Shown here in pieces: positions 1 to 64,000 of a DNA stretch of 64,000 nt (the stretch's first letter is position 1; every line of letters starts with the position of its first letter). Origin of the DNA: Deltaproteobacteria bacterium (GTDB lineage Bacteria > Myxococcota_A > Polyangia > Polyangiales > Houyiibacteriaceae); assembly GCA_034670305.1 (NCBI GenBank), contig JAXMNT010000017.1, positions 81,669 to 145,668 of the forward strand, in the 5' to 3' direction. Made by a program: the position numbers and the translations under genes. The notes below the pieces were generated by a model. The model did not search any database. It saw nothing but the letters and a program-made list of their open reading frames with translations, and was not told where the DNA came from.

Positions 1-270
1 GTCGAACTCTCCGGTCAGACCCTGCCGGACACCATTGTGGAAATCGAACGAGACGGCGCGGTCGTGGGCTCTGCGACGAGCGACGGGACCGGCGCGTTCG
101 CGGTGTCGGTCGACCTCGCGGCTGGACTCAACCGCCTCGCGGTCTTCGCCAACACGGACGCGGGCCGGATTCGATCGTGGACGGGCACGAGCTTCGAGTT
201 CTTGCGGGTGGGGGACGCGCGGCAGGCGCTTCCGGTCGGTGCGCTGACCGACGTCGTGTACCTGCCGTGA
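1..270 (+). CDS. C-terminal fragment of a protein with a bacterial Ig-like beta-sandwich domain (5' end outside window)
   Basis: Frame open from base 1: VELSGQTLPDTIVEIERDG...SDGTGAFAVSVDLAAGLNRLAVFA, an Ig-like pattern. Stop overlaps the next GTG (GTGA). Confidence 0.6.
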   Translation, partial: VELSGQTLPDTIVEIERDGAVVGSATSDGTGAFAVSVDLAAGLNRLAVFANTDAGRIRSWTGTSFEFLRVGDARQALPVGALTDVVYLP

Positions 271-863
271 CCAAGCCGCCCGAGGACCCTGGTTCCGAGC
301 CATCGGGTTCCGATCCATCGGGCTCCGAGCTGTGGTCCAGCGAGTTGCTCGTCAGCGACTCCATGGGACGGCTGATTCAGTTCTGGGGCTTCAAGCGGAA
401 CATGGGCCGCGTGTGGGCGGTGCTCTACCTGAGCGACGAACCGCTCAGCGCCAAAGACTTGCAAGACCGCCTGCAGCTCTCGAGTGGCGCGGTGTCGATG
501 ACCGTCAACGAACTCGCGCGGTGGAGCGTGGTCAAGAAGGTCTGGAAGCAAGGCGACCGCCGCGACTACTTCGTCGCGGAGGGCAACTTCTGGAAGATGA
601 TCTCGCGGGTCTTCAACGAACGAGAACGCGTAGAGATCCTCGACACCATCGACGCGATGGAAGAGGCGCTCACGTACGCGAAGGCCAAGGCGAAAGAAGG
701 ACCGGAGGAGGAACGCGCCAAAGCCGAACTCCAGGTCGAACGCATTGGGCAACTGCTCGAACTCGCGCGGCTCGGCAACCAGCTCCTGATCGCGCTGCTC
801 GCCAAAGCGACCGTCGATGCCCGGCCGTTGCTTGGCATCCTGCTCGGCCAACGCGACGAGTGA
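267..863 (+). CDS. GbsR/MarR-family winged-helix transcriptional regulator
   Basis: MGRLIQFWGFKRNMGRVWAVLYLSDEPLSAKDLQDRLQLSSGAVSMTVNELARW...GDRRDYFVAE matches the GbsR family pattern. GTGA overlaps at both ends. Confidence 0.85.
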   Translation: MTKPPEDPGSEPSGSDPSGSELWSSELLVSDSMGRLIQFWGFKRNMGRVWAVLYLSDEPLSAKDLQDRLQLSSGAVSMTVNELARWSVVKKVWKQGDRRDYFVAEGNFWKMISRVFNERERVEILDTIDAMEEALTYAKAKAKEGPEEERAKAELQVERIGQLLELARLGNQLLIALLAKATVDARPLLGILLGQRDE

Positions 864-3502
864 CCGACGCCAAGAAACGTCGACCGTCGCGCACCCCACG
901 CCCGGTGGATCCGCCGAGTCGACCCGCGCGTCGAAAGCTTCGGCCACGCAGTCGTCCGACCCGCACGTCGCTCATCGGTGAGTTTCTCGAACACCGCACC
1001 GTTCGCTTGCTCGTGGCTTCGCTCATCGTCGTCTCGCTGCTTCCTTATCCGGAGCTCGAACGACTGCTCCGCCCATGGCTCTTGGTCGCGTTCGGCGCCG
1101 AGGTGGTGCTTCGATTCACCCGGCTGGCAATCGAGAAGGCCAAGGAGCGGAGCGACTGGCTCTACCTCTGCATCGACGTGCTCGCGTGGACGAGCTTCTT
1201 GCCGCTCGAGCATCTGCTCGGCGTCGACGCGACCTGGGTCCGCGGGCTGCGCCTGGTCCGGCTGCTCGTGCTCATCCGGTTCACGCGGTACCTCGCGCAG
1301 GACGTCTGGCGCGTGCTCACTCGGCGCGAACAGCTCCAACAGCTCGGGCTCGTCACGACGTCCGTACTGGCGCTCTCGTTCTTCTCTGCGGTGGTGATGA
1401 ACCACATCCTGCCCGACGACCCGACCGTGCAGGGCAGCTTCTGGGATCAGATGTGGTGGAGCTTTCGCCAAGTCGAGAGCCCGGACAACCTCATCGCCCA
1501 CCTCGATGCGCATCCGCTCGTGGTCATCCTCTCGCTCGGTCTGACCATCACAGGCATCTTTGTCTTCTCGTACCTCATCGGTGTGGGCACGACCGTGGTG
1601 GAGCTCGTGCTGCGGGCCGAGCGTCGCCGGCCGGTGCCGTACCACGGGCACACGCTCGTCATCGGTCCGATGTACGAGAGCGAGCTGCTCGTCCGCGAGT
1701 TCGTGCGCATCCACGAGAAGAACCGCGCGCTGCGCCGCATCTCGCCGGCGGACCTGTGGCGCTGGCTCACCCACCGGCACCACCCGACCCCGCGGCGGCA
1801 CGCGCTCCCGCAGATGGCGCTGCTCGGGCCCGAGGTGGAGCCGCCGCCGTATCTCTACGAACCCGAGATGCGCTGGGTCGTCTACCGGCAGGGCGACGGC
1901 GTCGAGGCCGAAAGTCTCGACCTCGTGGGCGCGACGGACAGCAAACGCGCCATCTTGCTGGCGCCACCCTCCAATGCGCACGACCCGGACGCGATCACAC
2001 TCTCGCGGCTGAGCGCCATCCGCACCATCAACCCCGATGCGCATGTCTTCGTCGAGGTCACCCGCAGCGAGAACGAAGGCGTCGTGCGGGCGGTCGGCGG
2101 CGTCGGCACGTTTCCGCTCGATGCGAGCCGGCTCGTCGGACTGTTCCTTTGCCACCACTTGCTCGTGCCGGGCGTCGACCGACTCTTCGAAGAACTGCTC
2201 AGTGCGCGCGGCCACGAGATCTACACCCACCTCTACGTCGACAGCTGGGAGCACCGCGCCCTGGATCTTCGCGCGTCCAAGGAAGGAACTGGGGGGACCG
2301 TCTCGTTCCAGGCGCTCCAGCGCTTCGCTCAGGAGCGACACCACGTCACCCTGCTCGGTGTGTTCCTCGGCGATCGCATCGACCGCAAGCAACGCGATCT
2401 CATCCCGGTCGACCTGCTCGACGCCTGGGTCAACCCGCTCGCGGCAGCCGAGGCAGAGGGCGCGTCGGCCGCCGGTCGCATCCCGGTCGAGCGACTGCAG
2501 GGCATCTTCGGCATCGCCGACACCTACGTACCGCTGCGCGCGTCGGGCCGCGAGGTCCTCGAGTCCGACCTCGGTGCGCCCACTTCCGGTGACCTCCATG
2601 CTGCCAAAGCGGTGGTCGACTCGATCGATCGCGAAGTCGATCCACCGATGGAACGCATCGTGGTGGTTGGGTACGGACACGCGCTGCCCGCGTTGGTGGA
2701 TGCGCTCGCGCACTTCGTCCCCGGGGTGTCGGTACACGTCGTGCTGTGTGGCGACTCGCCCGACGCGGCGCGCTGGCTCCGCAAGTGCGGCATCCCCAAA
2801 GCCGGCGGCCGCTGCGCGATCGAGGGCGGCGGCACGCTTGCGATCGAACGCTGTGAGCGTGACGAACTCTCCGAGGTCGCGGCCGAGCGGGCTGCCGTCG
2901 CAGACGCGGCGGTCTTTCTTGCAGATGCGGGTGCGACCGACAGCGACGCGACCGTCTCGATGCGGGTGCTGCGGTTCGCCAACGCGCTGCGCCGCGGTTC
3001 GGAGAAGACCACGGAGATCGAACTCTGGCCCGACGACCGGGAGCGTGCGCAAGACCGCACTGCGATGCCGCTGCGACTGCTGGTCGAACTCGACTCCCGC
3101 CACCGCGGCGCGCAACTCGAAGGGCATCTCGGCGGGGGCATGTCCCAGGCGGAGACCGAGCTCGTCCTCGTCAGCACCGACCAGATCAAGAACTACTTCA
3201 TGGTGCACAGCGCGTTCGTGCCCGGCGTCACGTCGATCTACGAACGGCTGCTGGGAAGCCGCGGTCAGGAAATCGTGCGCCTGCCCGTCGCCTGGCTGCC
3301 CGACTCCCACGAGTCGTTCACGTTCGGGGGACTGCGCGCCGCGCTCGCCGGGCGTGGCTGCATCCCGATCGCGCTCTCTCTCGACGGCGAACTGCTTGTG
3401 AACCCACCGTGCGCCCGGCCGCTGAAACGCGCGGACCTCGAAGCCATCTACGCCGTCGCCGACATGGACTCCCTCGACGAGATCTTCCCCGCGCAGTCCT
3501 GA
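860..3502 (+). CDS. Ion channel: TM/voltage-sensor-like region, pore helix and tandem RCK-like domains (CASTOR/POLLUX-related)
   Basis: Hydrophobic helices, S4-like RGLRLVRLLVLIRFTR, pore-helix FWDQMWWSFRQVESPDN, RCK-like GHTLVIG / RIVVVGYG / DSDATVSMRVL / LLSARGHEIY / LLVNPP. Confidence 0.7.
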   Translation: MTDAKKRRPSRTPRPVDPPSRPARRKLRPRSRPTRTSLIGEFLEHRTVRLLVASLIVVSLLPYPELERLLRPWLLVAFGAEVVLRFTRLAIEKAKERSDWLYLCIDVLAWTSFLPLEHLLGVDATWVRGLRLVRLLVLIRFTRYLAQDVWRVLTRREQLQQLGLVTTSVLALSFFSAVVMNHILPDDPTVQGSFWDQMWWSFRQVESPDNLIAHLDAHPLVVILSLGLTITGIFVFSYLIGVGTTVVELVLRAERRRPVPYHGHTLVIGPMYESELLVREFVRIHEKNRALRRISPADLWRWLTHRHHPTPRRHALPQMALLGPEVEPPPYLYEPEMRWVVYRQGDGVEAESLDLVGATDSKRAILLAPPSNAHDPDAITLSRLSAIRTINPDAHVFVEVTRSENEGVVRAVGGVGTFPLDASRLVGLFLCHHLLVPGVDRLFEELLSARGHEIYTHLYVDSWEHRALDLRASKEGTGGTVSFQALQRFAQERHHVTLLGVFLGDRIDRKQRDLIPVDLLDAWVNPLAAAEAEGASAAGRIPVERLQGIFGIADTYVPLRASGREVLESDLGAPTSGDLHAAKAVVDSIDREVDPPMERIVVVGYGHALPALVDALAHFVPGVSVHVVLCGDSPDAARWLRKCGIPKAGGRCAIEGGGTLAIERCERDELSEVAAERAAVADAAVFLADAGATDSDATVSMRVLRFANALRRGSEKTTEIELWPDDRERAQDRTAMPLRLLVELDSRHRGAQLEGHLGGGMSQAETELVLVSTDQIKNYFMVHSAFVPGVTSIYERLLGSRGQEIVRLPVAWLPDSHESFTFGGLRAALAGRGCIPIALSLDGELLVNPPCARPLKRADLEAIYAVADMDSLDEIFPAQS

Positions 3503-3587
3503 CTTCTGCTTCTGCTTCTGCTTCTGCTTCTGCTTCTGCTTCTGCTTCTGCTTCTGCTTCTGCTTCTGCTTCTGCTTCTGCTTCTGC
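3503..3587. repeat. (CTTCTG)x14 hexamer microsatellite between convergent genes
   Basis: Perfect tandem repeat starting right after the channel stop codon. Confidence 0.95.
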
Positions 3588-3596
3588 GGGCCAGGG

Positions 3597-5249
3597 TCAG
3601 CGCCGGGGTCGCGTGCGCGGGCTTCGAGGGCTGCGGCGCACGGGCGGCACCGCCAGACTCAACGTCGCGACGTCGATCCGTTCGGTGCCGGCGGCGACTT
3701 GCAGCGCGACCTCCACCTGGGCCGGGACGTCGATGCTGGTGCCGATGGTGACGCGGAACCGCCCGTCCGGGTGGCGGAGGATGGAGCCAACCGCGACGCC
3801 GGGCGGGGCCCGCGCGACGAGTCGGTCGGGGAGCCGGAGCGGGCTGCGGATGCGCAGGGTGAGCTCGCGCCTCCCGCCGCGGCGGAGCACCGGCCGACCG
3901 ACGACGCGGGCTTGGGCGCGCATGACGAGCACGTCGAAGCCAGGGATGTCGCGGTCGCTCGAGTCGATGCAGCGAATCGACTGACGCCCGAGGCCGCGCA
4001 CGGTGGTGATGCCTTCGAGCGCCGCGTTCTCCCGGGACGAGACGCCGCAGCGCAGGCCGAGGGGAGAGACGAGCCAGGTGCCCGGCAACACCCGCACCGG
4101 TTCGTAGGGCCGGGTGGGATCGCCCGGATCGAACGAGTCCGGCGGTGGGTCGCCGCCGCCGGGCGGCACGATGCGGGCTTCGCGGATCACCATCGCGCGG
4201 CGGGGGGAAGGGCGCCCTTCGAAGAAGGCACTGTCGATGGTGGACACCCGCACGTAGTAGGCGCCCGCTGGAAGGCGGGCGATCTCGAAGCCGGTCGCGT
4301 CGCCCGGCACCTCGATCGCCGCGACGAGCTCGGAGCCATCCGCTTCCGCCGACACCTCCACCCGATAGGCGCGCGCCCCCTCGACCGCATGCCACTGGCC
4401 GCGCAGCGTGCCGCCGCTGCCGGTCACGCCTACGAACCGGCCGCTTCGGTCGTCCCGCCAGCGTGGCGCGCGGGGCAAGGGCCGCGGCGGCGTGGGACGC
4501 CGGCCCGCCGTGACGGTGGTGCCGCTGCCTTCGGGCAACTGCAACCGTCCGCGGTCGCCCGTCACGAAGAGCGAACCGCCGAGGTTGGCGACGCGGGTCG
4601 TGTCCTCGTCGACCTGGACGATCGCTTCACCGCCGACGTCGGCGCGCGCGGAGTCGGTCTGCACGGCGAGCCCACCCGCGAGTTCCCCGAGCCGGCCCCG
4701 CAGTGCGCCCCGTTGAAGTCGCGCGACGCGCCGGGGACGTGCGGACGACCCGCCGCCGCCGACCACGACCACGAGCGAGCGGTCGCGCATCTGGAGTCGC
4801 GACCCATCGCGGTACAGGAGCTCGGCCGCCGAGTGTTCGCCGGTGGCGACTTGGTTGCCTTCGTCGAGTCCATCGCCGCGCCGCGCGCGTCTCCAAGCGT
4901 CGGCGGCCGCGCGACGCAGTTCCACCTCGTGCACCACCCGCGCCATCGACGCCTCGTGCGAGGCCCGTTCCCGCGAGGGCAACACGAGCGTCGTGCCTTC
5001 TTGCAGCCGATGGGGCGTCGGCCCGAGCCACCGGTTGTACGCGTGGATGACATCGATTCGGGCGCGGTCGCCGTACACTGCGCGCGCGATGCTTCGGCAC
5101 GAGTCGCCCGGCTGCACGACGTAGCGCAGGTCCTCGTCCGCATGCGCGTTCGGAGCCCTCAGCACGCACAGCCAGCCCACCAGCATCCACCACCGCAGCT
5201 TCGTGCGTTGCCCGGCGCGAGGCGGCCGACGCGCGAACGCGCCCCTCAA
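3597..5249 (-). CDS. Secreted LysM + FecR-like + FN3-like domain protein
   Basis: Signal-like ...NAHA, LysM YVVQPGDSCRSIARAVYG, FecR-like GNQVATGEHSAAELLYRDGSRLQM, FN3-like WHAVEGARAYRVEVS...LPAGAYYVRVSTID. TTG start overlaps the kinase stop; alternative ATG at 5186. Confidence 0.8.
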   Translation of the reverse strand: MRGAFARRPPRAGQRTKLRWWMLVGWLCVLRAPNAHADEDLRYVVQPGDSCRSIARAVYGDRARIDVIHAYNRWLGPTPHRLQEGTTLVLPSRERASHEASMARVVHEVELRRAAADAWRRARRGDGLDEGNQVATGEHSAAELLYRDGSRLQMRDRSLVVVVGGGGSSARPRRVARLQRGALRGRLGELAGGLAVQTDSARADVGGEAIVQVDEDTTRVANLGGSLFVTGDRGRLQLPEGSGTTVTAGRRPTPPRPLPRAPRWRDDRSGRFVGVTGSGGTLRGQWHAVEGARAYRVEVSAEADGSELVAAIEVPGDATGFEIARLPAGAYYVRVSTIDSAFFEGRPSPRRAMVIREARIVPPGGGDPPPDSFDPGDPTRPYEPVRVLPGTWLVSPLGLRCGVSSRENAALEGITTVRGLGRQSIRCIDSSDRDIPGFDVLVMRAQARVVGRPVLRRGGRRELTLRIRSPLRLPDRLVARAPPGVAVGSILRHPDGRFRVTIGTSIDVPAQVEVALQVAAGTERIDVATLSLAVPPVRRSPRSPRTRPRR

Positions 5250-6556
5250 TGCGCGCCACCATTGCGCCGGATCGCACGGAGCAGTCGGCGTACGACTTCG
5301 CTGGCCTGTGCTGGGGAGGGCACGACGTCGCTCGCACCCGCACGGATGAGCGCGCGCAGTGCGGAGACGTCCGACGCGTTCGCCTCGCAGACCACGGGCG
5401 CCAGCGCGACGAGGGACCCGAGCCGCTCGGTCGCGTCCGAGGCGAGGAAGACGGCGGCGGGCTGTCCGACCTCTTCGCCCTCGCCAACGACGTAGGGGGT
5501 GAGGCCGGCTGCGCCGAGTGCGAGGAAGAGGTCGGGGTGAACCCCGCCGTACAGCGCCACCTCGCCCGGCGCGGCCGCCTCGGGGGCGCCCTCCGGTGGC
5601 GCGGGCACCATGCGCGCCGCGCGACCGAGCACATGGGCATCCTCGCGACTGCGCCCTCGGCCTTCCTGGCCGGTCGCGTCCGCAAGTTGTTCTCGGGCTT
5701 CGAGTGCGGTGGGCCGCGCGTCGGCGCGTTTGTCGAGCAGGCGCGCGACCAGCGCTTCGAGCGACGCCGGCAGAGGCGCGCCTTGGCTGCGAAGCGGTGG
5801 CGGCGGCGCGTACATGTGGCGGGTGAGCACTTCCGCATCGGCGCCGAGGAAAGGCGGTCGGCCGGAGATCATCTCGAAGAGCACACACCCGAGCGCGTAG
5901 ACATCCGTCGCCCCATCCACCGCGCCACCGCGCGCTTGTTCCGGCGACGTGTACGCGGGTGTTCCGGCGACCACGCCCTCGGCCGTCATGCGCGAGGTGC
6001 CGGTGCCCCCGCTGAGAAACGCGAGGCCGAAGTCGACGAGCCGCACCTTGGCGTCCGCGGTCTCCAGCATGATGTTCTCGGGTTTGAGGTCGCGGTGCAC
6101 GATGTCGGCCCGGTGCGCGGCCCACAGCACGTCGGCGATCTGCCAGGCGATCTCGAGCGACTCGTCCAGCGACAAGGGCGTGGCCGGCATGGTGGCCAAG
6201 GGCGCTGCGCCGCCACGCGAAGGGTGCGTCACTCGGGTGCCTACTTCGAGCCGGGCGCGCAGCGGTGCGCCCCACACCCGCTCCATGGCGAGAAAGAGGC
6301 GGCCCTCGCATTCGCCGAGTTCGAACACTCGGACCGCGCCCGGATGGTCGAGCGCACTGGCGACCCGCGCCTCCCGTTCGAAGCGCGCCCGGGCACGCGG
6401 ATCATGCTCGAGCGACGCGCCGAGAATCTTGAGCGCGACGTCCCGTCCGAGGTCTTCTTGATGCGCGGCCCACACCACCCCCATGCCGCCGCGTCCGAGC
6501 TCGTGTTGCAGGCGGTAGCGCCCCGCGATGCACATGTCCGCAGCGAGCGCAGACAT
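5246..6556 (-). CDS. Hanks-type Ser/Thr protein kinase with C-terminal degenerate receiver-like domain
   Basis: LGRGGMGVVW, VALK, HRDLKPEN, DFG, SPEQ, DVYALG. Tail ALIRAGASDVVPSP...VVRRL resembles REC alpha4-beta5-alpha5. TGATG overlap with the cyclase. Confidence 0.92.
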   Translation of the reverse strand: MSALAADMCIAGRYRLQHELGRGGMGVVWAAHQEDLGRDVALKILGASLEHDPRARARFEREARVASALDHPGAVRVFELGECEGRLFLAMERVWGAPLRARLEVGTRVTHPSRGGAAPLATMPATPLSLDESLEIAWQIADVLWAAHRADIVHRDLKPENIMLETADAKVRLVDFGLAFLSGGTGTSRMTAEGVVAGTPAYTSPEQARGGAVDGATDVYALGCVLFEMISGRPPFLGADAEVLTRHMYAPPPPLRSQGAPLPASLEALVARLLDKRADARPTALEAREQLADATGQEGRGRSREDAHVLGRAARMVPAPPEGAPEAAAPGEVALYGGVHPDLFLALGAAGLTPYVVGEGEEVGQPAAVFLASDATERLGSLVALAPVVCEANASDVSALRALIRAGASDVVPSPAQASEVVRRLLRAIRRNGGAH

Positions 6557-8271
6557 CACGTGCGCACCTCGAACAGCTCCATCGCAGCGGCGTGTCCGGC
6601 CAGGTGGTGTTCGCCGACCGAGACGAACTCGAAGCCGTCGCCTGCGGCGAGCCGGGTCGCGCCCGAGACGAGGATCTGGTGCGGTCGCGCCATCGACTCC
6701 AGCCGTGCCGCGAGGTTCACCGCTTCGCCGATGGCGGTGTACTCCATGCGCACGTCGGAGCCGAGGTTGCCCACAACCGCCTCGCCGGTGTGCACGCCGA
6801 TCGCCAGTTGGATCCGGACGCCGAAGCGCTTCTCCCAGCCGGTGTTGGCTGCTTCTACGAACGCGAGCATGTCCTCGGCTGCCCGCAGCGCGTCGGCCGC
6901 GTGCGCTTCGTTGGGCTCGGGCGCGCCGAAGAGCGCCATCACCGCGTCTCCGAGAAACTTGTCGACCGTGCCGGAGTGCCGGAAGACGACCTCCGTCAAC
7001 AGCGTGAAGAGCTCGTTGAGGATCGCGACCACCTCTTCCGGTGGGAGCCGCGAGGTCAGCGGGGTGAACGCGACGACGTCGGCGAAGAGCACCGTGATCG
7101 GCAGCCGTTGTCCACCGAGCTGCATGTCGTGTTCGCGAGACGCCACCCGGCGGGCGAGCTCGGCGGGTAGAAACCGTTCGAGGTCCGCGCGGATCGCTTC
7201 CTCCTCGCGCACCCGTGCTTCGCTCGACTCGAGCGTCTCCGCCGCGACCGACAGGTCCTCCGCGAGCGCCCCGAGTTCGTCGCGACTCGCGATGTGCACG
7301 CGCCGGTCGAACCGCCGGCCGGCGAGCTCGGAGGCGAACGCCGAGAGCGTCCGGATCGGCGCGGTCAGCAGCCGCGCGAAGACGGCCGCGAGCATGAGCG
7401 AGACCACGATGGCCACACCGATGCCGATGCCGACGATGCGCCGCATGCGGCTGAGGCTCCGGAACGCGATGCGGCGCGGGACACTGACCACGGCGACCCC
7501 GAGCGAGGGCTCCGAGTCCCCGAGCGGCGCGACGGTGGCGACTGCGTCCGCGATCTCCGACGAGACGGGGCTGCGGAGGGTGGCGGGGTCGAGGTCCCGG
7601 AGCGCTTCGTCCAGCGACATCGGCCGTCCGGCCTGCACTGCGATGTCGCCGTTCGCCCGCACCAGTGCGATCGTGCCTTCGAGCAGCGAGAGGTGGGCGC
7701 GGGCCAGACTCTCCGCGCGCCGTCTCACGGGGGCGAGCGGGAAGGGCGTCGCCACCTGTCCGGTCTGTTGTGCCCCGACTCGGATCGGCACCGAGAGCCA
7801 GTCGTCGGGCAGGCGGGTGAGCGTGGTCGCTGGAGGTACCTCTCCGCTCTCGCCGCCTCGCACGAACCCGTCGATCACGTGGCCTGCGGCATCGAAGACC
7901 TGAACTTCGTCGAGGCCACTCGAGTCGAAGAGCCGGCTGCAGGTCTCGAGGCGCACGTCGTCGCTGAGCTGGGGGTCGGCGAGGGTCTCGGCCATGGCGC
8001 GCAGGTCGTCTTGGGCGGACTGCACTTCGCGTTCGAGCGTCCGCCCGAGATCGTCCGCCAGCGCGATCTGGAGCTGGAGCGCGCTGCGCCGGACCGTCTC
8101 TTCGTTCACGTCGAGCAGCAGCCACCCGGCGAGCAAGAGCGGACAGGCCGCGAGCAGCCCGCCAAACAACGTCAACTTCAGGCGGAGCGGGAAAGACACG
8201 CTGCGTGCCCGGGGCGGGCTCGCATCCTTGGGGGGCGTCCTGACGTCCGCGGGCGTCTCGACGCAGGGCAC
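6556..8271 (-). CDS. Membrane class III adenylate cyclase (TM-sensor-TM-HAMP-cyclase)
   Basis: Two TM helices, HAMP (PIRTL...SRDELGALA), VLFADVVAFT, DKFLGDAVMA, YTAIGEAVNLAARLES. K/T specificity residues indicate ATP. Start uncertain (GTG 8271 with AGGAG upstream, or GTG 8199). Confidence 0.9.
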   Translation of the reverse strand: MPCVETPADVRTPPKDASPPRARSVSFPLRLKLTLFGGLLAACPLLLAGWLLLDVNEETVRRSALQLQIALADDLGRTLEREVQSAQDDLRAMAETLADPQLSDDVRLETCSRLFDSSGLDEVQVFDAAGHVIDGFVRGGESGEVPPATTLTRLPDDWLSVPIRVGAQQTGQVATPFPLAPVRRRAESLARAHLSLLEGTIALVRANGDIAVQAGRPMSLDEALRDLDPATLRSPVSSEIADAVATVAPLGDSEPSLGVAVVSVPRRIAFRSLSRMRRIVGIGIGVAIVVSLMLAAVFARLLTAPIRTLSAFASELAGRRFDRRVHIASRDELGALAEDLSVAAETLESSEARVREEEAIRADLERFLPAELARRVASREHDMQLGGQRLPITVLFADVVAFTPLTSRLPPEEVVAILNELFTLLTEVVFRHSGTVDKFLGDAVMALFGAPEPNEAHAADALRAAEDMLAFVEAANTGWEKRFGVRIQLAIGVHTGEAVVGNLGSDVRMEYTAIGEAVNLAARLESMARPHQILVSGATRLAAGDGFEFVSVGEHHLAGHAAAMELFEVRT

Positions 8272-8319
8272 GTCGCTCCTGGGGGCACTCGGCACGGTCC
8301 GCAGTGTAAGGTCTATCGC

Positions 8320-9612
8320 ATGCCAGCGACGACGCAGCCTGCAGACGACCGCCGAGGCCTGCCGATCCGGAGCCTCGAGGTGGTGGTCGTCGAGGGCCCC
8401 GACAAAGGCACCGAGGCGAGCGCGTCCAGCGAGACCCTGACCGTAGGCACCGCCGAAGGAAACGATCTCAAGCTCAGCGACTCGACGGTGAGCGGGTTTC
8501 ATCTGGAGCTCGTGCAGGCGGGGGACGTCATCCGCGTACAGGACCACGGCAGCCTCAACGGGACGATCTTTGCGGGCGCCCGGCTCGGCCACGCGGAGAT
8601 TCCACCCGGCGCCACGCTCACCCTTGGCAACACCAAGATCGAAGTGCGCGACGGGGCCCGGGTCACCGTCGAGATGCACGAACACGACGAGTACGGCGGC
8701 ATCACGGGCCGCACGCCGGTGATGCGTCGGCTGATGGTGAAGATTCGACGCGCCGCGCGCAGCGACACCGCCGCGCTGCTCGTCGGCGAATCCGGGACAG
8801 GCAAAGAACTCATCGCGCGCGCCCTCCACGATCAGGGCAAACGCGCCGGCGCGCCCTTCGTCACGGTCGACTGCGCCGCGCTCGCGCCTTCGCTCGTCGC
8901 GAGCGAACTCTTCGGTCACGAGAAGGGCGCATTCACAGGCGCCGACCGGCGGCACGCCGGTGCGTTCGAACGCGCCCACGGCGGGACCCTCTTTCTGGAC
9001 GAGATCGGAGAGCTCCCGCCCGCACTCCAGCCGGCGCTGCTCGGTGCGCTCGAGCGGCGACGGTTCCGGCGGGTTGGCGGCCGCGAAGAGATCGAGGTCG
9101 ACGTGCGGGTCGTGTGCGCGACCCACCGCGACCTTCGATCGGAAGTGAACGCGGGCCGATTTCGGCTCGACCTCTACTACCGGGTGGCGGTCGTCGTGCT
9201 CGCGGTGCCCGCCCTTCGCGAGCGCATGGAAGACCTGCCGCTTCTGGTCGAACACTTCGTACGCGAGGCAGGCTGGGACGGACCGGTGGAAGAGGTGGTG
9301 CCGCCGGACACGATGGTCGCGCTCGCGGCGCATCGGTGGCCCGGCAACGTGCGCGAGCTCCGCAACGTGGTCGAAGCGACGATCGCGATGGGCGAACCGC
9401 CCGCGCTGCATCCCGAGCTCGGAAGCACCGACGAACGGTTCTTCGAGCTCGGCTACAAAGACGCGCGTGCGGCCATCCTGCACGACTTCGAATCGCGCTA
9501 CCTGCGGCGCCTTGTCGAGCGGGCGGAGGGCAACGTCTCCAAAGCCGCCCGCGACGCGCGGATGGACCGCACGTACCTGATCAAGTTGCTTCAGAAACAC
9601 GGCCTGCGATGA
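8320..9612 (+). CDS. FHA-domain sigma54-dependent transcriptional activator (bEBP)
   Basis: FHA (VGT...DSTVSGFH...DHGSLNGT), [30 protein letters not shown], Fis-type HTH. Confidence 0.95.
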
Positions 9613-9854
9613 GCCGTCGCAAGATCGATTGGGGCAAGCACCCGGTGGCGTCGGTGGTGGTTTGGATCCTGACCGCGGCGTGTGTGATCGGCCTGCTGTA
9701 CACCGCGACGCATCTGGACGAGTTGCCCACGCGACGTCCGGGGGGAGGGCGCGGCAAGAACCACCTTGCCGCGCTGATGTTCGTCTTCTGCCCGGTGGTG
9801 CTGGCGGTCACGTGGGGCATCTTCCTGCGCAACTTCCGAGGTCCGCCCCGCTGA
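9609..9854 (+). CDS. Small two-TM membrane protein
   Basis: ATGA overlap with the bEBP stop; two hydrophobic segments; 81 aa. Confidence 0.6.
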
Positions 9855-9856
9855 GG

Positions 9857-10030
9857 ACTCCGACGCCGAAGCCGACGCCGAAGCCGACGCCGAAGCCGAC
9901 GCCGAAGCCGACGCCGACGCCGAATCCGAAGCCGACTCCGACGCCGAAGCCGACGCCGAAGCCGACGCCGAAGCCGACGCCGAATCCGAAGCCGACTCCG
10001 AAGGCGACGCCGACGCCGACTCCGAAGCCG
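9857..10030. repeat. Intergenic CCGANN hexamer array
   Basis: Tandem CCGAAG/CCGACG/CCGAAT/CCGACT units. Confidence 0.9.
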
Positions 10031-10042
10031 GGGCCGTGTCCT

Positions 10043-11995
10043 TCACTCCGGGATGAGCTCCTGTCCGGCGGCGCAGGCGATCTCCACCCCGGTCGGGCCG
10101 GTGTCGGTGCGGAGGATCTTGACCTCCACGCGGCGGTTGGCCTCCCACGCGGTCGCGTTGTGGCGCGGGTCGGTTGGGCACCGCTCGCCGTAGCCTGCGC
10201 TGCGCAGCCGACCACCCGCGACGCCGCGCTGAATGAGTGCTTCGCGGACCGCGGCGGCGCGGTCTCGGGTGAGCTGGATGTTGTACTCGTCGTCGCCACG
10301 CTCGTCGGCGTGTCCCTGGATCTCGACCAATTCCACTTCGGTGTGGCCGGTCATGGCCGCGGTGATCGCGTCGAGCACGGGGTAGCTCCGCTCCTGGATG
10401 CGGGCGCTGTCGGTGTCGAAGTAGATCTTCTCCAGCAAGATGAACCCGCCGGTCTCGTGCCGCAGCAGCCCCACATCCGGGCAGCCGTCTTCGTCCTCGA
10501 AGTTGTTGTACTCCTCGGGGTCGAGCGGGCAGTTGTCGTTCACGTCGAGGATGCGGTCGTTGTCGTTGTCCGGGTCTGGACAGCCGTCGTCGTCCTGGAA
10601 GTCGTCGGGGTCCTCGGGGTCGTTCGGGCACATGTCGTCGCGGTCGAAGATGCCGTCGCGGTCGTTGTCGTCGTCCGGGCAGCCGTCCTCGTCCTGGAAG
10701 CCGTCGCGGTCTTCGGGGTCGTCCGGACACTCATCGACTTCGTCGAGCAGCCCGTCGCCGTCGCGGTCGCCGGATTCGCCCTCCGGGCATCCGTCTTCGT
10801 CGGCGTCGCCGTCGCGGTCTTCGGGGACGAGTGGGCACTCGTCGTCGTCGTCGAGAATGCCGTCGCGGTCGTTGTCCGGATCGGGGCACCCATCGGGGTC
10901 GGCGAAGTTGTCGAAGTCCTCGGGTTCGTCTGGGCACTCGTCGACGTCGTCCTTGTAGCCGTCGCCGTCGCGGTCCCCGATCGACGGTTCGAAGACGAAC
11001 CCGACGGTGCCGCGCCACTGCGCTGCCGAGAGCCCGTCGGTCAGCCCGAGGCCGCCGCCGATCTGCAGGAACGAAGAGTGCTGCACGAAGATCTTCAGTC
11101 CCACCAGCGCTTCCACCGAGAGCGCGCCTTCTTGTCCGAACGCGGTGACGATCTGCGTGCCGTAGCTCTCGAGCACGACCTCCAGCCCGTCCGTAGCGCG
11201 CACGCCGATGCCCGCGCCAAACGTCAGCTCGTCGTCGTAGGTGAGGTCTTCGCCCACGCCCGGAACGAACATGGCCGAAGTCGCGTTGGTGCCGGTGGGT
11301 TCGGTGCGTCCGCCGACGCGCACGGTGCTGCCTTCGCCGAGCACGGCCCGGTATCCGACGTTGCCCACGAGTCGCACGCGGCGGTGCGGGCGCCACTCGA
11401 GCACGATCTCAGGCCAGATGCCCACGCCCGGTGCGCCCGCGAAGTTGCGCTCCGCCCCGCTCGGCAACTGCAGCCGCACGATGGCCGCGAGCCCGATCGG
11501 ATCCCGCTCCGGGCGGAGCAGCCGCACCTTGCCGTGCAGGACGAAGTCCCCGATGCCCTGTTGGCTGAGCCCGCCGACGTCTGGGCCGACGTTGTACTGA
11601 CCGGGCACCTCCACCGCTGGGCCGCCCACCACCGCGATGGGAAGTTGGGCACCGACGACCAGCCGGTTCGCGAGCCCGAGGTCCACGTGCAACGTGCCGG
11701 TGATCGAGTGATCGATCAGGTGCGAACGGCGCGACGCGTTGCCGGCCATCGCTCGGTCGTCGTTCGAGAACCCGTCGAACGGCACGATGCCGAAGCCGCC
11801 GTCCAAGACGAGGCCGAAGCTCACGTCGGTGTGGCCGAGGATGTCGGCGCCGTTGAGGGTGAGCAGGCCCTTCGAGTCCAGTGCCGGCCGGAACAGCCGC
11901 AGGTCCATGCCGCCGCCTTGCAGCTGGGCATCGGCGGAGGTGGGCCAGAAGAGGAGGGTCAGGGCCGCGCAGAGGAGACGAAAGCGTGGTTGCAT
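10043..11995 (-). CDS. OmpA-family outer membrane protein with thrombospondin type-3 (Ca-binding) repeats
   Basis: Signal peptide, beta-barrel-like N-domain, DxDxDG...D.CP..PED repeats, OmpA C-domain (IYFDTDS, IQGHAD, NRRVE). Alternative ATG at 12007. Confidence 0.92.
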
Positions 11996-12008
11996 GCCCT
12001 CGTGCATC

Positions 12009-12023
12009 GCAACGGACGTGCCG
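12009..12023 (-). promoter_or_regulatory. Putative sigma54 (-24/-12) promoter for the OmpA gene
   Basis: Minus strand CGGCACG-TCCG-TTGC: GG-N10-GC spacing, one mismatch to TGGCACG-N4-TTGC. Confidence 0.5.
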
Positions 12024-12104
12024 CACAGAAACCGGCGCGGCGTCCGCCCGGTCGTCGTGCCCGCACCACCGCCTGTCGTCTACAAGCGACAACACCCAGC
12101 GCGC

Positions 12105-12325
12105 ATCGGCTTCGGCGTCGGCGTCGGTTTCGCCCTCGGCTTCGGCTTCGGCTTCGGCTTCGGGATCGGCTTCAGCTTCAGCTTCAGCTTCGGCTTCGGC
12201 TTCGGCTTCGGCTTCGGGATCGGCTTCGGGATCGGCTTCAGCTTCGGCTTCGGCTTCGGGATCGGCTTCAGCTTCGGCTTCGGCTTCGGATTCGGCGTCG
12301 GCGTCGGCCTCGCTTCGGCGTCGGC
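12105..12325. repeat. Intergenic hexamer array (TCGGCT/TCGGGA/TCAGCT; CCGANN on minus)
   Basis: Tandem degenerate hexamers. Confidence 0.9.
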
Positions 12326-12351
12326 CACAAGAACGGCCTCATCCTCGACGC

Positions 12352-12747
12352 TCAGTTGAGTGAGTGCGGCATCGCGAGCGCGAACGGCGCGATCTCTGCG
12401 TCGAACACTTCGCCGTCGTCGGTATGCATCTGGTAGCTGCCGCGCATCTCGCCGCGCGGCGTCGTCAGGATGGCGCCGCTGGTGTACTCGAACCCTTCGC
12501 CGGGTCGCAGCACCGGCTGTTCACCGACGACCCCGGGTCCGCGCACCTCTTCGACCTCGCCCAGCTGGTTCCGGATCACCCAGTGCCGCGTGCGGAGCTG
12601 GACGGGGGCCTCGTGGGTGAGGTTCTCGATGCGCACCCGATACGCGAACACGTAGCGGAGCGCCTGCGGGTTGCTCTGCGCTTCCACGTATTGACTCTGC
12701 ACCACCACGCGGATGCCGTTGGTCGTGGCCGTTGACTGGATGTCCAT
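12352..12747 (-). CDS. apaG: ApaG (DUF525) protein
   Basis: [47 protein letters not shown]. Confidence 0.95.
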
Positions 12748-12763
12748 CGCGAAAAGGAAGGTG

Positions 12764-13273
12764 CTACGCCGCCGCGTTGGCGGCAGCGTCCCACGCGGAC
12801 TTCACGGTCTTGAAGGTCTCGATGGCGGACGCCGCGAGGTTGAGCGCTTGCGCTTCGACCAGTTTTCCGTGGACCGCTTTCGGATCCTTGTCCCAGCCCT
12901 TCGGCAGGTCGAGGCGCACGTTGAGCGGAACGCCCCCGAGCAGTCCTTGCTCTTCGAGGGTCCACACCGCTTCCGCCGCGAGGAACTGTCCGGCGACTTT
13001 GCGCACTTCCGGGGTGAGGTGGCTTGCGAGCGGGAACAGGTCGTAGAGTGCGACCGTGCCCTTCGGAAGTTTCAGCGCTTTGCGCAACGCGGCGAATGCG
13101 GGCGCGGCGACGGAGAGTTCGACCAGGTCCATGCCGGCGATCTGGTGGGCGCTGGAGGAGACGATCGCGCGCTCCATCGCGTCCCCGTGGCTGCGGGTGG
13201 TCGCGGCGGGTCGCGCGCCGGAATCGAGCAACGCGGTGACGACGAGGAAGGGGGTAGGGCTGGGCTCTGCCAT
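12764..13273 (-). CDS. Hypothetical protein
   Basis: Globular-looking 169-aa ORF co-directional with its neighbours. Confidence 0.7.
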   Translation of the reverse strand: MAEPSPTPFLVVTALLDSGARPAATTRSHGDAMERAIVSSSAHQIAGMDLVELSVAAPAFAALRKALKLPKGTVALYDLFPLASHLTPEVRKVAGQFLAAEAVWTLEEQGLLGGVPLNVRLDLPKGWDKDPKAVHGKLVEAQALNLAASAIETFKTVKSAWDAAANAAA

Positions 13274-13342
13274 GGCGGCGGAACATAGCCAATTCAGAGC
13301 GCGCACGACAGGGGAGAAGAGCCGAAGGCCTCGGCAGCAACT

Positions 13343-14254
13343 CTAGGGTCGGCCGAAGACGAGCTTCTTTTCGCTGCCGTCTTCGAAACCGCACAGCATC
13401 TGCCCGGGCGCGACCACCTGCAGCACCTTGCCGACCCCGAACTTCGGGTGGACGAAGTACTGTCCGGCTTCGTAGGTCGCCCGCATGCTGTAGCGCTCGG
13501 CGCTGCCACGCGCGGCGGCGACTTCGTCCGCGGTCAGGCGCTCCGCGGCGCGGGTGGTGCCTTTGGAGCTCTTCGACTTCGAACTGGACTTCGCGCTGCT
13601 CGACTTCGAACTCGAACCCGCGGTGCGGCGTCGTTTGGTGGGCGCGGCCTCTCTTGGCGGCGCGATGCGCTCGGCGGACTTCGCCAAGCCGCGCACCGAA
13701 TACTGCGCTTTGCGAAAGTGACTCAGCAGCGCTTCGCAGACGAGCACCTCTTCCACGACCGGCGCACGCCCTGAGGCGAAACACTCTTCGTGGTACTCGT
13801 GCGCGGCCTTCACGATGAGCACGAGTCGTTCGGCGCGGTCGAGTTCGTTCGGACCCCCACCGAGCGCGGGGAACGCGACGCGCTCCACGTTGCGTTCGGC
13901 GGCGAAGCGCAGCACCTGCAGCACGCCCTCGCGAATGATCGCCGCGGTGGGGGCGTCCGATCGCGCGGTGCCGGGTTCGGGTTCGCGGCTCGCGATCCAC
14001 GCGAGGAAGTTGCAGTGCAGGCGGCCGGGATGCACGCGGATCACCGACGGGATCTCGAGCTTGCGGCCCTCGACTTGGCGCAGTTCGTTGTCGAGCGCGC
14101 GCTGCAGCGTGTCGCCGTAGTGCTCGCGCAGTTCGCTGTCCGGTCCGGGCCCCGGCCACATCTGCATGTCGGCGGTGCCGTCGTAGGCGATGCATCCGAC
14201 GCGCTGTTTGGACGGGAGGGAGAAGACCGAGAGATTGATCAGCGTGACTTCCAC
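13343..14254 (-). CDS. Divergent macrodomain protein with C-terminal Tudor/SH3-like (HPKFGxG) domain
   Basis: PGRLHCNFLAWI, VERVAFPALGGG (macro-like), S/K-rich linker, YEAGQYFVHPKFGVGKV...FEDGSEKKL. Confidence 0.65.
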   Translation of the reverse strand: MEVTLINLSVFSLPSKQRVGCIAYDGTADMQMWPGPGPDSELREHYGDTLQRALDNELRQVEGRKLEIPSVIRVHPGRLHCNFLAWIASREPEPGTARSDAPTAAIIREGVLQVLRFAAERNVERVAFPALGGGPNELDRAERLVLIVKAAHEYHEECFASGRAPVVEEVLVCEALLSHFRKAQYSVRGLAKSAERIAPPREAAPTKRRRTAGSSSKSSSAKSSSKSKSSKGTTRAAERLTADEVAAARGSAERYSMRATYEAGQYFVHPKFGVGKVLQVVAPGQMLCGFEDGSEKKLVFGRP

Positions 14255-14307
14255 TAGGTCAGGCGCTTAGCACGCGAACCGCACGCGTCTCGTGCCGATC
14301 TCGGAAA

Positions 14308-14910
14308 TCAGAACAAGCTGTCGATGGGGCCGGCGCCTTCGCGGACGATGGTCGGGTCGGGGGTCGAGAGATCGATGACGGTCGACGGGTCGAGCGCGCC
14401 CCAGCCCGAGTCGATCAGCAGGTCGGCTTGTTTGAAGCGAACCGCGAGGTCGTCCGGGTCGTTGAGCTGCTCGCCGTCCCAGGTCGCCGAGGTGGAGACG
14501 ATGGGGTTGCCGAGCTCCCGCACGAGCGCCAGCGCGACTTCGTGGTGCGGCACGCGGATGCCCACCGTCTTGCGTTTCATCATCAAGATGCGCGGGACCT
14601 CGCGCGTCGCCTGCAGGATGAACGTGTAGGGCCCGGGCAGCAGCCGGCGCATGATGCGGTAGGCGCGGTCGTCCACAATGGCGTAGCGCGCGATGTCTCC
14701 GAGATCCGGACAGACGAACGCGACCGGATGGTCCTTCTTCATCTGCTTGATCTGGTAGACCCGATCGAGCGCCTTCTTCTGCATGGCGTCGCAGCCGATC
14801 GCGTAGACGGTGTCGGTCGGGTAGCAGATCACGCCGCCGCGCCGGAGGATCTCGACCGCCTTGCCGATCTTGCGTGGCTCGGGATGGGTGGGGTGGATCT
14901 CCATGCGCAT
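14308..14910 (-). CDS. YrdC/Sua5-family protein (YciO-like; threonylcarbamoyl-AMP synthase family)
   Basis: IHPTHPEPR, GGVICYPTDTVYAIGC, LLPGPYTFIL, TVGIRVP, PIVSTSA, PSTVIDL. Confidence 0.9.
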   Translation of the reverse strand: MRMEIHPTHPEPRKIGKAVEILRRGGVICYPTDTVYAIGCDAMQKKALDRVYQIKQMKKDHPVAFVCPDLGDIARYAIVDDRAYRIMRRLLPGPYTFILQATREVPRILMMKRKTVGIRVPHHEVALALVRELGNPIVSTSATWDGEQLNDPDDLAVRFKQADLLIDSGWGALDPSTVIDLSTPDPTIVREGAGPIDSLF

Positions 14911-14941
14911 GGCGCGCCAGGTAGCGCGTCTCGCGCCAGGT

Positions 14942-15433
14942 TCAAGTGGAGCGCTCCTCGAGCAGCCTCCGCGCGGCGTGTTGATGTTCGAGAAGCGCCG
15001 GGTCGAGTCCATCGCGCCACCGGGCCGGCGTGACGAATCCGTGGTGGCCGGCCCACGCGCGTCCCAAGCGTTCCCATGCACGGGGCGCCACCCCGATCAG
15101 CCACCCGTCCGGCGTGGTGAAGACGTGATCAACCGCCCAGTCGAGCGCGAGCGCGGTCGCGTCCAAGAAGGCGCGCACCGCTTGGTCGCGGACCGAGGCA
15201 GCGCGCTCAGGTTCGACCGGTTCGTAGAGTCGGTCGAGCATCTCCCAGCTCTGAATCCGTCCGAGCAGCTCCGCGTGCGCGATGGGGCGTTCGGCCTCGG
15301 GCCGCAACACCCCTTCGAACCCGACCCCCCCGTCGACGTGGATCACCTGCTGCGCGTCGTAGAGTACGCGCGCTTCGGCGGTCCGTCCGGCGAGGAGCGC
15401 GGCGGCGAACGGAGCGTCGCGCCAGCTGCGCAT
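14942..15433 (-). CDS. Hypothetical protein
   Basis: ATG directly abuts the kinase stop codon; fills the gap in the operon. Confidence 0.6.
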   Translation of the reverse strand: MRSWRDAPFAAALLAGRTAEARVLYDAQQVIHVDGGVGFEGVLRPEAERPIAHAELLGRIQSWEMLDRLYEPVEPERAASVRDQAVRAFLDATALALDWAVDHVFTTPDGWLIGVAPRAWERLGRAWAGHHGFVTPARWRDGLDPALLEHQHAARRLLEERST

Positions 15434-16504
15434 TCAGCCCGAGAGCACGAGGCCGAGCACGGCCACAAGGGCGATCGCCGCGATGCTGAGCACGGCGATC
15501 ATCACGTAGAAGAGTGTCTTGTCGTTCGAGCCCTGGGCAGGCGCGATCGGTTGCTGCGCCGATGCGATGGGCGCGACCGGTGCGTGCGCGACCGGGGCTT
15601 GCCCCAATGGCGCGACCGGTGCGTGTGCTGGAGCCGCTGCCGCGGTGCCGAGCCCGGGGATCGCTTCGAGCGCGCGCAACATCTCTCCGGCGTCTTGGTA
15701 CCGGTCGGTCGCCTTCTTCGCCATGGCCTTCACGATCACCGCGTCGAGTTCGGCAGGCAACCGCACGCCGCCCTCGAGCACGTCGTTCACGCTCGGCACC
15801 GGCTTGCCGAAGTGCGCTTGGAACATCGAGATGCGGTCTTCTTCCATGAACGGCCACAGCCCGGTGAACACCTCGAAGAGGATCACGCCGGCCGAGTAGA
15901 CATCGCCGCGTGTGTCGACGGGTGCACCAGCGCATTGTTCGGGCGCCATGTACGCCGGGGTGCCCATCACCGAGCCTTGCACCGTGAGGTTCTTGGACTC
16001 GCCCCAGCGGTCGTCATCCACGAACTTCACGAGGCCGAAGTCGAGCAGCTTCGCGGTCATGGTTCCGTCGGCCGCGGTCGAGACGAAGACGTTCTCGGTC
16101 TTGAGATCGCGGTGCAGCACGGATTTGGAGTGCGCGAACGCGAGACCGGTGAGCACTTGACGGCACAGGTCGTAGGCGATGGGCGGTGCGAGTGGTCCGT
16201 CCTCGACCATCGCGTCGAGCGGGCTGCCGCTCAGCAGCTCCATCGCGAGGTAGGGCATGCCGTTGACGATGCCGAAGTCGTGGACCGCGAGCACGTTCGG
16301 GTGCTCGAGGGCAAAGAGGGCGCGGGCTTCGCGTTCGAAGCGTTCGCGCAGCTCGGCCTGGTCGCCAAGCTCTTCGTGCAGCACCTTGATCGCGAGCTGT
16401 GGCCCGTTCGGCTGCTCCGCCCGATACACCGCCCCCATGGCCCCCTCGCCGATGAGTTCGAGGATCCGGTAGCGCCCGTCGAGCACGGCGCCGATGAGGT
16501 TCAT
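15434..16504 (-). CDS. Membrane-anchored Hanks-type Ser/Thr protein kinase
   Basis: IGEGAMGAVY, AIK, HRDLKTEN, DFG, GTPAYMAPE; Pro/Ala linker and C-terminal TM helix. Confidence 0.93.
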   Translation of the reverse strand: MNLIGAVLDGRYRILELIGEGAMGAVYRAEQPNGPQLAIKVLHEELGDQAELRERFEREARALFALEHPNVLAVHDFGIVNGMPYLAMELLSGSPLDAMVEDGPLAPPIAYDLCRQVLTGLAFAHSKSVLHRDLKTENVFVSTAADGTMTAKLLDFGLVKFVDDDRWGESKNLTVQGSVMGTPAYMAPEQCAGAPVDTRGDVYSAGVILFEVFTGLWPFMEEDRISMFQAHFGKPVPSVNDVLEGGVRLPAELDAVIVKAMAKKATDRYQDAGEMLRALEAIPGLGTAAAAPAHAPVAPLGQAPVAHAPVAPIASAQQPIAPAQGSNDKTLFYVMIAVLSIAAIALVAVLGLVLSG

Positions 16505-16610
16505 GACGGTGGGTCGTCCGCTCTGCACGTGCGCCGATTCTTCACGCTGCCCACCCCACGTCAAGCCAACCCGCCAAACCCGGCCCAAACACAGAGTCAT
16601 GGGGACCGCA

Positions 16611-16840
16611 ATCGGGATCGGCTTCGGGATTCGGCGTCGGAGTCTGCTGCTTCGGAATCGCCGTCGGAATCGGCGTCGGAATCGGCGTCGGAATCGGCGT
16701 CGGAATCGGCGTCGGAATCGGCGTCGGAATCGGCGTCGGAATCGGCGTCGGAATCGGCTTCGGAATCGGCGTCGGAATCGGCGTCGGAATCGGCGTCGGA
16801 ATCGGCGTCGGAATCGGCGTCGGAATCGGCTTCGGGGTCG
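16611..16840. repeat. Intergenic (GGAATCGGCGTC)n 12-mer/hexamer array
   Basis: Near-perfect tandem repeat. Confidence 0.95.
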
Positions 16841-16878
16841 ACCTCCGCGGCCACCCATCGGGGATGGGCACGGACCTG

Positions 16879-18108
16879 TCAGCGTGCGATCAGCGCGGCG
16901 ACTCGGTCGAGGATGGCGTCGGCGAGTTCGCGTTTGGTGCCTCGGGGGAGTTCGGTGGCGCTGTGGGCGTCGACCAGGGTGACCAGGTTGTCGTCTTTGC
17001 CGAACCCGTCGCGCGCGAGGTTGCCGACGATCAAGTCGACCTTCTTGCGCTCGAGTTTGCCTCGGGCGCGGACGACGACGTCGGACGTCTCGAGCGCGAA
17101 GCCGACCAACAGGGGTCGACTGCCGGTTCTCGCGGCGCCGAGCTCTGCGAGAATGTCCGGGTTGCGCACGAGCTCGAGCACGCGGCCTTCCTGCGCGTCC
17201 TTTGACTTCTTGATCTTCTCCGCCGCCACATCCTTCGGGCGGAAGTCCGCGACGGCGGCCGCCATGATCACGACATCGGCGCCGGCTTCCAGGCTGCCTT
17301 CGAGTGCGGCTTTCATCTCAAGCGCGGAGCGGACGGGGACGCGGCGAATCGCGGGGTGGGGGTCCGGAAGGGTGGTGGGGCCGGAGACCAGCACCACCGA
17401 CGCTCCGCGGGCACGCGCGGCTTCGGCGAGCGCGTAGCCCATACGGCCGGTCGAGCGGTTGCCGAGGTACCGCACCGGATCGAGATCCTCGTGGGTGGGA
17501 CCGGCGCTGACGACGACGGTGAGGCCGCTCAGATCCGACGCCGGTTTCGCGTCGGCCGTCTCGGAATCCGCGAGCACCCGCTCGAGGGCGTCCGCGATGT
17601 CCTCCGGTTCGGCGAGGCGTCCGTCGCCCACCTCGCCGCTCGCGAGTGGGCCGCACACGGGGCCGACGAACGCCGCGCCGTCCCCTCGGAGCCGTTCGAC
17701 GTTGCGGCGCGTCGCTGGGCGCGACCACATGCGGTGGTGCATCGCCGGAGCGAACAGCACCGGGCAGGCGACGCAGGAGAGGGTGGCGAGCACCGCGTCG
17801 TCGGCGAAGCCGTGCGCGCTGCGGGCGAGCAGGTTCATCGTGGCGGGCGCGACGACCATCGCGTCGGCCCAGACGCCGAGCTCGACGTGGACTTCGCCCG
17901 CGTAACTCGGGTCCCAGAGATCGGTGACGGCGGGCCGGCCAGTGATGCCGGTGAACGTGACCGGGCCGACGAAGCGGGCGCCGGCGCGGGTCATGACGAC
18001 GCGGACTTCGTGGCCGCGGCGCTGCAACTCGCGGACGAGGAGCACGGCTTTGAACGCGGCGATGCCACCACCCACCCCGACGACGATTCGAGCCACGAGC
18101 GCGAGCAT
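16879..18108 (-). CDS. coaBC: Bifunctional phosphopantothenoylcysteine decarboxylase / phosphopantothenate-cysteine ligase
   Basis: [59 protein letters not shown]. Confidence 0.96.
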
Positions 18109-18139
18109 AGCAAGGCGCGCGGGCTGGGGTTGTTGGCGA

Positions 18140-18372
18140 CGCAGTTCTTGTCGCTGCCGTTGTCTCTGTCGCAGTTTCTGTCGCTGCCGTTGTTTCTGTC
18201 GCTGACGCTGGTTCTGTCGCTGGTTTGGCGCTGGTTCTGTCGCCGACGCTGGTTCTGTCGCTGACGCTGCTTCTGACGCTGACGCTGGTTCTGTCGCTGA
18301 CGCTGGTTCTGTCGCTGACGCTGGTTCTGTCGCTGACGCTGGTTCTGTCGCTGACGCTGGTTCTGTCGCTGA
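18140..18372. repeat. 18-bp tandem repeat (GCTGGTTCTGTCGCTGAC)n with degenerate 5' copies
   Basis: Seen directly in the coaBC / VanW divergent gap. Confidence 0.9.
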
Positions 18373-18373
18373 A

Positions 18374-18611
18374 CCCGATGCCGACGCCGATGCCGAAGCC
18401 GATGCCGACGCCGAAGCCGAAGCCGAAGCCGATGCCGATGCCGATGCCGAAGCCGATGCCGACGCCGAAGCCGAAGCCGATGCCGAAGCCGATGCCGATG
18501 CCGAAGCCGATGCCGATGCCGAAGCCGATGCCGACGCCGATGCCGATGCCGATGCCCATGCCGAAGCCGAAGCCGAAGCCGATGCCGATGCCGACGCCGA
18601 TGCCGATGCCG
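18374..18611. repeat. CCGATG/CCGAAG/CCGACG hexamer array
   Basis: Tandem hexamers. Confidence 0.92.
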
Positions 18612-18655
18612 TGGAAAAGTTGACCACTGAAGCCCGTCTCTGGAGCATCGGGCGC

Positions 18656-20101
18656 ATGCGACGACTGGTCTTGCTCGTGGCGCTCTTGATGGTGCCGGCC
18701 GGGTTCTCGGCCCGGGCCGACGATGCCGTGGTGCGGGTCGCTGGGGTGGCGGTGCCGGCGTCGGAGTCTCCGGGCCAGGCGGCGCAGCGGTTGGCGGAGA
18801 CGTACCTCCAAGAGACGATCACGATCGGGGGCATCGGCGCGACGCAGACGCGGACGCGTGCTTCGCTTGGCGGCAAGGTCGATCTCGAATTGCTCGAGCG
18901 GTGGATTCGAGAGGCGCGCGACCCGGACTCGCGGCTGAGAGAAGCGTCGAGCCTGCCGATCGATCTGCGTCTGCCGGTGCTGCTGGATCCCGAGGCGCCC
19001 CGGGGGTGGCTGACCGAACTCAAGGCGCGGCGCGATCGAGCCGCGCACGATGCGACGCTCGATCCGGAGACCGGCGAAGTCGTTGCGGAGCTCGCTGGGG
19101 TCGCGGTGGATGTGTGGGCCACGCTGGACCGTCTGGACGCGGCGCTTCGCGACGGCACCGACCGGGTGGAGATCGTGGTGCGCACCACCGAAGCGCGGCG
19201 GACCGCGGCCCAGCTGCACGCCGCGGATGTGCGCACGGTGCTCGGCACCTTCGAGACGCCGTACAACGGGAGCGGCGAAGCGGCGGAGCGGACCCACAAC
19301 CTCCGGGTCGCGGCCGCGAAGATCGATGGGCTCGTGCTCCTGCCGGGCGAAGAGTTCGACTTCAACGACGTGGTCGGCGAACGCAGCTTGGCCAACGGGT
19401 TCAAACCGGCGCCGGTCATCGCAGGCGGCGAGCTGGTGGATGGAGTCGGTGGCGGCGCGTGTCAGATCGCCGGCACGCTGCATGCGGCGGCCTACTTCGC
19501 GGGCCTCGAGATCGTCGAGCGCAGCCCGCACAGCCGGCCGAGCTCGTACATCAAGCTCGGCCTCGACGCGGCGGTGTCGTACCCGAACCTGACCTTCCGG
19601 TTCCGCAACAACCGCGACTTCCCGATCCTCGTCCGGCTTGTCGTGCAGGGCGGCTGGGTTCGGGGTGAGCTGCGCGGGGCGGAACGGACCGAACGGGTGG
19701 CGTTCATCCGCCGCATCGACGAGGTCGCGCCGTTCGACGAGCGCGAACAGAACGACAGCCGGCTTCCGAGCGGCGTGCGGGTGCTGAGCCAACGTGGCGT
19801 TCCTGGGTTCAGCCTCACCACCTTTCGACTTCTCACCGATGTCCGAACGCGGCAGTCGCGGCGGCAACGGAGTGAGTCGAGCTACCCGCCGACCACGCAG
19901 ATCTGGCGGGTCGGGACCGGACCGGCAGCGGCGGCAGGCTACGAGCCTCCGAGCGGCGACACCCACGGCGAGTACACGGCGGACTCGTACCTCGTGACCA
20001 CTCAGGGACCGGACGTGGAAGGCACGCCGACGATTCGCCGGGCGGGCCGGACGGGCACACGTGGGTGGACGGCGCGGGAGGGCATGCCCCAGCCGGACTG
20101 A
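18656..20101 (+). CDS. Secreted VanW-family protein with G5-like domain
   Basis: Signal peptide; RTHNLRVAAAKIDG, PGEEFDFNDVVGER, GGGACQIAGTLH, ERSPHS, GLDAAV; C-terminal ...QIWRVGT. Confidence 0.9.
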   Translation: MRRLVLLVALLMVPAGFSARADDAVVRVAGVAVPASESPGQAAQRLAETYLQETITIGGIGATQTRTRASLGGKVDLELLERWIREARDPDSRLREASSLPIDLRLPVLLDPEAPRGWLTELKARRDRAAHDATLDPETGEVVAELAGVAVDVWATLDRLDAALRDGTDRVEIVVRTTEARRTAAQLHAADVRTVLGTFETPYNGSGEAAERTHNLRVAAAKIDGLVLLPGEEFDFNDVVGERSLANGFKPAPVIAGGELVDGVGGGACQIAGTLHAAAYFAGLEIVERSPHSRPSSYIKLGLDAAVSYPNLTFRFRNNRDFPILVRLVVQGGWVRGELRGAERTERVAFIRRIDEVAPFDEREQNDSRLPSGVRVLSQRGVPGFSLTTFRLLTDVRTRQSRRQRSESSYPPTTQIWRVGTGPAAAAGYEPPSGDTHGEYTADSYLVTTQGPDVEGTPTIRRAGRTGTRGWTAREGMPQPD

Positions 20102-20107
20102 CATCTT

Positions 20108-20302
20108 CCCGAAGCCGACGCCGACGCCGAAGCCGAAGCCGAAGCCGAAGCCGAAGCCGATGCCGATGCCGAAGCCGATGCCGATGCCGAAGCCGATGCT
20201 GATGCCGATGCCGATGCTGATGCCGACGCCGAAGCTGAGGCCGAAGCCGAAGCCGTTGCCGAAGCGCCGAGGCCGAGGCCGAACGCCGTTGCCGTTGCCG
20301 AT
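20108..20302. repeat. CCGANN hexamer array
   Basis: Tandem hexamers just after the VanW stop. Confidence 0.9.
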
Positions 20303-20352
20303 GGTGCTGCTCGACATGGTCGGTGGCAGGGCTCTCGTGCTAAATTGTACGG

Positions 20353-21657
20353 GTGCCTCTTCGACTGTGCGTGTGCTTGTCCCTGCTCCTCACCACACAG
20401 CTCGGCTGCGGCGGGGACGACGACCGACCCGACCGCGACGGGGGGCTCGACGCGACCCTCGAGGATGCGCGCGGCACCCGGGATGTGATCCTCCCCGACG
20501 TCCCGTTCTTCGGGGACGCGGCGTGCGCGACCGCGACCTCTGCCGCCGAAGTGGGGCGCGCGCCGGTGGACATCATCTGGATGGTCGACAACTCGACCAG
20601 CATGGCGCCGGCCATCGAGAACGTGCAGAGCGGGCTGAACGCGTTCGCGACCCGCATCGCGGACAGCGGCCTCGACTACCGAGTCATCATGCTCTCACTG
20701 CAGGGGCGCACCGCGACCTCGCGGTTGCCGGTCTGCATTCCGTCCCCGCTCTCGGGCGACGAGGAGTGTGGCGACGGGGACCGGTTCTTTCACATCTCGA
20801 TCGACGTGAAGTCGACCCAGCCGATCGAACAGTTCATCGGTTCGCTGGCTCAGTCGGAAGGGTTCAGCGCCGGCGACGAACGTGGGGGCGGGCCCTGGCG
20901 CATGCACCTGCGGGACGACTCGACCAAGACCATCGTGTTCGTCACGGACGACAACGGCCGGACCTGCGAGCGTCCGTGCGGCGACATCCCGGCCGGGTCT
21001 CCCGGCTGTTCGGGCACGCGCCTCTGCCGCGACGGAGATCCCCTCGTCACGGAGCTGGCGCTCGAGAACTTTCCGGGCGGCGGCAACCCGTTCAACATGA
21101 CCTCGCTCGGGCCAGGCATCCTCGACGCGAGCTACGGCGGCCTCTTCGAGGGCTACACGTTCAACGCGATCTACGGGTGGGGCTCGGAGGTCGATCCCGA
21201 AGTCGTGTGCACGTTCCCCGGCGGCCGGGAGCCGCCCAACCCTGGCTGGACCTACACCACGCTGGTCGAGCGCACCGGTGGGGTGCGGGCGCAGATCTGC
21301 CAACAGGCGGAGTCTGCGGCCTGGGATGCGTTCTTCGGCGAGGTCGCGAGCACCGTGGAGTCCACCTCGAGGCTCTCCTGCACCATCGACATTCCCGCGC
21401 CGCCGGACGGCATGAGTTTCGACGCGACGAAGGTGAACGTGCTGCTGGATTCGGACGGCAGCGCGCGCCCGTTCTTCAAGGTCGGCTCGGGGTTGACCTG
21501 CGACGACGTGCCGAACGGCTGGCGCTACGACAACGACGCGGCGCCGACCCAGGTCATCCTGTGCCCGACGGGGTGCGAGGAAGCCCAGGCCGCGCTCGAA
21601 GCCGCCGGCGAAGCGGCGATCCTGGTTCAGTTCGGCTGCGACACGCTGCTGATCTGA
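20353..21657 (+). CDS. von Willebrand A domain lipoprotein
   Basis: Lipobox-like LGC, MIDAS VDNSTSM, IVFVTDD, Cys-containing C-domain (GWRYD...ILCPTGC...FGC). Confidence 0.8.
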
Positions 21658-21684
21658 AGCGGGCGGAACTCAGCCGCGGCGGCA

Positions 21685-21890
21685 TTCCGACGGCGAATCC
21701 GATTCCCGACGGCGAATCCGGAGCCGCCGAAGTCGATTCAAGCCGAAGCCGACACTGAAGCCGACGCCGAAGCCGAAGCAGACGCCGAAGCCGAAGCAGA
21801 CGCCGAAGCCGACGCCGAAGCAGACGCCGAAGCAGACGCCGAAGCAGAAGCCGATTCCGAAGCCGACGCCGAATGCCGATTCCGAATCCG
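21685..21890. repeat. CCGANN/CAGANN hexamer array
   Basis: Tandem hexamers between convergent genes. Confidence 0.88.
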
Positions 21891-21905
21891 AGGGCGACGC
21901 TAGAC

Positions 21906-22670
21906 TCAGTCTGCGCGGAGGAGGCAGCCGCCAGCGTCGCAGCGGACCGACTCGGGGGGCGGCGGGCATGCGCAGACCGCGCCGCCGCACCCCAGGCGCA
22001 CCCAGCGCTCCGCGATGCCGTCGAGTTCCGACTGAGAGACGCCAGTGTTCACGCCGTAGTAGCAGCCGCCGAGCCCGACGCCGCAGTGGCCGCTCAGGAT
22101 GTGGCACTCCGCCTCGCAGCGCATGGCGTCCCCGGTCGTAGCCGCCGTGTACGCCGCTTCGATGTCTTCGCAGGTCTCGGCCGGCGGGCCGCTGCACATG
22201 GCGACGCCGTCCTCCACGAAACAATCGCGGTCGCCGCACGGGGCGACGGTGAAACAGGATCCGTCGGCGGAACAGTTGGTCGCGGACGAACCCGAACACG
22301 AACCGCCGAACCCTTCGCAGGGACAACAGCCGCACGGCGCGTCGCAGGGCTCGCCGCAGCGGGGTGGGGCGCCGCATCCGATCACCGAACAGTCGATGCC
22401 CGTGTCTTCGCCCGAGTCGACACCGGTGTCTTCCGCGGTGCCGGTGTCTTCCACGGTGCCGGTGTCTTCCGCGGTGCCGGTGTCTTCCGCGGTGCCGGTG
22501 TCTTCCGCTGTGCCGGTGTCTTCCGCTGTGCCGGTGTCTTCCGCGGCACCGGTGTCGACGCGTGCGGCGTCATCCCCGCCCCCAGCGTCCACGGAGGCAT
22601 CGTCGTCGCCTCCGCATCCCAGCGCGAGCACCACCAACAACGAACCAAGCCCCACCATACGCAGCGTCAT
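21906..22670 (-). CDS. Cys-rich lipoprotein with (DTGTAE)n linker
   Basis: Lipobox LALGC; 18-bp coding repeat at about 22417-22557; Cys-rich C-terminus. Confidence 0.8.
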
Positions 22671-22818
22671 GTGGGCAGTATTGCTCGTCTCTCGCGGGCT
22701 GTCAGCGGGGCCGGACCGCTTCGGCTTCCGAACACGGCTCCGGATCTGCTCGTCCGCTTTCGCTCCTGCCGGGCCAGAGCCTCCGTGCTGCCTGCCGAGA
22801 AAGTCGATTGCAGTCGCG

Positions 22819-25764
22819 TCAGTCGCAGAAGGTGCCCATGGGCCGGCAACCGAATTCGCAGCAGTGATCGGTGCCGGTACAGGTGTCCCCCGGCTGGTTG
22901 CAGGAACCGGTGCTGTTGCAGCGGGTGACGTTGCAGACGAGGAACATGTTGCAGATGGTGCCCGCCGGTTCGTAGCTGTTCGAAGGACACGAGGGCGAGG
23001 AGCCGCTGCAGGTCTCGGCCACATCGCACGAGCCGGCGTCGGCGCGACAGACGTGGCCGCTGGACTGGTATTGGTCCGAGGGACACGTCTTGCTCGAGCC
23101 GGTGCAGGTCTCTGCCACGTCGCAGGTCCCGGCCGCGGAGCGGCACACGGTGCTCCCGCTCGCCACACCGTCCGCGGGACAGTTCGGGCCGCTGCCATTG
23201 CAGCTCTCGGCCACGTCGCACACCCCGCTTGCCGCGCGGCATTGTCCGCTGGAGGCGAACGAGTCGCCGGGGCAGCTCGCGCTGCTTCCGGTGCAAGTCT
23301 CCGCCACGTCGCACACGCCCGCGGTGCTGCGGCAGACCGTCGATCCAGACGCAAACGAGTTGCCCGGGCAGCTGGCGCTGCTGCCGGTACAGGTCTCCGC
23401 CACGTCGCACACACCGGCGGAGGAACGGCAGACGGTGGAGCCGGAGGCGAAGGAGTTGCCCGGACAGCTCCCGCTGCTGCCGGTACAGGTCTCTGCCACG
23501 TCGCAGGTGCCCGCCGAGGCGCGGCACACGGTGGAGCCCGATGCGAACGAGTTCGACGGACACGCAGCGCTGCTGCCAGTGCACGTCTCCGCGACGTCGC
23601 AGACGCCCGATGCGCTGCGGCAGACGGTCGATCCCGACACGAAGGAGTCCCCCGGACAGCTCGCGCTGCTCCCGGTGCAGGTCTCTTGCACATCGCACGG
23701 TCCGGCGGATGGACGACAGATGGTGCTGCCCGAGGCGAACGAATCGCCAGGACATGCCGCGGTCGAGCCCGTGCAGGTTTCTTCCGCGTCGCACGCCCCC
23801 GCCGAGCCGCGGCAGACGGTGCTGCCGGAGCGGAACGCGTCGCCAGGGCAGGTCGCACTCGAACCGGTGCAGGTCTCTTGAATGTCGCAGGGTCCGGTCG
23901 CCGAGCGGCAGACGTTGGCGGGCGGCTCGAAGCCGTTCGCCGGGCAGGCGGTCGACGCGCCGTTGCACGTCTCCGCCACGTCGCAGACACCGCCCGACGC
24001 GCGACACTCGAAGCCGCTGGCGCGCACTTGATCGGCCGGACAGCTCGGTCCGGTTCCGTCGCAGGTCTCGGCGACGTCGCATCCACCCGCACTGGCCCGG
24101 CAGGTGTTGCCGCTGGCGAACCCATCGGCCGGACAGTTCGGACCCGAACCGCTGCAGGTCTCGGCTTCGTCGCACACGCCAGCGCTGGCGCGGCAGGTGA
24201 ACCCAGGGTCGCGGAATCGATCGCGCACGCAGACCGGGGCACCGCCTGAGCAGTCGATGATCCCGATCTCACAGAGGTTGCCGGTCTCGCAGGGATCACC
24301 GCATCCAAGGTCCAAGCACATGCCTCCGCCATCGCAGACCCGCCCGCCCGAGCAGGTCACGCCCGCGGTGGTGAACGCGTCGTCGGGACACAGGTCGCTC
24401 GAGCCGTCGCACATCTCGGCGGTGTCGCACTCACCCGCCGCCGCACGGCAGGTGGTGCCGCCGCTCATGCGGCTATCGGAGGGACACATGGCGCCAGCGC
24501 CAGAACAGGTCTCGGCCACGTCGCACGCGCCGCGGGACGCGCGGCATTCGGTGCTGGCCGCAACGAACGCGTCGGCTGGGCAAGCGGCGGTCGTTCCGTC
24601 GCAGGTCTCGACTTGGTCGCAGGCGCCTGCAGCGCCGCGGCAGGTCGTCCCCGCAGACTCGACTCCATCGGCTGGACAAACCGGCGAGTCGCCAGTGCAG
24701 GCTTCTTCGATGTCGCACGCGCCGGCGGAGGGCCGACAGGTCGTGCCTGGGTCCACGAACCCCGAGGCCACGCAGGTCGGCACGCCCCCGTCGCACGAGA
24801 CCTCGCCGAGCTCGCAGACGTTGCCGGTCTCGCAGGCGACGCCCGGTTCGCATTCCCCACACACCGCGTCGATGCAGAAGCCCGAGGCGCACTCGGTGCC
24901 GGTCGGCACGAACCCATCTTCGGGACAGGCGATGGAGGTGCCGTCGCAGACTTCTTCCACGTCGCACTCGGAGACCGATGCGCGACAGACCGTGTCCGCG
25001 TCGACCACGCCGGTGGCGACACACACTTCGCTGCCGGAGCTGCAGTCGGTGACCCCGGTCTCGCACGCGTTGCCGGTGTCGCACGGAAGCTCGTCCACGC
25101 ATCCACCCGCATCGCCCATGCTTCCATCCGGCATGCCGCCATCCGTGCCGGTCGGTCGCGTCGTGCAGCCGGTCTCGGGCTGGCAGAAATCGGTTGAATC
25201 GCAGCTGCCGGCGACCTCTTCCACCAGACACGCGCCGGCCAGGCAGACGGCTTCGGCACAGTCGGCCGTGGGGGCAGGGCAGTCGGTGGCGTCGGTGCAG
25301 TTGGTCTCGCCGCACGCATCCGGGTTCTCCGGGCTGCATTCGGGCTCGACGCACATGCCGTTGTGACACGCGGTGCGGCTGGCGTCGCCGGCGCCAGGAC
25401 AGGTCACGGCGAGACAACTCCGGGTGAAGACGATCGTCACGACGGTGTCGCCGTTGATCTCGATGGTCACCTCTCGTTCGCCGATGCGGCGTCCATCGCG
25501 ATCGAACAAGCGCGCTCGGGCGGTTCGGCGGCTGGAGGTGAGGTTCTCGAACGCGGCCACCCGGACCCCACGGAGGTAGTCGCTGGCGGGGGAGACGGCG
25601 TGGGTCTGGGAGACATCGAAGTCGTCGCCCAACAGTTCCACGGTCACCGAATCGAATTCGATCCCAGGCACGAGATCGGTTCGAAGATCCACCAGAAGCG
25701 AAGGATCGTCCCCCGAGCAAGCCACGAGGGCCGTCAGGAGTAGAAGTTTGGTCAGTCGAGTCAT
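22819..25764 (-). CDS. Large Cys-rich lipoprotein with 18 disintegrin-like repeats
   Basis: Lipobox LVAC; repeated CRxxxGxCDxxExCxGxxxxCPxD/N units of about 32 aa. Confidence 0.85.
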   Translation of the reverse strand: MTRLTKLLLLTALVACSGDDPSLLVDLRTDLVPGIEFDSVTVELLGDDFDVSQTHAVSPASDYLRGVRVAAFENLTSSRRTARARLFDRDGRRIGEREVTIEINGDTVVTIVFTRSCLAVTCPGAGDASRTACHNGMCVEPECSPENPDACGETNCTDATDCPAPTADCAEAVCLAGACLVEEVAGSCDSTDFCQPETGCTTRPTGTDGGMPDGSMGDAGGCVDELPCDTGNACETGVTDCSSGSEVCVATGVVDADTVCRASVSECDVEEVCDGTSIACPEDGFVPTGTECASGFCIDAVCGECEPGVACETGNVCELGEVSCDGGVPTCVASGFVDPGTTCRPSAGACDIEEACTGDSPVCPADGVESAGTTCRGAAGACDQVETCDGTTAACPADAFVAASTECRASRGACDVAETCSGAGAMCPSDSRMSGGTTCRAAAGECDTAEMCDGSSDLCPDDAFTTAGVTCSGGRVCDGGGMCLDLGCGDPCETGNLCEIGIIDCSGGAPVCVRDRFRDPGFTCRASAGVCDEAETCSGSGPNCPADGFASGNTCRASAGGCDVAETCDGTGPSCPADQVRASGFECRASGGVCDVAETCNGASTACPANGFEPPANVCRSATGPCDIQETCTGSSATCPGDAFRSGSTVCRGSAGACDAEETCTGSTAACPGDSFASGSTICRPSAGPCDVQETCTGSSASCPGDSFVSGSTVCRSASGVCDVAETCTGSSAACPSNSFASGSTVCRASAGTCDVAETCTGSSGSCPGNSFASGSTVCRSSAGVCDVAETCTGSSASCPGNSFASGSTVCRSTAGVCDVAETCTGSSASCPGDSFASSGQCRAASGVCDVAESCNGSGPNCPADGVASGSTVCRSAAGTCDVAETCTGSSKTCPSDQYQSSGHVCRADAGSCDVAETCSGSSPSCPSNSYEPAGTICNMFLVCNVTRCNSTGSCNQPGDTCTGTDHCCEFGCRPMGTFCD

Positions 25765-25979
25765 GGATGGCTCACGACGAGGCCCCACCTCCTCGCTCCT
25801 AAGGTCTTTGGGCCAGTGTACCTCATTCGGGGGAGGGTACGGAGCGTCGCGGGTGGTCAGGCCCTTCAAAAGCTTGGAAGAAGTCGGGTTGGCGTGCGTT
25901 GACTCGCCGGTACGCCCATGCAACATCGCCCGCTCGACCGCCTTCTCCGGCCGATCCGGGGAGGCCAGGAGATAAGTAC

Positions 25980-27242
25980 GTGCCGAGCGACGAAGACACC
26001 CGCGAAGAAGACGAACGAGACGAGTCCGAAGAGGACGAGTTCGAAGAGAACGACGCGGACGACGAAGACTCGGACGACGAAGGCTCGGACGACGAAGACT
26101 CGGACGACGAAGGCTCGGACGACGAAGACTCGGACGACGAAGACTCGGACGACGAGGACTCGGACGACGAAGGCTCGGACGACGAGGGCTCGGACGACGA
26201 GGACTCGGACGACGAAGACTCGGACGACGAAGACTCGGACGACGAAGACTCGGACGACGAGGACTCCGACGAGGATGCGGAGACCGCTCCGGCCAAGAAG
26301 ACGCGTCGCAAGACCGGCCGCAAGAAGCGCAAGCCGAAGGTCACTGCCGGACAACGTCTCGCCGCGGCCAAGGCCGCGAAGGCCGCCAAGAAGGCCGCGC
26401 TCCGTGGACGCGACGCGGAACAGCTCGAGGACAAGGCCACCCAGCGGGCCGAAGCCGCGGGCAGCTGGCTCGAAGATCACCGCGGTCAGCTGATGGGCCT
26501 GGTGCTCGCGGTGGTCGTCGGTGGTGGCATCTTCATGGGCTGGACCCATTACGCCAAGAGCCAGGACGCCGACGCCGCTGGGCTGCTCTGGCGGGCCACC
26601 GAGACGCTGGAAGCACCGATCGTACTCGAAGGCGAAGACCGCCCCGAGGGCGTCGAAGAGGACGACGAGGTCTACCCGACCATCGCCGCGCGGGCAGCCG
26701 CGACCCTGGAACCTCTGGACGCGCTTCTACGCGACCACAGCGGCTCCGGCGCAGCCATCTACGCCCAGCTCGAACGGGGGAGGGCGCTCTACCAACAGGG
26801 CGAGTTCGCCGACGCCCGCACGGCGTTCCAGGCGGCTCTGACCGGCAGCGCCGACGTGCGCGTGCATGCTCGGGCACTCGAGGGCATCGCGTTCACCCAC
26901 GAGTCCGAAGAGGCGTGGGGCGAGGCGATCGCTCGGTTCGAGGAGCTGCGCGAGGCCGCCGAAGACACCGAGACCGAGATCCTCGCGGACTACCACATCG
27001 CCCGAATGCACATTGCTCAGGACGAAGAGGTGCCGGCGAAGGAGAAGCTCCAGGCCGTGCTCGCTGCGCTTCGTGAAGAAGACGCGCCCGAGATGCCGTA
27101 CGTGCAAGACCAGGCCGAACTCCGGCTGATGGCCATCGACTCGAGTCTCGTGCAGCGGACGCCCGACGCGATGGACCCGGAGCAGATGCGCCGGCTCATC
27201 GAGCAGATGCAGCAGCAGCAGCAGCAGCAGGCACCGCAGTAG
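25980..27242 (+). CDS. YfgM-like TPR membrane protein with long acidic N-terminal extension
   Basis: AGGAG before GTG; (DDEDS)n tract, basic tract, single TM, TPR-like helices; directly upstream of the BamB-like gene as in yfgM-bamB. Confidence 0.75.
   Translation: MPSDEDTREEDERDESEEDEFEENDADDEDSDDEGSDDEDSDDEGSDDEDSDDEDSDDEDSDDEGSDDEGSDDEDSDDEDSDDEDSDDEDSDDEDSDEDAETAPAKKTRRKTGRKKRKPKVTAGQRLAAAKAAKAAKKAALRGRDAEQLEDKATQRAEAAGSWLEDHRGQLMGLVLAVVVGGGIFMGWTHYAKSQDADAAGLLWRATETLEAPIVLEGEDRPEGVEEDDEVYPTIAARAAATLEPLDALLRDHSGSGAAIYAQLERGRALYQQGEFADARTAFQAALTGSADVRVHARALEGIAFTHESEEAWGEAIARFEELREAAEDTETEILADYHIARMHIAQDEEVPAKEKLQAVLAALREEDAPEMPYVQDQAELRLMAIDSSLVQRTPDAMDPEQMRRLIEQMQQQQQQQAPQ
26055..26275 (+). 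repeat. Coding 15-bp tandem repeat (GGACGACGAAGACTC)
   Basis: Encodes DDEDS/DDEGS about 14 times. Confidence 0.9.
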
Positions 27243-28450
27243 TGCGGGCTGGGTCCGCAGTGTCCGCAGTGCGGACTTCCCGCAGTGTCGCGCTGCTGGG
27301 CACGCTGCTCTTCGGTACGATCTCCCTCGGCGGGTGTTCGGTCCACGGGCCCAACACCTACGGGTGGTTCGGCGACACGAACAACAGCACGCTCGCGGGC
27401 ACTTCGGGGCTTCGCATCCGCTGGACCGAACAGCTGACGGAAGAACTCGACAGCTCGTATCAGCCGGTGGAACACGCCGCGGCCGCGCTGGATCCCCGCC
27501 GAGACCGGATCTACGTCGGGTCTTCGGGCGGCGACTTCTACGCGTTCGACTCGGGTGGGCAGCGCAAGTTCCACTACAACCCGCGCTCCGGCATCGAGGC
27601 GGCTCCGGCCATCGACCCGCAGTGGGGCGACATCTACTTGGCGTCAGAAGACGGCGTCGTGCACGCACTTCGTTCTCGAACCGGCGAAGTGCGCTGGAAA
27701 GAGTCCGCCCCGGGTCCAGTGCGCCAGTCGCCCGTGCTGACCGAAGACGCGGTCTTCGCGATCACCGAGAGCGACGAAGTCGTCGCGTTCGCACGGGAAG
27801 ACGGCGAGATCCTCTGGACCCACCGCCGCGACGTGGATGTGGAACTGGCGATCGTCGGCCACAGTGGTCTGACCCTGCACGAAGGCGTGCTCTACGCCGG
27901 GTTCACCGACGGCATGGTCGCGGCCTTGCGGGTCGCCGATGGCGGCGTCGTCTGGGAGCGGCCGACCCAGCTGGACATCGAAGAGAACAACGACGCGCAC
28001 ACCTTCTACGACGCCGACGCCACGCCGGTCGTGGTGGATGACATCGTGTACTGCGCGTCGTTCGCGGCGGGCGTCTACGCGCTCGACCGCAGCAACGGCA
28101 CCGTGCTCTGGCGCGAGCCGATCAAGGGCGTCAACGGGTTGACCACGGCAGGGCGGTTCTTGGTCCTGGCGAGCGCCGACGAAGGTGTGATCACGCTGGA
28201 TCGCAACACGCGGGAGCGGCTCTGGGGCCGGCCACTGACCCGCGGCGCGCCTGGACAACCGGTCATCACCGGCAACGGCACCGTCCTGGTCGCGGAGAGC
28301 ACCGGCTCCTTGCTGGCGCTCGACCTGCGCTCGGGCCGAGAACTGAGCCGGATCGACAGCGGCCACGGCTTCGCAGCGGCACCGGCCGTGGCAGGCGAGC
28401 TCGGTTGGATCCTGTCCAACGGCGGCACGCTCATGGCGTTCCACCTCTAG
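27242..28450 (+). CDS. bamB: BamB-like PQQ-type beta-propeller lipoprotein
   Basis: Lipobox LGGC; repeated AL(D)xxxGxxxW blades; DADATPVV; synteny with the yfgM-like gene. Confidence 0.75.
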   Translation: MRAGSAVSAVRTSRSVALLGTLLFGTISLGGCSVHGPNTYGWFGDTNNSTLAGTSGLRIRWTEQLTEELDSSYQPVEHAAAALDPRRDRIYVGSSGGDFYAFDSGGQRKFHYNPRSGIEAAPAIDPQWGDIYLASEDGVVHALRSRTGEVRWKESAPGPVRQSPVLTEDAVFAITESDEVVAFAREDGEILWTHRRDVDVELAIVGHSGLTLHEGVLYAGFTDGMVAALRVADGGVVWERPTQLDIEENNDAHTFYDADATPVVVDDIVYCASFAAGVYALDRSNGTVLWREPIKGVNGLTTAGRFLVLASADEGVITLDRNTRERLWGRPLTRGAPGQPVITGNGTVLVAESTGSLLALDLRSGRELSRIDSGHGFAAAPAVAGELGWILSNGGTLMAFHL

Positions 28451-28565
28451 GCAACTCCGCTGCGCGGACTCGGATGCGAGCCCGGCGGGCTTCCTAGGCT
28501 CCGCTGCACGGAATGGCGCGGCATCGGCACCAGTGGTCAGGGGCTGGATGTCTTTTCTGGCCATG

Positions 28566-28593
28566 AGTTTACATAATCTACATTATGCGAAGT
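28566..28593 (-). other. dif: dif site (XerC/XerD chromosome dimer resolution site)
   Basis: Minus strand ACTTCGCATAA-TGTAGA-TTATGTAAACT has the 11-6-11 layout of E. coli dif GGTGCGCATAA-TGTATA-TTATGTTAAAT. Intergenic AT-rich island; KOPS-like octamers converge on it. Confidence 0.88.
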
Positions 28594-28600
28594 TGGGTTC

Positions 28601-28830
28601 GTGGTTTGGGCCGAAGTTTGTTCGTGGTACGACCCTCTGATGCCAAGTCACGACGAACTCGTCGGGATCGCGGTAGATGCAGCCGCGGACCTAGACCCGG
28701 TCGTCGTCGCATCGGCGTTTGCCGCCAGCCTGACGAGTCGCCGGTTGGACTGGCGGTCCGCGTTCGGATCCTACGCCGCGGCGTGAACGAGGAACGCATC
28801 CGTTTCTGGTTTGGCGATCTGGTCGGTTGA
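28601..28830 (+). pseudogene. Truncated / internally deleted remnant of a hypothetical protein gene
   Basis: SHDELV...SAFAASLTSRRLDWRSAFGSYA then a frame change into GVNEERIRFWFGDL*. Both pieces read as protein but no intact ORF exists. Confidence 0.5.
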
Positions 28831-28864
28831 CGCGGCAGACGTCTGACCCAGCAGACGTCAAGAG

Positions 28865-29233
28865 TAGCAGCTGCTGAAGAACGCCCGCAGGGCGTTCTCG
28901 CAGCCTGCCCCTTGCCCCTGCCCTTGCCTTTGCCCTTGCCCGCGGATCAGCGGTCAGATCGCTTGATCAGCGCGACGAGCATCGCGACAACCTACAGACG
29001 CAAGACACTGTTCGCCGCCTACCTGGCCGACGCCGCATACAACCTCCTACGCGTCGCGCGGCTGCGCCGCGTAGCACCGATGCCCGGCGGCTTCGTCCGC
29101 TCGGGGCATCGGGCTCCGATTCGCGGCCTCGCCGTCGCGAAACACACGGCGTCCACGACGCGGGCAAGGGCACGGGCAAGGGCACGGGCAAGGGCAACGG
29201 CAAGGGAGCAGGTCGCTTTTCAGCGACCTGCTA
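28865..29233. mobile_element. Non-autonomous MITE-like element, probably IS5-family derived
   Basis: Imperfect terminal inverted repeats TAGCAGCTGCTGAAGAA...TTTTCAGCGACCTGCTA; internal peptide LFAAYLADAAYNLLRVARL like an IS5 transposase C-terminus; more copies at 38856 and 63875. Confidence 0.75.
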
Positions 29234-29848
29234 CGGGCCGAAGCCTGGCGGTGGCGGCATGGTGTTCGGGTTCTGGGGCGGTGTCGCGCCTGGCTGTTGG
29301 GGCTGACCGTTCGGGTTCACCGCGCCTTCGAGGAACCCTTCTCCGAAGTTCCGGGTCGCTTCACCCAGCGCGCGGCCGGCTTCGCGGACCTGGTTGGAGT
29401 CACCCGCTGGGTTGGTCGGCGTGCCCGTCATGGCGCTGGAGCCGCCTGTAAAGGCGGAGCCGAGGCCCTGGACGAGGTCGCCCAGCGCGGCGGCGGCTTC
29501 GCCCATGGCGGCACGGAGCTGTTCGCCCACTTCGCACGCCGGAACGGGCCCCACGAGCGGCTGGGTGCCGGTGCCGGCGCTCACGTAGAGCGTGGGCGGC
29601 GATCCGCCACCGATCGCGCAGGCGTCGTCGTGAAGGACGAGTTCCTGGTCGAGTTTCGCTTGAACGGCCACACCGCCGGCCGGATCGATCGCGACCGCGG
29701 AGACCTCACCGACCCGCAATCCGTTGATCTCTACGGGAGATCCGACGCCCAGGCCGGCACCGTTGTCGAGGTGAACATCGACCTGGTGGCCACCGCACGC
29801 CATCGACATGCTGAGGCAGACCAGGAGAACCCAAAATTTGGCGCGCAC
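29231..29848 (-). CDS. MlaD/MCE-domain lipoprotein
   Basis: Lipobox SMAC; GAGLGVGSPVEINGLRVGEV MCE motif; Pro-rich tail. Confidence 0.75.
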   Translation of the reverse strand: MRAKFWVLLVCLSMSMACGGHQVDVHLDNGAGLGVGSPVEINGLRVGEVSAVAIDPAGGVAVQAKLDQELVLHDDACAIGGGSPPTLYVSAGTGTQPLVGPVPACEVGEQLRAAMGEAAAALGDLVQGLGSAFTGGSSAMTGTPTNPAGDSNQVREAGRALGEATRNFGEGFLEGAVNPNGQPQQPGATPPQNPNTMPPPPGFGP

Positions 29849-29935
29849 GGCTGTCACGGTGTGTCCTACGTGCGCAGTCCGCAACACATTCCGGCCCAAT
29901 CCGCCGATGACACCACTTCGCTCGCGCGTCGGCTG

Positions 29936-30130
29936 CTACTCCGCGAGCTGCGGCGGCGGCCCAAGCGAGTTCATCGGCTCCGGCTGTTGCCGCCGCATCG
30001 CCTCGCCGAGCACCCGGACGTCTTCGAGGTACTGGTTGCCGAGCGTGACGGCGTAACCGGCGAGGATCGCGGCGATGAGCGCGACCGCAAGTGCGGAAGC
30101 TGCCAATGCACGGGCGAGACGGTCACTCAC
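29936..30130 (-). CDS. Small single-TM protein
   Basis: GTGA overlap with the upstream gene; N-terminal hydrophobic helix; 64 aa. Confidence 0.5.
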   Translation of the reverse strand: MSDRLARALAASALAVALIAAILAGYAVTLGNQYLEDVRVLGEAMRRQQPEPMNSLGPPPQLAE

Positions 30131-31131
30131 GATTGAGGCTCGGTGTCGTCGGCGTCCTCGGTCTCGAACAGATCCTCGATCCGCTGGTCCACGTAGCCCG
30201 CGCCCCGCACTCGGAAGACGGCCGGGTCACCGATGAAGGTCCCCGTCAGCGCTTCGATCTCGTACTGGTCTCCGTCGTAGACGAACTCCAACTTGGGCCG
30301 GATCTCGTACACGCCGGGCACCGCGAAGGTGTCGTCGGGACAGTAGAGACTCGACGAGAGCGAGGCGCGGCTGCCGCGATTCAGGCGCCGGAAGAAGTCG
30401 ACGATGGGCACGATGGTGGTGCGTGGCATCGCGCAGACCACGTCTCCCAAGGGACCCGAGACGAGGAACGACCAGAGGTCGTCGCGCATGTACGCCCGCC
30501 CTGCCCCGCGCGCCCGCACGCTGAAGGTGGGCCCGCCGCGGGTGGTCCGCCCGCTCAACGTTACGGCCAACGCCGGCGCTTCCGTGCCTTCAGCGGTTGC
30601 TGGGATCGCTGGGGCGGTCCACGTCATCGAGGTCCCGGCGACCTTGTTCGGGGGCCGACGCTCGTCGGTGCGCTTCGCGACGTAGCGGGTCCGGCTCCGG
30701 GTGCGGAACCCATACTCCACCTCAACGGTTGCGGACTTCGACTCGAGCGCGCGAAGGGCCCGACCCGTGCAGTACATCCGCAGATCGATCCACTCGCGGT
30801 GCGTGGCGCCGTTCGGCATCTCTTCCACGCGGCTCGGATCGACGCGCCGGGGTGCGTCTGGGTGCACGCATCGAAGGCGCTGACGGCTGCCCTCGGGTCG
30901 CACCGTGAGCCGCAGCAGGCGGCGGTCGCGCACCACCTCCTGCCGTTCGTTGGAGCGGATCTCGAGCACCCGCCGCCAGTCGCCGTGCCGCACCGGTTCG
31001 GTGTGTCCGGCGGGCGCGGCGATGGGACGCAACGAGACCGACAAGCGCGGGGTCTCGTAGGTCTGGGCGTGGACAGACGTGGCGACCACAAGGATCGTGA
31101 GCGAGGCAGCGACGAGGGATGCGGGCTTCAT
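30127..31131 (-). CDS. Secreted hypothetical protein
   Basis: Signal peptide MKPASLVAASLTILVVATSVHA; ATGA overlap with the HD gene. Confidence 0.7.
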   Translation of the reverse strand: MKPASLVAASLTILVVATSVHAQTYETPRLSVSLRPIAAPAGHTEPVRHGDWRRVLEIRSNERQEVVRDRRLLRLTVRPEGSRQRLRCVHPDAPRRVDPSRVEEMPNGATHREWIDLRMYCTGRALRALESKSATVEVEYGFRTRSRTRYVAKRTDERRPPNKVAGTSMTWTAPAIPATAEGTEAPALAVTLSGRTTRGGPTFSVRARGAGRAYMRDDLWSFLVSGPLGDVVCAMPRTTIVPIVDFFRRLNRGSRASLSSSLYCPDDTFAVPGVYEIRPKLEFVYDGDQYEIEALTGTFIGDPAVFRVRGAGYVDQRIEDLFETEDADDTEPQS

Positions 31132-32459
31132 GAACTGGGCTCCAACAGATCCTGGATGGCATCCAAGACCGGGGTACGAAATCGCGCTGGGAAGATGAGT
31201 CGTGTGTTGCGGATCCGTTTGCCGCGCAACTCGCCGAGCAGGAACGAGTGTTCGGAGAGCGGAGAGATCGGTTGGTGCCGGATCAGCACGAAGAGACCGT
31301 CGGCGCCGGGTTTCTCCTCGTACGGAATGTCGCTCGGCGAATCGAGCACCACCCGCAGCGCGGCCGACGCACCGCCCTTTCCTTCCGCATCCATCGCCCC
31401 CGCGACGACGTCGGTGGCCCGCTCGAGGATGAGCGGCCACCGCGACTGGTCGCTGGGGAGCGGGACCGTCTTCGGCAACCGGCGCGCGCGCAATCGGGAC
31501 GAGAGCTCCGCCAGCGCGGGGTCGTCGCTTTGTTCCCAGCGGGCGAAGCAATGGAGCAGCGCCACGTCGTCGAGTTCGAGGTAGTCGCCGAGAGAGACCG
31601 GCGCACCCCGCGCCGCACTGATGAGCGCTTGGGGCGTCGCCTCGGGCACCCCACCGTCCCGCACCAGCTCGCCAACCCGTACGAAGAGCCCGCGGATGAG
31701 CGCCTCGGCGGCTCGGGTCGCTTTGTGGTGGTAGACCTGCTGGAACATGAAGTGCCGCGCGAGGAAGAACCCCTCGATCGGCGGCAGGCCTTTGCGGCCC
31801 TCGACCGCGAGCACCCACTCCTCGTGGCCGTCCACGTCGATCGCGCCGAACGCCAGCGCCCGCAGCAACCAATCGAGATCGTAGAGCCCATACCGCACGC
31901 CGGTCATGTGGCTGTCGCGCAGCAGGTAGTCCGCGCGATCCACATCCAGCGCACCGCTCACCGCCCGCGCCAGGTACGGAATTCGATACGTGCCACCCAG
32001 CAGCGAGGTCACCCGCTCCGCCATGCCCGCGGACAGCCGCTCGAGCGCCCGGTGCACCTCGGTGCCGGGATCCCGAAGGATGTCGAGCGTCCACGCTTCG
32101 TGATGCCGCGCGCCCGGACTGACCTCCTCGAACAGATGCGAGAACGGTCCATGCCCGAGATCATGCAGCAACGCGGCGGCCAGTGAGTCCATGCGCGCCT
32201 CGTCGTCGAGTCGCAGATCGACTGGCAACGCGTCCTGGACCTCGTCGATGCGCGCATGCAGCCGCACCATCACGTGCGCCGCCCCGAGCGCATGCGCGAA
32301 CCGCGAATGTTCCGCCCCCGGAAACACCAGCGAGGTCAGCCCCAACTGGCGGATGTGCCGCAACCGCTGCACCTCCCGCGTCTCGAGCAGCGCCGCCACC
32401 ACCCGCTCCGCCGATCCCTCGAACGTGATCAGTCCATGCACCGGGTCCCGAAGAATCAT
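31128..32459 (-). CDS. HD-domain phosphohydrolase (SAMHD1/YdhJ-like dNTPase family)
   Basis: RDPVHG, QRLRHIRQLG, HSRFAHALG, LLHDLGHGPFSH, LDVDRADYLLRD, QVYHHK. Confidence 0.92.
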   Translation of the reverse strand: MILRDPVHGLITFEGSAERVVAALLETREVQRLRHIRQLGLTSLVFPGAEHSRFAHALGAAHVMVRLHARIDEVQDALPVDLRLDDEARMDSLAAALLHDLGHGPFSHLFEEVSPGARHHEAWTLDILRDPGTEVHRALERLSAGMAERVTSLLGGTYRIPYLARAVSGALDVDRADYLLRDSHMTGVRYGLYDLDWLLRALAFGAIDVDGHEEWVLAVEGRKGLPPIEGFFLARHFMFQQVYHHKATRAAEALIRGLFVRVGELVRDGGVPEATPQALISAARGAPVSLGDYLELDDVALLHCFARWEQSDDPALAELSSRLRARRLPKTVPLPSDQSRWPLILERATDVVAGAMDAEGKGGASAALRVVLDSPSDIPYEEKPGADGLFVLIRHQPISPLSEHSFLLGELRGKRIRNTRLIFPARFRTPVLDAIQDLLEPSS

Positions 32460-32511
32460 TGCGGCCCTCTGTATACTTGAAATCCGCCACCACCCCAGCC
32501 CCCCGCTTTGG

Positions 32512-32845
32512 AGTCGGCTTCACGGTCAGCCTCGGGATGGGCGTCGGCTTCGGCTTCGGCGTCGGCCTCGGCTTCGGGGTTTCGGCTTCGGGGTCGGCTT
32601 CGGTCTCGGCTTCGGCGTCGGCTTCGGCGTCGGCTTCGAGGTCGGCTTCGGCTTCGGGGTCGGCTTCGGGGTCGGCTTCGGGGTCGGCTTCGGGGTCGGC
32701 TTCGGGGTCGGCTTCGGGGTCGGCTTCGGGGTCGGCTTTGGGGTCGGCTTCGGGGTCGGCTTCGGGGTCGGCTTCGGGGTCGGCTTCGGCGTCGGACTCG
32801 GCTTCGGCCTCGGGATCGGCTTCGGCTTCGGCCTCGGACTTCTGA
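32512..32845. repeat. (GGGGTCGGCTTC)n hexamer/12-mer array
   Basis: Tandem repeat in the divergent gap. Confidence 0.93.
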
Positions 32846-32849
32846 GCCC

Positions 32850-32992
32850 GACTCACCCGTGATCACGCCTGACTCACCCATGATCACGCCTGACTCACCC
32901 ATGATCACGCCTGACTCACCCATGATCACGCCTGACTCACCCATGATCACGCCTGACTCACCCGTGATCACGCCTGACTCACCCGTGATCAC
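32850..32992. repeat. 7 x 21-bp direct repeat GACTCACCC(A/G)TGATCACGCCT
   Basis: Contiguous copies without spacers (last one partial), each with the palindrome TGATCA. Confidence 0.95.
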
Positions 32993-33011
32993 GGACGATT
33001 CCGGCCATTTC

Positions 33012-33047
33012 CAATCTTGACAATCCCGATGGGGTAACCCATAGAAC
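33012..33047 (+). promoter_or_regulatory. Putative sigma70 promoter / Rrf2 operator region of the cys operon
   Basis: Perfect TTGACA at 33017-33022 in an AT-richer patch 40 bp before the Rrf2 ATG; weak -10. Confidence 0.45.
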
Positions 33048-33060
33048 CCGCAGGCCAGGG

Positions 33061-33510
33061 ATGAAGCTCAGCAACAAGAGTCGATACGGCGTGCGCGCCA
33101 TGTTCGACATCGCGTTTCACAACGACGGCAAACCCACCCAGGTGCGGACCATCGCCGAGCGTCAGGCCATCCCGCCCCGCTTCCTCGAGCAGATCTTCCA
33201 GGATTTGAAACGCGCTGGGCTCGTGACCAGCAAGCGCGGCCCACGCGGCGGGTACGCGCTCTCCCGAGACCCGGACACGATCCACATCGGCGATGTCATT
33301 CGGGCGCTCGAAGGCGAGATCCGCCTGACCGGCGACGAAGCCGCTGGGGGAGACGCGATGAGCCGCGCCATCACCGACGGGGTGTTGACCGAACTCGCGT
33401 CACGCATCGACCAAGTGCTCGACGAACTCAGCCTGCGCGACCTCTGCGAACGCGGCGAATCCGAAGGGGTTCGACGCCGCCCGCCGAGGCGCTACGTGTA
33501 CAGCATCTGA
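33061..33510 (+). CDS. Rrf2-family transcriptional regulator (CymR-like, no Fe-S Cys triad)
   Basis: MKLSNKSRYGVRAM, FLEQIFQDLKRAGLVTSKRGPRGGYAL, IRALEG. Confidence 0.92.
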   Translation: MKLSNKSRYGVRAMFDIAFHNDGKPTQVRTIAERQAIPPRFLEQIFQDLKRAGLVTSKRGPRGGYALSRDPDTIHIGDVIRALEGEIRLTGDEAAGGDAMSRAITDGVLTELASRIDQVLDELSLRDLCERGESEGVRRRPPRRYVYSI

Positions 33511-33512
33511 CC

Positions 33513-34544
33513 ATGACCCTCTCCGCCGACACCGAAGACACCGACCCTGGCTTGCCGAGGGACACCCTCCCCGATCCCGGCCCGCAAAAGCGCGCCCCCG
33601 TGGTCGAGAGCGTGCTCGATCTCATCGGACAGACCCCGCTCATTCAGCTGCGCCGTGTGGTCTCGGGCGCGCAGGTCTGGGCGAAGGCCGAACACCTGAA
33701 CCCCGGCGGTTCGGTGAAGGATCGGATCTGTCTCGCCATGATCGAGCGGGCCGAACGCGAGGGCATCCTGAAGCCCGGCATGACTGTGGTCGAACCCACC
33801 AGCGGCAACACCGGCATCGGCCTCGCGCTCGTCTGCGCCCGCAAGGGCTACAAGCTCGTGCTCACCATGCCGGCCAGCATGAGCCTCGAGCGGCGCGCTC
33901 TGCTCGAAGCCTACGGCGCCGAGATCGTGCTCACCGATCCGAAGCGCATCATGGAAGGTGCGCTCGAAGCGGCGGAGAAGATCAAAGGCGAGCGCGGCGC
34001 GTTCATGCCGCAGCAGTTCGACAACCCCTCGAACCCCGAGGCCCACGCCGAACACACCGCGCGCGAGATCATCGAAGCCTTCGAGGGCGAGACGCTTCAC
34101 ACCTTCGTCGCATCGGTCGGCACCGGCGGCACGATCAGCGGCGTCGGCCGCGCGCTCAAAGCGCACTGGCCCGACATCCGCATCGTCGCCGTCGAACCCG
34201 AGGCCAGCCCAGTGCTCAGCGGCGGCCAAGCCGGCCCTTCGAAGATCCAAGGCCTCAACGCTGGGTTCATTCCGAAGAACTTCGACCGCACCCAGGTGGA
34301 CGAGATCGTCCTCATCAGCGACGCCGACGCGTGGCGGATGAAAGAGCGGCTCGCGCGCGAAGAAGGCCTCCTCGTCGGGGTGAGCGCCGGCGCCAATGTG
34401 CACGTGTCCGCCGCCATCGCCGCCGAGCTGCCGCCCGAAGCGCACGTCGCCACCGTGTTGTGCGACACCGGCGAGCGCTACTTCAGTCTGGGCGTGCACT
34501 TCCAAGATCTCGACGACCCCAAGGGCGCGGACCCGGGCGCATGA
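33513..34544 (+). CDS. cysK: Cysteine synthase A (O-acetylserine sulfhydrylase)
   Basis: NPGGSVKDR, EPTSGNTG, SMSLERR, QQFDNPSN, GTGGT, KIQGL, DTGERY. Confidence 0.92.
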   Translation: MTLSADTEDTDPGLPRDTLPDPGPQKRAPVVESVLDLIGQTPLIQLRRVVSGAQVWAKAEHLNPGGSVKDRICLAMIERAEREGILKPGMTVVEPTSGNTGIGLALVCARKGYKLVLTMPASMSLERRALLEAYGAEIVLTDPKRIMEGALEAAEKIKGERGAFMPQQFDNPSNPEAHAEHTAREIIEAFEGETLHTFVASVGTGGTISGVGRALKAHWPDIRIVAVEPEASPVLSGGQAGPSKIQGLNAGFIPKNFDRTQVDEIVLISDADAWRMKERLAREEGLLVGVSAGANVHVSAAIAAELPPEAHVATVLCDTGERYFSLGVHFQDLDDPKGADPGA

Positions 34545-35248
34545 CGCGGACGTGGCTCATCGTCGGCGCGGGCGGCCTCGCGTGTGGTGCCGCCCGCGTG
34601 CTGCAGTCGGCTTTCCCGTCCGGCGCCTCCCGTCCTCGGTTCGTGGTCGTCGACGACGACGTCGTGGACGCCACCAACCTGCACCGGCAGACCCTCTACA
34701 CCGCGTCCGACATCGGTGCGGCCAAAGCCGTACTCGCTGCTCGCGCGCTCGGTGGTGAAGCCCGCCGGGAACGCTTTCTGCCGGACAACGCAGCCGCTCT
34801 GCTCGAAGGCGTCGATCTGGTGATCGAAGGCGCGGACAACTACGCGACGAAGTTTCTCGTCGCCGACGCCTGCGCGCTCGCCGGCATCGCGTGTGTGCAT
34901 GCGGGTGCGGTCGGATGGAACGGCTGGGTGTTCGGGAGCCGGGGTCACGCGGCCAACCAGCCGTGTCTGCGCTGCGTGTTCGAAGACGTGCCTTCGGGTC
35001 CGGTGCAGACCTGCGAGAACGCCGGCGTGGTCGGTCCGGTCGTCGGTGTCGTCGGCGCGGTGCAAGGCCGCGACGCCCTCTCGGTGCGCCGCGAACCGGC
35101 ACACCTCTGGAACTACCAGGGCCTGCGTGGCTCTCTTCGCCGCACCAGCGTACAACCCCGTCCCGACTGTCCTCACGCGCTCGGTTCCATCCGTGCGCTC
35201 GACCCCCACCGCTACGTCGCCCCCACCATTCACGACGCGTGCAACTAG
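34541..35248 (+). CDS. ThiF/MoeB-family adenylyltransferase (E1-like) lacking the N-terminal RYSRQ segment
   Basis: Starts at LIVGAGGLA; DDDVVDATNLHRQ, AKA, GADN, PCLRC, TCENAGVVGP, RPDCP. Confidence 0.88.
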   Translation: MTRTWLIVGAGGLACGAARVLQSAFPSGASRPRFVVVDDDVVDATNLHRQTLYTASDIGAAKAVLAARALGGEARRERFLPDNAAALLEGVDLVIEGADNYATKFLVADACALAGIACVHAGAVGWNGWVFGSRGHAANQPCLRCVFEDVPSGPVQTCENAGVVGPVVGVVGAVQGRDALSVRREPAHLWNYQGLRGSLRRTSVQPRPDCPHALGSIRALDPHRYVAPTIHDACN

Positions 35249-35274
35249 CCCGCGTCGAGCAACAGGAGACCCCC

Positions 35275-35550
35275 ATGGCCATCACACTTCGAATCCCCCC
35301 TGCCCTTCGTTCCCTCACCGGCGGCGACGCCGAGCTCGCGCTCGAAGGCGCCACGGTCGGCGCCCTCATCGACGCCGCCGAGAGCTCCTTCCCCGGCATC
35401 AAGGGACGCGTCTGCTCGGACGACGGAAAGGTGCTGCGTTTTGTGAACCTCTTCGTCGGCGAAGACGACATTCGCATGCTCGACGGACTCGAGACCCCGC
35501 TCAAAGAGGGCGACCAAGTCTCGATCATCCCGGCCATCGCAGGCGGCTGA
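35275..35550 (+). CDS. Ubiquitin-like sulfur carrier (MoaD/ThiS/CysO family)
   Basis: IPPALRSLTGG, RFVNLFVGEDDIR, C-terminal IIPAIAGG. Confidence 0.93.
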   Translation: MAITLRIPPALRSLTGGDAELALEGATVGALIDAAESSFPGIKGRVCSDDGKVLRFVNLFVGEDDIRMLDGLETPLKEGDQVSIIPAIAGG

Positions 35551-35554
35551 ACGG

Positions 35555-35824
35555 TTGACCCCTGAGGAGCGTCAGCGGTTCGTGCGACCCATGCTCGTTC
35601 GAGAGATCGGTGTGGCGGGACAAGAGCGGCTGCTCTCGGCCACCGTCCGGTTGTCCGGTCGGCCCGGCGACGAGACGGCCGCGCTCTACCTCGAGCGCGC
35701 TGGCGTGACGGTCGAAGTCGGAGCGCACATCCGCGTCGTGGAGTCGCCGGACGAGATCGTCGCCGGTGCGCTTCGCGCGGTCGAACAGATCAAAACCCTC
35801 CTCTCCCTCTCGGATCGATCATGA
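35555..35824 (+). CDS. Mini ThiF/MoeB N-terminal-like protein (no ATP-binding loop)
   Basis: TPEERQRFVRPMLVREIGVAGQERLLSATV, ALYLERAGV; TTG start; ATGA overlap with the next gene. Confidence 0.75.
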   Translation: MTPEERQRFVRPMLVREIGVAGQERLLSATVRLSGRPGDETAALYLERAGVTVEVGAHIRVVESPDEIVAGALRAVEQIKTLLSLSDRS

Positions 35825-36756
35825 GACACGGCAGACTCTCCAGCGTGTTCGACGCGGTCGGACAGACCCCGATGGTCCGGCTGCGCCGGATCGAACAAGA
35901 GACCCCCGGCGTCGAGATCTACCTGAAGCTCGAGTACATGAATCCGGGCGGTTCGGTGAAAGACCGACCGGCGCGGCAGATGATCCTCGACGCCGTCCAG
36001 GACGGCCGGTTCACCTCCGACAAGATCCTCATCGACTCGACGAGCGGCAACACCGGCGTGGCCTACAGCCTATACGGCGCCGCGCTCGGGTACCGCGTTG
36101 CGCTCGTGATGCCGAGCAACGTCAGCAAGCCCCGCAAAGACATCACCCAGGCCTACGGGACCGAGCTCATCTTCAGTGATCCGATGCTCGGCAGCGACGG
36201 AGCGATCGAGAAGGTGAAGGAGATCGTGGCCGCGGATCCGGAGCGCTACTTCTACCCGGACCAGTACGCGAACCCCTCGAACCCGCGGGCGCATTACCTG
36301 GGCACGGGCGCGGAGATCCTGGACCAGGTCGGTGACCGCATCACCCACTTCGCCAGCGCGCTCGGCACGAGCGGCACCATGATGGGCACCACCCGCCGGC
36401 TGCGCGAACACAGCCGGCCGATCCAGTGCATCGCGCTCGAACCCGCCGAAGCGCTGCACGGCCTCGAAGGCCTCAAACACATGGCCTCGTCCATCGTGCC
36501 GCCCATCTACGACGCCACCACGTTCGATGAGGTCATGCCGGTGAAGACCGACGACGGCTGGGACATGTCGGAGCGGCTTGCGGCCCAAGAAGGCATCTAC
36601 GTCGGCCACTCCACCGGGGCCAACGTCGCCGGCGCGGTCCAGGTCGCGAAGCGGCTCATCGCCCAGGGCGAAGAAGGCTGCGTGGTCACCATCGCGGCCG
36701 ACCGGGGCGACCGGTACTTCGCCCCCATGAAGTGGGAGAAACACTATGTCTGGTAG
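35821..36756 (+). CDS. cysM: Second PLP-dependent cysteine synthase (CysM-like, probably carrier-dependent)
   Basis: NPGGSVKDR, STSGNTG, DQYANPSN, GTSGT, HGLEGLKHM, DRGDRY; flanked by carrier and JAMM genes. Confidence 0.8.
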   Translation: MRHGRLSSVFDAVGQTPMVRLRRIEQETPGVEIYLKLEYMNPGGSVKDRPARQMILDAVQDGRFTSDKILIDSTSGNTGVAYSLYGAALGYRVALVMPSNVSKPRKDITQAYGTELIFSDPMLGSDGAIEKVKEIVAADPERYFYPDQYANPSNPRAHYLGTGAEILDQVGDRITHFASALGTSGTMMGTTRRLREHSRPIQCIALEPAEALHGLEGLKHMASSIVPPIYDATTFDEVMPVKTDDGWDMSERLAAQEGIYVGHSTGANVAGAVQVAKRLIAQGEEGCVVTIAADRGDRYFAPMKWEKHYVW

Positions 36757-36785
36757 CCCTGCCCTGCGGTTTTCGGAGCCCCCTC

Positions 36786-37301
36786 ATGCCCGCTGACCAC
36801 CCTCAGTTTCCAGGGCTGCCCTGGATCGCCGGCGACCTCGTGGTGTCGCGCGAAGTGATGGACGCGATCGAAGCCCACGCGCTTGCGGCCTATCCGAGCG
36901 AGTGCTGCGGCTTCGCGTTTGGTCCGGCGGACCAGCCGCTCGTGATCGACGAAGAGATCGAAGTCGAGAACGAAGCCGACAAGTACCACGCGATGGATCC
37001 CGAGCAGTTCCCGCGCACGTCCAAGACCTACTTTCGGCTGAACCCGATGAAGGCGATGCGGACGCTCGACGAAGCGTCGGCCAAGGGGCGTCCGCTCAAG
37101 GTCATCTACCACTCGCACTGCGACGCAGGCGCGTACTTCTCCGGAGAAGACAGCGCGACGTTCGCCCAGGGCGAGATGCTGATGTGGCCGTGCGCGTTCC
37201 TCGTCGTCAGCGTCGTCGACGGCGCGGTCAAGGAACACAAACTCTGGGTGCACGAAGTCGGCACCAACAACTTCGTCGAAGCTCCGATCCGCATAGGCTG
37301 A
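36786..37301 (+). CDS. JAMM/MPN+ (M67) metalloprotease, Mec-like
   Basis: YPSECCG ... IYHSHCDAGAYFSGED = E-x(n)-HxH-x7-S-x2-D. Confidence 0.9.
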   Translation: MPADHPQFPGLPWIAGDLVVSREVMDAIEAHALAAYPSECCGFAFGPADQPLVIDEEIEVENEADKYHAMDPEQFPRTSKTYFRLNPMKAMRTLDEASAKGRPLKVIYHSHCDAGAYFSGEDSATFAQGEMLMWPCAFLVVSVVDGAVKEHKLWVHEVGTNNFVEAPIRIG

Positions 37302-37545
37302 GCGAAGCGAAGCCCCCGTGCCCGTGCCCTTGCCCCTGCCCTCGCCCTCGGTTTGATTGAGGGCGGCGGAAACCAACTCCGAAGCCGACCCCGAAGCCTT
37401 GAGCGAAGCGAACCGGCCTTGCCCCTGCCCTTGCCCCTGCCCTTGCCCTCGGTTTGATTGAGAGCGGTGGCGGAAGTTGCTGCCGTCCAATGCGAAGCCG
37501 AGGCCGACGCTGACCCCCGAACCCGACTCCGGACCCCGAAGCCGA
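37299..37545. repeat. Two ~100-bp composite direct repeats (TGAGCGAAGCGAA-(GCCCYT)n-CGGTTTGATTGAG-CCGANN)
   Basis: Units begin at 37299 and 37400. Confidence 0.8.
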
Positions 37546-37546
37546 G

Positions 37547-38227
37547 TCAGTCTCCGCGCCAGCGGCGGTCGGGCCCGATGTCGATGTGGATGAAGCCGCT
37601 CACGGGGTAGGTGCCGATGCCGCCGACGTGGAGGGCTTCGGCTTCTCTTGCCATCTGCCGGGCGCCGACGCCGGGGATGCGGAAGTCGAGTGCCTGACCG
37701 AAGGTGTGGCGGCTGGTGCGGGCGACTTGGCGCCCCTTCTTGCGCAGCATCTCGTTCATCTTGGAGGACCGAAATCCGCTGACCACTTCGATGCGCCGGC
37801 TTTCGTGAAGCACGGCGAGCGCGGCAGCCACCCGAACCGGCGCGCGGGCCATCTCGGTCTCGGCGCCGGTGATGCGGCAGCGGAGGAAGCGAGAGAGGTG
37901 CCCGGCCTGCTCGGGGTCGCTTCCGTCTTCGAGCGTGGCGTGTTGCAGCGGTAGGACCTCGAGGGTGTGCATGTTCACCAGCGTCAGGTCGTAGCGGGTC
38001 GTCGTCGGCGAGGCGTTGCTTGGCGCCGACTTCGAGTCGTCCGAGGGCGGCGCGTTCGGCTCCAGGCGGGGCGTTTGCCAGACCGGCATGGCGTCTTGGT
38101 ACTCGGCCCAGTCCTCGGCCTCGAGCGCGGGCGGCGGGGAGAGCGCGAGGGTGTCGTCGGGCGCGAGGACGAAGACGAGCGCGGCGCCGAGCGTCAGGGC
38201 GAACGCGAGCTCGAGGACGGTGCGCAC
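37547..38227 (-). CDS. YcbK/DUF882 (peptidase M15A) family protein
   Basis: N-terminal TM; FLRC, IEVVSGFRS, VARTSRHTFGQALD, GGIGTYPVSGFIHIDIGPDRRW. Start uncertain. Confidence 0.85.
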   Translation of the reverse strand: MRTVLELAFALTLGAALVFVLAPDDTLALSPPPALEAEDWAEYQDAMPVWQTPRLEPNAPPSDDSKSAPSNASPTTTRYDLTLVNMHTLEVLPLQHATLEDGSDPEQAGHLSRFLRCRITGAETEMARAPVRVAAALAVLHESRRIEVVSGFRSSKMNEMLRKKGRQVARTSRHTFGQALDFRIPGVGARQMAREAEALHVGGIGTYPVSGFIHIDIGPDRRWRGD

Positions 38228-38273
38228 CTCCAGGGGGCTAACATGCAGTGATGGTCCAAGCGGAGTTTTCGGG

Positions 38274-38380
38274 ACCGAAGCCGAAGCCGATCCCCGAAAC
38301 GGATCCCGAAGCCGAAGCGGAAGCCGATCCCGAAGCCGATCCCAAAGCCGATCCCGTGAGCCGGGCGGACCCGAAGCCGG
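38274..38380. repeat. CCGANN hexamer array
   Basis: Tandem hexamers in a divergent gap. Confidence 0.85.
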
Positions 38381-38426
38381 CGGTTCTTGTTCACGCAGTC
38401 GAGCATGGGCGGGTATCGTTGTCGGC

Positions 38427-38858
38427 ATGGCGGACTACCGGAATCCTTTCCCGACTGTGGACGTGATCGTGGAGGTCGCGGGCGGCATCGTGCTCATCGA
38501 GCGGGCGAAGACCCCGAAGGGCTGGGCGCTGCCCGGAGGGTTCGTGGACTACGGCGAGTGCGTCGAGGACGGAGCCATTCGCGAGGTCATGGAAGAGACC
38601 GGGCTCGTGGTGCGGCTCGAAGCGCTGCTCGGCGTCTACAGCGCGCCCGACCGCGATCCGCGCCAGCACAACCTCTCCGTCGTCTACGTCGGCCAAGCCG
38701 AAGGCGAGCCCAAAGGGGGCGACGACGCCGCCAACGCCGAAGTCTTCCCCATCGACGCCCTCCCCTCCCCCCTCTGTTTCGACCACGCCCAGATCGTCGC
38801 CGACTACCGCGCCTACCGCGCCACCGGCAAGATCCCCCTCCCCCGCCCCACCCACTAG
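38427..38858 (+). CDS. NUDIX hydrolase
   Basis: WALPGGFVDYGECVEDGAIREVMEETGL Nudix box; RDPR, GDDA, FDH. Confidence 0.93.
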   Translation: MADYRNPFPTVDVIVEVAGGIVLIERAKTPKGWALPGGFVDYGECVEDGAIREVMEETGLVVRLEALLGVYSAPDRDPRQHNLSVVYVGQAEGEPKGGDDAANAEVFPIDALPSPLCFDHAQIVADYRAYRATGKIPLPRPTH

Positions 38859-38964
38859 CAGGCTGCGGAAGACGCCCGCAGGGCGTTCTCGCAGCCTGCC
38901 CCTTGCCCCTGCCCTCGCCTTTGCCCTTGCCCGCGGATCAGCGGTCAGATCGCGCGACGAGCAT
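38856..38964. mobile_element. Partial (left-end) copy of the MITE
   Basis: Near-identical to about 28865-28984; begins at the NUDIX TAG stop. Confidence 0.8.
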
Positions 38965-39045
38965 CTGGTCTCGGAGGTGAGCACGGCCTCGCGGGAGCTG
39001 CTCGGCGATGAGGTCGCAGGCGTCGAGGGCCTCGAGCGCTCGTCG

Positions 39046-39120
39046 ATCGGCTTCGGGGTCGGCTTCGGCTTTCGGCGTCGGCTTCGGCTTCGGCGTCGGC
39101 TCCGGGGTCGGCTTCGGTCT
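39046..39120. repeat. TCGGNN hexamer array
   Basis: Tandem hexamers. Confidence 0.85.
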
Positions 39121-39189
39121 TCAACCACCCCAAACGCAGAAAATCGCCCTCACCGGATGGCGAGGACGACCTTCGAAGTACCGGAAGAA

Positions 39190-39591
39190 CTACTTCTTCT
39201 TCGGCTTCTGGGAGCGGATGACGTCTTCCGCACCGTGCGAGCGGCTCGCGCGGAGGCGGGCCTTCTTGCCGCGCAGGTCGCGGAGGTAGTAGAGGCGCGC
39301 CTGGCGGACGTGGCCGCGGGCGGTGATCTCCACCTTTTCGATGCGCGGCGAGTGCACCGGGAAGATGCGCTCGACGCCGACGCTGTAGGAGACCTTCCGG
39401 ACGGTGAACGTCGCGCGGGAGCTCTCTCCACGGCGGCGGATCACGACGCCCTCGAAGACCTGGACACGCTCTTTCTCACCCTCACGGATGCGGAAGTGAA
39501 CGCGGACGGTGTCACCAACCCGGAACTCGAGAACGTCGGGGTTCAGCTGCGCGGATTCGATGGCGGTGATTTGGGGGACGGTGCTGCTCAT
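39190..39591 (-). CDS. rplS: 50S ribosomal protein L19
   Basis: [46 protein letters not shown]. Confidence 0.97.
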
Positions 39592-39706
39592 GGGACTGTC
39601 TTTGTTGGGGGCCCGCAAAGAGGAGGGGCCGGTTCGCGCAAAAGGTGCTGCGAGGGACGCGGTCCGTAGCATGGCCGGCCCGCGGTGCCAACCCGCTTTG
39701 TACCCC

Positions 39707-40498
39707 TCAATCCAGGCGAATCGTCCGGGAGAAGACCTCGTACCTCGAGTCGGTCTGGGTGAAGACCTCCAGGAGCACCGGTTCGGTGGGGTCGGGTCGG
39801 GGATCGGTCGGCCCGGCCACCCGCACATCCAGCCGGTAGCTCGAGTCCGCCCCGTCGCTCAGCATGGTTCGGTTCGGATCCCGGACCGTCTCCACGGTGC
39901 CCAGCGTAGGACCGGTCAGTCGCGCCCACACGAGCGTGCATGTGAAGCTGTCGCCGTACGCCCTCGGGTCCAGGACCAACTCGACGAACAAGCCGTCCGT
40001 GTCGCACTGGAGCGGCAAGACCTCGTCTTCGGCCACCAACCGGGTGGGGTCGGATGCTGGGCCCACGCCATCGGCGCGCTCCACGGGGCCCCCCACCGGG
40101 TCCGGGAACGCCGGCGCGCACTCGTTGCCCGGATCGTGGGGGGCGAAACACGCCGGTCCTCCGTCGCGTGGACCTGCGTCGATCGGGCCCCCGTCCGAAG
40201 GGCCGCCGTCGATTCGGTCGCCGCAGGCCTCGATGAAATGGCGGCACACGTCGTCGGGGAGGTCCGACGCGTCGTCGTGCTCTCGGTCCCCACACACGAC
40301 CCCGCTGTCGAGTTCCACCCGGCTCGGGAATTCGGGGGGACACTCGAAGCCGCCCCGCACGACGATGTAGACGCAGTAGCGGCCGGTCCCGCCCACCTCC
40401 GCCACCCCTTCCGTCGGGCAGGCGTGGAGCATGGGCTCACTTCCGTTGCACGCTCCGAGAACCCCCAGCACCACCGCCACAATTGCTGTTCTTTTCAT
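39707..40498 (-). CDS. Cys-containing hypothetical lipoprotein
   Basis: [17 protein letters not shown] lipoprotein signal. Confidence 0.7.
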
Positions 40499-40553
40499 GA
40501 GTTCCACTCTGGCGGTGCGACCGATGCACTTCAATCCATCCGGACGAATTACC

Positions 40554-40571
40554 GGTGCAACTCACTGCACC
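40554..40571. promoter_or_regulatory. Operator-like inverted repeat GGTGCA-N6-TGCACC
   Basis: Perfect palindrome; related site GGTGCG-N5-TGCACT at 40514-40530. Confidence 0.45.
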
Positions 40572-40582
40572 CCGCTGACGGA

Positions 40583-41305
40583 TCAGAGGCGCTGAGGTCG
40601 AGTGGTGGCGCAGAACACCACCGATGCTTCGATCGCATCGTCTTTCGATTCGGCCCGCGCGTCGGCCTCGATCACCAACCGCTCGAGGTGTTCGTACGCT
40701 TGCTTTGCGAGGGCTGGGAGCTCGTCTGAAGCCACCGAGAACGTCAGCACCCGCGCCATGGACGCATCGTCCGAGGGCACGAAGAACCGCTGAAAGATGG
40801 TCTGGGTGACGACCTCCAGCAGGTGACGCAGCGAGCTGAATCGCTGATCGAAGTCGCCGCCCAAGAGATCCAGAAGCGCGGCGCGCACTCGGATCGATGT
40901 GCCCTCGCGCTCGAGCAGTTGATCCTCCAACAACGACTCCAGCTCGGCCGAAAACTCCGGGTGGGCCCGAACTCGCACGCTGAACTCGGCTTCCGTGGTG
41001 GCGGTCGTCGCTGCTTCACGAACGATCCGGCGGCGCAGTTCCAGCCGCTCCGATTGCGGCAAGGGCGCGTTCTCCGCCGCGGACTTGGCGAGCGTCGCCA
41101 CGGTCCGTCGGCTCTTACCCAGTCGGCGCGCCATCTGCTCCCAGCTCAGACCGCGCTTCTTGAGAAGCTGGAAGTACCCGCGGTCGAGCGAGTTGCGAAC
41201 GTCGTCGAGCGACATGCCCGTGTGGCGCGCGAGGGTGGCGACCGGTTCGAGGAGCGCTTCGACGACCCGGATCCGCAGGTCGATCGCGGAAGGTTGGTTG
41301 GCCAT
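40583..41305 (-). CDS. Putative HTH DNA-binding protein (DUF6502-like)
   Basis: ALLEPVATLARHTGMS, HTH-like GLSWEQMARRLGKSRRTVATL, winged-helix-like ELESLLEDQLLEREG. Confidence 0.55.
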   Translation of the reverse strand: MANQPSAIDLRIRVVEALLEPVATLARHTGMSLDDVRNSLDRGYFQLLKKRGLSWEQMARRLGKSRRTVATLAKSAAENAPLPQSERLELRRRIVREAATTATTEAEFSVRVRAHPEFSAELESLLEDQLLEREGTSIRVRAALLDLLGGDFDQRFSSLRHLLEVVTQTIFQRFFVPSDDASMARVLTFSVASDELPALAKQAYEHLERLVIEADARAESKDDAIEASVVFCATTRPQRL

Positions 41306-41379
41306 GCCGCGAGTCTATCGCTGCGTTGGGCGTCGTCTCCCGAGTTCCGCCCCACCGCTCAGGTTTCCAGCCCTCAGAG

Positions 41380-41934
41380 TCACTCCCCGACGAGGCGGTC
41401 GAGGGTGATCGCGACCGCGGACCGGACGCTGAGGTGGTTCCAGCGGCCCGCGCGGATGGGGGCGAGCACCGCGTCGACGCTCGAGAGCACCTCGTCGGCC
41501 AAGCCGTGGCCGGTGCCGAAGAGCAGGAGCGTGGGCTGGGTCTGGGTTTCGAGCTGCGCCCTCCCCTCGGCCCAGCCGATCACGGGATGGTCGCCGCTGG
41601 CCGCGGTGGCGAGGATCCGGGGCGCCTGCCCTTCCCGCTCGGTGATGTCGGCGACCGCGTCGGACACGAGCGCGACGCAGCGGGCGCGGGCCAGTGCTTC
41701 GACGCGCTTCGGGACCCGGAACCGGCCGTCGCCTTCGGTCCAGTGGGTGAGGATGTGGTCGACCACCGCGCGCTGGGCGGTGATGGGGTTGACCAAGTAC
41801 GTCGCCTTCACGTCGAACGCGCGCGCGCTGCGCGGGAGGTCGTGCACGTCGAGGTTCGTGACCGAGGTCGTGATGGTCGCGCCGGTCTTGTCCTTGATCG
41901 GGTAGTGCACGAGCGCGATGTAGAGGGGGCTCAC
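41380..41934 (-). CDS. SPOUT-class RNA methyltransferase (TrmD-associated, DUF2168-like)
   Basis: YIALVHYPI, TTSVTNLDVHD, LLFGTGHGL, WNHLSVRSAVAITLDRL. Confidence 0.9.
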   Translation of the reverse strand: MSPLYIALVHYPIKDKTGATITTSVTNLDVHDLPRSARAFDVKATYLVNPITAQRAVVDHILTHWTEGDGRFRVPKRVEALARARCVALVSDAVADITEREGQAPRILATAASGDHPVIGWAEGRAQLETQTQPTLLLFGTGHGLADEVLSSVDAVLAPIRAGRWNHLSVRSAVAITLDRLVGE

Positions 41935-42689
41935 GTGGAGGTCTTTCGTTCGTCCTGGAGTTCGCGCAGGAGCACGCGGTCGTCGTCGCTCAGTTCGGCG
42001 CGTTCGATCAAATCGGGCCGCCGCTCCATCGTCCTACGGAGCGCTTCTTTGCGGCGCCAGCGTTCGATCTTCGCGTGGTGTCCGCTGAGCAGGATCGGAG
42101 GCACCGACACCCCACGAAACTCAGCCGGGCGGGTGAACTGCGGGTACTCGAGCAGACCGGTCGAATGCGATTCTTCGACCGCCGACTCGCGGTTGCCGAG
42201 CACGCCGGGCACGAGCCGCGCGGTGGCTTCGACCAGGGTCAGCGCCGCCATCTCGCCGCCGAGCAAGACGAAGTCCCCCAGCGAGACCTCTTCGTCGACG
42301 AGACCGCGGATGCGGTCGTCGAACCCCTCGTAGCGTCCGCACACGAGCGTCAGGCATGGCTCGAGCGCGAACCGCTCCGCCATCGACTGCTGGAAGGGTT
42401 GGCCCTGGGGCGTGAGCAGGATGCGTTTGGTGCATCCCGGCGTTCCGTCTGGCTGCACCCGGCGTTCGTCGAGCGCGTCGAGCGCGCTCGCGACCGGCGG
42501 CGCCATCATCACCATGCCGCTGCCACCGCCGTACGGGGTGTCGTCGACCGAGCGGTGTTTGTCGGTCGCGAACTCGCGCGGGTTGATCGCGTCGAGCGTG
42601 ACCAGACCCTGGTCGACGGCTTTGCCGAGCAGTCCGATCTTCAGGGTGTCGAGGAACTCCGGAAAGAGCGTGACGAGCTCGAACCTCAC
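41931..42689 (-). CDS. trmD: tRNA (guanine37-N1)-methyltransferase
   Basis: TLFPE, VDDTPYGGGSGMV, LTPQG, CGRYEGFD, SLGDFVLLGGE, LLEYPQFTRP. Confidence 0.97.
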   Translation of the reverse strand: MRFELVTLFPEFLDTLKIGLLGKAVDQGLVTLDAINPREFATDKHRSVDDTPYGGGSGMVMMAPPVASALDALDERRVQPDGTPGCTKRILLTPQGQPFQQSMAERFALEPCLTLVCGRYEGFDDRIRGLVDEEVSLGDFVLLGGEMAALTLVEATARLVPGVLGNRESAVEESHSTGLLEYPQFTRPAEFRGVSVPPILLSGHHAKIERWRRKEALRRTMERRPDLIERAELSDDDRVLLRELQDERKTST

Positions 42690-43291
42690 CCGTCGATCAC
42701 CGGCAGATCGTCCCAGGCGCCGACGACCAACACGCCTTCTTCGACGTCGATGGCGAGGGTCCACGGCTCCTGGAGCGGGACCTCGCGGATGCCGTCTTCG
42801 CAGACGACCTTCACGCAGGTGGCGGCCGGGTACTCGTAGACCTCTTCGACTTCGCCGACCTCTTCGGGTTCGCCTTCGCCGAGATCCTGGAAGACCAAGA
42901 GGCCCACCAAGTCGCGCAGGTAGAACTCGTCCGGGTCGGGCGGCGGCAGCTCGCTCCGGCGCAGGCACACCTCGTGACCACGAAGTGCCTCGGAGCCCTC
43001 GCGGGTGTTCACCCCTTCGAGCACGAAGATGAGGAACTTCGCCGCGCGGGAGATCTTCTTGACCTTGATCCGGCGCTCTTGGCCCTCGTGCAAGAGCACC
43101 ACGTGGCGCGGTCCATCCCACAGCGGCGACTTCGGGTGGAACGCGTGCACGCGAACGTCGCCCTTGATGCCGTGCGGTTTGATCACGACCCCGAGCGGGA
43201 CGAGTTCGTCCGGATCCGGGCCCGATGGTGCCGGAGCAGGATCCGCGCCGGCCCCCGCGCTCGAAGTGGACTTCGGTTCTTCGGGGGCCAT
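42686..43291 (-). CDS. rimM: Ribosome maturation factor RimM
   Basis: GVVIKPHGIKG, EFYLRDLVGL; position in the operon. Confidence 0.93.
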   Translation of the reverse strand: MAPEEPKSTSSAGAGADPAPAPSGPDPDELVPLGVVIKPHGIKGDVRVHAFHPKSPLWDGPRHVVLLHEGQERRIKVKKISRAAKFLIFVLEGVNTREGSEALRGHEVCLRRSELPPPDPDEFYLRDLVGLLVFQDLGEGEPEEVGEVEEVYEYPAATCVKVVCEDGIREVPLQEPWTLAIDVEEGVLVVGAWDDLPVIDG

Positions 43292-43301
43292 GCGCGGCGC
43301 G

Positions 43302-43532
43302 CTACTCGAGGATTTCGAGGATGGCGCGCTTGCGGCTGCGTGCCGACATCGTGCTCAAGAGGGTGCGCATCGCACGGGCGGTGCGGCCTTCTTTGCCGAT
43401 GACCTTGCCGAGGTCGTCTTCGGCGACCGTCAGCTCGATGACGTGCGCACGGTCGCCATCGACGACGGCGACTTCGACCTGATCGGGATCGTCCACCAGC
43501 GCCTTGGCGAGAAAGGAGACGAGCTCCGTCAT
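43302..43532 (-). CDS. khpA: KH-domain RNA-binding protein KhpA
   Basis: LVDDPDQV, DLGKVIGKEGRTARAMRTLL; alternative TTG start at 43550. Confidence 0.92.
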   Translation of the reverse strand: MTELVSFLAKALVDDPDQVEVAVVDGDRAHVIELTVAEDDLGKVIGKEGRTARAMRTLLSTMSARSRKRAILEILE

Positions 43533-43546
43533 CGCTTCGACGTGGG

Positions 43547-43807
43547 TCAAGACTCGACCGTCGGGGTGGGAAGCTTGAGGTGGTCGCGCATGAGCTTGTT
43601 CACGCGGGTGCTGGTCTTGGCGCCGACGCTCAACCAGTAGCCGATGCGCGCATGGTCGACCTTCGCCTCGGCGAGGGGCCGGGCGGGGTCGTAGTGACCG
43701 ACCTGCTCGATGAAACGACCGTCGCGGGCGCTGCTCTTGTCGGTGACGACGATGTGGTAAAACGGGCGCCGTTTGGAGCCGCCGCGGGAGAGTCGAATCT
43801 TGACCAT
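43547..43807 (-). CDS. rpsP: 30S ribosomal protein S16
   Basis: MVKIRLSRGGSKRRPFYHIVV, RDGRFIEQVGHYDP, WLSVGA. Confidence 0.97.
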   Translation of the reverse strand: MVKIRLSRGGSKRRPFYHIVVTDKSSARDGRFIEQVGHYDPARPLAEAKVDHARIGYWLSVGAKTSTRVNKLMRDHLKLPTPTVES

Positions 43808-43968
43808 GGTTGTTTCCTTGTCCGGACCTGGTTGGGTCCGTGAAGTGCCCGGGTGGGCGTGGAGAGGCGGCACAACGCGCGCCAATCCAGAATCGTGGGG
43901 TGGCCGAAAAGGCCGTCGAGGCCGCGGAACCTAACCCCGCCCGCCAATCGAGGCAAGCCGAGGGCCCT

Positions 43969-44108
43969 GCGAGACAGTGGCAGAGACAGCGGCAGAGACA
44001 GCGGCAGAGACAGCGGCAGAGACAGCGGCAGAGACAGCGGCAGAGACAGCGGCAGAGACAGCGGCAGAGACAGCGGCAGCAGCAGCAGCAGCAGCAGAGA
44101 CAGCGGCA
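43969..44108. repeat. (GGCAGAGACAGC)n 12-mer array with (GCA)n insert
   Basis: Tandem repeat. Confidence 0.93.
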
Positions 44109-44116
44109 GGGTCAGG

Positions 44117-44234
44117 TCGGCTTCGGTGTCGGCCTCGGGGTCGGCTTCGGCTTCGGCTTCGGGGTCGGCTTCGGGGTCGGCTTCGGGGTCGGCTTCGGCT
44201 TCGGCTTCGGCGTCGGCGTCGGCTTCGGCTTCGG
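44117..44234. repeat. TCGGNN hexamer array
   Basis: Tandem hexamers. Confidence 0.9.
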
Positions 44235-44255
44235 TCAGCGGTCAGCGGTCAGTCG

Positions 44256-44726
44256 TCAGCCTGCGTCCGCGAGGATGACGTCGAGCACTTTCTGGGCATG
44301 GCCCTTGGAGGTCGCCCGCTTCCAGTGTTTCACCACTTTGCCGTCCGGTCCGATGAGCACGGTCGAGCGGATGACGCCGACGGTCTTCTTGCCGTACATG
44401 TTCTTCTCGCCCCAGGCGCCGTACTTCTCCATGACCTTGCCGTCCGTGTCGCTCAAGAGCGCCACCGTCAGCTTCTCTTTGTCGCGGAACTTGCAATGGG
44501 TCTCGACCGAGTCCTTGCTGATCCCGAAGACGATGGCGTTGGCCTTCTCGAACTTCTTCTTCAGCGCGGTGAACTCGGTCGCCTGGATGGTGCAGCCCGG
44601 CGTCATGTCCTTCGGGTAGAAGTAGACGACGACGTATTTGCCCTTCTGGTCCGTGAGTTTGACCTTCGATCCGTCGTAGGTCGGGAGCGTGAACGCGGGG
44701 GGCTTTTTGCCAACTTCGATGGGCAT
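44256..44726 (-). CDS. bcp: Peroxiredoxin Bcp/PrxQ
   Basis: YFYPKDMTPGCTIQA, GISKD, RSTVLIG. Confidence 0.93.
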   Translation of the reverse strand: MPIEVGKKPPAFTLPTYDGSKVKLTDQKGKYVVVYFYPKDMTPGCTIQATEFTALKKKFEKANAIVFGISKDSVETHCKFRDKEKLTVALLSDTDGKVMEKYGAWGEKNMYGKKTVGVIRSTVLIGPDGKVVKHWKRATSKGHAQKVLDVILADAG

Positions 44727-44785
44727 GATCTGGGTTCCTTGCAGGGTCAGGCCGGACGCGCCGGCGGGTTCAAAGTCTCAGGGCT

Positions 44786-45631
44786 TCAGGAGCGCGCGAA
44801 CGCAGCCTGGACCGTGTTGGAGAGCAGCATGGCGATGGTCATCGGGCCGACGCCGCCGGGGACGGGCGTGATGTGTCCGGCGCGCGCTTCCGCCGAGGCG
44901 TAGTCGACGTCGCCCGCCAACGTCCCGTCGTCGAGCCGGTTGATGCCGACGTCGATGACGACCGCGCCTTCTTTGAGCCACTCGCCGCGCACGAGACCCG
45001 CGCGGCCGACCGCCGCGACGACCACATCGGCTTCGGCGACACGCGCCGCGAGGTCCGCGGTTCGGGAGTGGGCCATGGTCACCGTCGCGTTGGCGGCCAG
45101 CAGCATCAGCGCGATCGGCTTTCCGACCAGCAGGCTGCGCCCAATGACGAGCGCGCGTTTGCCGTTCAAGTCGAGGCCGGTCTCCGCGATGAGCCGCATG
45201 CAGCCGCTGGGTGTGCACGGACGAAGGCCGTGGCGGCCGTCCATCAACAGACCCGCACTGACCGGCGTGAGTCCGTCGACGTCCTTGCTCGGATCGATGC
45301 GGTCGAGCACTGCCTGGGCGTCGAGTCCATCCGGCAGGGGCAGCTGCACGAGGATGCCGTCGATGTCCGGCGCGTCGTTGAGCTTGGTGACCAGCGCTTC
45401 GAGGTCTGTCTGGGAGACGTCGGCGGGCAGCCGGTGCACCTCCCCTGCGATCTCGCACTTCTTCGCGGAGCGTTCTTTGTTGCGCACGTAGACCTGCGAG
45501 GCCGGGTCGTCGCCGACGAGCACCACGTGCAGGCCGGGCTTGCGGCCGTGCTTCTTCGCGAAGGCTTCCGCCTCCGTTTTCACTTCCGCCCGCACCGTCT
45601 TGGCGAGGGCTTTGCCATCGAGTCGTGCCAT
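44786..45631 (-). CDS. folD: Methylenetetrahydrofolate dehydrogenase/cyclohydrolase
   Basis: [54 protein letters not shown]. Confidence 0.97.
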
Positions 45632-45707
45632 GGCCGGGGCGATACCACAGCGGGGGGAAGGCGTCAGCCGGGCATGTGATCCCGTGCCCTCACCGCGGTG
45701 CCCAAAC

Positions 45708-45905
45708 GTGCCCTTGCCCGTGCCCTTGCCCGTGCCCTCAAGGCACGAAACCGACCCCGAAGGCGACTCCGAAGCCGACCCCGAATCCGACCCCGAATCC
45801 GACCCCGAAGCCGACCCCGAAGCCGACCCCGAATCCGACCCCGAAGCCGACCCCGAAGCCGACCCCGAAGCCGACACCGAAGCCGACACCGAAGCCGACC
45901 CCGAA
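45708..45905. repeat. Short (GCCCTT/GCCCGT)n tract followed by a (CCGACCCCGAAG)n array
   Basis: Tandem hexamers between ileS and folD. Confidence 0.9.
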
Positions 45906-45920
45906 CGATTGGATCGCGGT

Positions 45921-48900
45921 TCAGGCGGGGGTGATGCTCAGGCCGAGGTCGGCTTCTCCGACCGCGTCCGTGCGCTCGACGTCGCCCTTCGCGAACGAGG
46001 TCGCGAGGGTCTCTTTGGCGATGGTGGCCTTGTGTTCGTCGATGGCGGCGGCGAGTTCGCCTTCCGCGCTCCACTGCACTGCGATGCGGGCTTCGAAGGC
46101 GAGGTCCAGGTCCTTGCGCATCTTCTGGATCCGGCTCGTGACCTCACGGGCCAACCCAGCACGCACGAGGGCGGGCGTGAGCGTCGTGTCGAGCACCACG
46201 ACGTGTCCGCCTTCGGCGGAGGCGGCGAACCCTTCTTTGGCGGCGAGCCGGATCTCGACGTCGTCGGGGCCGAGTTCGATCGCGCCGCTCGGCAGGTCGA
46301 CGCTGATCGATCCGCCCTTCGAGAGCACCGCGTACATCGCGCCCGCGTCCGCTCGGGCGAGCGCCTTCTTGCACGCGGGCACTTCTTTGCCGAGGCGCGG
46401 TCCGAGCGCGCGGAAGTTCGGCAGGAGCTGGAACGTCACGTACTTGGCCGGCTCCTCGCTCATCGTGATGGTCTCCACGTTGAGCTCTTCGCGGATGGCG
46501 TCCGCAAACCGTTCGATCGCGGCGCGCTCGGCTTCGGTCGCGACCACCACGATGGCTTCGCCGAGCGGCTGCCGGACCTTGAGTTTGTTCTCGTTTCGCA
46601 CCCGCTGACCGGCCGCGACGACCTGGCGGGTGAGCGCGACCGCTTCGCGCAGCGCTTCGTCCGCGTGTGCGTCGTTCGGCTCGGGGAACGAGGTCAGGTG
46701 CACCGACTCGGCTTCGCCGAGCATCGAGGTCAGGTTGCGGAAGATCTCTTCCATCGTGAACGGCACGAACGGCGCGGCGAGTTTCGAGACCCCGACCAGC
46801 ACCTCGTACAGCGTGGCGAACGCGGCTTGTTTGTCGGTCGCGTCCCCTTCCGCCCAAAAACGCGAGCGGGAACGGCGCACGTACCAATTGCTCAGCCCAT
46901 CGACGAGCGACTGGATGTGCCGCACCGCGAGGTACGCGCGGTAGCCATCGAGCTCGTAGCGCACGTTGCGCACCGCGTGATCGAGCTCCGCGAGGATCCA
47001 CCGATCCATGTCGCTCCGCTCCGCGACCGGCACCCGATCGGCGGCCGGATCCCAGCCGTCGATGTTCGCGTAGGTGACGAAGAACGAGTAGCAGTTCCAC
47101 AGCTTGAGCAGGAACTCGCGGGTGGCGTCGGAGATGACACCGGGGTGGAACTTGATGTTCTGTCCCGGCACCGAACCCGAGTAGAGCGCCCAGCGGACCG
47201 CGTCGGCGCCGGTCTCTTCCATGAGCGGCATGGGGTCGGTGTAGTTGCCGCGCGACTTGCTCTCTTTGAAGCCGTCCTTGTCGGTGGTGAACCCGAGCAC
47301 CACGCAGTTGCGGAACGGGTGCGGTTGCTCCGCGCCGTCGTGCAAGAGCGTGCTGATCATCATCTGCGAGTAGAACCAGCCGCGGGTCTGATCGAGCCCT
47401 TCGGTGATGAAGTCGGCCGGGAAGGACCGCTTGAACGCTTCTTCGTTCTGGTGCGGGTACCCCCACTGCGCGAAGGGCATGCAGCCGCTGTCGAACCAGC
47501 AGTCGATCACTTCCGAGACCCGCCGGTAGACGCCCGGTTCGCCGTCCTTGGTCCACGTGATGTCGTCGACCCAGGGTTTGTGCACCTTGAGGTGTTCGCT
47601 GAGCGATGGGTCCTTCTTCTTGGCGGCTTCAAACGGCGCGAACGCGTCCGGGTTGCGCTCGAGGATCTCAGGCACCGAACCCACCACGTCGAGCGTGCCG
47701 GTCTCGTCGTTCACCCAGATCGGCAGCGGCGTGCCCCAGAACCGTTCGCGGCTCAGCGCCCAGTCCACGTTGCCTTCGAGGAACTGACCGAAGCGGCCGT
47801 CCTTGATGTGTTTCGGCTCCCAGTTCACCTGCTGGTTGTTCGCCTTCACGCGATCGATCTCGCGGGTGGTGCGGATGAACCAGCTGTCGCGCGCGTACTG
47901 GATGAGCGGGTCTTCCATGCGGCGCCAGGAGAACGGGTACTCGTGGCGGTAGACCTCTTCTTTGAAGAGGATGCCGCGCTTGCGCAGATCCCGGATGATG
48001 TCGCGGTCCGCTTCTTTGCAGAACCGGCCGGCGAAGTCGGTGACCTCGGGCGGGAAGGTGCCGTCCGGTTTCACGAGCTGCAGAAAACCGAGTCCCTCGG
48101 CTTTGCACGCCGCGAAGTCGTCTTCACCGAACGCTGGCGCGAGGTGCACCATGCCGCTTCCGGTCGAGAGTTCGACGAAGCCCGCTTCGATGACTCGGTA
48201 GGCCTTGCCGGGTTTTCCATCGGCACCCTCGGGCTCCGCGTAGCGGAACGGCGGCTCGTATTCGGCGCCGACCCAGTCGCTGCCCTTCTTGGTCTCGACC
48301 ACTTCGTGTTCGGCGTCGCCGAGCAACTTCGCCCGGAGCGCTTCGGCCATCACGACCTTGGAGCCGTCTTCGAGTTTCACGGTGACGTAGTCGGCCTTCG
48401 CTTTGACCGCGAGCGCGATGTTGGACGGCAGCGTCCACGGCGTCGTGGTCCACGCGAGGAAGCTCGTGTTCTCCACGCCGACGACCGGGAAGCGGACCAT
48501 CACCGAGGGGTCGTCGACCTCTTTGTAGCCCTGGCCGACTTCGCCGCTCGAGAGCGCGGTGCCGCCCTGCGGCCACCACCACACGACCTTGTAGCCCTTG
48601 TAGAGCAGGTCTTTTTCGAAGAGGGACTTGAGCGCCCACCACACGCTCTCCACGTAGCTCTGGTGGAAGGTCACGTAGGCGTCGTCGAGGTCGACCCAGA
48701 AGCCGATGCGGCGGCTCATCTTCCGCCACTCGTCGATGTAGACGAAGACCGAGTCGATGCACTTCTTGGAGAACGCTTCGATGCCGTACTCGGCGATCGC
48801 TTCGCGGCCGCTGATGCCGAGCGACTTCTCGACCTCGACCTCGACCGGCAGACCGTGGGTGTCCCAGCCCGCGCGACGGGGCACGTGGTAGCCGCACATG

Positions 48901-49124
48901 CTGCGGTACCGAAGGATGACGTCCTTCGAGACGCGGGTCAGCACGTGGCCGTTGTGCGGCATGCCGTTGGCAGTCGGCGGTCCCTCGAAGAAGACGAAGG
49001 GTTTGCCGCCTGCGTTCTGCTCGATGCTCTTCTCGAAGATCTTCTTCTCGTCCCAGAACGCTTGGGTGCGTTGGTCGAGGGCGGGAAAGGAGACCTGCGG
49101 TGTGACGGGATCGAACGTGGACAT
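45921..49124 (-). CDS. ileS: Isoleucine--tRNA ligase (type 2, eukaryote-like)
   Basis: [73 protein letters not shown]. Confidence 0.97.
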
Positions 49125-49321
49125 TGTCCGCTGCATAACACCGCTCACCGATGATGCGAGCGCCTGATGTCGAGCCCCGAGAGCGCTGTATGCGAGTGTC
49201 CTCCGACCTCGGAATCGTCGGACCCCGTCGGTCTCGCGGCACACGCGGCATGTAGATTGCGTACTCTGGGCGGCGTGGGACGTTGGCACGCGGTGGCACA
49301 GACACCGCTGGGGAGTCGAGG

Positions 49322-50131
49322 ATGAGTAGAATCGCTGGGGTTTTGTTGGTGCTGGCGGGGGCTTCTCTGCCGATCGGATGCGGGGAGACCCACGACGACA
49401 CGGACGCAGGCGGAGGCCGCGACGTCGGTACCCGAGCGGACGCGCCGGGCGCCGATGGATCCGCGCTGGATGCCCCAAGCGCACTCGACTGCGGCCCCGT
49501 GGGGCTGCCGACCTGTGTGTCCGGCGACTGCTGTACGAGCCCGGTCGATGGGATCTTCTTGCCCGGGACCTGTACCCCCGGGTGCCCCGACGGCACGGTG
49601 GACCAAGCGCTCTGTGACCCCGCGCCTGGTTGCGGCGGCGGCTTCGGGCTCTGTACGTTGACCGAGGACTGCGTGCTTCAGGCCAACACCTGCTGCGGGG
49701 TGTGCGGCGCGCCGGAGCTCACCGATCTGGACGCGATTCACCGCGACCAGCGCAGCGCTCACTTCATGTCCGTGTGCCCGGAGCCGATGCCGTGCCCTGA
49801 GTGTCCGACCGCGCGCAACCCGAACCTCGGCGCGACCTGCAACGACGCGAACCGCTGCCAAGGGTTCGACGTGCGCGACCTTCCGCTCTCCGAGTGCGAG
49901 GTCGACAGCGACTGCCGCCTTCGGGTGACCGAATGCTGTGAATGCGGCGGCGACGTCTCACCCTTCTCGCTCATCGCCATCCGGACCGACGGCGGCGCGG
50001 CGTACGAGGCCCTGGTCTGCAGCGGCGACGTGATCTGTGACGACTGCGCGCCGACCTACCCGGACAGCCACCAGGCGTACTGCCGCGACAGCCATTGCGT
50101 GGTGGACTTCGCGCCGGACAGCGGGGGTTGA
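49322..50131 (+). CDS. Cys-rich lipoprotein (paralog A)
   Basis: Lipobox PIGC; very Cys-rich; C-domain shared with the next gene. Confidence 0.8.
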   Translation: MSRIAGVLLVLAGASLPIGCGETHDDTDAGGGRDVGTRADAPGADGSALDAPSALDCGPVGLPTCVSGDCCTSPVDGIFLPGTCTPGCPDGTVDQALCDPAPGCGGGFGLCTLTEDCVLQANTCCGVCGAPELTDLDAIHRDQRSAHFMSVCPEPMPCPECPTARNPNLGATCNDANRCQGFDVRDLPLSECEVDSDCRLRVTECCECGGDVSPFSLIAIRTDGGAAYEALVCSGDVICDDCAPTYPDSHQAYCRDSHCVVDFAPDSGG

Positions 50132-50133
50132 AG

Positions 50134-51081
50134 ATGAACGCAGGCGAACTCCGCGAGGTGCTGCGCCCCGCGCGCTGGTTTCGCATCGAGACCGTCGCGC
50201 TGTGCTTGATGACCGCGTGTGTCTGCCCAGCGGATCCACCACCCATGGTGTGCGACTTCCCCACCTCGTGTGTCGACAGCACCTGCTGCGAGTTCGTGGC
50301 CGAGGTGTACTGCGCGCCGTGCCCGCGTGGGACCGAGCCGATGGGCGCGTGCAGCCCTGGGATCTTCTGCGGGGACGCCGGTGTTCCGACCGACACGCCC
50401 CCGCCTCTCGACGGGGGCGACAGCGGTTCTGGGTGCGGTGCGGTGGACGCCGGGCCCATCTGTCGACGGATCGACGACCTGTGTTGCGACTCGGAGTCCC
50501 GCTACCCGCGCATGGGACCGGACTGCAGCCTCTCGTGCGAACCCGGCTACAGCGCGTCTCCGGATGCGTGCGTGCCCGACCCGAGCTGCGAGCCGTCGGT
50601 CGAATGCGACGAACCGAGCGAATGCACGACCACGTTCGAGACGTGTTGCGGCACCTGCAGTGAAGTGGCCCTCAGCGACGTCATCAGCATCCGAGCCGAT
50701 GCGGAGCGCGACTACCGCGACGCGGTCTGCGACGGGGACATCGGTTGCCCACCCTGTGCGCCTCCGCCCCACCCCTACCTCGTCTCGACCTGCAACGCCC
50801 GCCAGTGCCGCGCGCTCGACACCCGCGTTCTGCCGCTCACGCAGTGCACCGCCGATGAGCAGTGCCGGATGCGGGCGACCGAGTGCTGCGAGTGTGGCGC
50901 CGACACCTCACCGGACGCCTTGATCGGCATCCGGATCGACGCCGAAGCGGACTACCTCAACCTGGTCTGCGACAGCGACGCGATCTGCGACGACTGCGTC
51001 CCGATCTACCCAGACACCCACGAAGCGTTCTGCAACGACGTGGGCGCGTGCAGCGTGCGGCTGATCGGCGACGACGACTGA
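50134..51081 (+). CDS. Cys-rich secreted/lipoprotein (paralog B)
   Basis: LMTAC lipobox-like; shares TECCECG, ICDDCxPxYPDxH with the upstream gene. Confidence 0.78.
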   Translation: MNAGELREVLRPARWFRIETVALCLMTACVCPADPPPMVCDFPTSCVDSTCCEFVAEVYCAPCPRGTEPMGACSPGIFCGDAGVPTDTPPPLDGGDSGSGCGAVDAGPICRRIDDLCCDSESRYPRMGPDCSLSCEPGYSASPDACVPDPSCEPSVECDEPSECTTTFETCCGTCSEVALSDVISIRADAERDYRDAVCDGDIGCPPCAPPPHPYLVSTCNARQCRALDTRVLPLTQCTADEQCRMRATECCECGADTSPDALIGIRIDAEADYLNLVCDSDAICDDCVPIYPDTHEAFCNDVGACSVRLIGDDD

Positions 51082-51109
51082 CGGCTACTCGTCGGCGCAA
51101 CCCCCGCAC

Positions 51110-51560
<451 letters not shown>

Positions 51561-51574
51561 GTAGCCTCTGCCGT

Positions 51575-52954
51575 ATGGATGCATGGGGGGCGTTGGCGGG
51601 GTGGGATGCGGTGGAGACGGCGGACCGGATCCGGGCTGGGGAGGTCAGCGCGGGTGAGGTGAAGGCGGCGGCGGTGGCGCGCGCCGAAGACGCGCGGCCG
51701 CTCGGTGCGATCGTGACGGAGACGTTCGAGGACGCGCAGCGTCCGGCCGCGGGGCGGTTCGCGGGGGTGCCCACGTTCATCAAGGATCTGGCGCCGGTTG
51801 CCGGTGTGCCCATCGCGTGGGGCAGCCGGGGCGGCAAGGGCCTTGTCGCGTCCAAGAACGATCCCTTCGTCGACCGGCTCTTCTCACTGGGTCTGGTGAG
51901 TCTCGGCAAGAGCGCTGCGCCGGAGTTCGGCATGACGGGTACGACCGAGCCACTCGGGTTCGATCCGTGCCGCAACCCATGGGATCCGAGCCGCACCGCC
52001 GGTGGCAGCTCGGGCGGGGCGGCGGCGCTGGTCGCGGCAGGTGTGGTGCCACTCGCGCACGGTTCGGATGGTGGCGGGTCCATTCGAATTCCCGCCGCAT
52101 GTTGTGGCCTCGTCGGGTTCAAGACTTCGCGCGGCCGCATGGACATGGAGGGCTCGGGGCTCTTGCCGATCAACGTGGCGGTCAACGGGTGCCTGAGCCG
52201 GACGGTGCGCGATACGGTGGCCTTTCACGAAGCGCTCGAAACCACCCGTCCTCGGCGGGCGCCCATCCTCGACGCACGGCCGACCCATCGCGGGTCTCTC
52301 CGGGTCGGACTCTACGTGGAGGCGGGGCGCGGACCGCTCGACGCGGACGTGCGCGCCGCGGTCCGTGCGGCCGGCGCGACCCTCGAGTCGCTGGGGCACG
52401 CGGTGGAAGAGATCCCCTACCCATATCCAGACACGGTGATCGACGACTTCTTCTACTACTGGGGGCTGCTCTCCTGGGCGCAGGTGCGGCTCAGCCGGTT
52501 CCTCATTCATCCCGACTTCGATCGCAGCGCGATCGACCCGTGGACGCGAGGGCTCGTCGACTACTTTCAGAACAACAAGCGCAAGACCGCTCAGGCAGTC
52601 ATGCGCATGCGCGCGGTGACGCAGGTGCACGAGCGGTTGATGTCCCGGTTCGACGCGCTGGTCAGCCCGGTGCTCGGCTCGGTGGCGACGCCGATCGGCC
52701 ACCTGGCCGCCGACCTGCCGTTCGAAGAACACCTCGGGCGGCTCCAACGGTTCGCGCCGACCACCGCGGTGCTCAACCTCGTCGGTGCGCCGGCGATCTC
52801 ACTCCCGCTCGCGCGGAGCGAAGCAGGCCTGCCGATCGGGATTCAGATCGCGATGGGCACAGGCGACGATGGCAACCTGCTCCGGCTCGCCGCCGCGCTG
52901 GAAGAAGCCGACCCATGGCCCTTGGTTGCGCCGCGACAGTGGGCGACAGCCTGA
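51575..52954 (+). CDS. Amidase signature family protein
   Basis: GVPTFIKD, NPWD, GGSSGG, GSDGGGSIRIPAACCGLVGFK. Confidence 0.95.
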   Translation: MDAWGALAGWDAVETADRIRAGEVSAGEVKAAAVARAEDARPLGAIVTETFEDAQRPAAGRFAGVPTFIKDLAPVAGVPIAWGSRGGKGLVASKNDPFVDRLFSLGLVSLGKSAAPEFGMTGTTEPLGFDPCRNPWDPSRTAGGSSGGAAALVAAGVVPLAHGSDGGGSIRIPAACCGLVGFKTSRGRMDMEGSGLLPINVAVNGCLSRTVRDTVAFHEALETTRPRRAPILDARPTHRGSLRVGLYVEAGRGPLDADVRAAVRAAGATLESLGHAVEEIPYPYPDTVIDDFFYYWGLLSWAQVRLSRFLIHPDFDRSAIDPWTRGLVDYFQNNKRKTAQAVMRMRAVTQVHERLMSRFDALVSPVLGSVATPIGHLAADLPFEEHLGRLQRFAPTTAVLNLVGAPAISLPLARSEAGLPIGIQIAMGTGDDGNLLRLAAALEEADPWPLVAPRQWATA

Positions 52955-52958
52955 TTGT

Positions 52959-54008
52959 CTACTCCGGTGCGGGGCGCTCGCGCATCGTCGAGCCCATCGG
53001 GTTGAAGCGACGGGGGTCGAAGCGTTCGGCGCCGGGGTGCCGTTCGGGGTGGCCGGGGATGGCGAGCTCGGCCGGACCAGGCGAGGCCTCGCGACCAAAC
53101 TCTTCGGGGTTCACGCCCTCCGGAATCGATGGCGGCGTGCGCACCGCATTGGCCGCGCCGCCTCGGACGCGCCGGACGGTGAGCATGTTGATGACCACGT
53201 CGGTGGTCGGGCGGTTGCCCTCGGCCTGCGGCACCCGTGCGATGTGTTCGACGACGTCGGTCTGGCGGCAGCGTCCGAAGACGGTGTAGCGGTCGTCTTC
53301 GAGCTGGGGCGTCGCCCCGTCGGTGATGAAGAACTGCGCGCCGGCATCGTTGGCGCCTTCGAGGTTCGCCATGCACAGCAGTCCCGCCCGGTCGTGTTTC
53401 AAGTCCTCGTGCGGCTCGTCGGGGATCGTGTACCCGACGGTGCCCGTGCCGTCGCCGAGGTAGTCGCCTCCCTGAATGAGGAAGTCTGGAATGACGCGGT
53501 GGAAGATCGTTCCGTTGTAAGCCGGGCGGTTCACCCGCCACTGTCCCGCGCGGGCGTCCCACCAGGCGCGTTTGCCCCGCGCCAGGCCCACGAAGTTGGC
53601 CACCGTGTTGGGAACTTCATCCGTGTACAGGTCGCACATGATGGTGCCGAGCGTGGTGCTCATCTCGACGACGAGGCTGCCGTCGGTGCCAAGCCCCTCG
53701 ACCGCTTCTTGGATCGTGAAGGTGCCGCCGTGCGGGTCGGGCGAGGTCGGTTCCCGGACCAAGTTCTCCTGAGCTTCGCGGCGAGCGGCCTCCGCGGCTT
53801 CCCGCTGCGCGCGCATTCGCGGAGACGCTTCGATGACCTCGTAGCCGTCCTCGGTCCGGGCCCGCTTGGTCAGGGCTTCGGCGTTGGCGACCGAGCCGCC
53901 TTGGGCACGCACGATGCCCTCTTCCGCCACTTCTTCATCGCAGCCGCTGCACGCCGGGTGGAAGGCGGCGAGCGCCAGACAGACCATCATCGTTCGAGAA
54001 TCACGCAT
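52959..54008 (-). CDS. Cyclophilin-type peptidyl-prolyl isomerase, probably exported
   Basis: PNTVANFVGLA, YNGTIFHRVIPDFLIQGGD, LCMAN, QFFIT, YTVFG; N-terminal signal with Cys. Confidence 0.92.
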   Translation of the reverse strand: MRDSRTMMVCLALAAFHPACSGCDEEVAEEGIVRAQGGSVANAEALTKRARTEDGYEVIEASPRMRAQREAAEAARREAQENLVREPTSPDPHGGTFTIQEAVEGLGTDGSLVVEMSTTLGTIMCDLYTDEVPNTVANFVGLARGKRAWWDARAGQWRVNRPAYNGTIFHRVIPDFLIQGGDYLGDGTGTVGYTIPDEPHEDLKHDRAGLLCMANLEGANDAGAQFFITDGATPQLEDDRYTVFGRCRQTDVVEHIARVPQAEGNRPTTDVVINMLTVRRVRGGAANAVRTPPSIPEGVNPEEFGREASPGPAELAIPGHPERHPGAERFDPRRFNPMGSTMRERPAPE

Positions 54009-54187
54009 CGTTCACACCATCCACCATCGGCTCAAAGAGGCAAGCCGAACCGGTTCTTCGAGACCCATCCCGACCCCAGAACAACCCCAACCACGCGGCA
54101 TTCCTTGGAATCTTCAGAAAGTTCGGACCGCCCTGGGCGGAGCCGGGAGCCAGTCGTGTGCCCAGAAAACCGTGCTAGAGGTCTGGC

Positions 54188-55684
54188 GTGGCCGGCAAAG
54201 TCTATTTGGTGGGTGCTGGACCGGGCGATCCGGGCCTCCTGACGCGGGCGGCGGCGGCGGTGCTGCGCCGGGCGGATCTCGTGCTCTACGACGCGCTCGT
54301 ACACCCCGAGCTGCTCGACCTGTGCAGCGGTGAGACGGTGTTTGTTGGCAAACGCGCAGGGCAACCGAGCGCACGCCAGGAGCGGATCAACGCGCGGCTC
54401 GTCGCGGAGGCGCGCGCGGGCAAGATCGTGGCGCGCCTCAAAGGCGGGGACCCCTACCTGTTCGGTCGCGGCAGCGAAGAAGCCGAGGTGCTGAGCCGCG
54501 AGGGCATCGCGTTCGAAGTGATCCCCGGCGTGCCCTCCCCGCTCGCCGCGACCGCCTACGCAGGCATCTCGCTGACCCACCGGTCGATGTCGTCGAGCGT
54601 GGCCTACCTCACCGCGACCGAGTCGCCCGAGAAAGATCAGACGAGCCACGACTGGGCCAAACTCGCGACCGCGACCCAGACGCTCGTCATCTTCATGGGC
54701 ATGCGGAAGATCCGCTCCCTGATGGATCTGCTGGTCGCGAACGGCCGGGATCCGAAGACGCCCGCGGCGGTCATTGCGCGCGCGTCGCTGCCCACCCAGC
54801 AGACGGTGGTCGGGACGGTGGCCACCCTCGCCGACCTCGCCGAGGCGACCGAGATCGGCATGCCTTCGCTCCTCGTCGTTGGCGAAGTCGTGACGCTCCG
54901 GGACAGTTTGCGGTGGTTCGACACCCAGCCCCTCTTCGGCACGAACGTGCTCGTGACCCGTCCGGTGCACCAGGCTGGATCGATGGCGGCGCTGCTCCGG
55001 GATCGCGGCGCGCAGCCGCTCATGGCCCCCACGATCGAACTCTCGGCCCGCACCGCCGAACTCGATCTGCTCAGCACCCGGCTCTCCGAGTACGATTGGG
55101 TCGTGTTCACCAGCGCCAACACCGTCGACTTCGTCCTGGACGCGGTCGATCGCACCGGAGGCGACGCTCGACGTTTCGGAACCGCGCGCCTCATCGCAAT
55201 CGGCGACAAGACCGCCTCCGCCATGCGGCTGCGGGGACTCCGGGCGGACGAGGTGGCGACGACGAGCCGCGCGGAGGGGGTGGTCGACGCGCTCGAGCCG
55301 CTCCTCACCGCCAAGAGTCGCGTCCTGATTCCGCGGTCCGGCCGGGCCCGCAACGTGCTCGTGGATCGCCTGGTGGCCGGTGGTCACCACGTGGATGCCC
55401 CGGTCGCGTACGACGTGCGGCCCGTGGCGGACGCAGCGGCGGACGACGTGCGGGAGAAACTCGCGCAGGCGGAGGCGGTGACGTTCACCAGCGGGTCCAC
55501 CGTCGACGAACTCGTCGCGCTGGTGGGCGTGGACGCCCTGCGGGCGAAGACCCTCGCGTCCATCGGACCGGTGACGAGCGACGCCATCCGCGCCCATGGA
55601 CTCGAGGTCGCGGTGGAGACGTCGCAGCCCAGCATGGAAGGGCTCGTCGCGGCGCTCGCGGACCACGTGAAGGACCAGCCGTGA
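54188..55684 (+). CDS. cobA: Uroporphyrinogen-III C-methyltransferase / synthase fusion (CobA-HemD)
   Basis: VYLVGAGPGDPGLLT, RLKGGDPYLFGRGSEE, then VLVTRP, WVVFTSAN, FTSGST, SIGPVT. Confidence 0.95.
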   Translation: MAGKVYLVGAGPGDPGLLTRAAAAVLRRADLVLYDALVHPELLDLCSGETVFVGKRAGQPSARQERINARLVAEARAGKIVARLKGGDPYLFGRGSEEAEVLSREGIAFEVIPGVPSPLAATAYAGISLTHRSMSSSVAYLTATESPEKDQTSHDWAKLATATQTLVIFMGMRKIRSLMDLLVANGRDPKTPAAVIARASLPTQQTVVGTVATLADLAEATEIGMPSLLVVGEVVTLRDSLRWFDTQPLFGTNVLVTRPVHQAGSMAALLRDRGAQPLMAPTIELSARTAELDLLSTRLSEYDWVVFTSANTVDFVLDAVDRTGGDARRFGTARLIAIGDKTASAMRLRGLRADEVATTSRAEGVVDALEPLLTAKSRVLIPRSGRARNVLVDRLVAGGHHVDAPVAYDVRPVADAAADDVREKLAQAEAVTFTSGSTVDELVALVGVDALRAKTLASIGPVTSDAIRAHGLEVAVETSQPSMEGLVAALADHVKDQP

Positions 55685-56085
55685 CCTGGCTTCGACCCGT
55701 GGCTGCGTGGAGCGTCGTCGGTGCGCTCGTGGTGCTCGGCTCCAGTTGCGGAGACGCGGAGGCACAGGACCCGGTCGCGATCGAAGCGGCGGACTTGCCC
55801 TGTGCGGATGGCGACGCGGCGTCCTGGCAGAGCGCGGAGTGGCCGCCCTTCTCGACCGAAGGTTGCGCATGGCTCGCGTTCGACGGCCGCACCTCGTACC
55901 GGATCGCGCACGAGCTCGGACGCACGCCGCGGTCCGTGCAGCTCTACCTCTCGTTCGGGGCGGATGGACGCAGCTCCGCCCCCACCGCTGGCGACCCCAC
56001 CCGCATCGTCTCGGTGACGGACACCCACGTGGAACTTCGCAACGGCACCAACCAGGACTTCTTCCTGAAGATGGTGCTCCAGTGA
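55681..56085 (+). CDS. Hypothetical lipoprotein
   Basis: GTGA overlap; LGSSC lipobox-like. Confidence 0.7.
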   Translation: MTWLRPVAAWSVVGALVVLGSSCGDAEAQDPVAIEAADLPCADGDAASWQSAEWPPFSTEGCAWLAFDGRTSYRIAHELGRTPRSVQLYLSFGADGRSSAPTAGDPTRIVSVTDTHVELRNGTNQDFFLKMVLQ

Positions 56086-56768
56086 GCGAAGACGAGCATG
56101 CCGACGACAGCTCAGTCGCGGACTCGGGCCCAGACTCCGCCGACGAAGCGGTCGAGCGCGTCGCCCAGCGCGCACGGCATGTCGGGGTGAAGGGGCAGCG
56201 CAAAGCTCGGGGTTCGAAGTCCAAGAAGAAGGGCAAGCGCCAACCCAAGGCGCCGGCCTCGGAGAGCCCGCTGGCCCGCCGATTCGAGTTCGACCTCGCG
56301 GCCGATCGGGCGGCGGCTCGGCTTCGACTGGTCGGCGCATGCATCGTCACCCCGGCCGGCGTCTGGTTGGCCACGACGCCGCTCGAACCGGTCGGCTGGT
56401 TCTTCGTGCTGCTGGCGTTCGCGGTGGGGATCGGCTGGACCCTCTCCTTCGTTCGATCCTTGCGACGCAAACCCGCGCAGTGGTTCCTGGACCTGTCTCC
56501 GGCGGGCCTCGAGGTTGCGTACGGCTCGGATCCCGAGGTGACCCCCTGGAACGATCTCACCAAGGTGGAGGTCGACGAAGACCAGCTGGTGGTGAAGGTC
56601 ACGCTCGTCTCGAGCGAAGAAGAAGAGATCTTTTACGCCATCCCGCCGGTCTGGCAGGGGGTGTCGCTGCACGAACTCGGCGATGCGATCGAAGATGCCC
56701 GCGCCGAGTGGGCGGACCCGAAGACCGCGCGCGCACGCGAGACCCGCACCGACCAAGAACAAGAGTGA
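56082..56768 (+). CDS. Hypothetical two-TM membrane protein (possible PH-like C-domain)
   Basis: GTGA overlap; two TM helices followed by LSPAGLEV...PWNDLTKVEV. Confidence 0.65.
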   Translation: MSEDEHADDSSVADSGPDSADEAVERVAQRARHVGVKGQRKARGSKSKKKGKRQPKAPASESPLARRFEFDLAADRAAARLRLVGACIVTPAGVWLATTPLEPVGWFFVLLAFAVGIGWTLSFVRSLRRKPAQWFLDLSPAGLEVAYGSDPEVTPWNDLTKVEVDEDQLVVKVTLVSSEEEEIFYAIPPVWQGVSLHELGDAIEDARAEWADPKTARARETRTDQEQE

Positions 56769-56824
56769 TCCGATTCGTGCGGAACCGGCTCGCCTGAAAC
56801 GTTTCGGCTGGTAGATTTCGCCGC

Positions 56825-57157
56825 ATGGTTCCCGAGTACGAAGACGAAGGCGACGCAGGCGTCGTCACGGTCACCCAGCCGAAGCAGAAGACGAAGCGGC
56901 CGCCCCTCTACAAAGTGCTGATGCACAACGACGACTACACCACCCGGGAGTTCGTGGTGTGGGTGCTCGAGTCCGTGTTCCAGAAGACCGAGCCCGAAGC
57001 GATCCGCGTCATGATGCACGTGCACATGAACGGGGTCGGGGTGGCCGGCATCTACACCCGCGACATCGCCGAGACGAAAGCCGCGAAGACCGAACGCATG
57101 GCGCGGGAACAGGAATTTCCGCTCCGCCTCACCGTGGAACCCGAAGAACAGGACTGA
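56825..57157 (+). CDS. clpS: ATP-dependent Clp protease adaptor ClpS
   Basis: PPLYKVLMHNDDYTTREFVV, MMHVH, AETK, FPLRLTVE. Confidence 0.97.
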   Translation: MVPEYEDEGDAGVVTVTQPKQKTKRPPLYKVLMHNDDYTTREFVVWVLESVFQKTEPEAIRVMMHVHMNGVGVAGIYTRDIAETKAAKTERMAREQEFPLRLTVEPEEQD

Positions 57158-57331
57158 GCGGCCCCACCGTCCTGGGGTCCTGGGGTCCCACGGGAGCCAC
57201 GACTCTTGCCAGCGGGCCTTTCGAACCCCACAGAGGGCGGAGGCTCCCCCCACCAAACCACCCTGCGCCAAACCGCGCCGGGCGCGGTATGTTGGAGTCC
57301 CCCCTCGAACACGACCGGACGGAAATCATTC

Positions 57332-59623
57332 ATGGCTGGCCCCATCATCGCCAAGGAGTTGCAGGAGACCCTGCGCCGCGCGTTCGACGACGCGGCAGAG
57401 AAACGTTTCGAGTACGTGACGCTCGAACACTTGCTCATGGCGCTCCTCGACGAGCCCAAGGCGCGCAAAGCGATCCGCGCCCTCGGCGGCAACATCGATC
57501 GGCTCCGAGGCCGCCTCGAGGAGTTCCTCGACGAACATTCGACGCGGGTGCCGGACGGCGCGCGCCACGAGACCCAGCAGACCCTCGCGGTCGAGCGGGT
57601 GCTTCAGCGCGCCGCCATCCACGCCATCTCGAGCGAGATGAAGATGATCGACGGCGGCAACGTGCTGGTGCAGCTCCTCAAAGAAGAGGACAGCCACGCG
57701 GTGTGGCTGCTCTCCCAGGAGGGCATCAGCAGCTTTGATCTCAAGCAGTACGTCGCGCACGGGGTTCGCCCCGACGGCATGTCGGATGGAGAGGCGCTGG
57801 CCCACCCTGGCGCCGGCGAAGACGCGGACGTCGACGAAGACGGCGAACCGGTCGTCAAAGATCCGCTCGAAGCCTTCGCCACGGATCTGAACGCGGAGGC
57901 CGAAGCCGGACGCATCGATCCACTCATCGGTCGCGCGCTCGAACTCGAGCGGACCGTCCAGGTGCTGTGCCGCCGCCGGAAGAACAACCCCGTCTACGTG
58001 GGGGAGCCCGGCGTGGGCAAGACCGCGATCGCGGAAGGCCTCGCGCTGCGGATCCACCAGGGCAACGTGCCCGAGGTGCTGCTCGGCGCCCGCATCTTCT
58101 CGCTCGACATGGGCAGCTTGATCGCCGGTACCAAGTTCCGCGGCCAGTTCGAAGAGCGGCTCAAGGGCGTCATCAAGCGCGTGCAAGAGATCGAAGACGC
58201 GATCCTCTTCATCGATGAGATGCACACCATCGTCGGCGCGGGCGCGACCACCGGCAGCTCGATGGATGCGTCCAATATTCTCAAGCCGGCGCTCGCGAGC
58301 GGCAAGATCCGCTGCATCGGTTCGACGACCTTCACCGAGTACAAACACATCGAACGCGACCGGGCGCTCGCGCGGCGGCTGCAAAAGATCGACGTGCTCG
58401 AACCCACCCTCAGCGAGACGGTGGAGATCCTCAAGGGGCTTCGTTCCCGTTACGAGGAGCATCACGACGTCAAGTACGACGACGACGCGATCGAGGCGGC
58501 CGCGAAGCTGGCCAACAAACACATCCTCGAACGTTTCCTGCCCGACAAGGCCATCGATGTGATCGACGAGGCTGGCGCGGCGGATCGGATGAAGTCCGAG
58601 AAAGACCGCACCCGCCGGGTGACGATCGCCGATGTCGAACGCGTGGTCGCCAAGATGGCGCGTGTGCCGGTGGAGTCGGTGACCGCCAAGGAGCGGGACC
58701 AACTGCAGAAGCTCGAGCCCGCGCTCGCGGCGCAGATCTTCGGCCAGGACGACGCGCTTCAGAAGGTGGTCGACGCGATCACCTTGTCGCGTGCCGGGCT
58801 GCGTGCGGATCGCAAACCGGTGGGTTCGTTCCTCTTCGCCGGTCCGACCGGCGTCGGCAAGACGGAACTGGCCCGCCAGCTGGCCAAGGCGCTCGGCGTC
58901 GAGCTGCACCGCTTCGACATGAGCGAGTACGGCGAACGCCACAGTGTGTCGCGGCTCATCGGAGCGCCGCCCGGCTACGTCGGGTTCGACCAGGGCGGTC
59001 TTCTGACCGACGCGGTCCGCAAACATCCGCACTCGGTGCTGGTGCTCGACGAGATCGAGAAGGCCCACCCGGAGCTCTTCAACATCCTCTTGCAGGTGAT
59101 GGACGACGCGCGGCTCACCGACAACAACGGCCGCGAAGCAGACTTCCGCAACGTGGTGCTCATCATGACCACGAACGCGGGGGCTTCGGAAGCGACCGAG
59201 AAGGTGGTCGGGTTCGGCGCCAGCGACGACGCGTCCGTGAAGGCCTTCCAGCGCAGCCGAAGCAAGAACGCGATCGAGAAGATGTTCCGGCCCGAGTTCC
59301 GCAACCGGCTCGACGCGATCATTCACTTCGACGGCCTCAGCCTCGACGTCATCCGCAAGGTGGTCGACAAGGAAGTCGCCCTCCTCTCCGAAGCGCTCGT
59401 GGAGAAGGAAGTCGCCATCTTGCTCACCGACGAAGCGCGCGACTGGCTCGCGGAGCATGGCTACGACCCGGCGATGGGCGCGCGTCCGATGGGGCGGCTG
59501 ATCGAACAGGAGCTCAAGAAGCCGATCGCCAAGGCGCTCGTCTTCGGAGATCTCGGTCCGGGCAAGAAGAAGAAAGTCCGCGTCGGCGTGCGCGACGGAG
59601 CACTCGAGCTCCGGTTCGAGTAG
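57332..59623 (+). CDS. clpA: ATP-dependent Clp protease ATP-binding subunit ClpA
   Basis: EHLL, RRRKNNP, GEPGVGKT, LPDKAID, GPTGVGKT, RFDMSEY, PEFRNRLD; no ClpB M-domain; next to clpS. Confidence 0.96.
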   Translation: MAGPIIAKELQETLRRAFDDAAEKRFEYVTLEHLLMALLDEPKARKAIRALGGNIDRLRGRLEEFLDEHSTRVPDGARHETQQTLAVERVLQRAAIHAISSEMKMIDGGNVLVQLLKEEDSHAVWLLSQEGISSFDLKQYVAHGVRPDGMSDGEALAHPGAGEDADVDEDGEPVVKDPLEAFATDLNAEAEAGRIDPLIGRALELERTVQVLCRRRKNNPVYVGEPGVGKTAIAEGLALRIHQGNVPEVLLGARIFSLDMGSLIAGTKFRGQFEERLKGVIKRVQEIEDAILFIDEMHTIVGAGATTGSSMDASNILKPALASGKIRCIGSTTFTEYKHIERDRALARRLQKIDVLEPTLSETVEILKGLRSRYEEHHDVKYDDDAIEAAAKLANKHILERFLPDKAIDVIDEAGAADRMKSEKDRTRRVTIADVERVVAKMARVPVESVTAKERDQLQKLEPALAAQIFGQDDALQKVVDAITLSRAGLRADRKPVGSFLFAGPTGVGKTELARQLAKALGVELHRFDMSEYGERHSVSRLIGAPPGYVGFDQGGLLTDAVRKHPHSVLVLDEIEKAHPELFNILLQVMDDARLTDNNGREADFRNVVLIMTTNAGASEATEKVVGFGASDDASVKAFQRSRSKNAIEKMFRPEFRNRLDAIIHFDGLSLDVIRKVVDKEVALLSEALVEKEVAILLTDEARDWLAEHGYDPAMGARPMGRLIEQELKKPIAKALVFGDLGPGKKKKVRVGVRDGALELRFE

Positions 59624-59654
59624 GTCCGGTTCGAGTAGGTCCGGTTCGAGTAGG
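59610..59654. repeat. 3 x 15-bp direct repeat TCCGGTTCGAGTAGG duplicating the clpA 3' end
   Basis: The first copy contains the clpA stop codon. Confidence 0.85.
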
Positions 59655-59710
59655 GGCGTTTCGGATCGTCGATGGTGCGTGGAGGTGGGTGAGCGATCTA
59701 CACTGCGTCC

Positions 59711-60421
59711 GTGTTGAATACATCGAGTGCAATCGAAGAAGGCCTGGCCCAGACCCTCGAGGATCGGCGCATGTCGAAAGGCGAGAAACGCGCCCTTCAG
59801 GCCGTGCTGGCCGACGCGGCCGAGTCCACCTTCACGACCTGGCGCGCCCGCGCGTTTGATCTCGCGCGTGAGGCGATCGACGAAGCCAAGACCGGGCACG
59901 AGCGCGCGGAGATCTTCGCGTGGCTCGAAGAGGTCGTGAAGCTGCTTGAGAAGCGCACCTCGTCGTCGCCAGCGGACAGCCAGACCGCCGAGGTCTTCTT
60001 CAGCCCGGGCGACGCCTGCCGTGGGCGGATCGCGACTCTGCTCGGCCGCGCCCGCAAGTCCGCGCAGATTTGTGTCTTCACGATCACCGACGACCGCCTC
60101 GCGCAGCCGATCCTCGAAGCTCACAAGCGCGGGGTCACCGTCCAGATCATCACCGACAACGACAAGGCGCACGACAAAGGGTCCGACGCCGCCAAGCTGC
60201 GGGACGCGGGCGTGCCGGTCCGGGTGGATCGCAGCGAACACCACATGCACCACAAGTACGCCATCTTCGACGGCGACACGCTCTTGACCGGCAGCTACAA
60301 CTGGACGCGAAGCGCGGCGCGCTACAACCGCGAGAACATCGTGGTGAGCGACGACCCGCGCCTGGTCGCACCTTTTGCCGAGAGCTTCCGGCAGACCTGG
60401 AGTGATCTGGGCTCGGACTGA
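59711..60421 (+). CDS. Phospholipase D-like (single HKD, Nuc-type) protein
   Basis: VFFSPG, ICVFTITDD, HMHHKYAIFD, TGSYNWT, NREN. Confidence 0.9.
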   Translation: MLNTSSAIEEGLAQTLEDRRMSKGEKRALQAVLADAAESTFTTWRARAFDLAREAIDEAKTGHERAEIFAWLEEVVKLLEKRTSSSPADSQTAEVFFSPGDACRGRIATLLGRARKSAQICVFTITDDRLAQPILEAHKRGVTVQIITDNDKAHDKGSDAAKLRDAGVPVRVDRSEHHMHHKYAIFDGDTLLTGSYNWTRSAARYNRENIVVSDDPRLVAPFAESFRQTWSDLGSD

Positions 60422-60426
60422 ACGCG

Positions 60427-61137
60427 ATGGTGTACCTCCTCTCCGAAGACCTGGCGTTCCCGCCAGCCGAGCTCGCGAACGACGATGGCGTCGTGGCGGT
60501 GGGGGGCGATGTGTCGCCGAGCCGGCTCGTGCTGGCGTACCAGAGCGGGATCTTTCCGTGGCCGGTCGATGGGCTCCCGCTGCTCTGGTTCTCGCCCGAT
60601 CCGCGCTTCGTGCTCGAGCCCGCGCGCGCGCATCTCTCCAAGAGTTTGCGGCGGGCGATGAAACGCGCGCCCTACCGGATCACCGCGGACACCGCGTTCA
60701 CGGAGGTCATCGACTTCTGCGCCCACACCTCGCGTCCGGGACAGTCCGGCACCTGGATCACGCCGGAGCTTCGAGATGGCTACGTGCGGCTGCACCAGCT
60801 CGGCATCGCACACTCGATCGAAGCCTGGGAAGCCGACAAACTCGTCGGTGGTCTGTACGGCGTCTCCCTCGGCGGCGGCTTCTTCGGCGAGTCCATGTTC
60901 GCGCGCGCGCCCGACGCCTCCAAAATCGCGTTCGGAACTCTGTGCGCGCAGCTGACGAAGTGGGGCTTCCCGCTCATCGACTGCCAGGTCCGCACCCAGC
61001 ACCTGGCCCGCTTCGGCGCCGAAGACTGGTCGCGCACCAAGTTCCTCGAGCACCTCGGCCCAGTGCTCGAGATGCCGTCGCGCCGCGGCGCGTGGCAGCT
61101 CGACGTCGACTCCGTCCAGGCCACCGCCATCCTGTAG
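60427..61137 (+). CDS. aat: Leucyl/phenylalanyl-tRNA--protein transferase
   Basis: GGD, AYQSGIFPW, WFSPDPR, TWIT, HSIEAW, GGLYGV, FFGESMF, DASK, IDCQ. Confidence 0.96.
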   Translation: MVYLLSEDLAFPPAELANDDGVVAVGGDVSPSRLVLAYQSGIFPWPVDGLPLLWFSPDPRFVLEPARAHLSKSLRRAMKRAPYRITADTAFTEVIDFCAHTSRPGQSGTWITPELRDGYVRLHQLGIAHSIEAWEADKLVGGLYGVSLGGGFFGESMFARAPDASKIAFGTLCAQLTKWGFPLIDCQVRTQHLARFGAEDWSRTKFLEHLGPVLEMPSRRGAWQLDVDSVQATAIL

Positions 61138-61169
61138 CGGGACAGTTGGCGCGCACCTCGTGCATCGCT

Positions 61170-61240
61170 TGAGCCTGAATCCTGAACCCTGAAACCCTGA
61201 CTGAACCCTGAGCCCTGAACCTTGAGGGCAAGGGCAAGGG
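61170..61240. repeat. Degenerate heptamer (TGAACCC)n tract plus (GGGCAA)n
   Basis: Between convergent aat and the metallohydrolase gene. Confidence 0.75.
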
Positions 61241-61243
61241 ACT

Positions 61244-63733
61244 TTAGGGGAGCGGGAGCGGGTTCGTCATGCCGTAGGGGGCGAAGTCGACGACGGGGCT
61301 GGCGCGGCGGGAGCCGTCGGCGCGTACGAGGATGAAGTCCGCGCCGCCGAGGTCGACGTCGAAGGTCTCGTCGACTTGGAGGATCTCGCCGGTCGGCACG
61401 ATCGGTTGGTCGAGCACGACTTCGGTGCCCGCGTAGATGCGCAGCCGGTCGACCTCCGCCCACGGCGGGACCTGCACCCGCACGCTGACGGGCACGGAGT
61501 CGCCAGCCGCAACGCCGACTTCGGCGGTCACGAACGCGCCGCCGCTCACGGTCATGCGGGCCGCGCGAATCGAGGTGGCGACATCGGTCCAGTCGAAGTT
61601 GCCAGGCGTGTCGTCCGGCACGGAGATGTACGTGCGCGGAGAACCGGCCGGGTTGCCCGGTTCGTGGGAGTCGCTGTTGCCCATCATGCCGAAGCGCCAC
61701 CCGTGGCTCCACAAGCCGAGCAGTTGCTCGACCGTGATCTCGTCGTTCTCGTCCGGGCTCTTGTTCCACGCTTCGATGACGTCGAAGTCGAAGGTGTTGA
61801 GATCCGAGTCCGGGTCGATGTTCAGGTCGGCGGGGTTCGCGGTGGCCATGCCGGACACCGGGTCGAGTCCGATCGAGCGGAACCAGCCGGAGCCGTTTCG
61901 GTTCGGGTGGTTCACCTGCACGATGGGATCGCCGAACGCCGGGTCTCCGAGCCCGCGCAGATCCGCGAAGGTGTCGATCGGGGACTGGTCGAACCACTCG
62001 ATGGCGCCGCCGCCGGACGCTTCGGGCGAACGCCGCAGCGGGTAGCCGTTGATGTGCGCGAGGATCGGGTCCGAGACCTCGGCGCCCGACACCGCCAGCA
62101 CCCAGTCTTCGAGCCCCGCGTCGAGGATGGCCGGGCGGTAGTCGGTGATGGAGTCGTGGTCGGTCGCGGCGACCACCTCGAGTCCTTCCGCCGCGACGAT
62201 GCGCACCGCGTCCGGCACCGCGTGCAGGCTGTCGGTGCTCATCTCCGAGTGCAGATGAAAGTCGCCCCCGACCCAGCCGGTGGTGTCGACCACCCGGATC
62301 AAGTCGGGCGAGAGAGACACCGTCTCATCGGCGAGCAACGTGCGTTCCTCCTGCACGAGATCGTATTCGATGCCGCGCGACACCGTGATTGTGACCGGTC
62401 CAGGCGGGACCTGGATCGACGTGGCGCCAAACGCGACGTGGCGCACCTGCCGGTCGGCGAGTTCCAACGTGACCCGAACCGGGGCGGTCTCTCCGTCGGC
62501 GGTGGCGTCGACGTCGAGGGTGGCCCGCGGCGCGGCTTCGAGCGTGACCTCACCGGGCACCGCCACGTCCATCGGTGTGCCTTCGAAGTAGTCGCCGAAG
62601 CCCGCGCGCACCGTGGCCGGCCCAGGCGCGAGCCGGAACGTCGCGGTGCCGTCTTCGCCGAACCGCGACCGCAGCACGGTCCGGTCGTCCCGGAGCACCT
62701 CCACCCGGTCGCCGGCGGGTCCGGTCACGACGAGATCCCCGCGCGTGTCGTCTCCGTCGAGCGCGGTGTCTTCGGTCGCGGCTGCGTGGGCGCGTGCGGC
62801 CGTCGGTGCCAGCCCCACCCGCGCTTCCCACACGGCCGTCTCTCCGGCGCGCGCGACGATCACTTCGTCCGCGGCCATGAGGTGGATGCTGTCGATGTGC
62901 CCCACTCCGCCTGCGGCCTGAAGGATGCGCACGGCGTACGCGGAGTCGGCGCTCTCGCCGACCAGGAAGGACTGCATGGTCTCGCCGGGTTCGTCGTCGC
63001 TCAAGACGCCGACCCCGGGCTGTTGCAACTCGGACGCGCCGCCCGCGAGTGCGATGATTTCTGGGCGACCGGCGACCATGGCAACGCCCTCTTTGGCTGC
63101 GACCGAGACGGTGACGCGCACGAAGTCTTCGTCGGGCCGCAGCTCGTAGTCGATCGCCCCGAACGCAGCGGGCACCCGGCCGATGCTTCCACCGAGCACC
63201 CCCCGGACCAGCCCGAGTTGCGCGTTCTCGTAGAGCACCCGGATGCGCGCCGGTTCCGACCCGCCGCCGTCGGTGACCACGATCGCGCTCGGCCGCGAGC
63301 TGTTCAGGTCGAGGCCGAAGAGCAGGTCCTTGATGAGATCGGTGCCGCCCTGATGGGCCGCGTCGACGATGCCTCCGGCGAATGCGCCGATGGTGCTCAC
63401 CGCGCCGGTCCCAGTCCGCACGAGAACCCTCACCCGGTCGTTCTGCAGGAGCAGATCGCCGATGCGCCCTTGGGCCACCGAACCCGGCAAGAGCTCCTCG
63501 GCGCACTCGACCTCCTTGGCCATGGCGGTGCCGGTGTCCGGCGTCTCGGTCTGGCACCCGGTGAGCACGTCGGGATCGGGCACCGCTTCGAAGACGGGCG
63601 GCGGAGCCAGGGGCGCGTCGGCGCCGACGTCTTCGAGCGGACCGCCGTCGATCATCGTGCCGTCGTCGTCGCCACCACATCCCACGGACAGGAGAACGGC
63701 AAGAGCAAGAACCCAGCAGCGTCGGCACGTCAT
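61244..63733 (-). CDS. CehA/McbA-type PHP-fold metallohydrolase lipoprotein
   Basis: Lipobox SVGC; GWVGGDFHLHS..STDS, ATDH, GAEVS, HING, QVNHP, GNSDSH, PRTY, TNP. Confidence 0.85.
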   Translation of the reverse strand: MTCRRCWVLALAVLLSVGCGGDDDGTMIDGGPLEDVGADAPLAPPPVFEAVPDPDVLTGCQTETPDTGTAMAKEVECAEELLPGSVAQGRIGDLLLQNDRVRVLVRTGTGAVSTIGAFAGGIVDAAHQGGTDLIKDLLFGLDLNSSRPSAIVVTDGGGSEPARIRVLYENAQLGLVRGVLGGSIGRVPAAFGAIDYELRPDEDFVRVTVSVAAKEGVAMVAGRPEIIALAGGASELQQPGVGVLSDDEPGETMQSFLVGESADSAYAVRILQAAGGVGHIDSIHLMAADEVIVARAGETAVWEARVGLAPTAARAHAAATEDTALDGDDTRGDLVVTGPAGDRVEVLRDDRTVLRSRFGEDGTATFRLAPGPATVRAGFGDYFEGTPMDVAVPGEVTLEAAPRATLDVDATADGETAPVRVTLELADRQVRHVAFGATSIQVPPGPVTITVSRGIEYDLVQEERTLLADETVSLSPDLIRVVDTTGWVGGDFHLHSEMSTDSLHAVPDAVRIVAAEGLEVVAATDHDSITDYRPAILDAGLEDWVLAVSGAEVSDPILAHINGYPLRRSPEASGGGAIEWFDQSPIDTFADLRGLGDPAFGDPIVQVNHPNRNGSGWFRSIGLDPVSGMATANPADLNIDPDSDLNTFDFDVIEAWNKSPDENDEITVEQLLGLWSHGWRFGMMGNSDSHEPGNPAGSPRTYISVPDDTPGNFDWTDVATSIRAARMTVSGGAFVTAEVGVAAGDSVPVSVRVQVPPWAEVDRLRIYAGTEVVLDQPIVPTGEILQVDETFDVDLGGADFILVRADGSRRASPVVDFAPYGMTNPLPLP

Positions 63734-63814
63734 GGCCGGCAGCTTAGGACAATCCGTTCAACCACCCCACCGCAAGATGGTTGCGGTTGGTGCGCGGGTT
63801 GGCAGAGGCGGAAA

Positions 63815-63874
63815 CCGATGCCGAAGCCGATGCCGAAGCCGATGCCGATGCCGAAGCCGAAGCCGATGCCGATG
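63815..63874. repeat. CCGATG/CCGAAG hexamer array
   Basis: Tandem hexamers abutting the MITE copy. Confidence 0.88.
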
Positions 63875-64000
63875 CTAGCAGGTCGCTGAAAAGCGACCTG
63901 CTCCCTTGCCGTTGCCCTTGCCCGTGCCCTTGCCCGCGTCGTGGACGCCGTGTGTTTCGCGACGGCGAGGCGCGAATCGGAGCGCGATGCCCAGCGGACG
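63875..64000 (-). mobile_element. Third MITE copy, inverted, running off the window end
   Basis: Reverse complement of about 29095-29233; begins at CTAG. Confidence 0.82.

Follow-up and report, generated by a model that had tools for sequence, protein, structure and literature searches.

The DNA analysed here, a window of 64,000 nucleotides to which all coordinates refer, comes from a member of the Polyangiales (Deltaproteobacteria bacterium; Houyiibacteriaceae; assembly GCA_034670305.1, contig JAXMNT010000017.1, positions 81,669 to 145,668, forward strand). It contains a cluster of seven plus-strand genes (Table 1) that encode, in this order, an Rrf2-family regulator, a CysK-type cysteine synthase, a ThiF-like protein that begins without the usual N-terminal segment (ThiF-deltaN), a sulfur carrier, a mini-protein, a CysM-type cysteine synthase and a JAB metalloprotease. 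The start codon of ThiF-deltaN shares the sequence ATGA with the cysK stop codon, the mini-gene starts with TTG just 4 nt past the stop of the carrier gene, and the CysM start shares another ATGA with the stop of the mini-gene.

Table 1. Genes of the cluster, in window coordinates
Gene product	Position	Strand	Basis of assignment
Rrf2-family regulator, opening the conserved cluster	33061-33510	+	Pfam Rrf2, E 8.4e-37
CysK-type cysteine synthase, PLP enzyme	33513-34544	+	NCBIfam TIGR01139 cysK, 383.5 bits, above cut-off 350.95; Pfam PALP
ThiF-deltaN, ThiF/MoeB-type adenylyltransferase, 235 aa	34541-35248	+	PF00899, positions 23-237 of 238, E 1e-39
CysO-like sulfur carrier of the ThiS/MoaD fold, Gly-Gly end	35275-35550	+	Pfam ThiS, E 4.2e-13
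Mini-subunit (putative), 89-aa ORF	35555-35824	+	matches MoeB/ThiF N-termini only
CysM-type cysteine synthase	35821-36756	+	top NCBIfam TIGR01138 cysM, 328.9 bits, below cut-off 394.2
JAB/JAMM (Mec+-like) metalloprotease, exact start uncertain	36732-37301	+	Pfam Prok-JAB, E 2.8e-18

With a Gly-Gly-ending ThiS/MoaD carrier (C-terminus IAGG) beside a CysM-type PLP enzyme and a JAMM protease, the locus has the make-up of a CysO-CysM-Mec+ type cluster, and this gene order is conserved among relatives. The carrier scores 54 bits against the NCBIfam model SAMP1 and 43.6 bits against MoaD_arch, each below the cut-off of the respective model. Across related loci, in which an Rrf2 gene is also found upstream of CysK, the CysM proteins are 64-82% identical, and the JAB orthologues align only from query residue ~23-31 on. 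Searches with Pfam and NCBIfam detected no E2-like gene in the seven-gene cluster. A MoeZ-type protein of ~400 aa is encoded elsewhere on the contig.

The truncated ThiF and the mini-protein

Residues 5-211 of ThiF-deltaN correspond to positions 23-237 of PF00899 and to positions 36-213 of the 250 positions of the MoeB model NF004281, and in phmmer alignments (E 1e-17 to 1e-19) residue 5/6 falls on residues 32-34 of E. coli ThiF and residue 35 of MoeB. The first ~22-35 positions of the ThiF/MoeB profiles are missing and the gene begins at the Gly loop; its start position is fixed because of the overlap with cysK. The sequence contains GAGGLA, DDDVVDATNLHRQ, K62, D99-N100, CLRC and TCENAGV. Both observations bear out the first-pass annotation of this DNA, which had described a ThiF that starts at its Gly loop without the N-terminal segment and that keeps the adenylation motifs. 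Seven residues (G9, G11, G12, R49, K62, D99 and N100) are invariant in 11 ThiF-deltaN orthologues and mostly so in 99 sequences, and the ATP-site residues align with the site residues of Uba4/MoeB. ThiF-deltaN possesses the Gly loop and the ATP-site Arg, Lys and Asp expected of PF00899 and lacks, within the same chain, the N-terminal helices with the RYxRQ arginine finger. Of the two CxxC motifs that make up a four-Cys zinc site, the first is formed by C142 and C145; at the second, the window protein and most close orthologues have CPHA, one Cys plus one His. There is no insertion in the crossover region, where a catalytic-cysteine domain would be placed, and neither Pfam nor NCBIfam detects a rhodanese domain in the protein.

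The N-terminal truncation was found in all 12 orthologous loci that were read residue by residue, and the arm profile matched none of the best 41 ThiF representatives (E <= 1e-30). Homologues with an intact N-terminus, which according to the first-pass annotation would speak against a split enzyme, were accordingly absent from both sets.

The mini-protein has no match in Pfam, and in NCBIfam its matches are confined to the N-termini of eight MoeB/ThiF/MoeZ models; its residues 2-52 match NF006444 (E 1.4e-7) and residues 2-51 match positions 6-56 of NF004281. Its family comprises at least 734 small proteins, which are mostly unnamed or labelled 'hypothetical' in their sources. The family profile aligns to residues 3-57 of E. 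coli ThiF and to residues 3-57 of MoeB, and the conserved Arg of the mini-proteins (R11) falls on R11 of ThiF and R14 of MoeB, which are arginine fingers acting in trans (PMC13139853, PMC7527816; both in excerpt). The 89-aa ORF does carry the segment missing from ThiF-deltaN, as had been noticed at first pass together with its lack of a Gly loop. The latter holds for the family as a whole: a Gly loop at the aligned position is found in none of 118 members, and the nucleotide-binding Rossmann core is not retained. Comparison of the mini family with full-length MoeB-like proteins by hhalign gave a probability of 98.4% (E 1e-14) over residues 1-54 only, so that at the level of sequence profiles this similarity is far beyond chance. 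Since the mini-protein covers positions 3-57 of ThiF/MoeB and ThiF-deltaN starts at ~32-35, the two gene products are, as aligned, complementary apart from an overlap of one degenerate beta1-helix unit.

Of a ThiF-type protein, the mini-proteins retain three parts: the N-terminal helices, which carry Arg11, the helix next to the vanished Gly loop on its C-terminal side, and a long helix at the C-terminus. R11 is found in 117 of the 118 family members, and Q23, L26, Y45, G50 and A75 in every one of them. Conservation extends beyond the arm to Y45, L46, R48, A49 and G50 in the second of these parts, and to G71, A72, A75, V76, E77 and K80 in the third. The dimer interface of TcdA consists of helices a1, a3 and a4 and of the long helix common to MoeB/ThiF (PMC4405576, in excerpt); read against it, the conservation of these interface-type helices supports a pairing of the dimer type. 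The C-terminal block of the mini-proteins scored above all 320 shuffles in 15 of 32 comparisons with the long helix of MoeB-like proteins. Its identification with MoeB helix a4 was dropped (at most 4.2 bits, inside the shuffled range), and the hhalign pairing of the two was set aside. As a lead only, residues 1-103 in an ESM Atlas model of one family member (P0006, pLDDT 0.67) superpose on ThiF-family models with a TM-score of 0.86 by query.

Conservation, inactive paralogues and fusions

Of 41 relatives, 32 have an orthologue of the truncated ThiF, and a sample of 301 genomes from the phylum added 34 more. A mini-ORF adjoins it in all 32 relatives and in 33 of the 34 others, that is, in 65 of 66 genomes; the nine relatives without this ThiF have no stand-alone mini-gene, save for one locus that is cut by a contig end. 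In the closest pair of genomes, dN/dS is 0.22 for the mini-gene (87 codons), 0.12 for ThiF and 0.09 for CysO, values that were taken from this pair only, the dS of distant pairs being ~1 or more, or depressed by codon bias. The mini-ORF is under purifying selection and is no decayed leftover. The first-pass annotation had proposed a survey for joint occurrence of an N-truncated ThiF and the mini-gene, which these counts provide, and had allowed that the mini-ORF might be unconserved or evolve neutrally, against which its synteny in 65 of 66 genomes and its dN/dS argue strongly. Apparent fusions of CysO with the mini-protein in three genomes (G037, G020 and G039) turned out to be open frames that overlap and, in one case, a CysO frameshift. 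A profile search of contigs with a narrow alignment returned almost only MoeB/MoeZ N-termini from many phyla and is uninformative on the range of the family.

An ORF matching the mini profile lies 3' of CysO in 19 of 32 CysO loci of the class. In sister families, the same slot is occupied by a ThiF paralogue (ThiF2) of 147-229 aa that keeps R8/R11 and has a dead Gly loop, as found in seven cases read residue by residue. Forms of 207-226 aa lack the NLxRQ...K segment, and the internal deletions are nested. The ThiF1 partners of the seven ThiF2 proteins are likewise N-truncated, and one dead and one live ATP site are found both in the window pair and in all seven ThiF2/ThiF1 pairs. The mini family and ThiF2 are related according to hhalign (99.1%, E 1.2e-18), and the mini-gene is, on this comparison, the positional orthologue of the inactive ThiF2 genes of 147-229 aa. 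The presence of dead ThiF2 proteins with nested deletions in the slot of the mini-gene suggests that the latter marks the final stage in the successive shortening of an inactive protomer. The truncated ThiF also exists without any second gene, in nine genomes (eight loci of one family and G256); profile searches in five of these genomes returned only a MoeZ-type frame of ~400-450 aa.

Five natural fusions were found among 150 listed ThiF representatives, with the parts arranged as mini-ThiF (P0175, P0195), ThiF-mini (P0196, P0206) or ThiF and mini separated by ~100 aa (P0205). An 82%-identical copy of P0206 on another contig forms one continuous frame of 367 codons. No close fused relatives of P0195 were found, and the other homologues listed for it cover at most 68% of the query.

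In the AlphaFold model of P0196 (pLDDT 84.6, pTM 0.86; mini helices at ~86-93), 315-322 residues between positions 3 and 388 align to UBA1/UBA7 with an rmsd of 3.5-3.7, compared with ~220 residues for ThiF alone. The model of P0195, which is weak (pLDDT 68.5, pTM 0.66) and has only two alignment rows over the ThiF part, aligns through its residues 9-386 to residues 4-495 of the BilD chain (316-317 residues, Z 24.6-24.9), beginning at BilD residue 4, near BilD Arg9, and to UBA1/UBA6/UBA7 over 328-338 residues. The two fusions are thus predicted to take the geometry of inactive/active E1 domain pairs; both come from other organisms and were modelled from unpaired alignments by a program that has seen E1 structures, and the window pair consists of separate proteins.

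A putative heteromeric E1 and its alternatives

We favour, with a probability of roughly 0.68, the view that the operon encodes a heteromeric, single-site E1 for a CysO-type carrier. ThiF-deltaN would be its catalytic subunit, active in adenylation, and the mini-protein would be what is left, after shrinkage, of a second ThiF protomer that is catalytically dead. It would pair with ThiF-deltaN through the helices of the ThiF/MoeB dimer interface and place its N-terminal helices, Arg11 included, across the only ATP site. We infer that the two window proteins bind each other in a 1:1 stoichiometry and that the arginine contacts ATP, and the chemistry of the pathway is deduced in the same manner: judging from gene content, and by analogy with CysO in mycobacteria, the carrier would be adenylated, thiocarboxylated and then used by CysM, and the JAB protease may act on it or on its adduct. 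Such an enzyme could have arisen by duplication of ThiF and death of one ATP site, after which the active copy would have shed its now useless arm and the dead copy would have shrunk stepwise, from 229 to 89 residues. An asymmetric bacterial E1 with a minimal arginine-finger subunit had been put forward by the first-pass annotation, and the idea has gained support from the conservation of the mini-gene, the ThiF2 proteins in its slot, the fusions and the two fusion models.

Several observations count against a heteromeric E1. At 89 aa, the mini-protein of the window is the shortest of its family (median 123.5), and it departs from the consensus at some positions, for example at P12, where 117 of 118 members have H or Q; in one mini orthologue (G016), the Arg is replaced by Gln. 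The nine genomes with a truncated ThiF and no second gene indicate that the partner is dispensable or replaceable. A further caveat is that the arginine finger of MoeB/ThiF is reported to be non-essential in the accessible part of PMC13139853.

ThiF-deltaN might alternatively form a homodimer to which two mini-proteins supply the arms (a2b2), both sites being active and the other mini helices serving only as a scaffold. This arrangement would conform to the known ThiF/MoeB/Uba4-type sulfur-carrier E1s, all solved examples of which are two-site homodimers according to the available portions of PMC7527816 and PMC10557695; ThiF-deltaN retains interface-type helices of its own, and the lineages in which it occurs alone suggest self-dimerisation. 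However, the larger ThiF2 proteins are whole ThiF folds with dead sites that would fill the place of a protomer, the strongest conservation of the mini-protein is not confined to the arm but lies in interface-type helices, and in both predicted fusion structures more than 315 residues superpose on inactive/active domain pairs. We therefore regard the symmetric enzyme as unlikely.

The mini-protein could also be conserved for an accessory role and take no part in completing the ATP site: it might act as an adaptor that links the E1 to a sulfur donor or to CysM, or cap the dimer face of ThiF as a regulator or decoy. The reported dispensability of the arginine finger and the existence of partner-less lineages would agree with this, and ThiF-deltaN, being devoid of a rhodanese domain, needs some partner for sulfur delivery. 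Nevertheless, the finger Arg is the most conserved single feature of the family and lies inside a canonical RYxRQ/H...G..GQ..L arm, this arm is missing from exactly the ThiF that co-occurs with it, and fusion to ThiF in both orders argues for a constitutive subunit, which makes a purely accessory role improbable. That the mini-ORF is a decaying, functionless fragment of a duplicated ThiF, as its internal deletion, dead catalytic site, evolution faster than that of its neighbours and loss in some lineages might suggest, is hardly credible for an open frame that holds the same position in 65 of 66 genomes of several families, with a dN/dS of 0.22, five positions invariant in 118 sequences, a start that abuts or overlaps the stops of adjoining genes and fusions conserved at 82% identity.

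On balance, we lean slightly towards a broader evolutionary view, namely that this whole class of Myxococcota, independently and with a sulfur carrier as substrate, re-ran the step that led to eukaryotic E1s, in which a homodimeric ThiF/MoeB was duplicated to give one active and one inactive protomer, and then cut the inactive protomer down to a module of 89-157 aa comprising the interface and the arginine arm, the smallest equivalent of an inactive domain so far, with intermediates of 229, 207-226 and 147-159 aa and loss lineages still surviving. In the evolution of E1s, a standing question is how homodimeric MoeB/ThiF proteins became the asymmetric single-site enzymes of ubiquitin-like systems. 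This locus and its relatives provide a natural series of graded forms inside a single simple biosynthetic operon, from a full inactive paralogue through half-size and 89-aa forms to none, with fusions in both orders besides. Small soluble proteins can thereby be used to ask whether the second protomer contributes the arginine finger, the interface or both, why the active subunit is able to dispense with its arm and how far a pseudo-enzyme partner can shrink. If this evolutionary view is true, the series would show the least that an E1 active site still requires of a dead protomer. The small proteins of the mini family, mostly unnamed or hypothetical so far, also acquire a name and a likely role.

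Comparison with known E1 systems

ThiF-deltaN resembles the E. coli enzymes of the MoeB-MoaD and ThiF-ThiS complexes (PDB 1JW9, 1ZUD) in its fold and ATP-site residues (VIA Z 28-29 for the ThiF part of the fusion), and its likely partner, as in those complexes, is a ThiS/MoaD-fold carrier ending in Gly-Gly. As in MoeB/ThiF (PMC13139853, in excerpt), the arginine finger would come from outside the catalytic chain. Unlike in the homodimeric enzymes, arm and core are here found on two gene products, and since the one with the arm lacks a nucleotide site, no more than one kind of subunit can be active.

In M. tuberculosis, the CysO pathway makes cysteine with CysM and Mec+, and MoeZ serves as activator. 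The same three components (ThiS-like carrier, CysM-type PLP enzyme, JAMM protease) are encoded side by side in the cluster described here. In contrast to the mycobacterial system, it includes a dedicated, rhodanese-less and N-truncated ThiF along with the putative mini-subunit. Operons combining ThiS/MoaD, E1, JAB and cysteine synthase genes are listed as a class in PMC1779556 (in excerpt).

A two-subunit sulfur-carrier E1 was not found in the literature searched, a survey of the E1-like superfamily that may be relevant to novelty lying outside that search. According to a 2023 structural paper (PMC10557695, accessible part), all known bacterial E1-like proteins except BilD are homodimers; BilD is a pseudo-dimer in which Arg9 comes from the inactive domain (PDB 8TYZ/8TZ0). 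BilD, which belongs to an anti-phage ubiquitination system, differs from the enzyme proposed here in that it is a single chain, its inactive domain is of full size, its Cys domain is mobile and it works with an E2. In yeast Tcd1-Tcd2, the ct6A dehydratase, one subunit of an E1-like heterodimer mainly gives the arginine finger (PMC13139853, in excerpt). Both Tcd1 and Tcd2 are full-size ThiF-fold proteins that act on tRNA, with no mini-subunit, unlike the pair described here.

A further parallel is with the canonical eukaryotic E1s SAE1-UBA2, NAE1(APPBP1)-UBA3 and the single-chain UBA1/UBA6/UBA7, which pair an inactive with an active domain and draw the arginine finger from the inactive one, as the mini-protein would supply it here; in the predicted fusion structures, 315-338 residues drawn from both parts can be superposed on UBA1/UBA6/UBA7. 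Unlike the eukaryotic enzymes, the system of the window has no catalytic-cysteine domain, ubiquitin-fold domain or E2, its putative inactive partner has 89-157 aa rather than >200, and its substrate would be a sulfur carrier.

Gene order and the truncated ThiF

The genes considered here form a tight cluster whose carrier, a CysO-like protein of the ThiS/MoaD fold ending in Gly-Gly, lies between a truncated ThiF-type adenylyltransferase (ThiF-deltaN) and an 89-codon ORF, the product of which we call the mini-protein. The intergenic regions around this operon and its neighbours contain GC-rich tandem repeats, including 24 copies of a 12-nt unit (GGCGTCGGCTTC) and seven copies of a 21-nt unit (97% identity), as well as shorter arrays of related units; these repeats give rise to long spurious ORFs rich in Pro, Glu, Ala and Asp repeats.

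Coordinates of the operon, its two ThiF-related genes and the surrounding repeats in the window
Feature	Position	Strand	Remarks
Seven-gene tight cluster	33061-37301	+	Order: Rrf2, CysK, ThiF-family, carrier, 89-codon ORF, CysM, JAB protease
ThiF-deltaN gene	starts at 34541	+	ATG overlapping cysK stop
Mini-ORF (89 aa)	35555-35824	+	TTG start 4 nt past carrier stop
Intergenic tandem repeats	32540-32837, 32846-32993, 37417-37449, 38275-38356, 39047-39122		GC-rich

The match of ThiF-deltaN to the Pfam ThiF profile begins only at position 23 (E 1e-39) and that to the NCBIfam MoeB model NF004281 only at position 36. Its first residues are the equivalent of residues 32-34 of ThiF and 35 of MoeB from E. 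coli. The Gly loop, the NLHRQ arginine, the lysine, the DN motif and the first CxxC are all kept, and there is no rhodanese domain. At the C-terminus (35160-35248), the second zinc motif CxxC is replaced by D-C-P-H-A, with one Cys and one His, as in most close orthologues; a conserved ERY-containing tail follows in ThiF-deltaN and orthologues alike. Among the five ThiF-family genes of this genome, ThiF-deltaN alone begins at profile position 22. The same contig carries, some 30 kb before the window begins, a MoeZ-type full-length gene with a 404-codon open frame (G000:C17:51288-52007, G000 being the window's own genome), and three more family members are encoded elsewhere.

No Pfam match was found for the mini-protein. 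Eight NCBIfam MoeB/ThiF/MoeZ models do match it, over roughly their first 50 positions (best E 1.4e-7), and its family profile, compared with solved structures, aligned to residues 3-57 of both E. coli ThiF and E. coli MoeB, placing the conserved family arginine (Arg11, the finger Arg) on ThiF R11 and MoeB R14. ThiF-deltaN takes up the alignment from 32-35. The first-pass annotation, which had noted that an N-terminal segment absent from ThiF is present in the 89-residue ORF, was therefore correct in every particular. In profile-profile comparison, residues 1-54 of the mini-family matched residues 1-57 of full-length MoeB-like proteins with a probability of 98.4% (E 1e-14); this span runs from the two N-terminal helices and strand 1 through a degenerate loop and the next helix into the beginning of strand 2. 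The conserved C-terminal block resembles the long helix that follows the crossover loop in MoeB-like proteins (reference positions 194-216): for 15 of 32 such proteins, the score was higher than in any of 320 shuffled controls. Its likeness to helix a4 was weaker and within noise. The E1-like dimer interface of TcdA, as described with its structure, is formed by helices a1, a3 (after the P-loop), a4 and a long helix that has its counterpart in MoeB/ThiF; these are among the elements best conserved with MoeB/ThiF (PMC4405576). By analogy with this homologue, the parts kept by the mini-protein, and the sites of its invariant residues, would correspond to the arm and interface-type helices.

Conservation of the mini-gene

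The mini-gene is conserved and goes together with the truncated ThiF. Of 41 related genomes, 32 have an orthologue of the latter (E <= 1e-30), and a mini-type ORF lies just downstream in all 32 (23 picked up by single-sequence search, the other 9 by a family-built profile). In a phylum-wide sample of 301 genomes, the ThiF clade is present in 41, with 16/17, 22/24 and 1/2 genomes in three families of the window's order and one genome from another family of the class; it was not found in the rest of the sample. The mini-ORF is encoded at 33 of the 34 newly examined loci, and overall in 65 of 66 genomes it stands beside the truncated ThiF. ThiF starts a few residues ahead of the Gly loop at all 12 loci read residue by residue, and the arm profile matched none of the 41 best ThiF representatives from a library of 1.84 billion proteins.

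A search of small proteins only with the mini-family profile gave at least 734 matches at E <= 1e-3 (8000 candidates scored). The 120 matches listed are 89-178 aa long, 118 of them without a Pfam domain, and those with names are mostly annotated as 'hypothetical protein' from Myxococcota, Polyangiales and similar taxa. When 118 members were aligned, the finger Arg was kept in 117 and Q23, L26, Y45, G50 and A75 in every one; the position where a Gly loop would align lacks one in all of them. Between the two closest genomes, the mini-gene has a dN/dS of 0.22 (87 codons, dS 0.52), compared with 0.12 in ThiF and 0.09 in the carrier gene.

Larger paralogues and variant loci

Using the carrier as a probe, we detected a CysO orthologue in 40 of 81 genomes of the class and read 32 of these loci. 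At 19, the carrier is followed by an ORF that matches the mini profile; in sister families this slot holds ThiF2, a larger inactive ThiF paralogue. Seven of the 19, read residue by residue, measure 229, 226, 223, 207, 159, 149 and 147 aa. All have the RYxRQ arm with invariant R8 and R11, a ruined Gly loop and a Pfam ThiF match, above the gathering score in six. Those of 207-226 aa lack the NLxRQ...K segment and keep the C-terminal half with CxxC; those of 147-159 aa are left with the arm, the next helix and the long helix, plus helix a4 and strand 3 in two cases. The mini family matches ThiF2 with a probability of 99.1% (hhalign, E 1.2e-18), and ThiF1, the upstream counterpart of ThiF-deltaN, is N-truncated at all six loci where it is visible. 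With its retained arm and dead Gly loops, this size series shows a catalytically dead ThiF paralogue, fixed in its place within the operon, that has been shortened by nested deletions; the mini-protein of the window, at 89 aa, stands at the short end.

The other 13 loci are of four types: truncated ThiF with no second gene (8/32), no E1 at all (2/32), full-length ThiF upstream (1/32) and a carrier followed by a full-length MoeB-like gene (2/32). The last two (L182, G342:C501; L184, G350:C5) come from two other families of the class; their MoeB-like genes, 53-57% identical to ordinary MoeB, occupy the ThiF2/mini slot and may represent its undegraded state. Several sister families have an extra gene for a 419-aa PLP-dependent PALP enzyme between truncated ThiF and carrier (L154:2215-3474, Pfam on this copy only); a corresponding gap of ~1.3 kb occurs in L155, L156, L163, L165, L166, L168-L170, L179 and L180.

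A reduced locus, Rrf2 - ThiF-deltaN - mini - JAB, lacks the carrier, CysK and CysM (L015/L030, G016:C46, about L030:3387-5204); its mini-protein has Gln for the finger Arg, the sole such case among 118. The mini-gene directly follows ThiF, with no carrier in between, in genomes G049 and G103. The carrier gene of L023 (G037:C4, about 2919-3189, minus strand) is spread over two frames, which points to a frameshift or assembly error; the genes around it are intact.

Nine genomes encode truncated ThiF without a partner gene, and a genome-wide profile search of five of them returned a MoeZ-type frame as the only match. These genomes and the Gln orthologue count against the mechanism proposed below, as does the statement that the arginine finger of MoeB/ThiF is not essential (PMC13139853).

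Fusions, proposed mechanism and precedents

Five natural fusions were identified among the 150 ThiF representatives listed, with the order mini - ThiF-deltaN (P0175, P0195), ThiF-deltaN - mini (P0196, P0206) or ThiF-deltaN - about 100 aa - mini (P0205). A calling artefact is ruled out for P0206 because a copy with 82% identity, from another metagenome contig, reads through as a single frame of 367 codons.

Two of these fusion relatives of the window's pair were modelled from unpaired alignments. The AlphaFold2 model of P0196 (130 alignment rows, mini family correctly placed, 12 rows over the ThiF part) has a mean pLDDT of 84.6 and a pTM of 0.86, with about 86-93 for the mini helices and <50 for the variable linker of the mini part. 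Its ThiF part matches ThiF/MoeB over about 220 residues (Z 28-29), and both parts together (model residues 3-388) match single-chain E1s at rmsd 3.5-3.7, with 319-322 residues aligned to UBA7 and 315-322 to UBA1. The weaker P0195 model (pLDDT 68.5, pTM 0.66, just 2 rows over the ThiF part) aligns to bacterial BilD over 316-317 residues (model 9-386, chain 4-495, Z 24.6-24.9) and to UBA1, UBA6 and UBA7 over 328-338. The two fusions, of opposite order, are therefore both predicted to take the geometry of an inactive/active adenylation-domain pair.

Most likely, ThiF-deltaN would be the sole subunit capable of binding ATP and adenylating the C-terminal glycine of the carrier, and the mini-protein would dock on its dimer face in place of the second protomer, putting Arg11 over the nucleotide. 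MoeB R14, ThiF R11 and Uba4 R18 are described as reaching the nucleotide from the neighbouring subunit (PMC13139853, PMC7527816). Once the site of one protomer had died, the arm of the active protomer would be aimed at nothing and free to be lost, which would explain the exact complementarity of the two proteins.

Full-text literature searches, whose scope did not take in the 2009 E1-superfamily survey, returned no two-subunit sulfur-carrier E1, and none appears in passages of the 2006 survey of prokaryotic ubiquitin-related operons (PMC1779556). The closest precedents are the yeast Tcd1-Tcd2 pair and BilD, the bacterial enzyme to which the P0195 model aligns and whose inactive domain is described as supplying Arg9 to the active site (PMC10557695).
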